DNA of 63,556 bases, the filler included, from Sphacelaria rigidula (taxonomy: Eukaryota), in NCBI GenBank assembly GCA_964200075.2. It is 6 parts of 6 records of this genome, joined end to end, with 100 filler letters (N's around TTAATTAATTAA, not from the genome) between each part and the next. Parts side by side here need not be neighbours in the genome. Positions count along the whole stretch, not along the records: positions 53,049 to 63,556 come from CAXNAA020006369.1; 5 more parts are not named here. One strand, written 5' to 3'. Positions 1-63,556 of the stretch are shown one piece after another. The position numbers were made by a program, and so were the translations under genes. The notes beneath the pieces are model-generated. The model had not been told where the DNA came from, did no database searches, and saw only the letters and a list, made by a program, of their open reading frames with translations. Every line of letters starts with the position of its first letter. The first letter of the stretch is position 1.

Positions 1-148
1 TTCTGGGGTGGCCAAGGGAAGGGAGACGTATCGAAGGGGGGGACAGGCTAAGGAGGAGGCTGTCCCGAGAGATGTCGTCCTGATGCCGACGAAACGGAGA
101 TGCTGACGATGATTTCCTCTTGTGAGATGTGGGCGAGAAGTTGGGTCA
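1..148 (-). repeat. Inverted (fold-back) copy of the Gypsy 5' LTR end and PBS
   Basis: The reverse complement of 1-139 matches 161-299, with about 4 mismatches all within the first ~20 nt of the contig. 140-148 continues as the reverse complement of LTR sequence (tgacccaac, seen in the 3' LTR near 7619-7627). Confidence 0.9.
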
Positions 149-160
149 TTTTGACGAAGT

Positions 161-284
161 TTCTCGCCCACATCTCACAAGAGGAAATCATCGTCAGCAT
201 CTCCGTTTCGTCGGCATCAGGACGACATCTCTCGGGACAGCCTCCTCCTTAGCCTGTCCCCCCCTTCGATACGTCTCCCTTACA
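161..284 (+). repeat. 3' part of the Gypsy 5' LTR
   Basis: Aligns without gaps to 7628-7751 (about 16 mismatches in 124 nt by hand count). Ends in CA just before the PBS. Confidence 0.92.
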
Positions 285-285
285 T

Positions 286-298
286 TGGCGACACCAGA
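286..298 (+). promoter_or_regulatory. Primer-binding site TGGCGACACCAGA, probably for tRNA-Ser
   Basis: TGG begins 1 nt after the LTR end. The complement ...GGUGUCG-CCA has a G discriminator and a GAC-type acceptor stem, as in eukaryotic tRNA-Ser (inference). Confidence 0.75.
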
Positions 299-345
299 AC
301 AGAACTCAAGCAAGACACTCAGTAGAAAGGCACACGTCTTTCACC

Positions 346-2104
346 ATGCCGAGAAAGAAATCAGCCCACAAAAAATCTACCAAGACAATTACACAGGGAA
401 GGGTCACCGCGAGGACCTTCGAGCATCCCACCACGATCGTCACGCCATCAGCTTAAACCTCGGCGGCGAGTGCGGCGGAGTCCAGAGGCGCAGCCCAACC
501 AGTAGTACCTGCGCCGGCTGACACGACTCTGACGACTCTGAGCAGAGCACAGATATCCATCAGGTGTCCACCGGACGGTTTGAGGCGCTACGCGATCCCA
601 CCACATTATCGTCATCCTCTACGCCAACCCCTACGCCACAACCCACCATCAAGGAAAAGGCAACAGAGCTCGCATATAGGGCGCTGGAGAGGAGCGACGA
701 GGAGGGTACGGAGCCAGCTCCGTGGGTTATGCAAGCATTGGGGTTTTCGGTACCACAAGACAAAGGAGTTTCACAGGTATCGAAAGCTAGCAACCCAGTA
801 GCATCGGAAATAGAACACACAAGGAACACTACGATGCTACTGAACAATACGAGTAAACCCCGGGATAGTGTCAGTGATCCAGTCGATAATTTCGAGGTCG
901 AACTGCCTAACACTACGCCGATCCAATCCACAGAGAGCTCTGCGACTTTCACGTTAGATCCGCCAACAAGCCTCACTCACGTACAAGGGAACAGCCACAA
1001 CGTAGAGACTCTGTCAAGTTCAGTGCTGACTCCGCCATTTACAAGCCACAGTAGCACCATGAGAACTCAAAAATGTTTGATGAAACAATCGGATCTCCCA
1101 TCAACGTTAATCCTAGAAGGAAAACGGAGTGAGGACGTGCCAGCAATTCTCGGCGCGTTTCTCAATCGAGTTAGGATTCATGCCCGTGATGATTGCACAG
1201 AATCCACGGTACAACGGCACGCCATAAAACACTAACCACTTATCCTCAGAGGGTCAGCAGAAAAGTTATACACCCCCTCGGAAGCGGAAAAGTAGAGTGG
1301 CGTCCACTAGCTTTACTACAAGACCTCAAATCGAATGGAAAATATATTGCACCCATCGCCCCGAAAACCTGGGCAGAATGTGTAGAGGCCTACACGCATC
1401 GCTGCTCTCCCCCAAAGCAACGTTCACTGTTAGCCCGTGCGATAGCCGTTCTCAAACAAAAAGAAGGTCAGAACGTAGACGACTATGCACTGGCGTGTAC
1501 GACTTCGATGAGCAGATTCGTGACCGAGGCCTTGCGGGTGAAAAACCCCGGTCACGACACGCTTCGTTTCATAATAGACGTGATCACAACAGCAGCATTC
1601 GAGACCGGGCTCAAACCCCGTATCAGAGTTGAAATGGTGAGAGAAGATAGTACGCTCGACTTCCAAACTGCGACAGCGCGAGCGAAAAAACACGAACAAA
1701 ACAAGCTCCGCACATGGCCAAACCAAACCGGAGGCACTCCCCATGTCTCGGCCGCAACCGTAAATTCCCCACGTTCACAGCTAGCGGAAATGATAGCCGA
1801 TCATGGCGCAATCCTTATGGACCTCCAGTCGCAGTTCAAAGCGATTAAAGGGAAGAGAGGAAGAGCGTAAAACCGGCTGCTAGCAGGGACAGGAGCGCAA
1901 GTAGATCAGGGGGAGAGATGAAAAAAAGTACGCCTCAAGGACAGTAACGATAAGAGTGCATCCAATGACAAGCAATTGAGCGGCAAAACGAAAGAATCGG
2001 GCCGTTGTGAGTACGCACCCTGCAGGTACAAGAACACGCACGAGACAGCGGATTACCGCATTATGCAGAGCCATGTAGAGTTTGCCAAAAAGTACAACTC
2101 GTGA
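346..2104 (+). pseudogene. Gypsy gag, disrupted
   Basis: ATG at 346 just after the PBS; ORF pieces 564-1235 and 1193-1870 (QKEGQNVDDYA...FETGLKPRIR, gag-like). A degenerate zinc knuckle CEYAPCRYKNTHETADY lies in the same frame near 2006-2056. Confidence 0.75.
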
Positions 2105-2401
2105 AGACGCCCAAAAGAGGACCCCTCGTCTGATCAGGGCAGAAACGGTAGATCCTCACGTAAAAAATCGAGGGAAACAGAAGGAGGCGAAATCGTCAAC
2201 GCTCTGGCTCGTAAGATGAGAGAGTTTTATGTTTCTGACAGTACAGCAGACCAACCACGGAGGATGCATAAGAGGTCTCGGGCAGAGGTCAACCGCGTAT
2301 GAGATGAGCAAGAGCAGGAGCATAGCAGCAGAGGGCAGAGTACAAATAGCGAATGCGTAGAACAGACGCAACGTATAGTTTTAGCTCCACAGGCGGCTTT
2401 T

Positions 2402-2900
2402 GTGAGTAACTCATCGCAGAAAAATAAAAAATCGAAACACCAATCTTCATTTTCAAACCCGATCTTGAATGATCACTGTTATGACTCATACAACGGCGCA
2501 TCATCGCTTGCCAGGTATACAGATGCACCTTTAGCGCTATCCTGTGCATCAGCCCGTGTGAGAGTCGCAGCCAGAGTAAACGGCACCCGCGCTGGAAAAA
2601 TCTCAATTGATTCCGCAGCAGATTTGCCCTGTATCAGCAAAAGGTTCATCGATGAACACCCGGCCATAATGGCAGCTGATATAACGCCAGTACCCCCGGG
2701 ATCGATATATCTCAGAAGCGCAGATGGCTCCCCCGAGGAAATTCTAGGGTTCACACGTTTCGAACTCTCTTTGGGGATAAAAACCCTACCAGTATAGAGG
2801 CGTTTGTACTACCTAACCTAGGACCGGATTGCCTGTTACTAGACAATTCCATCATGAGTTCTTTCCAAGCTGTACTCAACTGGCAAGCGGAAGAGCTAAC
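2402..2900 (+). pseudogene. Gypsy aspartic protease, disrupted
   Basis: ISIDSAADLPCIS (D-S-G-A-like active site) and LRSADGS; frameshift near 2790. Confidence 0.85.
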
Positions 2901-3539
2901 ATTCCGTGATTCCAGTATAAAAGTCAAAGCATCGCATCGAAGACAGCAGCGTTCACAAAATACAACACACCTCGTAACGACGCATTGTCCTGTAGTCAGT
3001 GTGAACTGTTCAAACGCTGTTCCAGTTTCGCTCACGAATAAATGCAATATGCCCCCGCAGAGTGATATGGCAGTATTAGTTGAAACGGAAATACCCCGTC
3101 AACAGCAACAGCAGCCGTCGTAGAGTCACGCATAATAACCGAAGAAAACACTCGATCAACCGATGTACCCCAAGCGTTCACGCGCATCATCGTTGCAAGG
3201 ACGGTGTGCACATGGTCGGCAACAAATAGAACGGCAATGGTACAAATCGTCAACCCGTCGACCCGACATGTGAACCTGAAACGTAATACGATTTTAGGCT
3301 GTATCACCCCAGTACGAGAAATAAAACCAGCCACAGTCAGTGAGTGCAACGGCGGGAAATAAGGTGTGTGAGAGGGAAATTGCGAAAGAGGAATTACGTC
3401 CAACTTTACGCAAAGCTTTCGAAAATACGACCTTTTCCCCGGAACGATGCTCTCAAATACTGGATCTTTGCGCAAAATACCGTTCTGTGTTTTCACTTAC
3501 TCCGCAGGAGTTGGGCTGTTGTACGTAAGATGAAGCAAG

Positions 3540-4415
3540 TTTTCCGCTCAAACCTGGGACTCAGCCGGTAGACCGAGCTCCGTATAGAGCAAACCCCAGA
3601 GTGCACGACGCAATCGACAAGTGCGTCGACCAGATGGAAAAATATGGTATAATTGAACAACGCCCACGCCCGTGGGGATCAGCAGTTATAATAGTCGCAA
3701 AAGCAGACGGAACAGCACGATTTTGCGGAGATTATCGGGCAACGATAAATAAAAACTTGTTTCGCAAATCATGGCCCATGTCAGCTATCGAAAGTCACAT
3801 GGACACAGTAGCGGGGGCAAAATTCATAACAGTTTGCGATGTACAAAGTGCATTCCACCAGATACCAGTGGCGGCGAGCGAAAAAGGGAAAACAGCGTTC
3901 GTAACTGAAAGAGAGAAATGGGTGTTCAACCGTTCACCGTTTGGTTTAGCGTGTTCAACCTTTATCTTTTCACGCATAATGGCACTAGCATTTGCACACT
4001 TTGGACCCAAGAGTGGTTTACTGGTGTATATGGATGACATAATTTGTTGTTCATCAAGCTGGGAGAGTCATCTCACCCTACTAGAAAGCACGTTCAAAGC
4101 ACTGCAAACAGCAGGCCTCACACTAAAGCCGACAAAAATCCGATTTGGTCCAGAGCAGGTCAAATACTTGGGCCATGTACTGTCCGCAGATTACATCAGA
4201 GTGATGAAAGAATAAAAGCTATCCTCGACTTGCCAAAACCCACCAACATTAAAGAGTTGCGATCAGTACTCGTTACAATAAATTTCGTACGGAATTTCAT
4301 ACCAGACTTGGCTACAACCACAGCACTACTGGTAGATCTCACAAAAAAAGAGGCGGCAAAACAGGTGTCGAAACTCTGGAAAACTGAACATGAGGAAGCC
4401 TCCGAAAAAATTTAA
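3540..4415 (+). pseudogene. Gypsy reverse transcriptase, frameshifted
   Basis: PWGSAVIIVAKADGTARFCGDYR, CDVQSAFHQI, PFGL, VYMDDII, VKYLGH, PTNIKELRS. Confidence 0.96.
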
Positions 4416-4429
4416 AAATTGATGACCGA

Positions 4430-4810
4430 GGCACCCGCCCTTTATTCTTCAGATTTCACGAAATACTTCACCATCGAGGGGCCGGAGCCTATGTTTCCCA
4501 AAAGAAGGGCGAAGACGATTCAATCGTAGCATACTTTAGTCAACGCTTCAACGATGCCCAAGCCCGCTATTCGCCCACCATGAAAGAATGTTACGCGGTC
4601 GTACTAGCGATTCAACATTTTAGACCATTTTTGTGGGGACGTCACTTTACGTGTGTAACAGACCATGCCGCTCTTCGATATTTATATGCAATGCAAGATA
4701 CAAGTAATATGTTGACCCGGTGGGCGATCGCATTGCAGTCGTATGATTTTACGTTAAAACATAAGCCGGGGAAACTTCATGTTATACCGGACACCCTCTC
4801 ACGGCTGTTT
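4430..4810 (+). pseudogene. Gypsy RNase H, disrupted
   Basis: KECYAVVLAIQHFRPFLWGRHFTCVTDHAAL...RWAIALQSYDF...HKPGKLHVIPDTLSR. Confidence 0.95.
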
Positions 4811-5132
4811 GCGTTTGAAAAGCGACAGGAAGCGGAAATCAAGCCGTTGCTTGCGCCGATATGCCGTAACGTCCCAGAAGACCCTGAGTTACAAATAGCT
4901 GAGCCACAATATCAGTTCCAGATTTCAGCTGAGAAGCTTGACAATCTGAAACCGGTGCAAAGTGATCGAGAGTTGTTCACCGTGAAATCAGTACACGTAA
5001 GCGCAGCAAACGTCTTCACGCCAATCGAACGCAAAAAATTGCGAGTAAGAGCAAGCACTAGAGTACGGACCCTACATCCAATATGTCACGGAAAAAGATG
5101 CTCCGGTACCAGGAAAAGAATCGCTCACATCG

Positions 5133-6025
5133 ATGTCACATTATTCAGTACATGACGGGATTTTATTCAAGTCTTACTTGCCGGAACACTTGAAAAAACG
5201 AAGCACAGTTTGTGAACAACTTGTGCTACCGAAGACCCTAGTAGGCTTGGTGCTACATTCGTACCACGACCATGCACTATCCGGGGGCCACTTAGGATTC
5301 AAGCGAACATACGACAAGATCGGACCGAAATATTATTGGCCATCAATCAACGGCGATGTAAGGATTGGTGCTTGAAATGTCAAAGTTGCCAACGCCGAAA
5401 GACGCCCCGCCGGCAAAAATTGCCAATGGGACATGCTCCTGTAGAAAGGCCATATGAACGAGTGTCGGTTGACCTGGTTGAATACAAAACGGCTTCAATG
5501 TCCAACGCCGGAGTAATATGCACATACGTACTGTCAGTAATGGACCACCTCACAAGGTATGCTTTGCTCATTCCAGTCCCGAATAAACAAGCCACGGCGA
5601 TAGCCAAAACCCTTATCGACAGAGTTTTCACGACATTTGGCATCCCAATGAAGCTTCACAGCGACCAGGGCGCCGAGTTCGAGAACAAATTAATATACGC
5701 ACTGCAACAGGAGTTGGGTTTCAATAGAACTCGTACGACACCACTACGTCCGCAAGGTAATTCAGTGTCGGAACGCGTCCACTCCACTGTGCACGCGATG
5801 TTAGCTATGCATATGTCAGTCGGAAACAAAAACTGGGCATCCATGCTTCCATTCGTCCAAATGACCTACAACACCTCTTATCATGATACGGTACAAGAAA
5901 CACCGTATTTTTTGTTGTTCGGAAGACAGCCCAGGTTGCCAATTGATATTATTCTCGGCATTCCCGAAGAGAGCCAAGCAGCAACGCCCGAAGAATTTTC
6001 CAAAGAAACGCGACAAAACCTATAG
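5133..6025 (+). pseudogene. Gypsy integrase (HHCC and DDE core), frameshifted
   Basis: HDHALSGGHLG...YYWPSI, CLKCQSCQRRK, VSVDLV, MDHLTRY, HSDQGAEFEN, PQGNSVSERVH, TPYFLLFGR. Confidence 0.96.
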
Positions 6026-6106
6026 TTTGGATTTGAAATTGCGAGACAAGCCTTACGAGCAAGAGCAAACGATCAAGAAAACAAGAACAAATGCAAATCT
6101 TTCCCA

Positions 6107-6585
6107 GTGTTCAAACCAGGGCAAAAAGTACGTTTGTATCTACCGGATCAAGATTCAGAAGGGCCGAATCCCAAACTCCAGCTATCATGGAGGGGTCCAT
6201 TCACGATAACCGAGAGACGATCGCCGGTTGTATACAGAATCAAAATAGGTGACGGCTCTAAGGAAACGTCAGTACATTTCGCTCATTTGAAGAAATATCA
6301 CCCGCGAGAAACCGCGCTAGCATCAGACTTTGACAAGTTGAACGAGTTGTTCTTAGGTAGACAGATACCCCTACGAGAGGTAGATCAACCAAACGGAGCA
6401 TTGCCCACAATAGAATGCTACACCGTCGAAAAGGTGGTAGGTCACGCGCCAGGCCCAGGTCGGAAGAGTAGTCATGACTATAAATATCGGTGGAGACTCA
6501 AAGGTTATGGCCCAGCGGCTGACCTGACCTAACGCGCGGATGAAATACCGCAATATAAACATCTCATTGATAAGTACCGTCATGG
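6107..6585 (+). pseudogene. Integrase C-terminus: GPY/F module and chromodomain
   Basis: KLQLSWRGPFTI...VYRIK...VHFAHLKKY, then YTVEKVVGH...YKYRWRLKGYGPAADLT*RADEIP. Confidence 0.8.
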
Positions 6586-7372
6586 CAATGGGCTAGCTGA
6601 ATGCTCACATCCGGACTCGAAATCCAAGACTACAGGGAAATGGAAACGGATGTGACTGTTCAACAGACTGTTCGAGCGTTCTAACAAAACACTCCAGGGT
6701 TGAGCAGTAGGCTGAGGTCAAAACTCGGGGATGAATGAGAATAAAAAAACGTTAGAACAATACAGACATGAACAGAAGAAGATCTGACATGTCAGCGGTG
6801 ACGGAGGTGCAACTTCCCAAGGAAGATAACCCCTCAGCAACGGGGGTAGTTGCTGACAAGAAGCAAGGGTCAGTTTGACGATGTTTAGACAAAAAGCGCA
6901 ATGCTCACAGACCGAAAACATCGTATCGACCGCTTTGTTACGAACACAAGGACGTAGTTTCACGCAGGTGTCAGAGGAACCGAAGGCGTCCCAGAACCCG
7001 GGCGTGAATAACCCAGGCGCCCGTGGATCGATCAGTGTCCCAGTGCCCAGTCATGTAGACCAGCAGATGCAACCAGCACCCAAGTGCAAGCACATCTGAT
7101 GGAAACATGTCACATATGACAAATACATGACAAAGGAAACCAAAAAATATAAAGGTTTGCAATACATGCACTATTACAGACCACAGGGTAGCTAAAATTT
7201 ACTGGGGGTGTTTGCTCAATACCACAGTATAGAGAAGGGCTACCTTTGCGAGTAGTGGTGGTGTGACTCAATATATGATAGTCACTCAAAACAAATTCCA
7301 CGATTATATCATCAGCGAAGCTGATGATCGCCTCGTCCCACCAGCCATAGCCTCGATGGGCTTGAGGCGCAT

Positions 7373-7385
7373 AAAGGGGGGGGGA
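7373..7385 (+). promoter_or_regulatory. Polypurine tract of the Gypsy element
   Basis: AAAGGGGGGGGGA about 365 nt upstream of the 3' LTR end. Confidence 0.85.
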
Positions 7386-7387
7386 TA

Positions 7388-7751
7388 CGTGGAGAACACC
7401 TCTTTGCAGTGACACATCAGAGACTAATGCCACACGTGCATGAAGAGCCAGCGCAAGCAGGTACAATGTAGGAACGGTCCGAATAGACCAGATTCCCGAG
7501 GACCCTGTAATGCCAACGAAACTAGACAACTCGGGGTGATGCCAGGAAGAGCCTAAATGTTCAGGACGGTCCAACATTCCCCGAGGAACTGGTCGCCCCC
7601 CAGCTACCACTCTCTGTCTGACCCAACTTCTTGGCCACATCTCACAAGAGGAAATCATCGTCAGCTTCGGAGTTCCTTCGGCATCAAGGCGATATCTCTC
7701 GGCACAGCCTCCTCCTTGGTCTGCCCCCCCCTTCGATGCGTCTCCCTTACA
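7388..7751 (+). repeat. Gypsy 3' LTR (~364 bp)
   Basis: Starts after the PPT (CGTGGAG, presumably mutated from TG; exact start uncertain) and ends TTACA. The last 124 nt match the 5' LTR remnant. Confidence 0.85.
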
Positions 7752-8056
7752 TAAACCGTGATTTGTCGATTCGTCCTAACCGTGGTAGATTGCTCTCCTG
7801 TACTGTCGGTTACCGAGGGCAGCTCGGGTTTTGATCCCGGAGTAGGTATACGTGCAGTAGTCGCAATGCTGACGCAAAACCTTTTTCTGTTGCGAACAGT
7901 TTCATCTCTTGTGCGAGCTACTTGCCTCTCCATCATCAACAACGCACATTTGTACATTCTGTCGATCAAGCAAACCGAGAGCTTTGCTGAAAACCTCGCT
8001 GTGTTGAACAGGTCCTTGGTCCATGGGGACGAACGAATCTCGGTTGCGGTCTCCAC

Positions 8057-8106
8057 GATATGCGGTCTCCGCCATATGCGGTGTCCGCAATATGCGGTCT
8101 CCGCAA
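8057..8106 (+). repeat. 16-bp tandem repeat x3 (ATATGCGGTCTCCGCM)
   Basis: Three near-identical adjacent units visible directly. Confidence 0.85.
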
Positions 8107-8529
8107 AGGAGTCAGGGCGGGTGAAGTTTTCTAAAAATCTTTTTTGGTCTCGATTTGACATGGAGGATAACAGTACTTTCTGCGTTGCAGCTCACGTTCA
8201 GTCCACATGACGACATAGTTTCACCTGGAATTACGCATGGGTATGTGTAGCGAGCAACGTGATCAATCCTAGCGGTAGGGATAGGGACAGCTACACTCAC
8301 AGAACAGGCAGCCCGGGAGAAGGAAATCATGTTTCTCACGACGGTAATTTGCGCGCCCTTCTGGTCCTTTTTTAGGCTTTCCATGTAGGGGTGTCGTCAT
8401 ACAATGTGTGTCGAGAGTGTCGGCTGATATCTGAGATGTATCGTGGGTGAAAACCCAACTCCCGCAATGTTAGCGAGTACATTTTTTGTTTTTGTTTTTG
8501 CAGACCTTTTGTGAGCGCTTTTATCTCAT

Positions 8530-8645
8530 GTCAGGAATAGTAGTGACGGTGTTGGAAAAGGCGAGCTTGCGTCTTTCTGTGACCGCGGGTTCGAGAGATC
8601 AGGCTAATCTGCGGAAACAAAGATAACAATAATAGTGATGAATAA
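8530..8645 (+). mobile_element. 3' end of a non-LTR retroelement with a decayed (AAT)n tail
   Basis: Homologous to 31590-31731 (ggaatag..gacggt.ttggaaa.ggc.agc.t.cgtct..gtgacc.cg.gttcg.ga.atc.g.ctaat.tgcg). Confidence 0.7.
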
Positions 8646-9534
8646 AGTGCTGGTGTTTGAGTTCAATGCGTATCATGCACTCTACCACTGATGACCAAGG
8701 TAAGCTGTGTGTGTGAGACGATTTTGTTTTGCTTGGTGTAAGCTGTCCAATAATGACGCTTCCCCCTTGCATCATGTTCCACTTATCTGTTGTTCCACTA
8801 TATCCATATATACCCCACACCTTCTTGTCGGCATGTAGTAAAATACGTAAACGTGCGGTTGTATCGTATGTTGTCTTAGTTATCGAAATTCCTTCCTAAA
8901 CTGGACATGGCGGAGGTGGCAGGAATCCCCATCATCTTCCCCTGTCTTCTCTTCCCCCTACTAGCCGCTGCCTTCCACGTACCCCTCCCCCGAGGTGGTG
9001 CGTTGTGATGTGGTGCCCTTCTTGTTATGCCTAGTATATTCGTACGCATGGCTATCCCTCTAGAGGTTCAAGGATAAAATCCTTCGATTCTCATCGCTAT
9101 GACTGTTGACGTTGTTTCCTGAGTTTGGCTTCATCTATGTTTGGCCTCGCGTGTCGAGTGCACCCTTGGGTCCTGCCTCCAGTAGCCCGAATGGTCGCCT
9201 AGGGCACCGGAATTCATGAGGTCAACAGTTTTTTTTTCTTCTTTTTCTCTGTTTATTTTCTTTGTACCGCGTCTGTGTGATTTGTTTTTGGTCCGATTAA
9301 AAAAAATTATTTACATCCTATTCTGGGTAGCTAGCCCGTGAGCTCGGAAGGCGTCCGCATCGGATGCCCAGTACAGAGTACTGCGCAGATGTCGGAACGG
9401 TTTTTAATGCGAAGACAACAACAACACACAACACACAACACACAACACACAACAACAGACGAATGTCCTCCACCTCACCATCCCTCTTGCATCCGCTGCC
9501 CATCGGATATCGCTCACCGCCAATGAACCAACAG

Positions 9535-9701
9535 CCGGATTTTACAATTGTCCCGCACTGGCGAAGGATCTTCCGAAGCTTCTTGACGAGGTTCGGTCAA
9601 GCGGAGCAACTTGCTCGCTCGGGCCTCAGTGGGATGCTTCGGAACAGTGGGACGATTTGGATGCAATATATCCCCTCCTGGACGTTTTCATGCCCAACGA
9701 G
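9535..9701 (+). CDS. Internal exon of a PfkB/ribokinase-family carbohydrate kinase
   Basis: CAG acceptor at 9532-9534 and GTACGG donor at 9702. Translates (A)GFYNCPALAKDLPKLLDEVRSSGATCSLGPQWDASEQWDDLDAIYPLLDVFMPNE, matching the PfkB S-x-D-P-x...D-x-x-x-P-N-E segment. Not in the ORF track. Confidence 0.82.
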
Positions 9702-10511
9702 GTACGGTTTGAGGTTCTTCACTTTTTCTCCCCCTCTTATTAGTATTGTTTATACTCTTATTTTTTTAGCTCAAGTGGTGATACAGTAGTGGTGTGGTGA
9801 TTGGTCTCTGTTGATGCGCTCTCTGCTTGTTGCTCCTTCAGCATGTAGTACATCCGTTTTTTCCCCTATTGTTATGCTTGGGCCGCATGCTTCTGTGCTG
9901 GACTCGGAGTAAGGGTGAACCTAGTGCATGAATGGGAAAAGGGATGATGACGCGTTTTTTCCCGGTTTCTGAGGAACATCCTGTTCAGTGAGGGTTTTCG
10001 CTTCTGCTGACAGTACCCGCGATACGCACATCTTTTTTCCCTGTGTCTCTTCCCTGTCTTGAGTGTTTCCCTTTGGCGAGTGTTGCGTTCGCTTTTGTCA
10101 AACATCTTGTGTAGACTCTAGCCACCATTGTTACCTCAGGTAGGGGACATTGGGTATGGGGAGTTGCGGGTCTAATTGCCGGACTCTGACGTGTGATCGC
10201 CATGACGAGAGAGCCCAGTTTTGCTACTCTGGAGGAGAGAGACTACGGTCCTGTTCTCCTGTACTATGCTGGGGGTCAATATATGAATAACTAAAGCTGC
10301 TGAAGTCCATGTGCCCATGATGGGAGGAGTGCACATGGCGATCTGATCTTGAGTGACAAAAGTCTAAAATGAACGTTCATGAAGTCCGCTGACTAGCGGT
10401 AGATCCGCTGAAAAGCAGCTGACACTTCAAGATAGGAAAGTCTGCAGGCCTGATCAGTTTGCAGCAAACAAGACCAGCTCAAGGCGTGTTAACGTCGCGA
10501 GGAGCTGGAGA

Positions 10512-10611
10512 NNNNNNNNNNNNNNNNNNNNNNNNNNNNNNNNNNNNNNNNNNNNTTAATTAATTAANNNNNNNNNNNNNNNNNNNNNNNNNNNNNNNNN
10601 NNNNNNNNNNN
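10512..10611. other. Artificial scaffold-concatenation linker
   Basis: N44-TTAATTAATTAA-N44 (stops in all six frames). Confidence 0.98.
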
Positions 10612-10689
10612 GACTCACTTGAAGTGAATGATCAAAGCCACTCTCAATCGTATGATCCATTCTCAATCTCACGAAAACACTGTTCTCAG

Positions 10690-10830
10690 AAGGAAGGTGG
10701 GGTACTAGGAACAAACAAAAAATAAAAAAGCTCCTGTGTTGACCTTCCTCCTGTGTGACTCCGGCTGATGCGCCCACATATACCGAAAGGTGCACACCGG
10801 CGCCCAGGATAAATAGGACGACAACTCTGA
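10690..10830 (+). repeat. Dispersed repeat; second copy at ~39200-39335 on another scaffold
   Basis: Shared gtact...aaaaa.ctcctgtgttg.ccttcctcctgtgtgac.ccggct.atgcgc.cacat. Confidence 0.75.
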
Positions 10831-12039
10831 GCAGTCCAGGGCCGAAAAAGGTGTGCAAAAAACGATAAAACACGCCAGTCACTTCTTCCCCGCTAGTTCC
10901 CATCTTGCCTCGCCTCGCCTCGATACGAAACGAAACTGTCACATATGAGGTTTACTGATAGGCTCGACAACTACCTGAGCGTCTCGTCGAATACATGCGT
11001 GCATTGAAATGTTTCTTCCCTCCCTCTTCTGTACGGCATTATGATAACCTTGGACCAGGCCCAACACTCGTTTCCCTCATGAAGTTACAGTACAGTACAC
11101 GTATGTGGCACCGATCGAGGCCGACATACCTTCAAAAGAATAAATAGAACACGCTCATTCTCCTAGAAAACGGCGAAACCATCGACACGAACCCACACCA
11201 TTACACACTCCGCAAAAAATATCTAGGAAGCCACGGAAAAACAGCTTATGAGGAAACCACTATTATAGAACAGACGTATGAAGAGCACTTATAATACCGA
11301 CCAGCCAAGGACGGAACATGAAGAAAAAAGGGAGTATCGTGCTGACAGTAGAATGTAACATGTGTCACAGACACGCCTGCGGTCTTAGCACGAACAATCG
11401 ACGACCGTATTTTTGCAACACCGAGGGAAGATAGAACAGTGGGGGGAACTGTGAAAATCACCCGTCTGATGTTTGCTATCCGCAGCAGCACCAGCAGACT
11501 CTTCCTTTTTGTATATTATTTTCGAAATTCTTGTAGCGGAACGCTTCTCCTCAACCGACACATTTTTGTTTTCTTCATCTTTACAAAGCAAAAGCCAGAA
11601 TGAGAAAATAAAAACGGAACACATATGCGACAGTTCTATCAACCACTTCGGCCAAAACGAATCGCCTACAGACAACTACAGCAACAACTGGAGAGGGCAA
11701 CGGATGGGGTACAGCGAGTATCACACACGGACCGCTTCCAAGACACCTGCATACCACGTACCGCGACCCAGGCGGCGCAGAGAAGACGGGAAAAATCGAC
11801 GTGCTCAAACGCCTCGAGAATACAAAAGAAAGAACAAACAAAAGTACAACCGACAATAAATTTCAGACACAACAAGTAAGCAAACCTACAAAGTAAACAT
11901 CGATAATAGATCCTACCGCGGTTCATCGAGGTGTCCGCCTCATTGTGAACGACATATTATAACTCCTCATGACGTGCATCATGATTACCACTATCTAAGA
12001 GCGTGGATAGCAAAAAAACGGAAATATCGAAGTATACAA

Positions 12040-12790
12040 AGGAGGCACAAAATACAAGACAAAATCAAGACGCTCTGCTTTTATTCAGGAGCTGACGATA
12101 GCAACCACGGTAAATGTTGCGGTCTAGATAAAAACGTGGACAAGGACGAAAAAAAGTAGAAGACAAAGCATATGAAACAAGCAAATCAAAACGCTCTGCC
12201 TATTTCGCAGCTACGGACGGTGCCATCGCCAACGGCTCTAGAGTATGGATGGCACAAAAAACGGGAAAAGAAGACACAACGAAGCACGACGGGAGACGAA
12301 GAAATCAAAGCGCTCGTCATTTTCCAGAGCTGACGACAACACCGTTACCGATGCTTGCAGTCTAGGGCGTTTGATGCCACATTACAGTACCGGGGAAAAG
12401 CCAGAAAACAATCAAGCAGTGAAGCACAAGAGGTCACACAAAATCAAAACGGTCTGGATATATATATGTATTTACTTTTTTTTGTGCGGAGCTGACGGCA
12501 GCATCGTTCGTTACCGATGCTCGCAGTCTAGAAAGTTGTTTGCACAAGAAAAAAAAAGAAGTATTTTAACAAAATGGCACAACTCAATACAAGCAAAAAA
12601 GAACAAGACGCACTTGTCGCTCCTGTCTTTTTTTCCGATAGTCATCGAGAGCACCACTGCCCATGCTTACCGTCCAGAGCGTCGATTACTCGAGACGGAT
12701 TATAGAAACAATTCAAGTACAAACAGGTGCAACGCTCCGTCTCTTTTTAATCTGATGACAGCACCATCAATCAACACAGCCATCGTCATA
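12040..12790 (+). repeat. Degenerate tandem array, ~120-160-bp period, ~6 units
   Basis: Recurrent AAATCAARRCGCTC...GAGCTGACG...TCTAGA starting near 12061, 12183, 12302 and 12441, with weaker copies near 12600 and 12720. Confidence 0.7.
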
Positions 12791-12827
12791 CCAACACACA
12801 CCATGCCGATTTCACCACACTAACCCT

Positions 12828-13040
12828 CCCCTCCGGTCTCATATCGATAGAAATTTCATCACAGATAAGATCTCTGCAATAGACCTCTCCTCAGAAAATA
12901 TGTCGTGGCGTTTGCGAATAGACCTACTGCCCCTCGCACTACGGTAGCCAGTAACGTTTCTCGTCATGACAGTGTTGCCACGACCCAAAGATACATTACA
13001 CCAACGCCAATTATGGCTTCCGCCATCATGCACAATCCAG
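12828..13040 (+). pseudogene. Possible tyrosine-recombinase C-terminal relic (Crypton/DIRS/viral integrase-like)
   Basis: LRSHIDRNFIT (HxxR-like), then after a frameshift VASNVSRHDSVATTQRYITP (H-x-S-x-x-T-T-x-x-Y catalytic-Tyr box). Confidence 0.45.
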
Positions 13041-14114
13041 AAAATCAATACATGCCGCATGTGTCCCCGACTCAAATCCTTCCCCCCGTCCCCCCACGCC
13101 CTCCCCCGATCCACCCTTATCACCCCCGACGTCGAAAATACCAATGAGTCATATAAAACAAGTAAATTAATAAAGCTCGTGCGCGAGAGTTGAGTAATCC
13201 CTCTGAATGATACCTTCGAAGACTGACAGCCCTCTCAGTACTGTAGAAGCCATTACCCCGAGGAGCGGACGAGTCAACCCGGGCGCGACGATCGCCATGC
13301 TAGACATCGATAAGTCGATGCAAACGAACGAGCACAGCCAGAAAACCCAGACACACACGCACGCACAGCACGGCACTGCACAAACAGTGTAGTTCCAAGA
13401 AACGACACATAAGAGTGTACCCCTCATAAATGAACTATCCCCTCTCCTCTGCGGGCCCCCCCGCCTGCTCCAAACCTTCAGGTCCCATCAGAACAAAACG
13501 GAGCATATCGAATGGCCTCATAATAGCGCTAAACAACCGATACCAAGGTGACCGCGGCTGCCCTCGTTGCAAATGCACACTTGCACAAATTGCACTTATT
13601 GACACGCAGATGTAGATACAAAAGCCTTCAACATTTGAACCTCCCATGCATGATGAGCCTCGGCCGCTCTCTCGCCCTCGCCCGCCCTGCCCTCCACAGA
13701 ACACATGACCCAAAGATAAACTCCATCACCGGCTCGTGTCGCCAAGTCGTGGGGGCGGTAGTGTGTGAGTGTGTATATCGGGGGGGGGGAGATGTGTTCG
13801 CTGCACCGCCGTGCACGTCCACCTCGTAATAGAGGCCAGGTAATCAAGACATGGATCTCATCCTCGCGCGAGCTCGGCGACTTGGGTCATCAACCGCCTT
13901 CGCATGTCGGTCATCGAGAGGACGTATACAAAACAGATCCTCCGATACGATTACTGAGCGCAGCACCAACCGATCGCTGGGTTTCTTCTCAATCCCCCCC
14001 CGGTAGTGAGGTGAGATGAATTACTCCGAGTGCAGCTTCCCGGACCCAGAAGAAAACGTCAACCAGATATATTGAGTACATGCGGGTGGCCCCGTGGTCA
14101 AATACCTACGGCGC

Positions 14115-15184
14115 TCACCACGCGAACGAAAATGACAGTCCCCCCCATATCCAATCGTCATGTTCAATCCACAAGCCCCCATCGTCGCTGTCGCCATCAT
14201 CGCTGTCACCCCCTCTGCTACCCGAACCGCTAGCGCCTCCAGACCCTTCCCCGCCCGTGCTACTTCCGCCACTTCCGGAGGCGCTGCCCATCCTATCGCC
14301 CCCTTCACTGTCATCCTCCTCGGAACCCCCGCTACCGCTAGCGCTGCCGCTGCCCATGGACGAAGTACTGGAGCCCACGCCGCTGGCAGATCCATTCCCG
14401 CCACCACTACTGCTGCCGCCGCTGCCTGACGCACTACCCATCCCATTGCCCCCTTCACTGTCGTCCTCATCGGAGCCTCCGCTAGCGCTACCGCTAGCGC
14501 TGCCGTCACCACCCGAACCGTTGGTGCCACTCATCGTGGAAGAACCTCCGAAGCCTACGCCACTATCAGGGTCATCCCCGCCCATGCTGCTGCTGCCGCT
14601 GCCCGAGGCGCTGCTCATCCCATCTCCTACTTCACCATCCTCTCCGGAACTTCCACTGCCGCTAGCGCTGCCGGCGCCACCCCTTATCGTGGAAGAACCT
14701 CCGTAGCCCACGCCGCTACCATACCCATTCCCGCCCAAGGTACTACTGCTGCTGCTGCCGCTGCCGCTAGCGCTGCCGTCGCCACCCCTTATCGTGGAAG
14801 AACCTCCGTAGCCCACGCCGCTACCATACCCATTCCCGCCCAAGGTACTGCTGCTGCTGCTGCCGCTGCCGCTTGCGCTGCCGTCGCCACCCCATAGCGT
14901 GGAAGAACCTCCGTAGCCCTCGCCGCTACCATGTCCATTCCCACCCATGCTGCTGCTGCTGCCGCCGCTGCCTTGCCCCGAAGCGGACCCGCCGGAGGAA
15001 TATCTGGAACCCGACCCGGATCCGCCACCCGTACCACCCATACTGCCGCTACTTGTGTGGCCTGACTCCACTATCGTGATTGTATCTGAACAGTCGTAAG
15101 GGTAGTCATCCTCGAAACGACCCACTCGGATGCTGTAGCTCCCTGCCGGCGTATCTTCGGGGATTTCCACGTCGTAGTCTCCCA
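14115..15184 (-). CDS. Last exon: end of an Ig-like domain plus a ~300-aa Gly/Ser-rich repetitive tail (probable extracellular/cell-wall protein)
   Basis: CAG acceptor at 15185-15187; (M)GDYDVEIPEDTPAGSYSIRVGRFEDDYPYDCSDTITI, then GS repeats ending WIWGGLSFSFAW*. Phase is compatible with the 15646-15790 exon. Confidence 0.88.
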
Positions 15185-15645
15185 CTGTTGAGTTCATGAT
15201 TTGTTTTTCCGAGAAGAACGTTTTTTCGCAAGTGAGCAAGTGCGGAGGGGAGGGGGGGAGGCGGGCAGTTGAGGTTCAAGAGTACATCACTTGGACACGA
15301 GGTGATTCATAATATCCCATAGATTCCTCATCTTCTTGCACCCCTGTGGTCATCACCGATATTTCGCAGCACGCACGATCCAACGGCGCACGACATATGG
15401 ACACAACATACGCAACATGAAACATTCTACACCCTGGACAATGCGTGGTCAACAGACGCGATCGACAAAAAAAAATGTACTGAGTAAAAATATAGCAAAC
15501 ATTGTCGTGAAATCGATAACAATTGCAATAAGCCTATACTGTATCCAGTACATTTTGTGTATTGCATCTACGTACTTTTTTCACAACATGTCGTCCAGGC
15601 GTGTAAAAAATTATGTGCCTCAGTGTGTGGCACGGACGGACGTAC

Positions 15646-15790
15646 TTGAATCCTTGCAGCCGATGGCGGGCTTATCGCATATTGATGTCAACCACGTCCC
15701 GCAGTCGCCGGAATCGCTGGAATTGCTGACCAAGTATAGGTCAATCTTGAAGCGATCCACCCTTGATCCTAGACCGTTGCTGTAGTCGAA
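15646..15790 (-). CDS. Internal exon of the same Ig-like/GS-rich gene
   Basis: cag|FDYSNGLGSRVDRFKIDLYLVSNSSDSGDCGTWLTSICDKPAIGCKDS+A|gtacg. 145 nt; A plus TG of the next exon gives Met. Confidence 0.87.
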
Positions 15791-15907
15791 CTGTCCTCGT
15801 CAAAAAGCATCCAGAACCGGAAAGAAGAGGACGAGTGAAACATGATCAGATTATGCCTAGATCAAGTGCATGAAGTCAATATTTTGCCTTCCCGCCCACT
15901 CGGTTTC

Positions 15908-16440
15908 TTATCCTTGCCCACAACACATCACTGAAGAGTATACGGACTTGGTGGGAAAAAAACTCACCCGGTGCTTAATCGTGCTGAAAATCAACAACGA
16001 AAATAATAGACACATGCTTGCGAATTTGACGAACAAGTGGATACCTCTACAGTTCTGTGGAGGAAGGTCACACTTCAGAGAGAGAATGCCGTAACGCTGA
16101 TTTCCGCTCACACTGACGAAAATATCGAGTGGGCAAATACTTCTCGCCCATTTGGTTGCCAACCTCCACGAGATCTCTTGTCCTTGCCCACGACACATCA
16201 CTCAACACACGAAATTGGTACAAAAACAGAACAAAAAACTCAACCCTGTACGCAGTCGTTCGTTACCAACAACTACAAAAAATACATGCTTGCGACTCTG
16301 ATGGATAAATGGGTAACTCTACTACCGCACGCGGTAGAGCGTCACACTTCACTCGGAAAACGCGCATCCCCGTCAAATTCCACATTTCGGAAGGACGAGA
16401 AAAAACAAGTCCATATCTATGATCCTTGCCCGAAAACGAG
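15908..16440 (+). repeat. Diverged intronic tandem duplication, ~250-270-bp period
   Basis: tccttgccca.c.acacatcact...aaaaaactca.cc...acatgcttgcga...gtcacacttca recurs at ~15910 and ~16180, with a third start at ~16422. Confidence 0.7.
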
Positions 16441-17418
16441 TTTACACAGGCACTTACGTGAGTTCAAAATTCTCAACTTTTTCTTCTCGTCAGGCTTGCC
16501 GCCGGTCAGATTAGTCCCGGCGCCAATCCCAGCTCCATAAACCGCATGCCCGGCCTACCAAGGGACGCCACCATCTCAAGACTACGGGTCACAGCCCCCG
16601 CCCCCCGCCCCCCGCCCCCCGCCCCCCGCGCGTCAGCCCTCGGAGGCTATCGACAACGAAGAAAAACCAAGGCCATTTGTTTTCGCTTCTTTCTCGACCA
16701 CTATGCGCACGTTCAACAACCCCGTCACCAACTCGGGATTGGTCGCGCGCGAGCAGCTCAAAAACGTGGACTTTTTATTTTCAGTGCCTTCGCTGTGTTG
16801 TTGAAGGGGGGTATGGGTCCTGACAGCACCCTGGTTCGGGGTCGAGATTACCCAGCATACGCTTGGAATACTCGTATGAAGTTTCGTATCGCATTACCTC
16901 CATGCCCTATGTCGACGTCATGATTCTAGGTTAGTGTGGGATACTGAATCATTACTTGGATTCGTTACGGTCTCAGATATGCTTGATTTCAGTGTAGTCA
17001 CTAAAATAGCTACTTGGCCGCTGTACGATCACTGACCACTCTGCTACGGTGGGGTTTAAGCACTATACTCCGTGAGAAATCCTGACTCTGTACATCACTT
17101 TCTGTTGCCACGAGCTGGGCCAGTTGAATGATTTTTCAATGTTTCCGGGTCCGACTGTGGGTAATACGACAAGTCGGGCGCTGAAATTTTGACACGACAT
17201 TTTTATCATCAATACGCACAATCTTCCGGGGGATGCAACGAAACAGAAAAAAACAGAAAGTTAGAGCGATTTGAAGTTTCTGCAAAAACTGGAAAATGCT
17301 AAAACTCCGCGAAAATGAAGAAATAAGTCAACAACCCTCGGGTTGTTGTGCGTACTTGTGTGCAGGAAATTATGGTGCAATTTCGACCAAGAGTATCCCA
17401 ATTTGGTGACACCGCTGA

Positions 17419-17488
17419 GCCCCGTTAATCCAAGTGATACAGGAGACTCCAGTTATGGAGGTTGAGAGTTCGAATCCCGACGCATTCA
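17419..17488 (+). mobile_element. tRNA-derived (SINE-head-like) relic
   Basis: B-box GTTCGAATCCC at 17468-17478 with a degenerate A-box about 40 nt upstream; the acceptor stem does not pair. Confidence 0.45.
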
Positions 17489-17940
17489 TTTTCTTTGTTC
17501 CGTCGGCAAGGTTATATATTATCCTGTACATTTTTTTTCATTCCTTTTGTTCATCCAATAACGATGCCGTGCGTTACTAGGTTGGTCTGTAGGTCACACC
17601 AATATACTCAAGTCGGGCTGACGTGGTACACTTGGTAAGTTATGGTGTGACATGCAAATACGGGATTCACTGCTGGCCCAGTTCGTACTGTCCATGGCCT
17701 TGAGGGGGTGCCCATCCCTGAAAAATGGGCTACCCTGCCCCCCTTTTCCGTCAGCCTCGCTCATGATAACCCTTCCCTAACATAAAGGGCCGTGGCTCCT
17801 GGCCTGCCGTAGGTAGGGCGCCTCGAGTATCAAGTACCGCAGGGAGCTAGGCTAGGAAGAGCCAGGTGATTCGTTCGTCCATCTTGTACAGGCTGGTTCA
17901 CATTCATTACCCAAAAAATATTCATGGGCACAACCTCACC

Positions 17941-18204
17941 CCGTTTTGAGGAGTTGGACCCTGAATTTTTTCAGGGTGCTACGGGGCAGTACGCATATTT
18001 GTGAGGTCGAGTTCTTGTTTTTTTTTCCCCAATTTTCTTCACCTTCTTCACCCTTCTTTACCGTTTTTCGGGAGAAGACCGATCCAATCGGACCCCCGTA
18101 AAATGGTACGAACAATAACAACAACAAAAACTCGTTCACCCAAAGTTGCGTTATGACCCAAAGCATAGTTGTGCAAAATTTCAGGATCCAATTCCTCAAA
18201 ACGG
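17941..18204. repeat. 30-bp inverted repeat pair inside an intronic non-autonomous element
   Basis: 17941-17970 vs the reverse complement of 18175-18204: 27/30 identical. Confidence 0.75.
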
Positions 18205-19313
18205 CGGGAGATTTTTCGCTTTTGTGCGATGAACCTTTGCCGTGCCGCGGTGAAGCCGCAGAGTACTTGATTCGAGTACAAAAACGGAGTTTTGGGGTTT
18301 TTTTTTACGTGAACAAGAAAATTCAAGCGTCAGTTGATCGAGTTTTGCGACAAAATTTTGTAGGGCCCTTCCTTGGGTCATGCGGCGACAGCTGGTTTGC
18401 GAAAAAATATCAAAAAATATATCGTTGTGCCGGTTTTCCAAGGTCCCGAAATGGGGACTGCTGCGAAAAACGACTTGGATCCCGTCGGACCCCCGAAAAA
18501 CGCTGAAAAACTCGAGCATGAAAAAAACCTCGTCGATAGAAAGGCATCTACTGACGACACAATTTTGGGTGATGGGCGTGAACCAGCCTGTAGTAATCAC
18601 AGTAAATGCTCCCGCTACGCGTTTGGCCACGACTTCCTTACCCGACACGCGTGCCGAGAGCGTTTCATCGACCTTTACCGCTGCTTTTTTTCATTCTTCA
18701 ATTTTCCGAGCCTACTCTTCGTGTCTGTTTCACCGTTGTTACTTGCTTCACCTTCCTTCAGCGAGCGTTCAAGTTTAATTTTTTTTTCTGTCTCGAACAC
18801 GTCCATAACGATGTGACCATAAAATCGAGTCAAATCGGAAGACGACCACACAACAAGCAGCAGCACCGTGTTCTCTGTTTTTGTGGATCGTTTTGGATAG
18901 TTTGGGGGGTAGCATGTCGCAACACGAGGCGGGGGATTGTCGATCAAACGCTTTTCTCAGGAGCTTTTCGCCGATGCCGGTGCACATTCCGTGTTGGTGT
19001 CCAGAAAGAGGCGGAAAATAGCCCACATTTTTCGTTCCGTGGCCCGTTTTCACGCGCTACATTATAAAGCCCTTGCCTCGCTCTGTGTGCATAGGTTGGA
19101 ACGTCCGCCGTTAGAAAGCCCTCACCGAGAGTCTGATCATTTCAGATCAGTTTCGAAGAGAGCGGCGCTACCCCGAAGATACGAAAAAAAAGGCAGCGCC
19201 TCAACGTGAAAAGTGGCTTGCAGTTGAGCTCCAGTCACATGCTCGACACACCAGCGGTAGAGAACACCATGTGCTTCTTCTCGGGGACATTATCGAGATG
19301 TTACAAACATCAC

Positions 19314-19487
19314 CTCAACGGTGTACTCGTCGCCGGCCTCCAAGACGTCTTCCGCCGTGGGCCAGGTGACATGCAAGTAGGGCCCATCAGGCTCTTCCGC
19401 TTCCGGCGCTTCCTCCGACGCCATGAGGGTGAACTGATCCGAGCAGTAATTTACCCCCGAATCGTCGCCCACGTCCGCTACCCGCAC
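19314..19487 (-). CDS. Upstream internal exon of the Ig-like/GS-rich gene (end of one domain copy and start of the next)
   Basis: cag|VRVADVGDDSGVNYCSDQFTLMASEEAPEAEEPDGPYLHVTWPTAEDVLEAGDEYTVE|gtgatg. 174 nt, phase 0/0. VRV...YCSDQFTL parallels IRV...DCSDTITI in the last exon. Confidence 0.85.
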
Positions 19488-20964
19488 CTGCTTTTGAAAA
19501 AATGGAAGCATGTTGATTTCCTTGACAAACAAACCCTCGTGAGAAATAAGCACCGTATTTGTCCACCCTTCTCGCGCCCATGCGCCACTCCGTCAATCTT
19601 TCTTCTTCGTTCGCCGGCGGTTTGGAAAAGTTGGCATGTGCGGAGAGACAATGCCACCAAATAAAAGTACACTGTCACGCGTATGCTGTTCGTCAGAAAT
19701 ACTAAAGAATAAGCTGCGGCAAGGGTCACTGCCGTCTCATTATCGGAAGATAACCTCATATACAGCACAGTACAGTAGTTAACAACGTTTTCGTGAGGTT
19801 GAGAGTAGAGCGCTAATTGAGAGTGGCTTCGGTCATTCGATCTAACTTGGCCATTTCGTCATTCCGTGTGTGTTTTTCTTCATCTCCATCACTAGCGTGT
19901 GCTTACAACTACACGTCGATATCCTTCTCAGGGATATCAAGGGCCTTAGTGGCAAGCTACTACAGAAAGCATATCGGGCCTCGCGGAGGGACATTTCGGA
20001 ACCGAAACGATTCATTCACTAGTTGACCCGCTTTTTACCCTCAATCGTATCCTCTACTCTTAATCTCACGAAAACGTTGTTAGTTGCGGTTGTCAAGATA
20101 ACGGTGAATGCCTGTGATAAAAGCACACAGCTGTCGCCGAACAGCTTGAAGGCATTAGCATCTTTCATTTGGCGGAGCTGTACGTGGTGCAGACGGCGCG
20201 CGCGGGTGTGATTGGGTGGCACCCTCGAAAGCAGTGGTGTAGAAAACAATCAGTTCATGCACGTTAGATCACTCCCTTACTAATGCAGCCGCCTGCAGAA
20301 AGCTTTCTACCGCTTTTATGGCGGTTTTCGGTCGACGTGTAGATATTTCCACGGAGCCGCGAATATCGGCTGGGGGGGGGGGGGGGGGGGTGTTAGGTGT
20401 TGTGTTCCCGACAGAGAGCGGGGGGGGGGGGGGGGGAGGGGGGGGGAGGGGGNNNNNNNNNNTACTCATTTGTTGCTTGCCGTAGAATATCGGCTGGGGA
20501 GGGGGGGAAGGAAGGGGAAGGGGGTGGGTAGGGCCACGACTGCCAGATGATAATTTTCTTCCGCACGGTTGGGGGAGCGTACAATTTTGACCATATGCCG
20601 TGATCCCAAGAATCAGGTTCAATGAACTCACGTCAGCATCAAATCCACTAGTGATTCTCGCTTATGCCACACCCACTGTCAAAAGCCTCCTCCCCGAAGG
20701 AACTCACCATCGTGTCAAGAATGCTGAGATAATCATTTCGTTACTTTTGGAGCAAGATCTAACGCATACCAGCTGTTACCCTTGTCGTCCAACACTCTTC
20801 ATCCGATGGATGATCCCGATCCCGACAAAGTATCTCCAATCCAAACCTAGACCCCATAGAAAAACAATACCCCTTATCGAAAATACTCAGCATATTCCGA
20901 TAAAGAACCCACACCCAACAGAACCGGGTGTGGTTTGAACGCACTTTGCGGGGGGATGGGATTA

Positions 20965-21055
20965 TACTCGTGATCTTGCATGCCGTAGTCATATAGCATG
21001 ACCATTGATCTCGCATCCCAGCAAAGCCGGGATGGAGCACGCCGGGGACACTTTT
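20965..21055 (+). repeat. Copy of a G/C-tract-flanked dispersed repeat family (other copies ~21598-21665, 22219-22285, 23600-23710, 34555-34620, 34650-34760)
   Basis: Core GACCATTGA.C.C.CATCCC...GGGA.GGAGCAC occurs in both orientations on three scaffolds, always beside G or C homopolymers. Confidence 0.8.
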
Positions 21056-21121
21056 TACGATAGCCCCCCCCCCCCCCCCCCAAAAAAAAAAAAAAACACC
21101 AAACAGACACGCAAACAAAAA

Positions 21122-21221
21122 NNNNNNNNNNNNNNNNNNNNNNNNNNNNNNNNNNNNNNNNNNNNTTAATTAATTAANNNNNNNNNNNNNNNNNNNNNNN
21201 NNNNNNNNNNNNNNNNNNNNN
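21122..21221. other. Artificial scaffold-concatenation linker
   Basis: N44-TTAATTAATTAA-N44. Confidence 0.98.
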
Positions 21222-21705
21222 ATGGCATGCATGATCATGAGTACACCCCCCTCCCCCCCCGCCGGTACACTCCTTGCACTTTAGTCTCGAGGACTCGGTC
21301 AGCACTCCCGCACCGTGCCAACTAGCGTCAAATAAACTCGGCCTACTCCCATTTGCTTGCTCACGTACCGACGCCTTCGACAGTGGAAAGCAGATACTTC
21401 GAAGACAAACCCGACGCATCGGGCATCGAACCCCCGTTCTCTTCACCCTGATGATGACAGTTAAAACCGTTTTTAATTGAGAGCACCGGGGCGCGGCGGC
21501 ATTGAGCCTTGGTAAACCGAAGAATCTGAGAAAAACCGCCTCCAGCTAACTGAAGGATGTTGCTCCCACGATGTTGAGCATCATTATACGGAGGGAGAGT
21601 GCTCCGTCTCGAAAGGGATGCGTGGTCAATGGCCAGACGACTAAGGCAAGCAACAACCGAGTACGCCCCCCCCCCCCCCCCCCCTCCCCCGTCCCCCTCC
21701 CGAGA

Positions 21706-22200
21706 TCATGTCCATAGGTGAAGGCACGGGGTACAAGACAAGAGGGGAGAAGAAGCGCTAGGACGGAAAGAGAACGGGGAAGAGCACCTGGAGATATACG
21801 GCAAGTTGAGAGAGGGGATCCGAATTAAAAATGTATCTGCATGGCCCAATGGACTCGGCGCAAACTTTGAAACTGAAATTTCGGGTGCGGGACCTGGACC
21901 TGCCAGGAAAAAGAAAGAGATATACCAGTGGTAGAAAGGAGGAGGAAGTAGATACACAGGACTGCTCCTGTGGCAAAGCAATAGAGGGTAGAACTTATCT
22001 AGTGGCAGAACGTGCACTATACAAGGAGGAACGGAACGTGCTAGAAAAAGAGACGCGGGACGTAAACGAAAGTGGCATGAAATCGTTTGATGCATTAGAC
22101 AGTAGGGAGGAAACGACGGCTATACTAGGAGACAGATGGCGAAACAGGACGGGGATGATATGTGTAAAATATAATAGGCGCCGGAGTGATGGGAGGTGTC
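21706..22200 (+). mobile_element. LINE ORF2 C-terminal (CCHC-region) fragment, decayed
   Basis: YLHGPMDSAQTLKLKFRVRDLDLP..RKRY...CSCGKAIEGRTYLVAE.ALYKEER...AILGDRW resembles the post-RT zinc-finger region of non-LTR retrotransposons; the His and last Cys are mutated. Confidence 0.75.
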
Positions 22201-22471
22201 TCTGTTAGGAGTAGGAACGGTGCTCCGTCTCAAAAGGGATGCGTGGTCAATGGTCAAACGACCAAGGCAACCAGCAAATGAGTACCCTCTCCCCGACGCA
22301 CGCCCCCCCCGCCGCACTCGTGCGGGTAGCTTTGCTGTGGNNNNNNNNNNCCCCTCAAAAGGGGGGCCGGGGCAATGGTCAAACACCCAAGCCAACCACA
22401 AAAGAATTCCCCCCCCCCCCCCCCCCCCCCCTCGCTCGCAAAGGGGATGATCATTCTACGTGGTGTTTACA

Positions 22472-22590
22472 TGATGAGACATCCGTGAGGCGGTGTAAAA
22501 GCCGTGGCTGTCTCTGTAAGTGGCGATACCAGAGAATGAAGCAACTCATTGGAGGCTGTCATCCAAATGCAAGATAATCAGTATGCTTCG
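22472..22590 (+). repeat. Dispersed repeat; inverted copy at 31832-31950
   Basis: gtggcgataccaga.aatgaagcaactcattggaggctg.catccaaatgcaaga.aatcag shared between two scaffolds. Confidence 0.88.
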
Positions 22591-22619
22591 GGCCGAATAA
22601 TCTCAGCAGGATGGAGCTT

Positions 22620-23345
22620 AAGTAGCTCTCATAGCTCACCCAGGGTAAACATGCGCTGGTTAGCTGCGGGTTGGTAGCCCACCCAGGGCTAACATGCGTA
22701 GCTAGCTCACTTGGCTCTCATAGCTCACTCGGGGTAGATATACACTGATGAACTCAGGGTTGGTACTTCATCCAGGGCAAATATGCATAGCTTATGTAGC
22801 TCTCATAGTTCACCCAGGGTAAACATGCGCTGGTGAGCTATGGGTTGGTAGCATACCCAGGACAAATATGCATAGCTCACGTGGCACCCAGGGTAAACAT
22901 ACGCTGATGAGCTACGGGCTGGTACCATCCCCAGGGCTAACACGCGTAGCTAGCTCACTTAGCTCTCACAGCTAGCTCACTCGGGATGAACATATGCTGA
23001 TGAACTCATGGTTGGTAGTTCATCCAGGGCAAGTATGCGTAGCTCATGTAACTCTCATAGCTTACCCAGAGTGAACATGCGCTGATGAGCTACGGGTTGG
23101 TACCTCACCCAGGGCCAACATGCGCAGCTCATGTCGCTCTCATAGCGAACATGCGCTGATGAGCTCCGGGTTGATATCTCACATAGGGCAAATATGCGTA
23201 GCTCATGCAGCTCTCATAGCCCACCCAGGGCGAAAATGCGCCGATGAGCTACGGGTTGTTGGTAGCTCACCTATGGCAAACATGCGTAGCTAATGTTGCT
23301 CTCATAGCTCACCGAGGGAAAAATATACATCGCTCATATAGCTCT
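22620..23345 (+). repeat. AGCT-rich minisatellite, ~85-bp monomer, ~8.5 copies
   Basis: Consensus approx. GCTCTCATAGCTCACCCAGGGTAAACATGCGCTGATGAGCTACGGGTTGGTAGCTCACCCAGGGCAAATATGCGTAGCTCATGTA. Confidence 0.92.
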
Positions 23346-24788
23346 CACAGATTAATAGGGAGCCACACAAGAAAAAGAGCTAGCTCGAGCTACAGGTAGC
23401 TGACCTGTCCGACGTGTGAAAACTTTGTCCCTACTCCTCCGAAAAACACTTGCTGGGAAAAAATTCCGACGCTACATCGTAGTAGACACCTATTGTCAGT
23501 CTTACATTTATTCATCTATTGCCTGACCTGGTGAAAAAAATTGCCCTCACATTTTTCGGAGAAAACTTCCTTGAAAAAATTCCGAGACTTCGGGGTTATA
23601 GTCATGATCATGCATACCGTAGTCACAAGACCATTGACCTCTCATCCCTACAAAGCCGGGACGGAGCACGCCGGATTTTGGCCGGACCAGGCTCGCACTC
23701 AATCACCGATTGCGAAGCGCCGTAGACTTCGGGGGGGGGGGAGAATAACAGGCTTCTTAATAAGGCTTCTGCCAGGAAAGATTTCGCGTTCTTTATTTCT
23801 TAACCCATAGCATTGCAGCGAGCTGAGGGAACATGGTTAAGCAGCCAGAGTGTTTTTTTTGCAATCAAGCTTGGGTGTTATGCGATGTTTATAGCGAGCA
23901 GGATGGTTGCGCCCTATACGCCTTCGTTATCCTGCTGATGGTGCTGCAGTTGATGCCTCCAACAGGGGAGATTCATGCATACGCGATCGATGATGGAGAA
24001 GCCACGCATTACTTGTAGTGTGTAGTGTACAAACATGACTACGAGAGTATACGAGCTACGTGCGTGGCGACAGCCTAGCGGGCGGGCCTGGACCCCCCTT
24101 TCTTACATGAAGGCATTTTCCCCAAATCCACTGCGGAGAAATGGAATAAAAAAAAGGCGTTGGCAACAACGTTGTGAAACACGCCACTCATACGTAAGCT
24201 AGGCGACCATGTTGCCGATTTTTTTTGCGCGCTTGCGTTTTTCTTGCGGTCACCATGATGGTGGTCGAGCTAGATCATGTTGTGCGGGATGGGAAAATCT
24301 CGGTCCTGCTGGCTTACGGGCGCTGAATCAAAGGGGTTGAAAATGTGTATCTCACAGCCAACGGGGAAATAAATAAATAAATAAGGGTGTCTAAGTTAAT
24401 TTCTTCCTGAGATCATCACCATTCGGTTTGATTTCCTGTACCTTACTACAACGTTTGCACAAAATTCGTAGGTGTCGTTTTTTTTCGAAATACTCTGAGG
24501 TCCTGCACAAAATATCCAGGTGTCGTTTGTTTTCATCATACTTTGGGGCCCTCTACCTTCCTCAGGAATGGTCCCGTATTCTCAAGAGATGAACCCATCT
24601 CTCCCCCTGTACAGTCCTACCCGGCATCTATAAACCCCCGGTGTTTGATATGATCACCACCTCCGCACCGCGGCGGCTCCCGTCGAACTCTTTACCGCTC
24701 ACGTGCGTCAACGACGGAATAATTCAAGACTCTGTCGGGGAATTATGAATGGATACATGTATGTCAATTTTTTAGTCTTCGTGTGCGG

Positions 24789-24810
24789 CTACTCCTGGTC
24801 TCCCAATACC
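24789..24810 (-). CDS. Candidate terminal exon of the unknown minus-strand gene
   Basis: tag|G GTA TTG GGA GAC CAG GAG TAG completes AC|G (Thr) from the 25009 exon, giving TVLGDQE*. Short, so it could be chance. Confidence 0.4.
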
Positions 24811-25008
24811 CTAATATATTGGTGATGCCAACGACTGCAAATCAATCGATTTTTCTTCGTAAAAAATTGAGTATGTTGACGAATGGATACAGCAGTGTTG
24901 TGTGGGTATGTATATATATATAGATAATGTACATGCGCAAGCACTCGAATGATGACATCGTGTTGAAATATTATGCGAGGCAACCAACGGGTTCCGTTTT
25001 GAACTTAC

Positions 25009-25115
25009 GTGGCTTGGTTGGAAAAGGCGCTGTCGAGCTCTCTCATATAGTACATGGGCTTCTTGTCGAAGACCTTGAGCAGTTTGTATATCACCATCAG
25101 CTCTTGCTCGTGCAC
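25009..25115 (-). CDS. Exon of an uncharacterised protein
   Basis: cag|VHEQELMVIYKLLKVFDKKPMYYMRELDSAFSNQA+AC|gtaagt; strong splice sites. Confidence 0.75.
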
Positions 25116-25259
25116 CTGTCAAAAACGAATACAAAGAGAAAACAAAGCAAAAACAAAACAAACATGAAAAACAAAAACAAAACAAAATTGATAGCAAAAG
25201 CGAAACAAGATAACAGTTGGGAAAAAAACACACACACACACACAAACTCACGAGAAAGT

Positions 25260-25560
25260 TGATCGATCGATCGATTGATTGATTGGTTGGTTGGTTGGTT
25301 GGTTGGTTGGTTGATTGATTGTTCCACTTGAATATACCCCGCGGGGATGCAGCCGTGGTCATATGATGGGCGTACCTGAGATCATCACAAGACTGAAACA
25401 GCTGTTTAAGAAAGGTGAAGACGAGAGACAAGGTGGAACAGAGAGGGTAGACTCAGAAAAGGAAAGGAAAGGAAAGGAAAGGAAAGGAAAGGAAAGGAAA
25501 GGAAAGGGGAGGGAAGAAAAGAGAAGAGAAGAGAAGAGAAGAGAAGAAAAAAAAAAAAAA
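25260..25560 (+). repeat. Microsatellite cluster: (GATC/GATT)n, (TTGG)n, (GGAAA)n, (AGAAG)n
   Basis: Direct inspection. Confidence 0.92.
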
Positions 25561-26114
25561 TCAAAGACAACATAAAAAAAGGAAACTCGAAATGGCCGAA
25601 TTATTGAATGGAAATGATGTTGCCTTGCCACCGTCGACGCCAAATGAGGTCACCACCCCTGGAACGTAGGGACGATAACATCATGGGTCACAGGAGGTAA
25701 CTCACGGGGACGAACGAGGCTGCGTGCGTAATGCCCCGTTCTGCGTCATACTCCATTATTTCATACTTCATTCTGTGTCATTCTCAATTCTGCCATACGC
25801 CAGTCCAGACGAAGCCTCAGGTGAGGAGAAGGGAATGGATTGAGACTGGTATCTGGGGGTTGCCCTTACCCATCTATTCGCGGAATACGATTACGCACCG
25901 GTGGCGGAAATAGACCATGACCCGATGTGACGGGACGTCCGTTGCACTAGGAGTATTGTTGGGAACATGCGAATGAACAGTACCTTCGGCATGTAGACGT
26001 ATACTGCAGGACTAGGATCCACCCCTCGCACCGAGTAAGAATGAAAATAACAAGAACAAAGACAAGAATAAGAGCAGCAACAACAGCCACCACTACCATT
26101 ACCAAGAACAAAAA

Positions 26115-26351
26115 CCAAGGGTCTACACGTTACACTCCATACGTTGACGTTTCACGTCAACAGTCGTCAACAGTTAAGTTAGGCTCGTATTACAGTGGGG
26201 GACCACGTGGGGAGCCCTGGTTTGACTTGACTTTTGAACATAGCTCTCCACGTGGTCCCCGTCCCACACCGTAGTGCTAGCCTGGCTTAACTTTTGACGT
26301 GAAACGTTACACGACGTGCCACGTGAACGAGTGTAACGTGTAGATCCTTGG
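26115..26351. mobile_element. Palindromic MITE (237 bp) with CCAAGG...CCTTGG ends
   Basis: TIR CCAAGGGTCTACACGTTACACTC vs the reverse complement of the right end: 22/23 identical. The interior is also self-complementary; AAAA on both flanks. Confidence 0.9.
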
Positions 26352-26809
26352 AAAAAACAACGTAGTGTAGAGTGCAAAAAAAACGTTTACATCCCGCATC
26401 ACAGACTTTCGGAGGCCTCTAACGACGAAACAACACAGTTCGCCCAATTAAAACTATTTTGACGGCGAAGATTCCAGGGGGTAGAAGACCTCCGGAATAG
26501 ACATGCTGGACTACACCGTGTCCGACTGCATCACGTTAAAACTCTTGGGGACACCATGGACTCTTTTTGATTCGTATTGCCTTACAACAGCGGCTCGTTC
26601 ATAAGAAACGAGGTTGTGAACGAATCAGGCTAAGATCTTGGTAGAAAAAAAAGTGCTCAGCCTCAGCGACGATCCTTAAACTAAGTCCAAAACAGTAGGA
26701 CATGATCAACCTTTGCATCAGGAATGCAAGTTAGGCTGAGCCTTATGTTCAGCTTCTCATTGACGGCACCGCTATTTCATGTAGGAATTCCGGAAACATC
26801 TCCGAGCAC

Positions 26810-27210
26810 GTAAATGCTGGAATCTATCGTGTCTTACTGCATTGTGTGGGAACTCTAAAAGTGTTCCTCACGTACGGAAATGCTGGACTCCATCGTTTCT
26901 TGCTACATGATGCAGGAAATCCTGAAGGTTTTCTCGGACGGAGACACTGGACTCTGTCGTTTCTCATTGGAGTAGCAGAACGTCTTCAAGTACGTCAAAA
27001 TATTGGAATCTATCGTTTGTGAGTTCATCATGGGGGAATTCCGGAAGGTCACACGGACGGAGATGCTGGACTCTTCTCGTTATGAGAATACAAAATGCAG
27101 GAATCCTTGAACGTCTCGAGAGCGGAGATGCTGAACAACTTTACTGCATCTCATAACGCTATACAGGAAATTCCTGAAACGAGTCAATTTTGGACTCCAT
27201 CGTTTACTTA
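26810..27210 (+). repeat. Degenerate ~62-bp tandem array, ~7 units
   Basis: A.ATGCTGGACTC.ATCGTT...GCAGGAA.TCC.GAA recurs near 26813, 26878, 26942, 26998, 27061, 27126 and 27186; a related unit lies near 26500. Confidence 0.75.
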
Positions 27211-28589
27211 CTCCTTGTTCCGCACTTCTTTTCCCTTCATCGTCATACACCCTCAACCCCCACTTTACCCTATCCTTTCACGGGACGAGCCCGCGGTCCC
27301 AAGGCATTAAACCTCATTCCACCAGTACTGCACCTACCATCTATTTTTTGGCTATCACGGATGAAATAAGTGAGCCCTCTTGCACCGCGTTGAGCGTCGC
27401 CGTTGTTTTTTACGCTACGCGCGTCCTCGATTTTTTGCAACGGTTAAGACGAATCAGAGTTCATACACGTCGATCCCCATGAAATGACAGGATTTGAGCA
27501 TACACCGACTGCTGGTCCCGCATGAACCCGACGGTGGATAACATATGCAGTGTTGTCATCTCAACCGCATTACAGATGAGAGAAAAGTACGCCTGATTCA
27601 AGGCCCATGAAATGAGAGGATTCTACCGTGTGCCGACTCTTCGTCACGCACGAATCACACATGGCATAGATGTTCATGCCATTCACGCCTCATGAAATGA
27701 AGTGTGGGTGGCATGTACAATTGATTCATTCCACATATTTTTACAGGGGGTGAAAATGTGCCCATGAGTCACCCCTCATGAACGGAAGGTGGGGAACAGA
27801 TACCTTCGACGGTGTACTGCACGCCTCACGTGCTCAAAGCCTGCATAAATTACACATGATGTGCGAATCGTATGATTCATTCGTTGGAATGATGAATATG
27901 ATCCGAATCACGATTTGGTTTGTCCTAACCGTGGACTATTCAGCAACGGAATAAAACCAGATTCTCAAGGTGGGGTACTCGTGCAGCGAGCCAGAAAAAT
28001 ATATTTTGGCTGCCCCTCTGGAGATTCCCCGCTGGAGACACCCCGCCGTAGGCACACCCCGGTGAAGGCGCATGTTCACACGACATGGCCGCACTAGAGC
28101 GAAAAAATGCGATTCGGTTTCACTTACGGCGCACTTGGATGGGTATCCGTTGAATAATGAGGGGCTTATAACGGGGCATCCGTACCTAAAAAGGTACTGG
28201 CTGTACTCAGCACTGGGTGCTCTCTTTTCCAGTTCAACTACGTACACCACCAGTAGCAGTATAGTAGTACTGCTGCCAGTGTGCACTGGTCCGGTACCCA
28301 GCACCACAGATTCTGGTCACCATTGCCAGCGTATCTCATGTCGAGTTTCAAACCCGTGACCTCTGGGGGGTTTCTCCGTTTGTTTCACCTTTTCGGTACA
28401 TGCGTCTATCTTGCGGCCACCCCAGACTGGATTATGACTCGTAGCGTACCACTGAATGTGCGACACCCAACCAATCAATCGATCAATTAATCAATCTTGC
28501 ATCAATCAATGCGTCAATCAATGCGTCAATCAATGCGTCAATCAATGCACCAGTACACCAATACATCAACGTATCAATACACCAATGCC

Positions 28590-28806
28590 CTCCCACGATA
28601 GGGGGGGGGGTTATTTTGGGCCACTTCTTGCACGAAATTCCAAGTCAAATCTTCCTTGAAAAAAGCAACGGTAACTCGAACGAGCTTGTTATAGATAAAT
28701 AACGCTCGTTCATACCGATTGACACCGTTTTTGACCAAATACAAGCGCACCGCGAGTGTGGCATGTCGTCTGACAAACTTTTGAGTCTTTTTTGTTTCAT
28801 ACAATC
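28590..28806 (+). mobile_element. Short dispersed element; homologous inverted fragment at 52858-52948
   Basis: 28737-28806 matches the reverse complement of 52882-52948. The two opposite ends both begin CCYACGATAGG+G-run, which suggests TIRs. Confidence 0.65.
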
Positions 28807-28926
28807 AAACACTCACCAATACACCAATACACCAATACACCAATACATCCCGAGGAACGCCCGGAACAGGTTCTCCACGAACAAAAACTGAAAAAAAAAA
28901 AAAAAGAGAGTGAAAACCCAGCTTGC

Positions 28927-29054
28927 CTCATTGTGTCCCGTAATGCCCTTGCGCAACCTGGAAGGCCTGTTGTGCCTTGTGATGTGCCCCGCTCCCTGCC
29001 GCTTCTTACCAGACCCCCATTTGGCATCCAACTGCTCCATAAATCCCTCGATAG
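28927..29054 (-). CDS. Exon of an uncharacterised protein (GC donor)
   Basis: cag|(A)IEGFMEQLDAKWGSGKKRQGAGHITRHNRPSRLRKGITGHNE|gcaagc. Phases fit both neighbouring exons. Confidence 0.7.
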
Positions 29055-30000
29055 CTGGTTGCACAACAACAACAACAACAACAACCAGACACAGTGTTAC
29101 TCATTTTCAATATATTATGGAGGCGATTTACTGAATTAGTCAAAGGCCCGGTAATATTTGAAATCGCCGTTCTCCGCGGCGAGAAATGCGCTGTCGTTAC
29201 TGTAGAGAGGTTCAAACGTCCTTGGAAAATAGGTGTCCGCATCAGCAAGGACAGCAGGCGACACACACCACGCCTACGGCTGAGGCGCCCGGATGGCAAA
29301 AGTATTCATGCCACTGCGGAGGGAGGAAGCGCTTCATACATAAGACTGTATGCTTAAACAGAAATGCAGGACGAAGTTGGCACGGTATACTTGGAGCCTG
29401 CAGTAGTGTACTGAATGTGCGACGCGAACTGCGCCTCGGCAGGGTATTAGCACGAGGACGTGTGGCGAAACGCACGGGGAGTCATATCACGGTAGGGGTG
29501 CACAACATATTTCCCAGGTTTGAATTTTTAGGAGCTCTTCATGTCTTCCAAAACACGACATATGAAATATGTGAGAGCACATCACATTTATTACCACAAC
29601 GGGCTAGGGACGTCTCCAATGAGGTTTACAGACGGGAATGTCCCTTTCTCATGTTGTTGTGTAGCTCCTTACTTCACAACCCTCTCAGTAAGAACCATCC
29701 AAGCTCAAGAGCGCAACCCCTTACTGCGGCATGACTAGAAGAACGCTACACACGTGACACACGCATACGAACGAGAGGAATTGAAACACCTCACATAGCG
29801 CGCCATCGATCGGTGATAAATTACCCGACACCACGGAATACACGAGAAACAGTACTCGCACAGTACACGTACGCCGCAGGCTGAGAACGTGGCAGAACAC
29901 AGACACTCAGCCTCATACTCACACTCTCTCACACACACACACATTGGAGTATGACACACACATTGGAGTATGACACTCACACACACACACACACACACAC

Positions 30001-30133
30001 CTCTGGCTTCGCTGACCGTCTTGGCAGCCTTCTCGGTGCGCTGCTTTAGACTTTCGCCGAATCGATGGTACACTTGGATCTCGTCCCTGTCCATCTTGAC
30101 GGCCTCGAACTGTTTCCTTTCTCGACGCAGAAT
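30001..30133 (-). CDS. Exon of an uncharacterised protein
   Basis: cag|ILRRERKQFEAVKMDRDEIQVYHRFGESLKQRTEKAAKTVSEAR+G|gtgtgt. Confidence 0.78.
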
Positions 30134-30599
30134 CTGTCATTTCAAATCGTCAAAAGGGCGGTCCAGGACACTCAGCGTAGGGTAACGGTCACAGGAAAAA
30201 CTCGATGCTTTCGGCAGTCGATATCTGTAGCGCCCCTGAATATACTCTATCGCGTGACCACGGCTGGATCCCTGAAAGACCTGTTCAAGTGCGACAACCA
30301 ATCAAATCAATCGATCAACTCAGTACTTTGAAGGGTTCCGGTTCGGTTGTTGACACATGTATGTTGCTGGGATCCGGGTTCTCTTGAGTTCCTCTCAGCC
30401 CAGGAGGTGATCTCGGTCATGAGCATCCATCTGACTGGATCTCAGAATTTTGTCTGTTACGTCCGCAGTGGATCCCGGGCGGGATATACTCGTGAGGAGT
30501 GCACCGCTCGAGACACGGGTGAAAGGAAACGAGCTGCACCCGGCGCACCTGAGCCTGTTGCCTAGATTCTAAAAGTCGGCATCAGCATAATCACAGAGT

Positions 30600-30840
30600 T
30601 GAAAACCGTTCAAGGTTCGGACAAATCATCGCTGGTCCGAATCACCAAAATATACCATGTCCCGAGGCCTGATTGCTCGGAAAGAGAGAAAAAAAAAAAA
30701 ATGACCTCAGGTCAAAAACCGTCTCGACGCAAAGTTTGCACTATTCCACGTGCACGGGGTGCGCGCGTACCTGGAGTGCTACGCTGAAAACATAAGTCCA
30801 AGGATGGGTTGATTCCTACAGTACGAATCAATTACACACA
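30600..30840 (+). repeat. Diverged dispersed repeat; second copy at ~32354-32580
   Basis: Colinear motifs ggttcggac.aatc.tcgc.gg..cgaatcaccaaa, aggcctg.ttgct.gaaagagagaaaaaa, caggtcaaaaa, gcgtacctgg, acgctgaaaaca. Confidence 0.75.
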
Positions 30841-31126
30841 TGAAAAAAACAAGCAAGCTTCAGGCGAAATCATTATCCTTGCAGCCCCACAAAATTGGGA
30901 ACTCCAGCAAGGATCCATGGTGGTGTCCGAAGACAAGACTCACAGGGTACCGGGCCGCACTCTACCGTGTTGTTACATGGAGGCCCAGTATGCTCGCTTA
31001 TTTTTATTTTACATGATCGCCGAACTATTTGTTAATTTGAAAAAATAATCTGACAAAGAGGGAGGAAGAAAACAAACATGAAACGCACAGATACACGCAA
31101 CAGGTACTTGAAGTGAAAAACTGTAC

Positions 31127-31265
31127 CTTTTCCTCTCGTGACTCCACGGAAACCCTGGGTTCGGGCGGCAAGAATGTCGGCGGGACGAGCTCCATCATCT
31201 CTGCTCTCGTTGCTGCCTCGGCAATCAGCTCCTGTATCCTGGCGTCCGCACCCTCCTCCTTCGGC
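31127..31265 (-). CDS. Exon of an uncharacterised protein (5'-most exon visible)
   Basis: cag|G PKEEGADARIQELIAEAATRAEMMELVPPTFLPPEPRVSVESREEK|gtacag; joins the 30133 exon in phase 0. Confidence 0.78.
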
Positions 31266-31589
31266 CTGGACGAGACAAACTAGTCACAAGAGCAAAAAAA
31301 ACAAGGGAAAAAAACAAGAGATTCATTTTTCAAACACGCCGCAGTATATATATACAAGATTCCCTTCGGGAGCTAGGTACGGGCCTCCCGTGGGTGACGC
31401 AAGTCGAAAATATAAAATATATAGTTAGTCTCTCCCCCTTTCTTTCGGTGTACACTATTGACAGATCTGGCGTCTGTTGCTTTGTTTGTTTTCTTTCTTT
31501 ATCTTCTCTCCCTGTTGAACTCGGGAGAGCTGCTTCTCACCGGTTTTCGTGGCGTCTCTCTTCTTATTTTTTATTTTTGGTAATATGTC

Positions 31590-31731
31590 TGGTAAGGAAT
31601 AGCAAGGACGGTATTGGAAAGGCAAGCCTACGTCTGTGACCACGAGTTCGCGATATCGGACTAATGTGCGAAATAATAATAATAATAATAATGATAATAA
31701 TAATAATGATAATAATAATAATGATAATAAT
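31590..31731 (+). mobile_element. 3' end of a non-LTR retroelement with an (AAT)n tail
   Basis: Homologous to 8530-8645 and followed by ~60 nt of (AAT/GAT)n running into the scaffold end. Confidence 0.75.
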
Positions 31732-31831
31732 NNNNNNNNNNNNNNNNNNNNNNNNNNNNNNNNNNNNNNNNNNNNTTAATTAATTAANNNNNNNNNNNNN
31801 NNNNNNNNNNNNNNNNNNNNNNNNNNNNNNN
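31732..31831. other. Artificial scaffold-concatenation linker
   Basis: N44-TTAATTAATTAA-N44. Confidence 0.98.
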
Positions 31832-34800
31832 CGAAGCCTGCTGATTGTCTTGCATTTGGATGGCAGCCTCCAATGAGTTGCTTCATTGTCTGGTATCGCC
31901 ACTTCCAGAGACAGTCACGTCCTTTACACTGCCTCATGGGTGTCTCACCGGGGGGGGGGGGCACTCATTTGTTGTTTGCCGTGTAATAGGTATGTGACCA
32001 TTAGGGTGATTTCCTACTTTGTTCAGGGCTTGGAATTGGCTTCTACTGCGGACTCGCGATTCAGCATACTTGCCCGTTCGTCCATTGTCGCCATGTTCGA
32101 CACTTTATTCCAACCGCTCATGAGTATTACTGTCGTGTTCTCGTTACACAGGAACTCCTCCCAAAAGCTCCGTGTGATTCCGCACAAGTTTCCGGAGCAT
32201 TTTAGAATCGGAATCGCAACCGTGCATCATGTATCCTGCATCAACATCACTGTCCGCGCACAATGTGCAAGTACGCAAAAACGTCAACAGACCGCAACGG
32301 GTGTTTATACGATGGCCGAAGACGGAGGATGACAGCATCACCACTAGTCCTCATGAAAACTTCAACGGTTCGGACGAATCTTCGCCGGCTCGAATCACCA
32401 AATCCGCGGTATTTCAGGCCTGGTTGCTTGAAAGAGAGAAAAAAGTCGATCGCAGGTCAAAAAAGTCTCCACGCAATTATTGCGTCACTACACGGGCCTG
32501 GGCTGTGCGTACCTGGGTTGCAACGCTGAAAACAACGCCGAAGGATTGATTCGTAAGGTACGAATCATCCAGACTAAAATCAAGTGATTTCCAGACGAAT
32601 CATCAGTCCATCCGACCCTTGAATACTTCCCAGCGGACTGCACGGTCGAATGCGACTCTGGATCGGCTGGGTCAGAAGCGTACCACACCACGCACTCACC
32701 AGCACCACTGCAGGTGACGCGGCCGGCAACCATACCAAGCGCACAACGGCCTGAATTTGGTGCACGGCGTCTTAGAGAGTACTTGATACCTCGATATGGT
32801 ACAGTACAGTACAGCAAATGCTAGTGGCACTCAGATAAACAGACAGCAAAGCGGCGCACAACCACCTATGCCGAGACGTCGGGCAACATAGGCGCACCCG
32901 GTGTTTGCGGAGCTCTCCGCGCCCCCTTCCAACCATCTCCTGCCTTCCCTTTTTACGTATACTCTGCTCTGTGTGTTACATAGCTCGTGGATGGCGTAAT
33001 GCTTGGGCAGTATCAATCATCGCCTGATCTGCGTCATTTCTTTCCTGAACGAGCAAGCTCTGTTTGCACAATCCACCGATGTTGATACAGTTTCTTCACC
33101 ACAACACAATGCTCCACAAGTATTGGGAACCTTACCTGGTGGAACAGTATCTGGGCACCTGCAGCTTGCAGCCTGTGAGCACTTTGATGGCTGTATAGAC
33201 AGTCATGTGCCCGACGAAAATGGTGGCTTCTTGAGATGATAACGGATGAACAACCTCAAAGGTGGATAACATCACCATACCCTTGTCTCTATTGCCGGTG
33301 TGTTATGCATGTCTTCGAAGCTAATCGATGGCCAATGACAACTGTTACGAGGTCCAAGGTATGATTTTTGTAAACGTAGGACGCGGGCGGACGCTCAATA
33401 GACAAGGAGGGTTGTGTAGAACTACGAGTTCAGGTCAAAACGTAAGCAGCAGCCATTCGTTACGATTGAGGAAGGAGGGAGAACATTACTTCCTATCTTG
33501 CATCCTCCCGCTGCGCCTGCTCACATATTTATACGTGCATGATCACATGTACTGCTGGTCGCGGCTTATGCACCAAAATATATTATGCGCAGCGTTCGCA
33601 TGATAACGGCGTTTTACTTGTCGGCGTTGTCTCCTCACTAGAAGCAACTATTCCACCGCCCCCTTCCCAAAAAAGTTCATCCATTTAGCGTCCAACTGTC
33701 GGTCCGGGCGATGGAGGGGTTGACCCACATCAAAATTCTCTCTATCTGACCCGGCAGCATCATGGATGAGAGGGAGCGAACAAAAGGTATCGATTTCTCG
33801 AGGCCTGTACTTGTAGCAGGACCCGAGATGTTAGCAGGCTTCGAACAAAGATAGGGATTGCTGTCGATGGCAGCGTGTGTGGCAATTCGGGGGCGGTACA
33901 GCAGCTATTCATTGACTTGAAATTGGAAGTAAGCCACTTGGCGCACAGTGTCAACTGCCGAAAAATTGCTTGCACAGGTCAATTGATGGACTCAGCTCAT
34001 CGTCCCCACCAATCACCACATCTGACTCCTGCAGCTATACTGAAGGCAACGACCTCGTGCTGCACATGGCAGCAGCAGCAGCAGCCAGTTTTGTCGCGTA
34101 CGGGCCAATGTGGATAATGCTACAACTGCAATACATTTCTTCCACATAACGCAGGACTGAAAGTTGCATGCAGTATTGTTTACTGTGCGCTGCTTTTATC
34201 TCGCGCCAGGACGTACCGAGAGGGGAACGACTTGCGGATTTTGGCCCTGTATCAGTGCCCATAGGGTAGACGAGCATATCCTGTCTGTCTCATCCGCGTC
34301 TAGGCAGACACAACTGTCCGCGTGGTCTGTACCGTACTGTTGGAAAAAGTAAAGTACAAGGAAAAGTACATAACGAAAAACGTGTGTACATAATACACGT
34401 CAAGACCTGCTGAAAAGGGAATTATTAGAGGATCTTCAGCTGTTGTTGAGAGGGCACTGATTCCACAGGTGTCAATTAAGCTCCATGTTGCAATTGCGTG
34501 GCCTTCGATGGATGTCGTGTCCGTGTGTGTGTGCGGGGGGGGGGGGGAGGAGGACTTATTTGTTGATTGCCTCAGTCGCTCGACCAATGACCATGCATCC
34601 CTTTCGGGACGGAGCATATCGTGCCATGACGTGGGGGGGGGGGTATTGCACACACGATCTTGCATGCCGTAGTCATATGACCATTGACCTCGTATCCCTA
34701 CAAAGCCGGGAAGGAGTACACCACGTTTTCGCCTGACCAGGCTCGCAATGAATAACCTATCCTGTGTGTGTGAGGGGGGGGGGGCATAGGGCTGGGGCCT

Positions 34801-35374
34801 AGGAACAACTGATTTCTTTTTAAATGAGGGGCATGGCGGATACAGACCAATGGATTTATTTTATGATCTTGTATATGCGTTTGTCAAGGTTCTCCTCAAG
34901 CTATGCATCATGCCATCAACCCTCTGCGGCTAAGCCACACAAATAGCTTCGTGACGTATACTTCGTGTGCGCGTCAGTATGTTCGAGCACGGCGGCGATG
35001 GGACCACACCACGGAAGATATTTCCCTCATCAGGACAGGGACTGTGGAAATACTGGAGAGCCGGTGTGTGGTTTGAACTGGAAATTCGATATACCGTAAC
35101 TATAGGCGACGTGACTGCCACCGCCGCTAATAATACCCTTTCCGGCAGTGCGCGGGTCAAAGCGCACGCTTTTGGTACTGGTCGGTACCCCCGTCTCCAT
35201 CAGTGTGTCTAACGATACGAAGCAAACGGTATCCTTTACAGCGGAAGTGAGGCGCCCATGTAGTACAAATTGCCACAATGCTAAACCTGAGCGAAGTGGA
35301 TTGGGTAGCACGTGGTATGCTTTCATCTCAACGGAGTGTGCCTTCCTTGAACATGACGTATCAGACGCACTCAC

Positions 35375-35491
35375 CTTGTCCATAACTTTCGCTTGCTCGA
35401 TTTTGTCGACGACAAAAGAGTCCTGGTCCTTGCTTTGGAAGTACACAGGAAAATGTCCGACCATGCGGCAAACGCCCCCGAGCAACGGAAC
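35375..35491 (-). CDS. Internal exon of a 1-acyl-sn-glycerol-3-phosphate acyltransferase (PlsC/LPAAT-like)
   Basis: cag|VPLLGGVCRMVGHFPVYFQSKDQDSFVVDKIEQAKVMDK|gtgagt (117 nt, phase 0/0). P-x-x-G...G-H-F-P-V resembles acyltransferase block II. The flanking NHxS and FPEG exons were not located. Confidence 0.62.
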
Positions 35492-36844
35492 CTGTAAAAC
35501 ATGCAACGCGGATTGCCACAGCAAAGTGAGCACGCCATCAGCAGACGCAATGGTGCGACATGTTAGTCAGCGGGAGGGGCCGTGCAAGCGAGCGGTCAAC
35601 ATAGAAATGCTGAGACGAAAGAGTAAGTCACAACTGACGCCCTTCTTTCGCTGCACCAGGCTACGAGAACGCATGTCAACAGTAGGGAACACTCAGGCAC
35701 AGACGTTATGCTTGGGAGTGCCGCAGAGTCGCTATTCTTTTCGCTCCTTCTATGGCTATGCTGACGACCAGCCGTTCGCAGAATCAAGTGCATGAAATAT
35801 TTTGCGATATGTCTGGGAGATCGCTTGGGCGTGTTGCAAACGCCTAGACGAGTATGCGCGTTGATCCTTCTTTGCCGCGTGTTGAGTTCAGCACACACAA
35901 CATATCCTGAAAAAATACAATTTTTACGCATCACAAGTATGGAGAGATGGAAACACTGGTTGAATTGGAAGTTTGCAGCTGGTGCACGACTAGCGATGGG
36001 GAACTAGCCATTCCGAGGGTGGTATCAATCGTATCCTGGGAGAGAGAGGGGGAAGGGGAGAAGGGTCTGCGGTACGCTTTTGCATGGCAAGAATTGGCTT
36101 CTCAACTTGAAGTCGACGTATTCCATGAGTCACGGGAACGGTAAAATCCCTATAGTAGCGATTATAACGACAGGAAACCCAACCAAACCTTTGAAATATT
36201 CCTGAGGATGATAGCAATGAGTGACTGGGCTAGAGGTGGATGGCACGATTGATTTCAGAATTCTTGTACTGTAGCCAAAATCAAGCCAGTGTAAAATCGA
36301 GTGACGTTGGGATGCGGAGATGCACAGTCCATTTTATTGATCGGTTGATTGATTGAGTGAGTGAGTGAGTGAGTGCTCGTCGCAGTTCAACTGATCCCCC
36401 CAGGAGTCATGATCCAGCCATGGTCATGGTCATTATCCACATTATGGACGTTGACAACAAAATCCCAGTGAGACAAGAAGAGATCAAAAGCCTCAAAGTA
36501 GAGATGCAACAGCAGGGACCACATCAACATGACGCTCCAAAAGTGTAGCAGGGCTGTTGTGTGATCTAGGCATGTGACCGGGGTTCGTACGGTATCCGCG
36601 CAGTCCTCGACTGACGAAAATAATTTTATTTGCAACGTCAACAAGCGGCTACCGCAATACCTACTCAATAGTTAATAGTTGCATACATGGTATCACACTG
36701 ACTGCCGTGGACAACTGAAGAGGGTGACATACCGGAATTTTGTTCAAGGCCATAGGGGTGGCGCTGAAGGCGAAAAGGTACCTCGACCAATCAGCGGCCC
36801 TCCGATTGTTCTGAAATAAAAGCACGAATTCCCAACACATATTT

Positions 36845-37188
36845 TCAAGGTTGCGTTTTATAGGGTACGGATATGTTCGGTGGGGTATGATATTTCTCAC
36901 AGAACTTACAGAACTGCCGGGTACGGTATATACATCGTACAGAAAGCCGTTCCCGCAACCGGGCATTTCTACAAGGGTACACCCTTACCCCGGGTCAGGG
37001 TAAAACAATTGTACAGGTCTTACAGAAGTGTCGGGTACCTGTATGAAAGGCTTGAAGAACTTACAGAACTGTCGGGTACGGGTGTGGGAAGGTTAGAGAA
37101 GTTACGGAAGCTGTTGGGTACGCTCAATACCTGAATAAAAACCCCGGGTATCCAAAAAATCGTACCCTACGGAACAACATAACCTTCA
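36845..37188. mobile_element. MITE (~340 bp), CAAGGTTG family, copy 1
   Basis: TIRs CAAGGTTGCGTTTTATAGGGTACG / CGTACCCTACGGAACAACATAACCTT; internal repeats of CAGAACTTACAGAACTGTCGGGTAC. Confidence 0.82.
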
Positions 37189-37309
37189 AGTGTTTCGAGA
37201 CCATGTTTTTGATACACAACGGTGTTTGCGCATTCGTAAGTTTGGGTTTGGGACAGTTTTGTTTTTGTCCCTAGGATTCTCCAGAGGACGGTAAACGAGG
37301 AAGAAAATT

Positions 37310-37648
37310 CCAAGGTTGTGTTATGTAGGGCACGGGCATGTTCGGTAGGGTCTGTGCTTTCTTACAGAACATAAATGACTGTCGAGTATCCGTATGGAAG
37401 TCTTGTAGATTTTATAGAACCTGTCGGGTATGGTATGGAAGTTGTACAGAAACCTATACCCGCAACCGGGTATTTCTACAAGGGTATCCCCGCGCACCGG
37501 GCAAGGGTAAAAAAATTGTACGCATCTCACAGCACTGTCGGGTACCGGTATGAGAGGTTTGCAGAACTCACAGAGTTGTCGGGTATGGGTAATACCCGAT
37601 TATATAGCCCGGGCATAAAAATGCGTACCCTACAGAGCACAACCTTGC
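37310..37648. mobile_element. MITE (~340 bp), CAAGGTTG family, copy 2
   Basis: TIRs CAAGGTTGTGTTATGTAGGGCACG / CGTACCCTACAGAGCACAACCTTG; AATT on both flanks (37306-37309, 37649-37652); colinear with copy 1. Confidence 0.88.
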
Positions 37649-38221
37649 AATTTTTGCCCAATCTCCACATGCTTCGAATCTTAGTAACCGCCATCAGCTC
37701 GGGAATATCAAGGTTGAAAACAAAAGTGAAAACGGTTACTATAGGATCGAATTACGCTCACTCAAAACCGTGGTATTTCGGTGATGAAGGATTTTGACGT
37801 CGTCGGCTTCCACTGGTCATATGCCCCAAAGACCCTCAAAGTCTCCCGACGGTTTCACTTAAATCTCTCGTAGAAATGCTCAGACCGCCCTCATATTTAG
37901 CAGTTTGGTAGGCGGTAGTGTTCCAAGTGGAAAAATGTACCGTTGAAAATATTTCGAAAATGTTCTCCGCTCCTTCCCGGCTTCCGGGCGCCCAGGCGCG
38001 AAGACGCCCGAAAGCCGATACAGAATGCCTCGAAGCAAGAGCAAAAAATACACGCGTACCGGGGTAGCCACAGGGACATTTTGTACGAAGATTGGTTGCG
38101 AAACTCGAAAATGTGATGAAGTTTCTCTCGTTTCGAAGGTAAAATAAGTCTATACTAAAACCAAGTAGTCAGGGTTTTGTACCTTTCAAAAACTCACTTC
38201 ATCGCACGAGAGTGAAGACGT

Positions 38222-38502
38222 TCGCGCCGATTATTGGAGTTGGACTCCGAAACCTTGCACACACTTTACTACGGTACAGTAGCAAACTTTCATGAATGAG
38301 TTCTTTCGATTTTCGTTATATTTCGCCAGTTATCAAGGGTCCCAGAAAGTCATGTGATCCCCCAGTATATTGGAAAATCTTGGGACCCCCGATAACTGGC
38401 GATAATAATGTAAATCGAAAGATTCCATCCATCAAAACTTCCGCAATGTTCCATAGTATGCGTGTGCAAAGCTTCAGAGTCTGGCTCCAAGAATCGGCGT
38501 GA
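38222..38502. mobile_element. Foldback/palindromic element (~280-bp imperfect hairpin)
   Basis: 38222-38262 pairs with 38462-38502, and 38322-38345 pairs with 38379-38402. Confidence 0.82.
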
Positions 38503-39569
38503 TATTTTGCGGATGAATGAATTCTGGGCGACTTGCGTGAACCAGCTGGTGTCATTTCATCATTCACAAACCGGCATGCTCAGAGGGGACGGGGGGAAGG
38601 GGGGACATATCCCGGGAGTCTTCTACGCCCCATAACCAGCACATTCCAGAATATTGTTTTGCTCCTAACGCAATCAAGAATTTGGTGCTCGCTGCCACAA
38701 GCTACTTTGATGTAGCTCTTTTGACTAGTCATTTTTGATCACCTCAGCCGGCGCATAGCTTCACCAAGTGACTAACTATCGTGCTTAGAGTCAGGATAAC
38801 TCCCGGGGCAGGCTGTCCTTAAATGCGGCGAGCTTCCTGGATGCATTCGCATCTTTTATTTTCTCCTTCACCTATCCGGTCGCCCTGGTGCCTCAATTGA
38901 TTGATCAATTGATTGTCGCACTTCAATGACACCCCCAAGGATCCAGGCTTGGTCGCATGATACACGTACCCAAGAAAAGCATAACTTGAAGTTGGTAACC
39001 TCGAAACCTTTTGACGGTTGAGTCGTGGGTTGGGATTTCGGAGCAGTCACACGATCTGACATTTTTTTCTCACGCAATGCCCAAGTGTGGAGAGCGACGA
39101 TCTATGTCGTGGGTACGCACAATAATTCGACGTTACAGTCGGCGAGGGAAAGGGATCGCCGAACCCCTCTCGCGGTAAAAAATAAAACAAGCATCGAAGA
39201 AAGAAGGTGGAGTACTAAAACAAAAGAAAGAAGAAAAAACTCCTGTGTTGGCCTTCCTCCTCCTGTGTGACCCCGGCTCATGCGCTCACATGCACCGGAA
39301 GATGTAGACTGGTGTCCACAGTAGACGGGATTACAAAACATACATTATTTTGTACGATTTTGCCAACCCGTCTCGTGTTTCTTGTTATTCTCCAGCTGCA
39401 CACAACAAGGCCACAACAAAGTGCGTGAACCAGGAAAGGGAGGGGGAGGTCCCTAAGGTCTAAAAAAGACACCATTAAAAACAGTTCTTAGTGCCACTTG
39501 CCGTCGCTTGGTTCAACTGCGAAACGGGCGGACGGAGGCGGTGGAAATCGACAGCAAAACGTATGAGGA

Positions 39570-39696
39570 GAAACCAGCGACTGACGAAGGAGCTAGCAGA
39601 CTTCAAGGCTTCCCGTCAAGTCACGGCCACGGTAACGTCCCGCGTTCGACTCGTTTGGGCTTCCCACATGCGGTACATCCTCGCGTATCCAAATAG
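39570..39696 (+). pseudogene. Possible helicase-associated (HA) domain relic
   Basis: RLTKELADFKA, then a frameshift to HGHGNVPRSTRLG; resembles the L-x-x-F-K-x-x-H-G-H-x-x-V-P pattern. Confidence 0.4.
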
Positions 39697-42340
39697 TGAC
39701 CACGGTCGATAACAGGGTCTCCATGACCGCCCGCGGTTGAACGACATCCTGCTTAAGACTAGTCGACACATCATCTATCACGGAAACATGCAGGGGCCGA
39801 ACAAGTTCGAGCGACTTGTCGCTTCGCTAATGTTACCAGTCGCTTTGCTAATGTTACTAGGGGTAGGAAGATACCCAGACTCTAGTCTGTAGCAAAATAT
39901 GCAGACATCGGACAGGTCATGAGGTACCTGGATATTACCGTTTATTAAAGTCCTGATCCGGATCATGAGCTAGCTCCTTTGGCCACTATTTCCGTATTAG
40001 CTCGATCCCGACAGCGATGTACGCCGAGCTCGCCATCTAGCGGGAGGGTAACGCTTTGGCTTCTCGGACACTGGTGTCACGTGCTTTGTGTTGATGTACA
40101 AAGGATCTAAGAGTTCTCTTCGATTGGTTATTTCAGGTCATATAGCTCATGACCTGTGCGACGTGTGAAAAAGTATGGCACTACTGTACTGTGCCATTTT
40201 TTGTTACAGTCACCTTGCCATTCGCGTAATTTGGCGTTTCCGAGTGTGTCCTGTGGACGGATGAACGACGGCGTAACTCACAAAACGATCACATCATTGT
40301 CACGAAGAGCCACGCTCTGTTGCTGGATGATCGCGAGTCATGTTCCAGTGCTGGAAAAAGAGTGTGAAGATAACACTGTAGGTTTACGGCAGCGACGAAG
40401 GCTACACATTTGTAACTGTACAACGGCCAGCAAAAGTTATACGCTGGATATTGTGCCTCTCAACAGTTGCTTCCCCCCTTCCACAGAATTGTGCAATAGG
40501 TCGAATGCGCCACGCTGTTTTCACTCAGAATTTTCCAGGCGCATGAATTGGGAACGTGTGCTGCACTCGCGCGTTGAAAAAGAAGCGGGGAGGGCAAAAG
40601 TTTTCTTGTCTCTCATATGACCCATGCGCGGAAGAGGGCTTCTCCACCAATCTACACCGTACCATAGTTGGGCCAGATCTGCACACATACTATCCAATCT
40701 GCTATTCCATGTTGTTCCATGCCTTTTCCTGGAATGTCCCCCAATATTTTCAAGGCGACTGCGGACTACCCTTAGTACCCCATATACTCCGCGCGCGGCG
40801 CTCCCGAAACCGCCATAAACAGTAACCATGCCACCTGCAGAATCGATTACGTACTCTCAAGCCGTACATGAAACCGCCATGCGCAGACGTCTAGTGAAGG
40901 CGTGCTTATATCGATGCGAAACGCCGCCGTAAGTTAAGACCATGCCAACTAAGGTCTTGCGTGGTCTATTTCGTGCTCGAGCACAAAGATACATTATAGT
41001 ACAGTGCACATGATTCTTGAGACACATCGCTGAGAATTTCCTAGATTTTAGGTCCTCAAGTTTATAGTCTTGTGTGGAATTTCGCCGGACTTGGTAAAAA
41101 CAGCAATATACCGCAGTACTTTCCATGCTCGAGCTCCGGTGAACTACGAAACATGGTATACTTCCACATTTAAATTGGCATAAACATTGCACAAAATCAA
41201 CCGTGCAGGACCTGTCCATGTGGAGGTGCATTACAGCGCAGTTGCGCAGCGACGCAAGCACGCCTTTGCACAACGTATGACATGGTGGTGCAGGGAATCG
41301 TTCGGGGGCAAAGCCTCGGCTTTTGCTTCCAAAAGAACATGCTGGGTTTGGCCGTGTTCAGTGAACGACAAATTATCGCGTGCAGAATCGATTTGGCGGG
41401 TCGCATGGATTGCTGCTTCTAGGGGTTTGGGGAGCGGCGCGCGCGGAGAACATTAGGTAGTGGGGTTAGTCTACACGCACTCTGAGAAGGCCGTAGAGCG
41501 ATCCAAAAAATAGTACTAACCCTCAAAGCACTCAAGGATTTATGTTTCGAGAAATTGCCTGACAGTTCCGCGGACATTCCGAGTATGACCATTCTCTGCG
41601 TTCGTGGCCCTATTGTGACCCTCGGTCGGGCGCCAAAACAGACACTGTAAACGATGTTTTTGGAGCATGACAGTTTTAGCAAGTTTCGCCATGTTTGAGC
41701 ACGCAGGTTAGAGTATTGGAGCACCATTTGTCTGTTGTGAAGACTCTCACCGCGGCGCAACCGCAGCCTACGGTTTGCCAATCATTCGCACATGCCCATA
41801 CCACATGCGGTGGTGCCACGGGCACCGCTCATGGAGACCTCCACCCACTCATTATAAATATACGGCACTGTACTGTTCAACGTATTGTAGTCACAAGACA
41901 CAGGTATACATGTGGGTGGCGATGCCGGGCGCCCAGACCCCCTCTTTTCATGTAGGCATTGTTACGTTGTAACCTCCATCAAAGCAACTATTCCACACCC
42001 TGGTCAATACATGGTCGAAAGTAGCGGTAGACAAAAAAATATACTGAGCAAAAGTGCAGGTCTACTGCAACCCCGACAAAAGTTGCAAAAGGCCTACACT
42101 TTACGCAGTACATTTCCGGTCTACAGTAGTCAGCGTCAGAAGTATGCAGAATCCGTAATTTCTTAGTTTTTCAAAGATTGTCCAAATTTGTTTTGCTCGC
42201 CACCACTCATCACAGTGATTGTTGGATGCCAAAAATGGACATCCGGAGATATTTTATACCTCTTGACAAATATTGAAAGAAAAATTATCTGCGATCAATA
42301 ATGAGTGACTTACGGGCTTGACCGATCTTCGGGGTTCCTG

Positions 42341-42440
42341 NNNNNNNNNNNNNNNNNNNNNNNNNNNNNNNNNNNNNNNNNNNNTTAATTAATTAANNNN
42401 NNNNNNNNNNNNNNNNNNNNNNNNNNNNNNNNNNNNNNNN
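42341..42440. other. Artificial scaffold-concatenation linker
   Basis: N44-TTAATTAATTAA-N44. Confidence 0.98.
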
Positions 42441-45417
42441 AGTTAAACCTCAATTCGCACAATTTGTTGTTAATAGTAAATAGAGGGAGGAGGGGCGATG
42501 TATTTTGCCGGAGACACACCCAAAATCACAGCGAGGTGTTATTACCTCAGGGAACATAAGCCTGCGAACCGCCACATGACATTTTGAAAAATGTCGCATG
42601 TTGTACTACTCGTAGATAGCATGCAGCACTGGATCAGCGTTACGTCACCAAGCATCGACCAAGCCATGAAATCGATGACAAGTCAGTGAACATTCGATCA
42701 CATGCAGGATGCAGTAACCGGGTCGTTCTTACCAAAAATGCGATTAGTATCTTGTACCACCGAATGAATTGCGCCCCTTTTTGCACCATCGTTAGGAGCA
42801 AACACACCACGGTGCATCCACACGAAGATCAAGATCGACAAGGATAAATATATTGTGCTGCGCTGTCAGCAGCGTATCCCCCGACCAAATGCCGTCGGCG
42901 CTTATGTTACTCGTTTCATCCGATCGTCCACGATCGTTTGCTGGAGTCTACCCTACTGCGTACCGGTCTAATACGATACCGGTCCCATGGGATTGCGAGC
43001 CCCGACTCCATCGACGGGATGATCGACGCCACCCCAGATCCCGGAATCACCCTCAAGACGTACTTGATGTGAAGTTGTAGATATCCTTTGTCCCATGTCC
43101 CATCAACGCGCGTAGTCAAGCACGCATCCACTAAAGCACACGTCGGCGATTCCAGGCAGGCGCGGTACGCTACATTTCGAGCAGAAGATGCTTGAGCAGC
43201 GACATAAACGACGTTGTAGCTACAATCTAGATCCAATCGCACCGTTAAAACGCTGATGAAATCACCCGCTCAATTACAATTCTGGAAACCAGCAAACTAC
43301 CTCACCCTCTCAGTGTGGTATAACCAAACTTATTAGAGGATATGAATTAGTGCAGCGATGCAGGGCGCACCAGCTCTCCAACACGGTAGTATAACGTGTA
43401 GATAACGTGAGGTGATGTAGCAAGGTGGATCACGCCACAGTGTTGGTATATGGGTTGAAGGCACACCCGAAATGAAACGATCGCAATTCCACATGCCGCC
43501 CATATTTGATGCGCTGGCTGAAGTCTTGGTTGAATATAAGCGGCGACAGTGAGAGTTCACGGTCGAATTCTACAGCTCCACGTTGGTAGACCGATCCCGT
43601 GAGACACGGCCTCCAAGCAAGACATATTATCTTTTTACCACACGCGCTTGCAGCGGATGTACGTGGGTCAGAGTTGGTCTCATACCGCTACCTGTTTGAG
43701 TTGCGCAGTGATCGCCAAAAGGCGCACACGTGGCCACTTGAGCTCCCACAGAAGGTCCGTACATCTTGACGGACGTTTCAAGGGCGTTCCCAGTGTGCGA
43801 AGACGACAAGTTTTCCTAGCTTGCGCGTAGACGTAATGACACATACTTTCATCCTGCTCAAGGATTCTCGAAGCAGGTTGCCTCAGGAGTCATGACTCGA
43901 AAACCTCCGAATCGTCAAAACGGAGGAAGCGGGGACGTTACGTGTGTCACTGTGTTGTTTCCCACCATGTCATAGCCGTCACGCTTCTTATCCAGAGAAC
44001 CTAAGACATGATATCTGGGTATTGCCTGAGATTCAAGAAATCCGTATTTGACTCGAACACATCTGTACGAAATCCATATGTTGCCCATAAGACTATACAG
44101 GATGCCCGGACGCTGCCCGGCCTGGGACATACCCACATTCGGTGTGGACACAGCTGTCAAAAATCTGCATTTGGTCTAGAAACAACCGCAAGAAATCCGC
44201 CTCTCGCCAAAACAGATCGGTATCTGTGTAATGGAGGGGGGGGGGGGGGGGGGGGGGGCAAGGACGGCTCCCAGGAGCAACGTTAGAACGTCGTTCGTTC
44301 CGCTATAAAAAAACTCCCTGTGGAGGAGATTGGAAGAGGTAGGTATGTAGAGTGACTACATGGCAGGCGTTAGTAATTATGTGGTTTTAAGAAGAAATCA
44401 CAACGATGGGAAAAAGACAACGTGATCTTAGTATGCGACTATCGGCTCATTGGTATTAATGAACTAGTGACGACGTGATTCGGATGTGAGATTATCGATT
44501 CGCCTGGCTATAGTGCCGGGTCGCCAACGATGTGGTTCGATGACCGGTAGTCAGATACTTGGTTTTAGGGTGGAGTAATCGAATGCGGATATACGCGGGA
44601 GTACGCGCGACTATTTGGGTATGGTGTTACGCTATCGATTATGTGATGGCGTAGGATTGATTACGTATTGCTTCCAATGTACGGACTCAGTGACACATTC
44701 TTGACCACATAACCTCATCTGCGAGGTTGTTGATTCCATTTTCGAGCAAGCATCTTTGCTTCTTGAGCTTCGGAGGAAAGCCAGCGCGCGGTTGAATTGC
44801 CGGCGGACATGATAAGAGCACTGAAAGTGTACCATCGTCAATTACGAAGTCGGCGTGGAGTGGGAGAGTCGCACCCATTGCGTGATGACAAGAATAGAAA
44901 AGTGAGTGAACCGTCGTCAATTTTAGAGCTAACGAGGGAGTGGGAGCGCCGCATCCACTATGCGATGACAAACAACAGTCAGGCTATCAGGCACCACACC
45001 TCCACCATTCCGATCCCGATTCCTTCAACAGGGGACTATTGGACAGAAAGAACAAATCTCGTTCACACATTTCACAGGCACGCTGGCTAGCCAGACACAA
45101 GAAAACCTCGATGACGAACGTCATCACCATCGATCTCATGTCCCCCCTCCCTCGCATGGGAATTCCCTTTCTCCTTGCCCCGCTATTAGTTCGTTCACGA
45201 CACTACTATTTGGAACAACTGCCCCATCAAGATCACGAGGTTAGACGGTAGAGTACGTGCTCAAAAGCTGACATTATTTTCATAGGAGGGCACCCGGCAT
45301 TGACACTGCAAAAGCAAAATATTGCCGTGCACCGTGCAATGACGACGATCAATATATGCTGATGAACACTGCACTCGACGCTACTTCTGCACCATATACA
45401 TGCACACAAGAAGAAGA

Positions 45418-45776
<359 letters not shown>

Positions 45777-47218
45777 AAGGCAGCAGGAGCATACAGCAAC
45801 AGTAACGACGACACAGCCGAGCGTAGGAAACACAACGACGGCAGGCAGCGACAGCACACCAGTGCGTCGAGCATCAGCAGCACCGCAATAAGGACAACGC
45901 AACACCGGCACGGCTCCAACAAACAACAGTGCAACGGCGGTACGGCGGCGCGAGCAACAGCACAAAACAATAGCACAGCCGTGCGGCGGGCAGCAGCAGC
46001 ACACAGCAGCGGCGCGGCAGCGACGAGCAACCGCACAGAACAACAACACAGCCGTGTGGCGAAGACACCACAGCAGCATGGATGGACACCACGGCCATGT
46101 GTAACAGCAGCGCCCAGAAGCCCTGAAGAGTAGCCGTCTTCATCATGCAGCCCGAAGTAAAATGACGAGTCCGCCGGGATGAAAAATTGTAGCACCTCCT
46201 GATGATGCTCGTACAGATGCTCGTACATGTTCTCGTACCGACCGTATTTGCATTTCATTCAATTATATATCGGCTTAGGTCATTGTGCTTTGAAGGTCTG
46301 GTTACCTGCGTCATATCGTAGGGCGCGACACTGTTGAGAAACTGGTCCTGATCACCCGATGATCTGTTTGTGCATGAGTACGGTATAATTATGCAGCGGG
46401 CGGAAAGACGAAGCACAGGGCACCCACGGGGCAAAACCAGGGAGGAACAAAGGTTACCACGGGACAAGAACAACCTACATATCCCATGCTCAACTTCTTA
46501 TGCTCAACGTAAGTATGGTAAGTAGACGACAGAGCGAAACAGTGCAAGAGCCGAAGCAGGATACACGGCACATTGATGTTGCAGTGCAGATCAAACCCAT
46601 GACGCGATAACCCCCCCCCCCCCCAACAATTTATTTTGATTGTTTTCGTGGGACATAGCCGGGGTGACACCATCGGCACGCAAGTACATTACGGGTTGGG
46701 CACCATGTCACGAATCACGTGGTGGATGTCTAGAGGTGAAGGGTGCCAGTTCGTGGGCACCCGAGTTGTCATCTCAAAAGACATGTAAGCACCAGGATCC
46801 GACCGAGTTCGATGATGATTGTGCATGCAAGATGGTTTAAAGTAACTCTCCACCTGCACCGCATGCTCGAGGCAACACCAGCTTCAGGCAAGCCAGGCTT
46901 ACTTTAGACGAAGACCAGCGACACCTCTGATATCGCAGTCCATGGATGGCGTAAATGCTTCTTGTATTATCGGCGACAGGCTAGTGGCTGCTGTACGTGC
47001 TGGGATCAATCCTAAAAGCTCTGTGAAATCGTGGGTAGATAATCTGACACAAAGCATGACAAAAGTATGGCACATGAGCCTAGTCGACTGGAGAATGACC
47101 AATAAATCCATGACAGTAGTACTACTTGTGCGCTGTAGACTACGAATCGTTCCCTATTCGAGTGAACAGGCTTTTCAGTGTAGTCTACGGTGATGATCAA
47201 GACATGGTACAGATGCTT

Positions 47219-47423
47219 TGTAACGCGTGAGAGGACCGCGTGCTTAGAGGACCGCATCGAAATTTGAACATACCCATGGTTAGGGTTAGGGTTAAGGTTA
47301 AGGTTATGGTCAGGGGCGTGGTACGTGCAGGGATTGGCCGGATTGGCTTTGAGAAACGTCGATCCTGAGGTGTTTTGAACTACGGCGCGGTCCTCTAAGC
47401 ACGCGGTCCTCTCACGCATTACA
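47219..47423. mobile_element. 205-bp MITE with 37-bp TGT...ACA TIRs and internal TTAGGG-type repeats
   Basis: TIRs 36/37 identical (TGTAAYGCGTGAGAGGACCGCGTGCTTAGAGGACCGC); GGTTAGGGTTAGGGTTAAGGTTAAGGTTATGG at ~47278-47310; flanks TGCTT/TGGTT. Confidence 0.92.
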
Positions 47424-49503
47424 TGGTTGTCATTTCGGGTTTTGACAGATGCACGCGGTGGGATTTTCTACCATAGTAGGCGTGTGTACTGTCCTCACGT
47501 ACGGAATGTATGGTTGAGAGGCCCCGCTCCTCATGGTGTTGGGGAGCCACCCCAACCACCCTCTTCTCTTTGCTTCGTCTAACTATGTAATACTCCGCTT
47601 CTACAACATGGTCAGCTCAACCGTGTCCTTTGATCGACTTCACCAGTCGTGTCTATCTGTCCCTGTGTACAGGCCACGTATCAAGGAACATTCTAGAGTC
47701 CAAGTTATTTGCCAACGGCTTGTGGTCCAAACCTTCGACCAAGATGGAAAAACAAAGAGACGCGGCCATATTCCCAACAGCGACCGGGAATGACGCGGAT
47801 TTCAGAGGCAGCGTATGTAAAGCAAAGGCAGCGATGTCTCGATTAGTGCACAGCGCACTGCCCGCGGGCGGGGAGAAGGAGCCGGGTGGTGGGACGCACC
47901 CCACCACGGGCACGGGATTTGGCATGTCCCTGCGCCGAACGGTCGAAAGACCAGCTCAGGCCAGCTCTGGGGGGTGGAGCAACGCTACGATAGGGTTTGC
48001 ACTTTTTGTTTCTGGGTCTCGTTCCTGTACGAGCCCAAATATGTGGGGCTTACTGTGCAACCCAAATCTTCGGGGACCGGACATGGAGATGCATGCAGGG
48101 GTCTTTTCGTGAATCGGCACCACTTTCAGTCTTTTTCAAGTGAAAATGATGCCGATTCCCAAAATGACCCGTTCAACACCCCGAGAAACATTTTCGCTGA
48201 AAAAGTGCTACCCCGACCGTAGCAGCACTCAGTGGGCTTTGTTTCTGAGGTATCCACTGCACCTGTGGGAGACGCGAAAACGCCGTCACCACTCAGCTGC
48301 AACACTGTGCAGGGGGAGGGCGCCGTCTACCTTGCGTGCGGAGAAGGGGTACACAAGATTCGTCGCGGATAATGAAACAATGAATGCCTCTCAGAGGAGG
48401 TACTCTGGACAGAGGGGAACATGTAGTGGCTCTTCTTGTATTCATCTCCTACACCCTTCACTCACCCAACATAAACTGCGCATGCTTCACCCGAGCTGCG
48501 TCCAAACCCAAAATGTAGTCATGCATACGCAAAACGAAGTCCAAAAATTACCGAGGTTCGAATGTGCGCATGCACCTTGGATCCTCTCATATTCGGAACA
48601 TTCAGTCATAACACCATATCCGGTACCTCATACAATATCCGGTACCTTTGATATACCATCAATTTGCCCCCTCATGTACCCGAATAAATCCAAGTACATG
48701 TGCACTGTGGTTAAGCTCGGCAGTATTCTCACAGTCCCCCCTTGTCGAGTCCTATGCCATAAAATCAAAGAAATTCTCACAACAAAAATGCCGTGAGGCA
48801 CGAAACACTCGGCAAGAAAAACCAAAATCATGGAAAAAGGTCGCGTCCTGAATGATATGTCCCCTAACCCCTTAGCACTTCCCCATCTATTCGAGCATGA
48901 AACATCATTCCATGTTTCTTGCACAATCAACTCCAAGCGAATCATATTCTTCTCGCCACAAAAAAAGTACATGCCATAGTCACGGTGAAAGTCGACGGAG
49001 TCTGCGGGCAAAACCGTCAAAAAGTCGGCATGCTGGCACTCAGATCTAACATGGATAATCGAGATATCCCTTCTTCCCACTAACTCCCTAGAAAATGATA
49101 TATTACATCAATGTGCTTAGAGTCGGAGTTCGATATGGGGTTCTGTGCCAACTGAAAAACACCCTGATTGTTCTCGAACACTTCAATCAACTTCAGGCAG
49201 CATGAACTCCCACACCTATCTCAAAAAGAGCAACTTCGTCACCAAGTCGGTCATCGTGACGTACTCTGCTGCTTATATTGACAGGGTCACACACTTTCGC
49301 GTCCTTGAGAACCATGAGACACATCCACCCCCACACATCACCAGTCCATTTATGAGGTGCCGATTCGATAGAGCAGGGGGGCGCTTGACCATGGAAGAAT
49401 GTAGAAGTCGGAGATGGGTTTTGGAGAATAGTATATTCCGAATGTGGCCATACCAAGTGTTTATTTGTTGACCACTTCAGCTTGATGGTCGATTCATGCA
49501 TAT

Positions 49504-49689
49504 GACCGCATCGGAATTTGAACATCACTATGGTGAGGGTTAGGGTTAGGGTTAGGGTTAGTGTTAGGGTTAGGGTCAGGGGCGTAGTACCTCCAGGGAC
49601 TGACCCGATTGGTTTTGAGAAACGTCGATCCTGAGGTATTTTGAACTACGGCGCGGTCCTCCAAGCCTGCGGTCTTCTCACGCATTACA
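49504..49689. mobile_element. Second copy of the TTAGGG-carrying MITE, left TIR truncated, nested in the Copia
   Basis: Colinear with 47250-47423; about six TTAGGG-like units at ~49537-49580; right end ...CTCACGCATTACA. Confidence 0.9.
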
Positions 49690-50272
49690 CCCCCCTTCCT
49701 CCGAGCGGTATCGGCGGTGGTTGCAGAAGCTGTATACGCGGAACAGGTCGCACAAAAGGTACACCGCTTGCCGGGAAAGCAGACTGGATACCAACACCCG
49801 AGGCGTCAGACATAACGCTCGTAGCGAAAGCGGACTGGACAAAGAAACCGAGGGAGGGAGTCGCAGCGCCTATGGCAGAAATATGGCGGGAGCCAACGCT
49901 GAGGTAACAGTATGAAATATCTCTTTCCTCACACGGGGGCTCACTATAGTAATCAAGCTCCTCAGTACGGGAACGAGACGTTACAGTAACAGCGGACGCA
50001 TGATGTACCAGTGAAGATTCTACAGTAGAATACCGGGAATCAGACTCATCGGAAACAGATCTGGCAGTTGTCGGTGAAGACTCTACCGTAGCACGCGAGG
50101 AATTCGACTGAGTAGAAACGGGGGGAGACTCTACAGTAGTGGGGGATCAAATTTGATGGTAGAAGCGAGATGAGTATCACTCGTGGGGAACCGTGACTCT
50201 GCGGTAGTACGTGGATCTGACTACACACTGGAGTGCGACGAATTTAATTCATCTACAACAGGCCTGGCATCT

Positions 50273-50479
50273 GCCGGGGGTGCGCCGACAGAAGGTTGTG
50301 AACACACAGTCTCAGTCGGGACATGTGGCGAACCTATAGTAGCCGGGGGTGCGCCGACAGAAGGACGCGAAGACACAGTCTCAGTCGGGGCATGCGGCGA
50401 AACTGCAGTAGTCGGAGGTGCGCCGACAGCAGGACGTGAAGACACACACTCAGTGGGGACTTGCGGCGGAACTACAGTC
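50273..50479 (-). repeat. 69-bp tandem repeat x3 within the Copia polyprotein linker
   Basis: Units start at 50273, 50342 and 50411; 23-codon period. Confidence 0.9.
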
Positions 50480-52948
50480 GTGAGGGAAAGACGCGTCGTC
50501 AACTGTTATGCCGTCGAAACGTAATCTGCTATTAAATAAATGTACCCCAGTCGAGTTTAGAACGATATTATGCCGGTTCTGCATGTGATAAAGGAAGAAA
50601 ATATTGAACTCAACACCTTCTACGACGTAGACATCGATCACCTGTACCGGAAAGTCTGTGTAGGGGACAGAAAGATGCGAAGATCCCATGTGGGATCTCA
50701 AATTCACACTACCTAATGCCTTGACTGGGAGTCTGGTCCTGTCACCCACCGTGACGTTCTCGATGCCCTGGGAGGGGGTCGCAAATAAAAACGTCATCCA
50801 CATTCCCTGTGATATGGTATGTAGTACCTGTATCCGTAATGCATTTCTCCGCACTATCACCCCTGGTAGATGCAGTCCCACTACGTGGCACATCATACCC
50901 ACGCAAATCAAGACTACGAAGCCGAAGACGAGACCCGCCTTCAGACATGGAATGCAAAATTTGTTGTGGATGTGCCGACTGCCGCATCGGCAGGAGGTGC
51001 TGAAACCGAACGGGGGGCTGCCGCTTGTTGGTGTGGTTGGTGTGGAGTGTACTGTTGAGGAGGATAATGATAATGTTGTTGTTGTTGCTGGTATTGCAAC
51101 GGGGGTTGCGGTTGCTGGTAGAAGTCATGATGTAGGGGCTCCTCCTGGGGATGGTAGTGATGTGAAGGCGCACCGGTGGCCACTGGGATGCTCGCAACCT
51201 GAAATGTGGAACTTTCAGACGTTGTGCAACGTCTGTAACGTCCACCTTTGAGGTTACAGGCACTCCAGTGGTCACCGATGCGGGAGCTGTGGTTGTTGGT
51301 CGGTATGGTGTGGAGGCGGGAGCTGTACGGAATGGGCGAATCCTGTGTCATCAAAGGTGTTGCCGTCTCGTGAGACGAAGTTGTCAGCAGCGACAGAAGC
51401 CTCAGATCGCTGCACAAAATTCGCATGACAGTGGGAGCTGCTGGAGGAGTAATCACGAGGGGTGGTTTTCCCCCGTGATATACGGAACGATGTTCTGGGT
51501 TGAGATTTCGATTGCAGTGTCGGCTATCGACATTCCTCCGCCCATCACCTCGTGCATGGGAATCAATACCTCGATCATAACATTTATTGCAGTTGCGAAT
51601 CTTGCATGATGAGGATTGAGGGTTGGGGTCGTGATTGGAGTTCTTGTGGATTCGATTGTGAAAGAATCGGCGTCGGGATGAAGGACTTGAGAAGGGGTTG
51701 TACATCGGGAAACCGTCACGGTGAGACGAGTCATGGTTGCGGTGTGCGGGCGAGAAAGTTGTTGGATGCCGATCTGGGGTATGGTGCCCACAGCGGTCCG
51801 AACCGCATTCCCGGCGGTGGTTGTATGACTGCGGTGAATATTGTCGGTTGCTATCGGATCGGTGAGTTGCCGAGTGCTGATAAGGGCGTTGTTGGTCATC
51901 AGTCATGTATTCATTTGCCTGCCGCCTCTTGCTCCGCCGGTTTCCGCGTCGTCCGGCCGATACGTCACTGAGAGAAACATCATGAATTATGGCGGAAAGA
52001 GCATGGTTTCTTGGCGAGTCTACCCTACTCCTAGATAGTCCCAACTCAGCGTAGGCTGTCTTGACTGTGCGGTGCAGGGTTTCTGTACCTATGTCGCAAC
52101 TAGCAAGAAGTAAGTATACCACGCTGAATTTCGTAGTCCGAAGATAATCTCCGCGCATAGTGCCTGTTTGCATCGAACTCCGAAATTCCGGTGCCGTACT
52201 GATGCCTCTTGTGTCGAATTAGGTTTGACCTAATAGAGGTATCTTGAACTCGGCTCCCGGTATCCTGGTTTACTCGCTGGCTCTGAGTGGAGTACTATTT
52301 TTTCAAGTGAAGGTGATCGCGATTCATGGGAGGACCTGACCTGGCGGTCGGAGGGTCTCATTATCTGATGAATCGGCATCACTTTCCCTTGTAAAAATAG
52401 AACAAGACAAATCAGGATACCGGGAGCCGAGTTTGGGATACCTCTAGTAAGAAACATTGAAGGCGTATCGCCAGCCAACACCTGTAAACTCGTCTGTTCC
52501 TGTTCTCAAAGAGGCGAGCTTTCTCAGCATCGAGATAAACGGTATAGTACTGAACAAAATAATCCCATGTCCCAGTAGGCCAACCAAGTGTGGCAAAATG
52601 TTCTACCATGTGAGGCTCCGTGATATTTTCCAAGATAATATCATGAGCTTGTTGAGCTTTTTCTACTGCGTGATACCCATGCTGCCTTATCAACTCCTCT
52701 TCCGTCTCATGAAACACACGGATAGGCATCTACACAATAAGAACATCCTAACTCTCAGCACGGAAATACCCGGACATCTGCACATGAAAAACCCGAAACT
52801 TTGACTCCAGACTCTCCCGTGCCTTCAGAGAACCGTCCCACTAATAGATGGAGACATCCTACGATAGGAGGGGGGGGTACTGGTTGCACGAAAAAGGAGG
52901 CTCATAAGTGTGTCAGACATCATTCCACACTTGCGTTGCGCTTGTATT

Positions 52949-53048
52949 NNNNNNNNNNNNNNNNNNNNNNNNNNNNNNNNNNNNNNNNNNNNTTAATTAA
53001 TTAANNNNNNNNNNNNNNNNNNNNNNNNNNNNNNNNNNNNNNNNNNNN
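52949..53048. other. Artificial scaffold-concatenation linker
   Basis: N44-TTAATTAATTAA-N44. Confidence 0.98.
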
Positions 53049-53107
53049 AAAAGAGAAGAAAAAAAAAGCGAGGGAGGGGGAGGGGGGGAGGGGGGGGGGG
53101 TGGGGGT

Positions 53108-53138
<31 letters not shown>

Positions 53139-53864
53139 CTACATATCATCACGTTAGACTATCCACACATACCCGCCGACAAAAAATAATTGTTGATAGC
53201 ATGATCGGTTCCGGTATGGTTCATCATAAACGGATCTTCAGAGGGCCTACACTCCCGCGACGTCTCACCCAGCGAGGGCAACACAGATCGTGGCTTACTT
53301 TACCTAGGGCTGGACCCTTCGCGCACCCCTTGCTTCAGGGTCCTCCGTGCAAATTAGGCTGGGGTTTTGATAAGGAATACAGTCATGATCATCAGCGAAA
53401 AACATATATATTTAGGCAGCAGCTGTCGCGCAGGATCCACGCGAACAATTCCCCCGTAAACTTTACACGTCACAAAAACCCGACAAGGGTTTGAAGAGAA
53501 ATCTGAAAAGGCTCTTCGATCTCACAGACCATCATTACCCCACCCCTACCCGGGCTTCATGTATTATGGCCATGCTCCTTACTCGAGTTTGGCGACGAGC
53601 TCCCCGCCCCAAAATCCTTCTTTCTTATCATGTAAATTCTACAGTGGCGAAAAAGCATCTCGTCATGTCATCATCCACCTCTGTTCGAGTAATGTAACGT
53701 CATACTGCTTACGGGAGTTCGGTGGGGGGACTCCCCTTCCCCCCCCCTCATCGCCGTCCGACGATCGCCCCTGGTCTTCCCTTCCAGCACTACCTCTCCA
53801 ACTCCACTCCACAAGACGTATTTCACGTACGTCCCATGAACCCCGACAGAGTAAAGGCTATCCC

Positions 53865-54230
53865 TGGCGGCACCGGACATACGAGAACTTCTGTCGGCGG
53901 CGGAAATACGGCAAATTCCGGCGGCGGCGAAAATACGGAATCTCTGGCGGCGGAGGGCATACGACATCTCTGGCGGCAACGAAAACAACGCGATGTTCTC
54001 GAAAGCAGCGGAAACACGAGAATTGCCCGGTGGTACTCCTAGCGAACACACGGAAATTTCTGGCGGGAACGATAGTACGGAAAAAGTGTTTCTGACGGGA
54101 GTCAAAAACCCGATTTTTTTCTTGGCGCGATAGAAACGACATTGAGCGAAGATATCTGACGTCAGCGGAAAAATGCGGAAATAATAGGCCATTGCAACAT
54201 TACGGAAACTTTGGCGGTGGCGAAGATGCG
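53865..54230 (+). repeat. Degenerate ~25-bp tandem array (TCTGGCGGCGG..AATACGGAA)
   Basis: More than eight recognisable units. Confidence 0.7.
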
Positions 54231-54718
54231 CTAGTGCTTGGAGCTGGAAGGCGCTCGGGCGAGCACGCCACAACGACGGCTTGGAATCCGGTTCGGGTTT
54301 TGGAATTTTCTTCACACAAACAGCCACGTACCCCTCCCCGCCCCATCAATGTTCGTTGAACTAACGAGTACCGTGCACTCGGTTCCAGTATTTGGAATTC
54401 TTGTTTGCGCTTGCTCCATATTTCCATACGAGAAATGGAGGAAAATGAAACAACCAACCATGTAATGTTGGCGAAAATTCGAACATCATGCTGAAACGAA
54501 AAAAAAACACAGTCAAAACATGAAGAAATATTCCGAAGGAATGGATGTCGGCAACCATTGATGGCCTTTTTCACATATAACAAAAGGGAACCCTGGGGCA
54601 ACAACGGGTGAACCTTCTTGACCATTTTGGAACCCTTCGGAGCCCTTGCGCTCTACACGACCAAATCGTTTTTCACCGACTCTGTTCCTTTTATCACTAG
54701 TGCCAGACTCGTGAGGGA

Positions 54719-54875
54719 GGAATCAAGCATGTGTTCCCTCGCCGATTTGTGGGAGAAAAGAACAAAAACGGGTGTACCCGGGAGTGCGAAATTATCGGGT
54801 AAGGAATTAAGCATGTGTTCCCTCGCCTATTTGTGCGAACAAGGCAGAAGCGGGTGTACCCGGGAATGCGAAATT
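54719..54875 (+). repeat. 84-bp tandem duplication
   Basis: GGAAT.AAGCATGTGTTCCCTCGCC.ATTTGTG...CGGGTGTACCCGGGA.TGCGAAATT at 54719 and 54803. Confidence 0.88.
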
Positions 54876-55674
54876 CATCTTGACTCCTCGAGCTGGGATA
54901 AAAGGAAACAAAACGAAACACACAAAGCGAACCTTTTCGACAACAGGAGAAAAAGAAAAAAAAGGGTAGAAATCAGGCGTTTTCAATTCCTATCCCCTCC
55001 GAGCGTATCAATCAACCCACGTGTTGGGTATATAGCCCAAGGAGGGTGATATCCACGGCGTGCTGTTGGTCAGGGCACATCTTTGTGGATTTAATTCGCC
55101 GCGCCCGGTGGAGAAGTTGGAAAGTGATGCTTTATCGACCAGCTCGGGTGAACGTAGGAGATTCGAATCTCGACAGCAATAGTTTAGTTTTTCGTGGTTC
55201 TCGTCGTCAAAAGCATGAGATGGCGTGGGTTTCATGACAAGAAAAAAAAAATCGAAAATCGATGGTCTGTGAGAGTAGTCATGATTCAGTACGTCATGAC
55301 GACCCGCAAGGCAGGTAGGTACTGGGGGAGAGATATATGATTAGTTGGCTGGTTTATGGGGACTTTGCACTCGTCACGAAGAAGGGGGGGGGCTACGAGG
55401 GGTGAAAAAAAAGTGGAGGAACATGATACATGAAAAGATGAAAAAGAGTGGGAAAAAAAAGGAAAAAAAAAGACGGAGGGATTGAGAAAAATGGATGGAA
55501 GAACTGAAGGAGAAAAATTGGGTATGGATGGACTAGAAGAAAAAAGAGAAAAAAAAAGGATGGAGGGACTGAGAGGAATGAAACACGGGAAAAAAAAAGG
55601 AAAAATAATCATGGGCAAGCGAGGGGGCGAATAAACAAACACGCGGACGCAAGAGGATAAAAGGACAGACTTAC

Positions 55675-55832
55675 CACTAATAACTGCACGACACTCCCAC
55701 TGAGCAGGCGCGCCGCCCATGAGACAATCTGTTTCCACCAAATAAGTGCCCATGGCCGTTCGCTTTACACCCGTAACTGTCACCGGACGTACCACGTCTA
55801 GCTTCATCACCGACTCGTACTCTTCCATGTAC
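55675..55832 (-). CDS. Exon 3 of an ArsO/CzcO-like flavin-dependent monooxygenase
   Basis: cag|G YMEEYESVMKLDVVRPVTVTGVKRTAMGTYLVETDCLMGGAPAQWECRAVIS+G|gtaagt. Ends just before the expected ATG motif (RAVIS-ATG). Confidence 0.88.
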
Positions 55833-57199
55833 CTGAAAAAAACGTGACAGGACCATACACACAGCAGAGCAGAGGCAACAAGAAGTGAGATCAAAGTGCA
55901 ATCACAGCACAGATGAATCAAGCCCGAAACAATGTTGTGGAGAGCCCCGTTCTTGATGTTCCTCGGGTTCTCTTCATCCGGGTCCTCCACATGGCATCCA
56001 CGAGAGAAGTCATACCTCACGATGCAGGTTAACCGCAGGCAAGAGATGGATCAACTCCGTGAAAGACTGTGGTGACTTGAGATGCCTACCAGCGCCGCTG
56101 TAGAAATCCAAGAAAATGACACGCTCTGGACAAAGTCAATCCCTGTCAATATATTACGTCGGGTCAAAAAGTATACTCCGTACAGTATCGACTCTTTCGT
56201 CCATTGCAACAGACAGGAGATTATATACTACACGCAGTGCATTTTGTGACGACGTAATATCCTGTCCAGGGTGTGGAAAATGACAGTAACGTCCTTGTCT
56301 CCGCGGCAAATGCGCATAGACCATTTTGTATGACCTCCACAAAAACGAATGTATACGCCGATAAGGGGACCTCGAATCGGGGAACGCCTTCGATAAACCC
56401 CAACTTGGTCCAAATCAGGGTAGCTCAGATTCGTATTTCACGATTTGAGAACAGTTTTCCACGAATCTGAGCACAGATCGGGGGGCAAATCGAGGACCCC
56501 CGGATATGTAGGAAGTGACGTACGTACATTGACGGACGGTGATAGGGCAACAGGCGTTTCGTATTATTGCAACCGCAGCAGCAGCAGAAAGTCTCCTGAC
56601 AGCATGGGCCGTGACTGCCAGCGGCAGCTGCTCAAGGAGTTTCGCACGCGGTTCGACAAGCGGATAAGAAGTGTTCACACCGTACCCTGCGGCGATGGTG
56701 ATATATTATGCTGCACTGCGCAGCTGTATGTACAGCTGTATGTACGATCATAATGAACGGTGCTGTACTATTCTACACTCTGCTGTCGCGGTACTTGCAG
56801 AGTGATGAACGGCACTGGACTCGTGAACTCTTGTCGCACACTTTTGTGCACTGTTCTCGCAATCCCGACTAAACCACCATATATCACCACACGACATTAT
56901 CGTGTTCGGTGACAGTGGAGTGTAGTGCACTAATTATAACCTCGGAAACGGTACCACGCTGCTCTCGAAGCATGATTCAATCGTCTGCCTGTTCCTTGGC
57001 TTCACTGGTGTCATACCACACCCGTGAAGAGACACCACGACCCTCAGTGTGAACGACTATTTCAAAACATTTGTGAAGCCGTTAACATGATCGTGAGGGA
57101 CACACGGGTTCAAAGTTCCACGAATCTGAGTTTCCTCGTTTTGGCACAGATTGGGGTCCCGCCAGATCCGGGATTGGTGCACATGAAAAATGGTCTCAC

Positions 57200-57339
57200 A
57201 TCGCCATTTCTCGAGTGCTGGGGTAACCATCCTCGCATGCACCATTGGCGAACATAGGATATCCGGGCAGAGAGCTCCACTTCCTCGTCGAGAATAGCTG
57301 TAGCGACGGCCATCGGTGTCGCCATGCACCTCCGGGCTC
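57200..57339 (-). CDS. Exon 2 of the ArsO/CzcO-like flavin-dependent monooxygenase
   Basis: cag|[46 protein letters not shown]+AT|gtgaga. AT plus G of exon 3 gives Met. Confidence 0.9.
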
Positions 57340-57767
57340 CTGTTGTCCGTGTGAGTGTGTGTGGAGGGAGGGGGGTGTACTCAATCCTTGCTTGCCGTAG
57401 TTGTTTGAGCGTTGACCACACATACCTTTTGAGATGGAGCTCTTTTTCCACTGCCAACAGAAAGAAATCTACAACATTCGCGCGCTCATCAAGTTTGCAT
57501 CGCTCCTACTTCTAATAGAGAGAACAAAAACGTTTACTTCAAGAGGAACGATTTGGGAACGGAGAAAAAAAATGGCTCATTTCCCTTCTTTTCCCCCAAA
57601 GGAGGAAAACTTCAGAAACGAACGGACAGTGGGTGGCGTTGTTGTGTCTAGTATGTTTAATTTTCGCTAGCTCGCTTGTTCGTTTCGCTCTTTTTTCTGC
57701 TCTGCTCCATCGTCTTCTTGCTCCGTTCCGTTTTCAGTCGGTGTTTGCCCCCTGTGTCAAAACCCAC

Positions 57768-58364
57768 CTGATTAGCGTCAAGGGTCACAAACCGAAGTCC
57801 CCCAGCCTTCTGCAAGTGGTACGCTACGGAGAGCCCCGCTTGTCCTGCTCCGATGACAACGGCATCTACTCTCGTGGGCGACGGAGCCGCATCAGCCCAC
57901 TGGCGCACGGTACCGTTCGACAATCCCACCGCCGGACGGGCAGATGAAGATCCATATCCTCGCGTAGCTCCGATAGATTTTTCAACGGAGTTCTTTCTCC
58001 TCTCGGGGGCCGCATCGACGGCTCTGTTTTCTCCGACGGATCCATTTCCAACAACGGATTGCTGCAATTTTCCGGATTTTCCGTCGTTGTTGAATGACAG
58101 TGATCCGACATTTTTCCTCTCGGTGCTGGTGCGGCTCTGCGCTATCGGAACAACATGTAGATTGCGCTCTTGTTGAATATTAGCAGTGGCGGATTTCTCC
58201 GACCGAGTCGGAGTTGACGCCGGGATAGTTGACGGGTTAGTGGTTGAGGCGACGGAGGCGTGTCGGCTCTGGTGACTGTTGTGATGCGAAAACGTAGTTC
58301 TGGCAGTTTTAGCGGGAACCCGTAGTCTCACGATGAAGTGTTGGCGAAGGAGGACTGTAGACAT
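57768..58364 (-). CDS. Exon 1 of the ArsO/CzcO-like flavin-dependent monooxygenase (N-terminal extension and FAD-binding Rossmann motif); start codon tentative
   Basis: MSTVLLRQHFIVRLRVPAKTARTTFS...[35 protein letters not shown]|gtgggt; GxGxxG dinucleotide-binding motif. Confidence 0.85.
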
Positions 58365-61300
58365 GTGCTGGCTGTTTATGAAGGTTTTTGACCGTTTTCC
58401 TCGAGGGTGTTTCGAGATGTTTGTAGTAAAATGAACCGGCAAAACGCCTTGTTTTTTCCAAGTATTTTTCTTCCCTACACTCACGTGTGTGCTTGTTTTT
58501 TTATCCGTTTGTTGGGTAGGTCTTGGTTGACCTGTGGCGGCGACCGGCGTGAGCAGCCGAAGCGGAAGCAGTCGCAGCAAAGCGGCGAAAAAACAGAACA
58601 GAAACGATGACGAGGCAAGGCGGCAGAAACACAGCAGGGAACGCCCGACATGAAAAACATCCTTTTAGAACCCACGTTTATTACCTTCGAACGTCGAAAA
58701 CCATTATCGTACGCTAAAACGTCAAGGCGTTATTTTTGTTCTTGAGCACATTCGAGGGAGTAGGAGTTCGGAACAGCTACTGGTGAAGGAACAACGCCTC
58801 CTTGTAAGGCCTTTGCCACGCATTCAACAAGCGTCGTCATGTGTCCCCACAGTGGCCGCAGCCAGCAAGATTCTGATCATGACGACTGGTCGGTCCAAGA
58901 CGCACAATTTTGCACGTCAACGTCGTCATCCAAACCGATTTCCTGTACAGACACACATCGCATCCACGATCCACGGCTGTATTCATCGATCGGTTGCAAG
59001 GTTCCGTGGTGATCACTCCGTTGACAGTCGATAGAGGTCGTTCTTTCGACAGCAGGGGCTTGCACGTCCCTAGAGGAAGTCGAGCTCGGAAATGACGTTC
59101 ATCAGGCTAGTGTACTGTGAGAGGGAGGAAGGTGCGGTGTCGACACATTCAAAAAGTCGAGCCAGCGCAAATCCAACTTTTGGGAAAAGGCACGATCTGT
59201 TCACACGTTTCACCACTCAACTATACGCAGAGGCCCAAAACCTTCCAACTTCTTACCCCTACCCCACGTACACAAACACCAGCGTGGACTGCAGTGTACA
59301 GGGTACGAGTGTACACTGGTGTGCTGCAAAAAAGTCCTCATGAGGAAGGACGGAAACGATTATTTCGTGATGGAGATTCTGCACGAATAGCGGAACTGGC
59401 GAGTGCAAAAAGCACGCACACAGTGTACCGACTGCGGTAGCAGTGTAAGCTAGGGTGTTTGACGTTCCTCCTCGACATGCGCCTACTGTACCCGGCGGCT
59501 ATCAAGCTTAGGATAGGGAGCGGGGTCTGTATGGGGTGGTGATGGGCTTTACCGACGATGACATGTCGAGTACAGTCAGTGTATCTGTCGACATCGGTGA
59601 AAACGTCATCCGACCAATAGCTGAAAACAAACTCCAGGAACACGTCAGCTGGATGTTGCACGTGACTACTGTAAGGGGGAGTCCGCCTGTACGCAGTTGA
59701 TTCACTACTCTCTGTCCACACAAAGGTACCGACCAAAATATTCTACATATATTGCGTACAGACAGTACTCATGCTGCACATGCTGACCGTACAGTAGTAG
59801 TACCTCAAAGTCTCTGTCTGCGCAGCGATGAAAACAGACAGTAACACGTACGGGATCCACCACCCGTTCAACTTTCAAGCTCTGAGGGAAACACCACCTT
59901 TCCATCAACTGCACCCGTCGTACCATCCCACTACAACTTGGTACAGTCAAAATGCTGTAGTGTGCCTTAGCCGGTCGAGAAGAGCTGCAACACGACTACT
60001 GTATATACACTCGTAAAACACACCAGTTGTGTACAAGTATGGTGAAACACTAAGCTCGTTTTTCATGCCTCTTGTCCGTACCATGAGATGGTGTGCTGCC
60101 TTTAAACACAAAGACGTCACGATACGGTCGGATTTGTTCAATCCCATGCAGGCTACGTGAAGGACGTACACGTGAAGAGCACCTCGACTTGGCATTATCC
60201 TCGACGTACTCATGGAAGGGAAAGGAACAGTCCGCCAAAGTCGTCTTGGTATCACGGCAGGCACTTGTGCAGGCGATGGCGGTGACCGACATACACTGAG
60301 TGCAAATAATCTACTGTCTACGTCTACGGGATGCAGTACTTGTGTACTCTGTTCGCTGGTGTGCACATTGGGTAGGGCACAGTCAGTTCAGACGGGTTGA
60401 ACGTACACTCCTGCACTGTTGACTGATCGCAATGCACTTTGCGTAACCACTCAGTAGTGTGGCCGATACACGACCTACCTGGCTTTCGACTTGATAACAC
60501 GTCTGATCACCTGTACAGCACACGGTTCCCGGCACGGTGTACGGTACTGTAGAATCTGTGAGGCCGCGTGTACAGACTAGTAGTCGAGAGCACTCTGCAG
60601 TGCGGTGCTGACACGAATGTGAAGCGGCGTTTTTCAAAACGTTTCGGGGGCGGACGTGTTTCTCGCACAGGAAACACGCACGGACCACGAAGTGCGTCTC
60701 TACACACGTACGCAGAGGCAGAGATGAAGAAAACAGTGAGGCGGGGAACAGCCGCCAAATCAACTGATGTACGGGAAATGAAGGATATGGCGCCATCGGT
60801 GCGTGCAGCGGTTGTTCGTTTTCATGATGAACAAGAGTGCATCAGAGGTAGTGCCTCGAACAAACCATACAGAAGGAAAGTTCAGACAGTACGGGACACA
60901 GACAACGAAACCTGTTTTGTATAACAGAACGGTATCGGGAACACATCCCACATGGTACGCTGACACTAAAAGTTCAACGTGTTGGCCGGCCATGGTACGG
61001 AAGGCTGTTGAAAGTCTTAGAGCACGTGATAGCTGTATGTACAATAGAGAGACATGCTCGAAACATCGAGCTTCTGTTATACTCACAGCTTCTACGTCGT
61101 TCCTTGTACCGGTACGTGTCTTGCTTGTAGCACACCAGCGGCTACCTAGGGAGGGGGTCGGGCTGAACCTGATGTGGACGGTTTTGACGTTTTGACTGTT
61201 TGATGCGGTGGCATTTTTGGGTGTTGCGGTTGTTTTTGCAAGAGTACTTTCCCTGCAAAAACAAAATAAAAAACAAATAGACTATTCTACTCCATTGTAC

Positions 61301-61957
61301 TGTCGGGTCATCATTTTTTTCCCTTGATTCGAGTAGGAAGTGCAAAAAAAACTTCTGTTCAATAGTTGACAATACCTGCTGACGCAGATAGCGCGGGCTG
61401 TGTACATGATGCGCGTTCAACATTTTCCTCCGACGGTCAATTTGCTACTCTCTCCGATGAAAAACGCATCCCTGAGCTGTGAGGGGAGCACACGTACGAA
61501 TAAAATATCAACAGAGAAGTCTGCTGACCCTCTTTGCTATTGTACATTGCATGTCGTACACAATTTCTGTTTCATCATCGTGTGGCCAACTCCACGAACT
61601 GTCTCTTGTTGCTGGACAACCAACCATTCATATTCTTTGTTGAACGATGATGGATATCGAAAAAGATGGGCGCATACCTATCCTAGTTTTGAGTTATCGA
61701 ACGGAGACGGAGATACCAATTGAAATGTGAACCTATGTGAACCGCAATTTTTTGGCCAGTGTATGACAGAGTGTTCTAGATTCGACGACAGTGTGGATAG
61801 GTGCAGCGCTGGGCGCACACGGAGTCCAACGCCTCAAGTTCTATCGTGCTCAATCACGGGCATGGAAGCCCAGACAAGGAGCATATGATACCTCTGGCAC
61901 CCTACAGAGTAAGTACGCCACTACACTGATTGTGCGATGACTGTGATTGAACCAATC

Positions 61958-61985
<28 letters not shown>
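61958..61985 (+). repeat. (GA)n microsatellite
   Basis: Direct inspection. Confidence 0.9.
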
Positions 61986-61989
<4 letters not shown>

Positions 61990-63556
61990 CACACCGTATC
62001 AGCTTCATGCAAAAATGGTGTTCAGATCTCCGCGCCGTGGACGTGATGGACCTTGCTGAGATAGATGTACGATACGCTCGTGACAACCTGGATAACTCGT
62101 GGTTCTTCTATTGCATGACGCGCATGCAGTCATGCTCGGTGGTTGGCCTACATCGTACACACATACACAGCATCACTGGTCGAGCATTACGTAAATATCA
62201 TACCAGCTCTAGTGAAGCCGTGCCGAATAGTCCAGTGCTTCGTCACTCGATTTGGGGTGCGGCCAATGTACGCTTAGAACACAGTACTGTACTTCAAACC
62301 CAAAATGTCTTTTCCACAGCATCTCTGCATGATTGGAACCCTGCGCCTGCCCCCCCTCCTCTAGCCCCTATCCCCCTCAAGTCAAGGACGAATATACATC
62401 ATACCTAGGCTCACCTGTACGATACTTGTTGAAGCGCCGCGGTCACTTACGTCAAATGAATATTCTTCGGCTGAGTTGCCACTTATGCTGCTGTATGCTC
62501 TGTGTGCTGTGTACGGTGTGAGAACGTGTACAGTATGAGATGTGTTTTTGTATTTGTATCTGAGGTGTTGTTCTGAGATTACTTCAAAATGACCTACGGA
62601 TTGTACTGATATACCGAATGTGAATGCTGCGATTCAGACAGTGAACCCCAACTAATCAAAGGAGGTGTTATGCACCATCATCTACGGTTTGGATTTAAAC
62701 TGTTAGTATTTTGGGGCACGAGACTGCACCCAAAAATATCTTTATTCCTCCTCGAGTTTTGAAAATGGATATGGCGATCGTCACCTTGGCCACGAGGCAA
62801 GGCACCATCACTTTGACATCTTACGTGCAGTGCTGTTAGTAGAAATCACACAATCTCTCGGCAGCGTTTATGCAGCGTGAATGCTCGAGGGATACAGATC
62901 GGCGGTGCAGACGAGCATGTGAGGTATTTGGTGTGCTGCACTGTTGTCTGTTGTCATGTCACCAAGCTCAGGACTTCACGCTGGTATACGGTATACTGTA
63001 CCGACCTTCCTCAGTGAAGTGCAGTAGCTTACCATGTCGTACCGTACAACAAGGTAAATTACAGTAGGTGCAGTAATCGACCCCGCTTTCCAGGCGTGAA
63101 TCGCCTTTGCTATGACTACGAGTACGCCGCCAGCAAATTACACCAAGCGTGTTGGCAGATCGTGACGCCCGGCAACAGGCAGTAACACTAGGCTCCATCG
63201 TGAGGACGAGCTTTGATCGGATTGTTTTACAGAGATGGCATGTCCCTACCACAGCACGGTACGGTACTATTGTTTGTGTTGATACTGTTGATACGCGCGC
63301 GATTTGAAAAGCTGCAATGCAGTTGTCGTGTTTTGTGCCCGCACACCAACGATCGCCGGTGTGCAAGGTGCTAGCCAGTGAGTGCACTTGGTGAGCCGCT
63401 GTTGACACCAGAGGCACTCCCACTCCCATCACAGGACAAGGGGGGGCGTTCTCATAAAGGGGGGGGGGGGGGGGGGGGTTATTTTTTAATGGGCGGGGTG
63501 TTTGTCGCCCCATTTTTTGTGGTATAAAGAGAGGAGATGATTAATTGTGAAAACAA

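Follow-up and report, generated by a model that had tools for sequence, protein, structure and literature searches.

SMFMO, CFMO and PSFMO are bacterial FAD enzymes of 357-361 aa that carry an FXGXXXHXXXY motif and oxidise prochiral sulfides with either NADH or NADPH (PMC4220118). A second group of bacterial flavoproteins, ArsO, is represented by the proteins of FR-008 pSSFR1 and Sinorhizobium sp. M14 pSinA and is described by the NCBIfam equivalog model NF040505 (346 positions, cut-off 425 bits), on which the pSinA protein, our control, scored 547.9 bits. In the literature on brown-algal horizontal transfer, on arsenic or flavin monooxygenases in Ectocarpus and on eukaryotic 'Type II FMO', we found no description of the gene reported here; the Phaeoexplorer preprint contains 0 occurrences of 'arsen' and uses 'monooxygenase' for YUC alone, and its supplementary HGT lists may include the orthogroup. 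We present the 5' part of what is very probably an expressed nuclear gene of Sphacelaria rigidula for a class B ('type II FMO'/ArsO-like) monooxygenase, for which we infer a mechanism, an organellar location and an acquisition from bacteria.

The window, the whole stretch of 63,556 nucleotides that was analysed, consists of separate, unrelated contigs of ~10.5 kb (10511, 10510, 10510, 10509, 10508 and 10508 bases) chained by N44-TTAATTAATTAA-N44 linkers, which matters for any finding crossing a linker. Direct reading of the sequence placed the ATG of the coding region at position 58364 on the minus strand of one contig (Table 1), and the three minus-strand exons of the original prediction (58364-57768, 57339-57200 and 55832-55675) join in frame at GT-AG sites.

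Table 1. Features of the monooxygenase locus, in positions of the window.
Feature	Coordinates	Strand	Remarks
Contig of the gene	53049-63556		gene on minus strand
5' UTR of transcript	58365-58535	-	extent from spliced contigs; without upstream ATG
Exon 1	57768-58364	-	199 codons; ends ...DANQ, then GTGGGT
FAD dinucleotide-binding motif GAGQAG (GxGxxG)	57834-57851	-	motif scan
Intron 1	57340-57767	-	428 nt, GT..AG; CAG end at 57340; skipped by contigs of X5, X7 and X8
Exon 2	57200-57339	-	PGGAW (GGxW) and LFS/WSSLPG signature; ends ...YPSTREMA(M)
Intron 2	55833-57199	-	1367 nt, GT..AG; CAG end at 55833; skipped by RNA contigs
Exon 3	55675-55832	-	(M)YMEEYESVMKLDVVRPVTVTGV...QWECRAVIS and phase-1 G, then GTAAGT
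Intron 3, on-contig part	53049-55674	-	donor GTAAGT at 55674
Possible alternative 5' splice site CTCCC|GTAAGC	53708-53713	-	joins same next exon; X5 only, one contig
Poly-C run	about 53081-53140		just inside the gene's contig, near its linker end
Artificial linker N44-TTAATTAATTAA-N44	52949-53048	none	marks end of the gene's contig

Residues 1-165 of exon 1 form a basic, Ser/Thr-rich and acid-poor N-terminal extension, whose start, MSxxLxR, is common to orthologues, and the FAD-binding Rossmann start follows from residue 166. This exon aligns with profile positions 1-32 of NF040505 (E 3.2e-6) and is 64% identical to pSinA ArsO (tblastn), and the Pfam families DAO, NAD_binding_8 and Pyr_redox_3 match the N-terminal region around GAGQAG. 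Exon 2 ends in phase 2 (..GCG AT, then GTGAGA), is 50% identical to residues 35-82 of pSinA ArsO (tblastn, E 3.6e-8) and has boundaries that recur in one other species (P0020). Searched by itself, exon 2 gave no match in a word-indexed protein search, in the PDB or, by tblastn, in plasmids, blanks that its short length makes uninformative. The first G of exon 3 completes the ATG begun in exon 2 and is followed by YMEEYES...AVIS; the exon aligns with positions 79-123 of NF040505 (E 5e-4) and, by tblastn, with ArsO residues 84-128. Of the class B motifs that had been named at the outset, GxGxxG and GGxW are present, as GAGQAG (57851-57834) and as PGGAW in exon 2. The exon set is not a product of chance, because the public protein with exactly these exons (P0013) scored 124.7 bits on the ArsO model (E 5.7e-36, positions 1-124 of 346) and a tblastn search of the whole window with ars-operon ArsO matched these three exons only (E 3e-7, 4e-8 and 0.008). 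The 134 catalytic-core residues within the window are 49% identical to pSinA ArsO and 87% identical to Ectocarpus, without stops or frameshifts. Intron 1 lies after DANQ, the point at which homology ends in 15 of 15 unspliced ORFs from related organisms, and intron 2 holds genome-repeated DNA (X1 depth 258-1603 in the bins 56037 to 57281, where short high-depth pieces are numerous).

Splicing was followed in Logan contigs, which cannot reveal transcript ends or levels, of X5, X7 and X8, runs of one study whose RNA type is a guess argued for only by their spliced contigs, and of X1, the one among four runs examined that contained all sampled words of the stretch. X5, X7 and X8 each yielded one contig (depth 209-242) that skips both introns, with joints at 55830->57198 (cut +2) and 57338->57767 (cut +1) whose ends, CT..AC on the plus strand, are GT..AG on the gene strand. 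The two junctions proposed for checking, 57768/57339 and 57200/55832, were in this way recovered in 3 of 3 runs of that study, whereas neither joint was present in X1, and the quoted peptides were all found. The spliced contigs reached 5' to 58416 (X8), 58519 (X7) and 58535 (X5). The X5 contig alone extends by 87 further letters that do not match here.

In the 3' direction, the RNA contigs pass from exon 3 into a fourth exon lying outside the window, whose start, read by hand from 29 loose letters and the phase-1 G, is AAGTHSAPVW and matches VISAAGTHASPVW of Cladosiphon and Ectocarpus; the letters of exon 4 have no match in the window even when up to 3 mismatches are allowed. A motif scan and tblastn detected nothing homologous to ArsO residues 129-347 anywhere in the window. 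The original prediction had placed the C-terminal half off the scaffold and had called for downstream exons, and it was right in both respects: one such exon exists, and the 3' half of the gene lies off the scaffold, because the gene's contig (piece 53049-63556) ends at 53049, at a linker. The region of intron 3 is transcribed at about one fifth of the exon depth (36-48 across most of 53298-55538 in runs X5 and X8, versus 209-242 for the exon contig), and transcription covers the retained stretch 53148-55704. Thirty loose X5 letters before 53713 are the same as the letters following 55675, and these are the basis of the possible alternative 5' splice site (Table 1).

To place the family, we used the orthologues, which are full-length in Ectocarpus, Undaria, Cladosiphon and Laminaria and also occur in the early-branching Choristocarpus and Discosporangium. 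Full-length brown-algal proteins scored 323.9, 326.0 and 328.4 bits on NF040505 and the partial Choristocarpus protein 310.5 bits, with alignments spanning profile positions 1-341 to 1-344 of 346; the second-best NCBIfam family reached 95-110 bits, which puts ArsO ahead by a factor of three. Neither these orthologues nor the truncated product of the window reached the 425-bit cut-off, and the algal gene is not an ArsO equivalog by this NCBI threshold. The best solved structures for an orthologue were 4A9W, 4C5O, 4USR and 4USQ, those of SMFMO, CFMO and PSFMO, matched over the whole core with 233-241 bits and E 2e-70 to 8e-68 (for 4A9W, 241 bits and E 2.3e-70, query residues 74-437 versus chain residues 3-347). 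Pyr_redox_3 matched the orthologues at 86-91 bits, and the match to the FMO-like family PF00743 was confined to a segment of ~65 residues (profile 142-214 of 532, 39-43 bits). Animal FMOs, plant YUCCAs and Baeyer-Villiger monooxygenases share with the algal proteins the Rossmann motifs for FAD and NADPH as well as the FMO motif, but they are far larger (425-550 aa), resemble them in the N-terminal half alone (E 3e-17 to 1e-6 versus solved structures, with solved FMOs at E 5e-13 or worse) and do not group with the algal gene. Judged by sequence, the closest relatives are bacterial ArsO-type enzymes, which agrees with the earlier assignment to an ArsO type rather than to animal FMOs or YUCCAs.

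The likeness to ArsO of FR-008 pSSFR1 and pSinA runs from end to end (profile 1-344 of 346) and includes GxGxxG, PGGAW, SLxLFS..WSSLPG, FxGxxxHSxxY, GGGNSGAQ, IWCTG[FY] and GYGNW[TA]G; all full-length orthologues aligned have FRGTQIHSSQY, G[AS]GNSGAQ, IWCTGY and GYGNWAG. In Sphacelaria, the FMO-identifying motif and the second GxGxxG would lie off the contig, and exon 4 is known from its first 10 residues. Unlike ArsO, the algal gene is eukaryotic, has introns and stands outside any ars operon context; its product has an N-terminal extension of ~50-190 residues, 110-114 residues after GYGxW in Ectocarpus, Undaria and Cladosiphon (27-47 in other members of the eukaryote clade described below), and an ATG-linker S-A-[AST]-G-T-H in place of S-[AT]-T-G-[TS]-W. 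With SMFMO, CFMO and PSFMO the algal proteins share two Rossmann domains and the FMO motif in a ~350-residue core that aligns throughout, but these bacterial enzymes are without extensions. Their phosphate-recognition pair is Gln-His, Ser-Thr or Gln-Glu, whereas the same positions in the eukaryote clade are occupied by Met-Asp, Leu-Thr, Leu-Glu, Asp-Arg, Ala-Lys or Ser-Lys; NADPH-specific enzymes have an Arg-Thr phosphate couple that this clade lacks, a difference that is only suggestive of cofactor use.

To examine the origin of the gene, we analysed an unrooted tree of 69 rows and 355 columns, which left out representatives that were shorter than 300 aa or matched partially or in two stretches (including P0045, P0059, P0074, P0095, P0108 and P0126), the second Ectocarpus protein (P0018) and all unspliced genomic ORFs. 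Brown algae (100/94), brown algae with Phaeothamnion (100/99), an MMETSP protist and Chromosphaera formed one eukaryote clade (100/100), which sits within bacterial groups at 91/87 and 100/99; outside it every named relative in the tree is bacterial. Its tentative sister (88/92), at odds with the shared motifs, is a clade of chromosomal actinobacterial proteins named 'NAD(P)-binding domain-containing protein' (Streptomyces, Actinokineospora, Saccharomonospora and others), which likewise fall below the ArsO cut-off (241-359 bits) but are without LFS..WSSLPG and the NW[TA]G insertion and have WATGF in place of WCTG. They are encoded beside YceG, an ABC transporter and UPF0047, as determined by reference-ORF tblastn counts over 80 loci and a Pfam scan of 12 ORFs (7 without family). 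Among 136 further representatives, 11 lean towards the eukaryote references. A distant member is present in Chromera velia.

The gene is probably an old bacterial acquisition. An old bacterium-to-alga transfer followed by intron gain had been proposed; the nesting of the clade among bacteria and the shared intron position speak for it, but the timing has to be revised, as a clade that also holds Phaeothamnion and two non-ochrophyte eukaryotes dates the acquisition to before the brown algae. As these two are an ichthyosporean and an MMETSP protist, their data sets may be contaminated, or the gene may have been transferred more than once. Because the tree is unrooted, its root could formally lie on the eukaryote stem.

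Inheritance by vertical descent, whether of an ancient eukaryotic gene or of one from the mitochondrial endosymbiont, with loss in most eukaryotes, is an improbable alternative to this acquisition. A single eukaryote clade spanning ochrophytes and an ichthyosporean, the distant Chromera velia member and the likely mitochondrial presequence, which would suit an endosymbiont-derived gene, are compatible with it; however, only a handful of the best 150 representatives of 1.84 billion are eukaryotic, no plant, animal or fungal name occurs among the 30 relatives looked up, and the clade lies inside the bacterial radiation, not beside it, and has no specific affinity to alphaproteobacterial ArsO in our phylogeny. 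Bacterial contamination of the assembly, which the bacterial nature of the nearest named family might bring to mind, has a negligible probability and was already refuted by the spliced contigs: transcripts lose two spliceosomal GT-AG introns, orthologues of many brown algae share an intron position, and the 165-residue N-terminal extension is of eukaryote type. A truncated or decaying copy, of which the N-terminal third alone survives in a non-coding transcript, could account for the missing homology to ArsO residues 129-347 in the window, the low-complexity read-through tail of the public model and the transcription of the retained stretch 53148-55704. We nevertheless consider it very improbable, given that the contig simply stops 2.6 kb downstream at an artificial linker, that the dominant contig splices at 55675 into letters encoding the expected next motif and that the core is intact relative to Ectocarpus; we dropped the truncated gene once the N blocks were recognised as contig linkers and the RNA contigs were found to continue into an exon absent from the window.

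The preferred reading, an expressed nuclear gene acquired from bacteria, would have the following course. A single acquisition from a bacterium would have preceded the split of brown algae and Phaeothamnion, after which introns would have been added to the gene, the N-terminus extended by a presequence and a linker, and the C-terminus by a tail. The encoded enzyme would contain FAD and two Rossmann domains and depend on NAD(P)H, the NAD(P)H domain being known from orthologues and one 10-residue read; FAD would be reduced by NAD(P)H, O2 would then give a C4a-(hydro)peroxyflavin, and the peroxyflavin would oxygenate a soft nucleophile. The solved homologues are shown to act on sulfides, and trivalent As or Sb compounds would be possible substrates from the ArsO name alone. 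The enzyme would be located in an organelle, most likely the mitochondrion, because the N-terminal extension is basic, acid-free and rich in hydroxylated residues and has no signal-peptide-like hydrophobic core, a call based on N-terminal composition. Among 11 rows from algae and MMETSP, 9 have 3-8 R+K and 0 D+E within the first 40 residues, reach their first acidic residue at 46-81 and peak at an 11-residue hydropathy of 1.0-1.8; the other two, both ORFs, contain 1-2 acidic residues. If this reading is true, the gene cleanly exemplifies how a bacterial flavoenzyme of the detoxification type became a conserved nuclear gene, to which introns, a presequence and tails were added and which has been kept from Discosporangium and Choristocarpus to kelps, and in Phaeothamnion.

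Next, we considered whether the algal gene encodes an ArsO in the full functional sense, an enzyme for the detoxification of trivalent arsenicals or antimonite that was recruited as brown algae accumulate arsenic, a possibility that we regard as unlikely. ArsO is the nearest named family, the bacterial matches that are closest by score (P0026-P0029, P0032 and P0033) pass the cut-off with 431-545 bits, and three segments of ArsO proper, SLxLFS..WSSLPG, IWCTG and GYGNW[TA]G, are conserved in the eukaryote clade. True ArsO genes stood in ArsR-ACR3-ArsC operons at 4 of 4 loci examined, and for ArsV, a flavin monooxygenase, resistance against MAs(III), Rox(III) and Sb(III) is reported (10.1101/2021.08.12.456183). 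However, the algal proteins score 311-328 bits versus the 425-bit cut-off and the 548 bits of true ArsO, ArsO itself is only 'putative' in the literature examined, and thioethers are what the solved homologues oxidise (PMC4220118). In the tentative bacterial sister clade, 0 of 80 loci had ACR3, ArsC, ArsR or ArsK within 8 kb, with probes that found ACR3 and ArsC in 3 of 3 controls, and the window is without any ars partner gene, a criterion not expected to apply to a eukaryote. We conclude that an arsenic role for the algal gene is unsupported. The narrower proposition that a mitochondrion-targeted ArsO-type descendant in brown algae and PX-clade relatives still acts on trivalent organo-arsenicals or antimonite, oxidising toxic methylated As(III) inside the organelle and aiding the unusual arsenic tolerance and arsenic chemistry of seaweeds, appears to us slightly less likely again. 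The gene is a concrete and cheap test case for an ArsO-like enzyme in seaweed arsenic or sulfur chemistry, and through it ArsO gains a eukaryotic comparison group.

The gene is already in public records, but without a name, as an unnamed 427-aa Sphacelaria rigidula protein (P0013) that is encoded on a contig of 10508 bases and is 100% identical over exon 1. After the three exons, this model reads 128 codons into intron 3, up to a stop, and its low-complexity tail (GKSVLLSS...VVMTY) corresponds to the ORF 55286-56050. The public Sphacelaria gene model is thus truncated and carries a false 128-residue tail derived from intron sequence.

Direct reading of the sequence confirmed the coordinates and peptides of the three minus-strand exons in the original prediction. 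The NCBIfam ArsO equivalog model NF040505 (346 positions) is the best match of exon 1 alone (profile positions 1-32) and of exon 3 alone (79-123), and a tblastn search of the whole window with a true ArsO, encoded in the ars operon on the Sinorhizobium plasmid pSinA, aligned its residues 7-38, 35-82 and 84-128 with the three exons (E 3e-7, 4e-8 and 0.008), with no credible match anywhere else in the window.

Coordinates of the gene segments, linkers and retrotransposon
Feature	Position	Strand	Details
Exon 1	58364-57768	-	ATG at 58364; 199 codons; C-terminal end ...FVTLDANQ, then GTGGGT
Intron 1	between exons 1 and 2	-	428 nt; 3' end CAG
Exon 2	57339-57200	-	C-terminal end ...YPSTREMA; last two bases a partial codon, then GTGAGA
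Intron 2	between exons 2 and 3	-	1367 nt; 3' end CAG
Exon 3	55832-55675	-	Met completed; YMEEYESVMKLDVVRPVTVTGV...QWECRAVIS and one base, then GTAAGT
Linkers	10512-10611, 21122-21221, 31732-31831, 42341-42440, 52949-53048		N44-TTAATTAATTAA-N44
Retrotransposon (other contig)	3532-6025	+	RVT_1, E 3e-24; RNase H, E 4e-27; rve (integrase core), E 5e-11

Public sequencing runs were compared with the gene's contig over 53049-60500. The runs X5, X7 and X8, which belong to one study and whose RNA label is a guess, each gave one contig (947-1153 nt, depth 209-242) that skips from 55830 to 57198 and from 57338 to 57767; with cut shifts applied, the skipped segments correspond to the predicted junctions 57200/55832 and 57768/57339 and have GT..AG ends on the gene strand. 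Run X1, the only one of the four to contain all sampled words of the stretch, has neither joint, and we therefore conclude that both introns are removed in transcripts. Past 55675, the three spliced contigs share 29 identical loose letters that match nowhere in the window. Manual translation of these letters on the gene strand, starting from the spare G of exon 3, gives A-A-G-T-H-S-A-P-V-W, which falls where class B enzymes have their 'ATG' linker. A fourth exon exists.

Within intron 3, the segment 53148-55704 is covered at about one-fifth of exon depth (36-48 in two of the three runs with spliced contigs), far above introns 1 and 2, and one contig, in X5 only, runs from a second donor (CTCCC/GTAAGC at 53713) into the exon that also follows 55675. 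This coverage could be incompletely or alternatively spliced RNA, by intron retention or an alternative 5' splice site; RNA retaining the segment reaches a stop. Upstream of the 5' UTR (58536 onward), the spliced contig of X5, alone among the three, goes on for another 87 letters that differ from the genome sequence at that place; CAG stands at 58534-58532, and the extra letters may be a non-coding exon further upstream or the mark of a chimeric contig. In the intron 2 region (56037-57281), X1 depth rises from about 70 to 258-1603 in many short high-depth pieces; intron 2 contains DNA present in many copies in the genome, presumably a small transposable element.

The 55 kb apparently downstream of the gene gave no match to the NAD(P)H domain, either in a motif scan or by tblastn. 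Each N run, N44-TTAATTAATTAA-N44, is an all-frame stop linker, and the six pieces between linkers measure 10511, 10510, 10510, 10509, 10508 and 10508 bases; linker spacing and piece sizes thus identify the window as separate contigs chained in length order, and any feature seeming to span a linker is an artefact. The domain is absent because a linker ends the gene's contig (53049-63556, terminating in a poly-C run) and the other pieces are separate contigs. The C-terminal half accordingly lies off the scaffold, as predicted, the spliced contigs running into an exon absent from the window.

Searching with exon 1 retrieved P0013, a 100% identical Sphacelaria protein of 427 aa labelled 'unnamed protein product [Sphacelaria rigidula]' at NCBI, which comprises the same three exons followed by 128 codons read through unspliced sequence. 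This low-complexity, proline- and phenylalanine-rich tail (residues 300-427, window 55286-55674) is an artefact caused by the broken contig: in the RNA contigs exon 3 is spliced at 55675, which makes the C-terminus of the deposited protein false. Orthologues are full-length or longer in Ectocarpus (636 and 599 aa), Undaria (640 aa) and Cladosiphon (526 and 632 aa), and partial in Laminaria, Choristocarpus (418 aa) and Discosporangium (307 aa). Unspliced genomic ORFs of related organisms lose homology just past DANQ, with 'V' from GT, in 15 of 15 cases, and one of these, P0020, resumes at EPGG and stops after GEMAM; the position of intron 1 is therefore conserved across all of them, and the exon 2 boundaries recur in P0020. 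We conclude that the gene is conserved across brown algae and already in public records, unnamed and, in S. rigidula, truncated.

Full-length orthologues match NF040505 over positions 1 to 341-344 of 346 (324-328 bits) and the partial Choristocarpus protein over positions 1-303 (310.5 bits), scores three times that of the next NCBIfam family and below the 425-bit NCBI cut-off for equivalog membership; pSinA ArsO scores 548 bits. Pfam assigns the orthologues Pyr_redox_3 and a short FMO-like segment. The nearest solved structures, 4A9W and 4C5O (SMFMO), 4USR and 4USQ, are compact bacterial monooxygenases alike over the whole core (233-241 bits, E 2e-70 to 8e-68), whereas BVMOs, animal FMOs and plant-type FMOs match the N-terminal half only (best E 3e-17), which upholds the assignment to the ArsO type rather than to animal FMOs or plant YUCCAs. 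PMC4220118 describes SMFMO, CFMO and PSFMO as 357-361-residue FAD enzymes that have two Rossmann domains and an FXGXXXHXXXY motif, take NADH or NADPH and oxidise prochiral sulfides. The aligned algal orthologues carry FRGTQIHSSQY, G[AS]GNSGAQ, IWCTGY and GYGNWAG. Their residues at the phosphate-recognition pair (Gln193-His194 in SMFMO) vary, and none has the Arg-Thr couple found in NADPH-specific enzymes. The gene is an ordinary-looking yet evolutionarily interesting member of the ArsO-like/type II FMO group. After the GYGxW motif, the Undaria, Ectocarpus and Cladosiphon orthologues P0014, P0021 and P0197 continue for 110-114 residues, ending ...RVSVAA or ...RVMAA, and the Phaeothamnion, MMETSP and Chromosphaera proteins for 27-47.

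When 1.84 billion representatives were searched exhaustively by HMMER with the Cladosiphon orthologue, 8945 matched at E <= 1e-3, of which 127 reached E <= 1e-30. Brown algae were followed by Phaeothamnion confervicola (52% identity), an MMETSP transcript (49%) and many proteins of about 350 aa (35-47%). Among the proteins looked up, the non-algal eukaryotes were the ichthyosporean Chromosphaera perkinsii and a distant Chromera velia protein, and the other named non-algal relatives were all bacterial: ArsO-family entries from Staphylococcus and Actinomycetales, and 'NAD(P)-binding' proteins from Actinokineospora, Fodinicola, Saccharomonospora, Gordonia, Georgenia, Conyzicola, a Propionibacteriaceae MAG and Corynebacterium. 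The ArsO cut-off was passed by 10 of the 68 representatives scored, the closest bacterial matches among them.

In an unrooted maximum-likelihood tree (69 rows, 355 columns, LG+C20+F+G4), the window's fragment nests in the brown algae with Undaria, Ectocarpus and Cladosiphon (branch supports 100/98); brown algae are monophyletic (100/94), with Phaeothamnion as sister (100/99). Together with the MMETSP protein, P0030 and Chromosphaera they form a eukaryote clade (100/100) inside the bacterial group holding ars-operon ArsO (91/87), itself within a larger bacterial group (100/99). Of 136 further representatives, 11, mostly brown-algal fragments, lean to the eukaryote references. The nominal sister of the eukaryotes is an actinobacterial clade (88/92, not starred), but it lacks LFS..WSSLPG, WCTG and NW[TA]G, which the eukaryotes share with ArsO proper, and we therefore leave the bacterial donor unassigned.

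The original prediction rested on a real observation, and its interpretation was largely right; the nesting of the eukaryote clade among bacteria supports the proposed old bacterium-to-alga transfer with intron gain. The simplest reading is one bacterial-to-eukaryote transfer before the split of brown algae and Phaeothamnion, with introns gained later. Because the clade also includes an ichthyosporean and the MMETSP protist, there may have been further transfers, or those data sets may be contaminated. The Chromosphaera protein (P0031) lacks the segment from the ATG linker to FxGxxxH, which may be a gene-model error; it and the more distant family member P0074, from the alveolate Chromera velia, hint that the family is spread patchily among protists.

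The first 40 residues of 9 of 11 algal and MMETSP N-termini contain 3-8 Arg+Lys, about 5-10 Ser+Thr and no Asp or Glu, with a maximum 11-residue hydropathy of 1.0-1.8 and the first acidic residue at position 46-81; the two exceptions are ORFs with 1-2 acidic residues, one with lower hydropathy (0.58). Chromosphaera has no N-terminal extension and 3 acidic residues. Ochrophyte plastid import requires a signal-peptide core. The algal N-termini look presequence-like without such a core, and our best guess from their composition is that the protein would be mitochondrial. In the Undaria, Ectocarpus and Cladosiphon orthologues, presequence and Rossmann fold are separated by about 100 residues of low-complexity linker, which varies greatly; Choristocarpus and Discosporangium have a much shorter one.

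The proposed role in arsenic handling fared less well. True ArsO loci lie in ArsR-ACR3-ArsC clusters in 4 of 4 cases (pSinA, Streptomyces sp. FR-008, Rhodococcus ruber and Acinetobacter ursingii). In the actinobacterial sister clade, 80 genome loci were probed with pSinA ars proteins over 8 kb on each side: none contained ACR3, ArsC, ArsR or ArsK, and one gave a weak ArsH-like match; the same probes recovered ACR3 and ArsC in 3 of 3 control loci. The genes conserved around the sister-clade loci encode YceG, an ABC transporter and UPF0047. No ars partner gene occurs in the window, and ArsO is described as 'putative' in the literature found; an arsenic role of the algal enzyme, though possible, is therefore unsupported. 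The flavin monooxygenase ArsV has been shown to make cells resistant to MAs(III), Rox(III) and Sb(III) (10.1101/2021.08.12.456183).

On pSSFR1 of Streptomyces sp. FR-008 (locus L083, 9499-12080), the founding arsO gene adjoins another ArsO-like oxidoreductase (full-length identity to pSinA ArsO 37%), along with one more NAD(P)-binding protein and an ArsK-like MFS transporter; the pSSFR1 ars island thus contains a tandem set of paralogous flavoenzymes. Elsewhere in the window, the element at 3532-6025 has its domains in the order reverse transcriptase, RNase H, integrase, in three different frames, and is a degraded Ty3/gypsy-type LTR retrotransposon.
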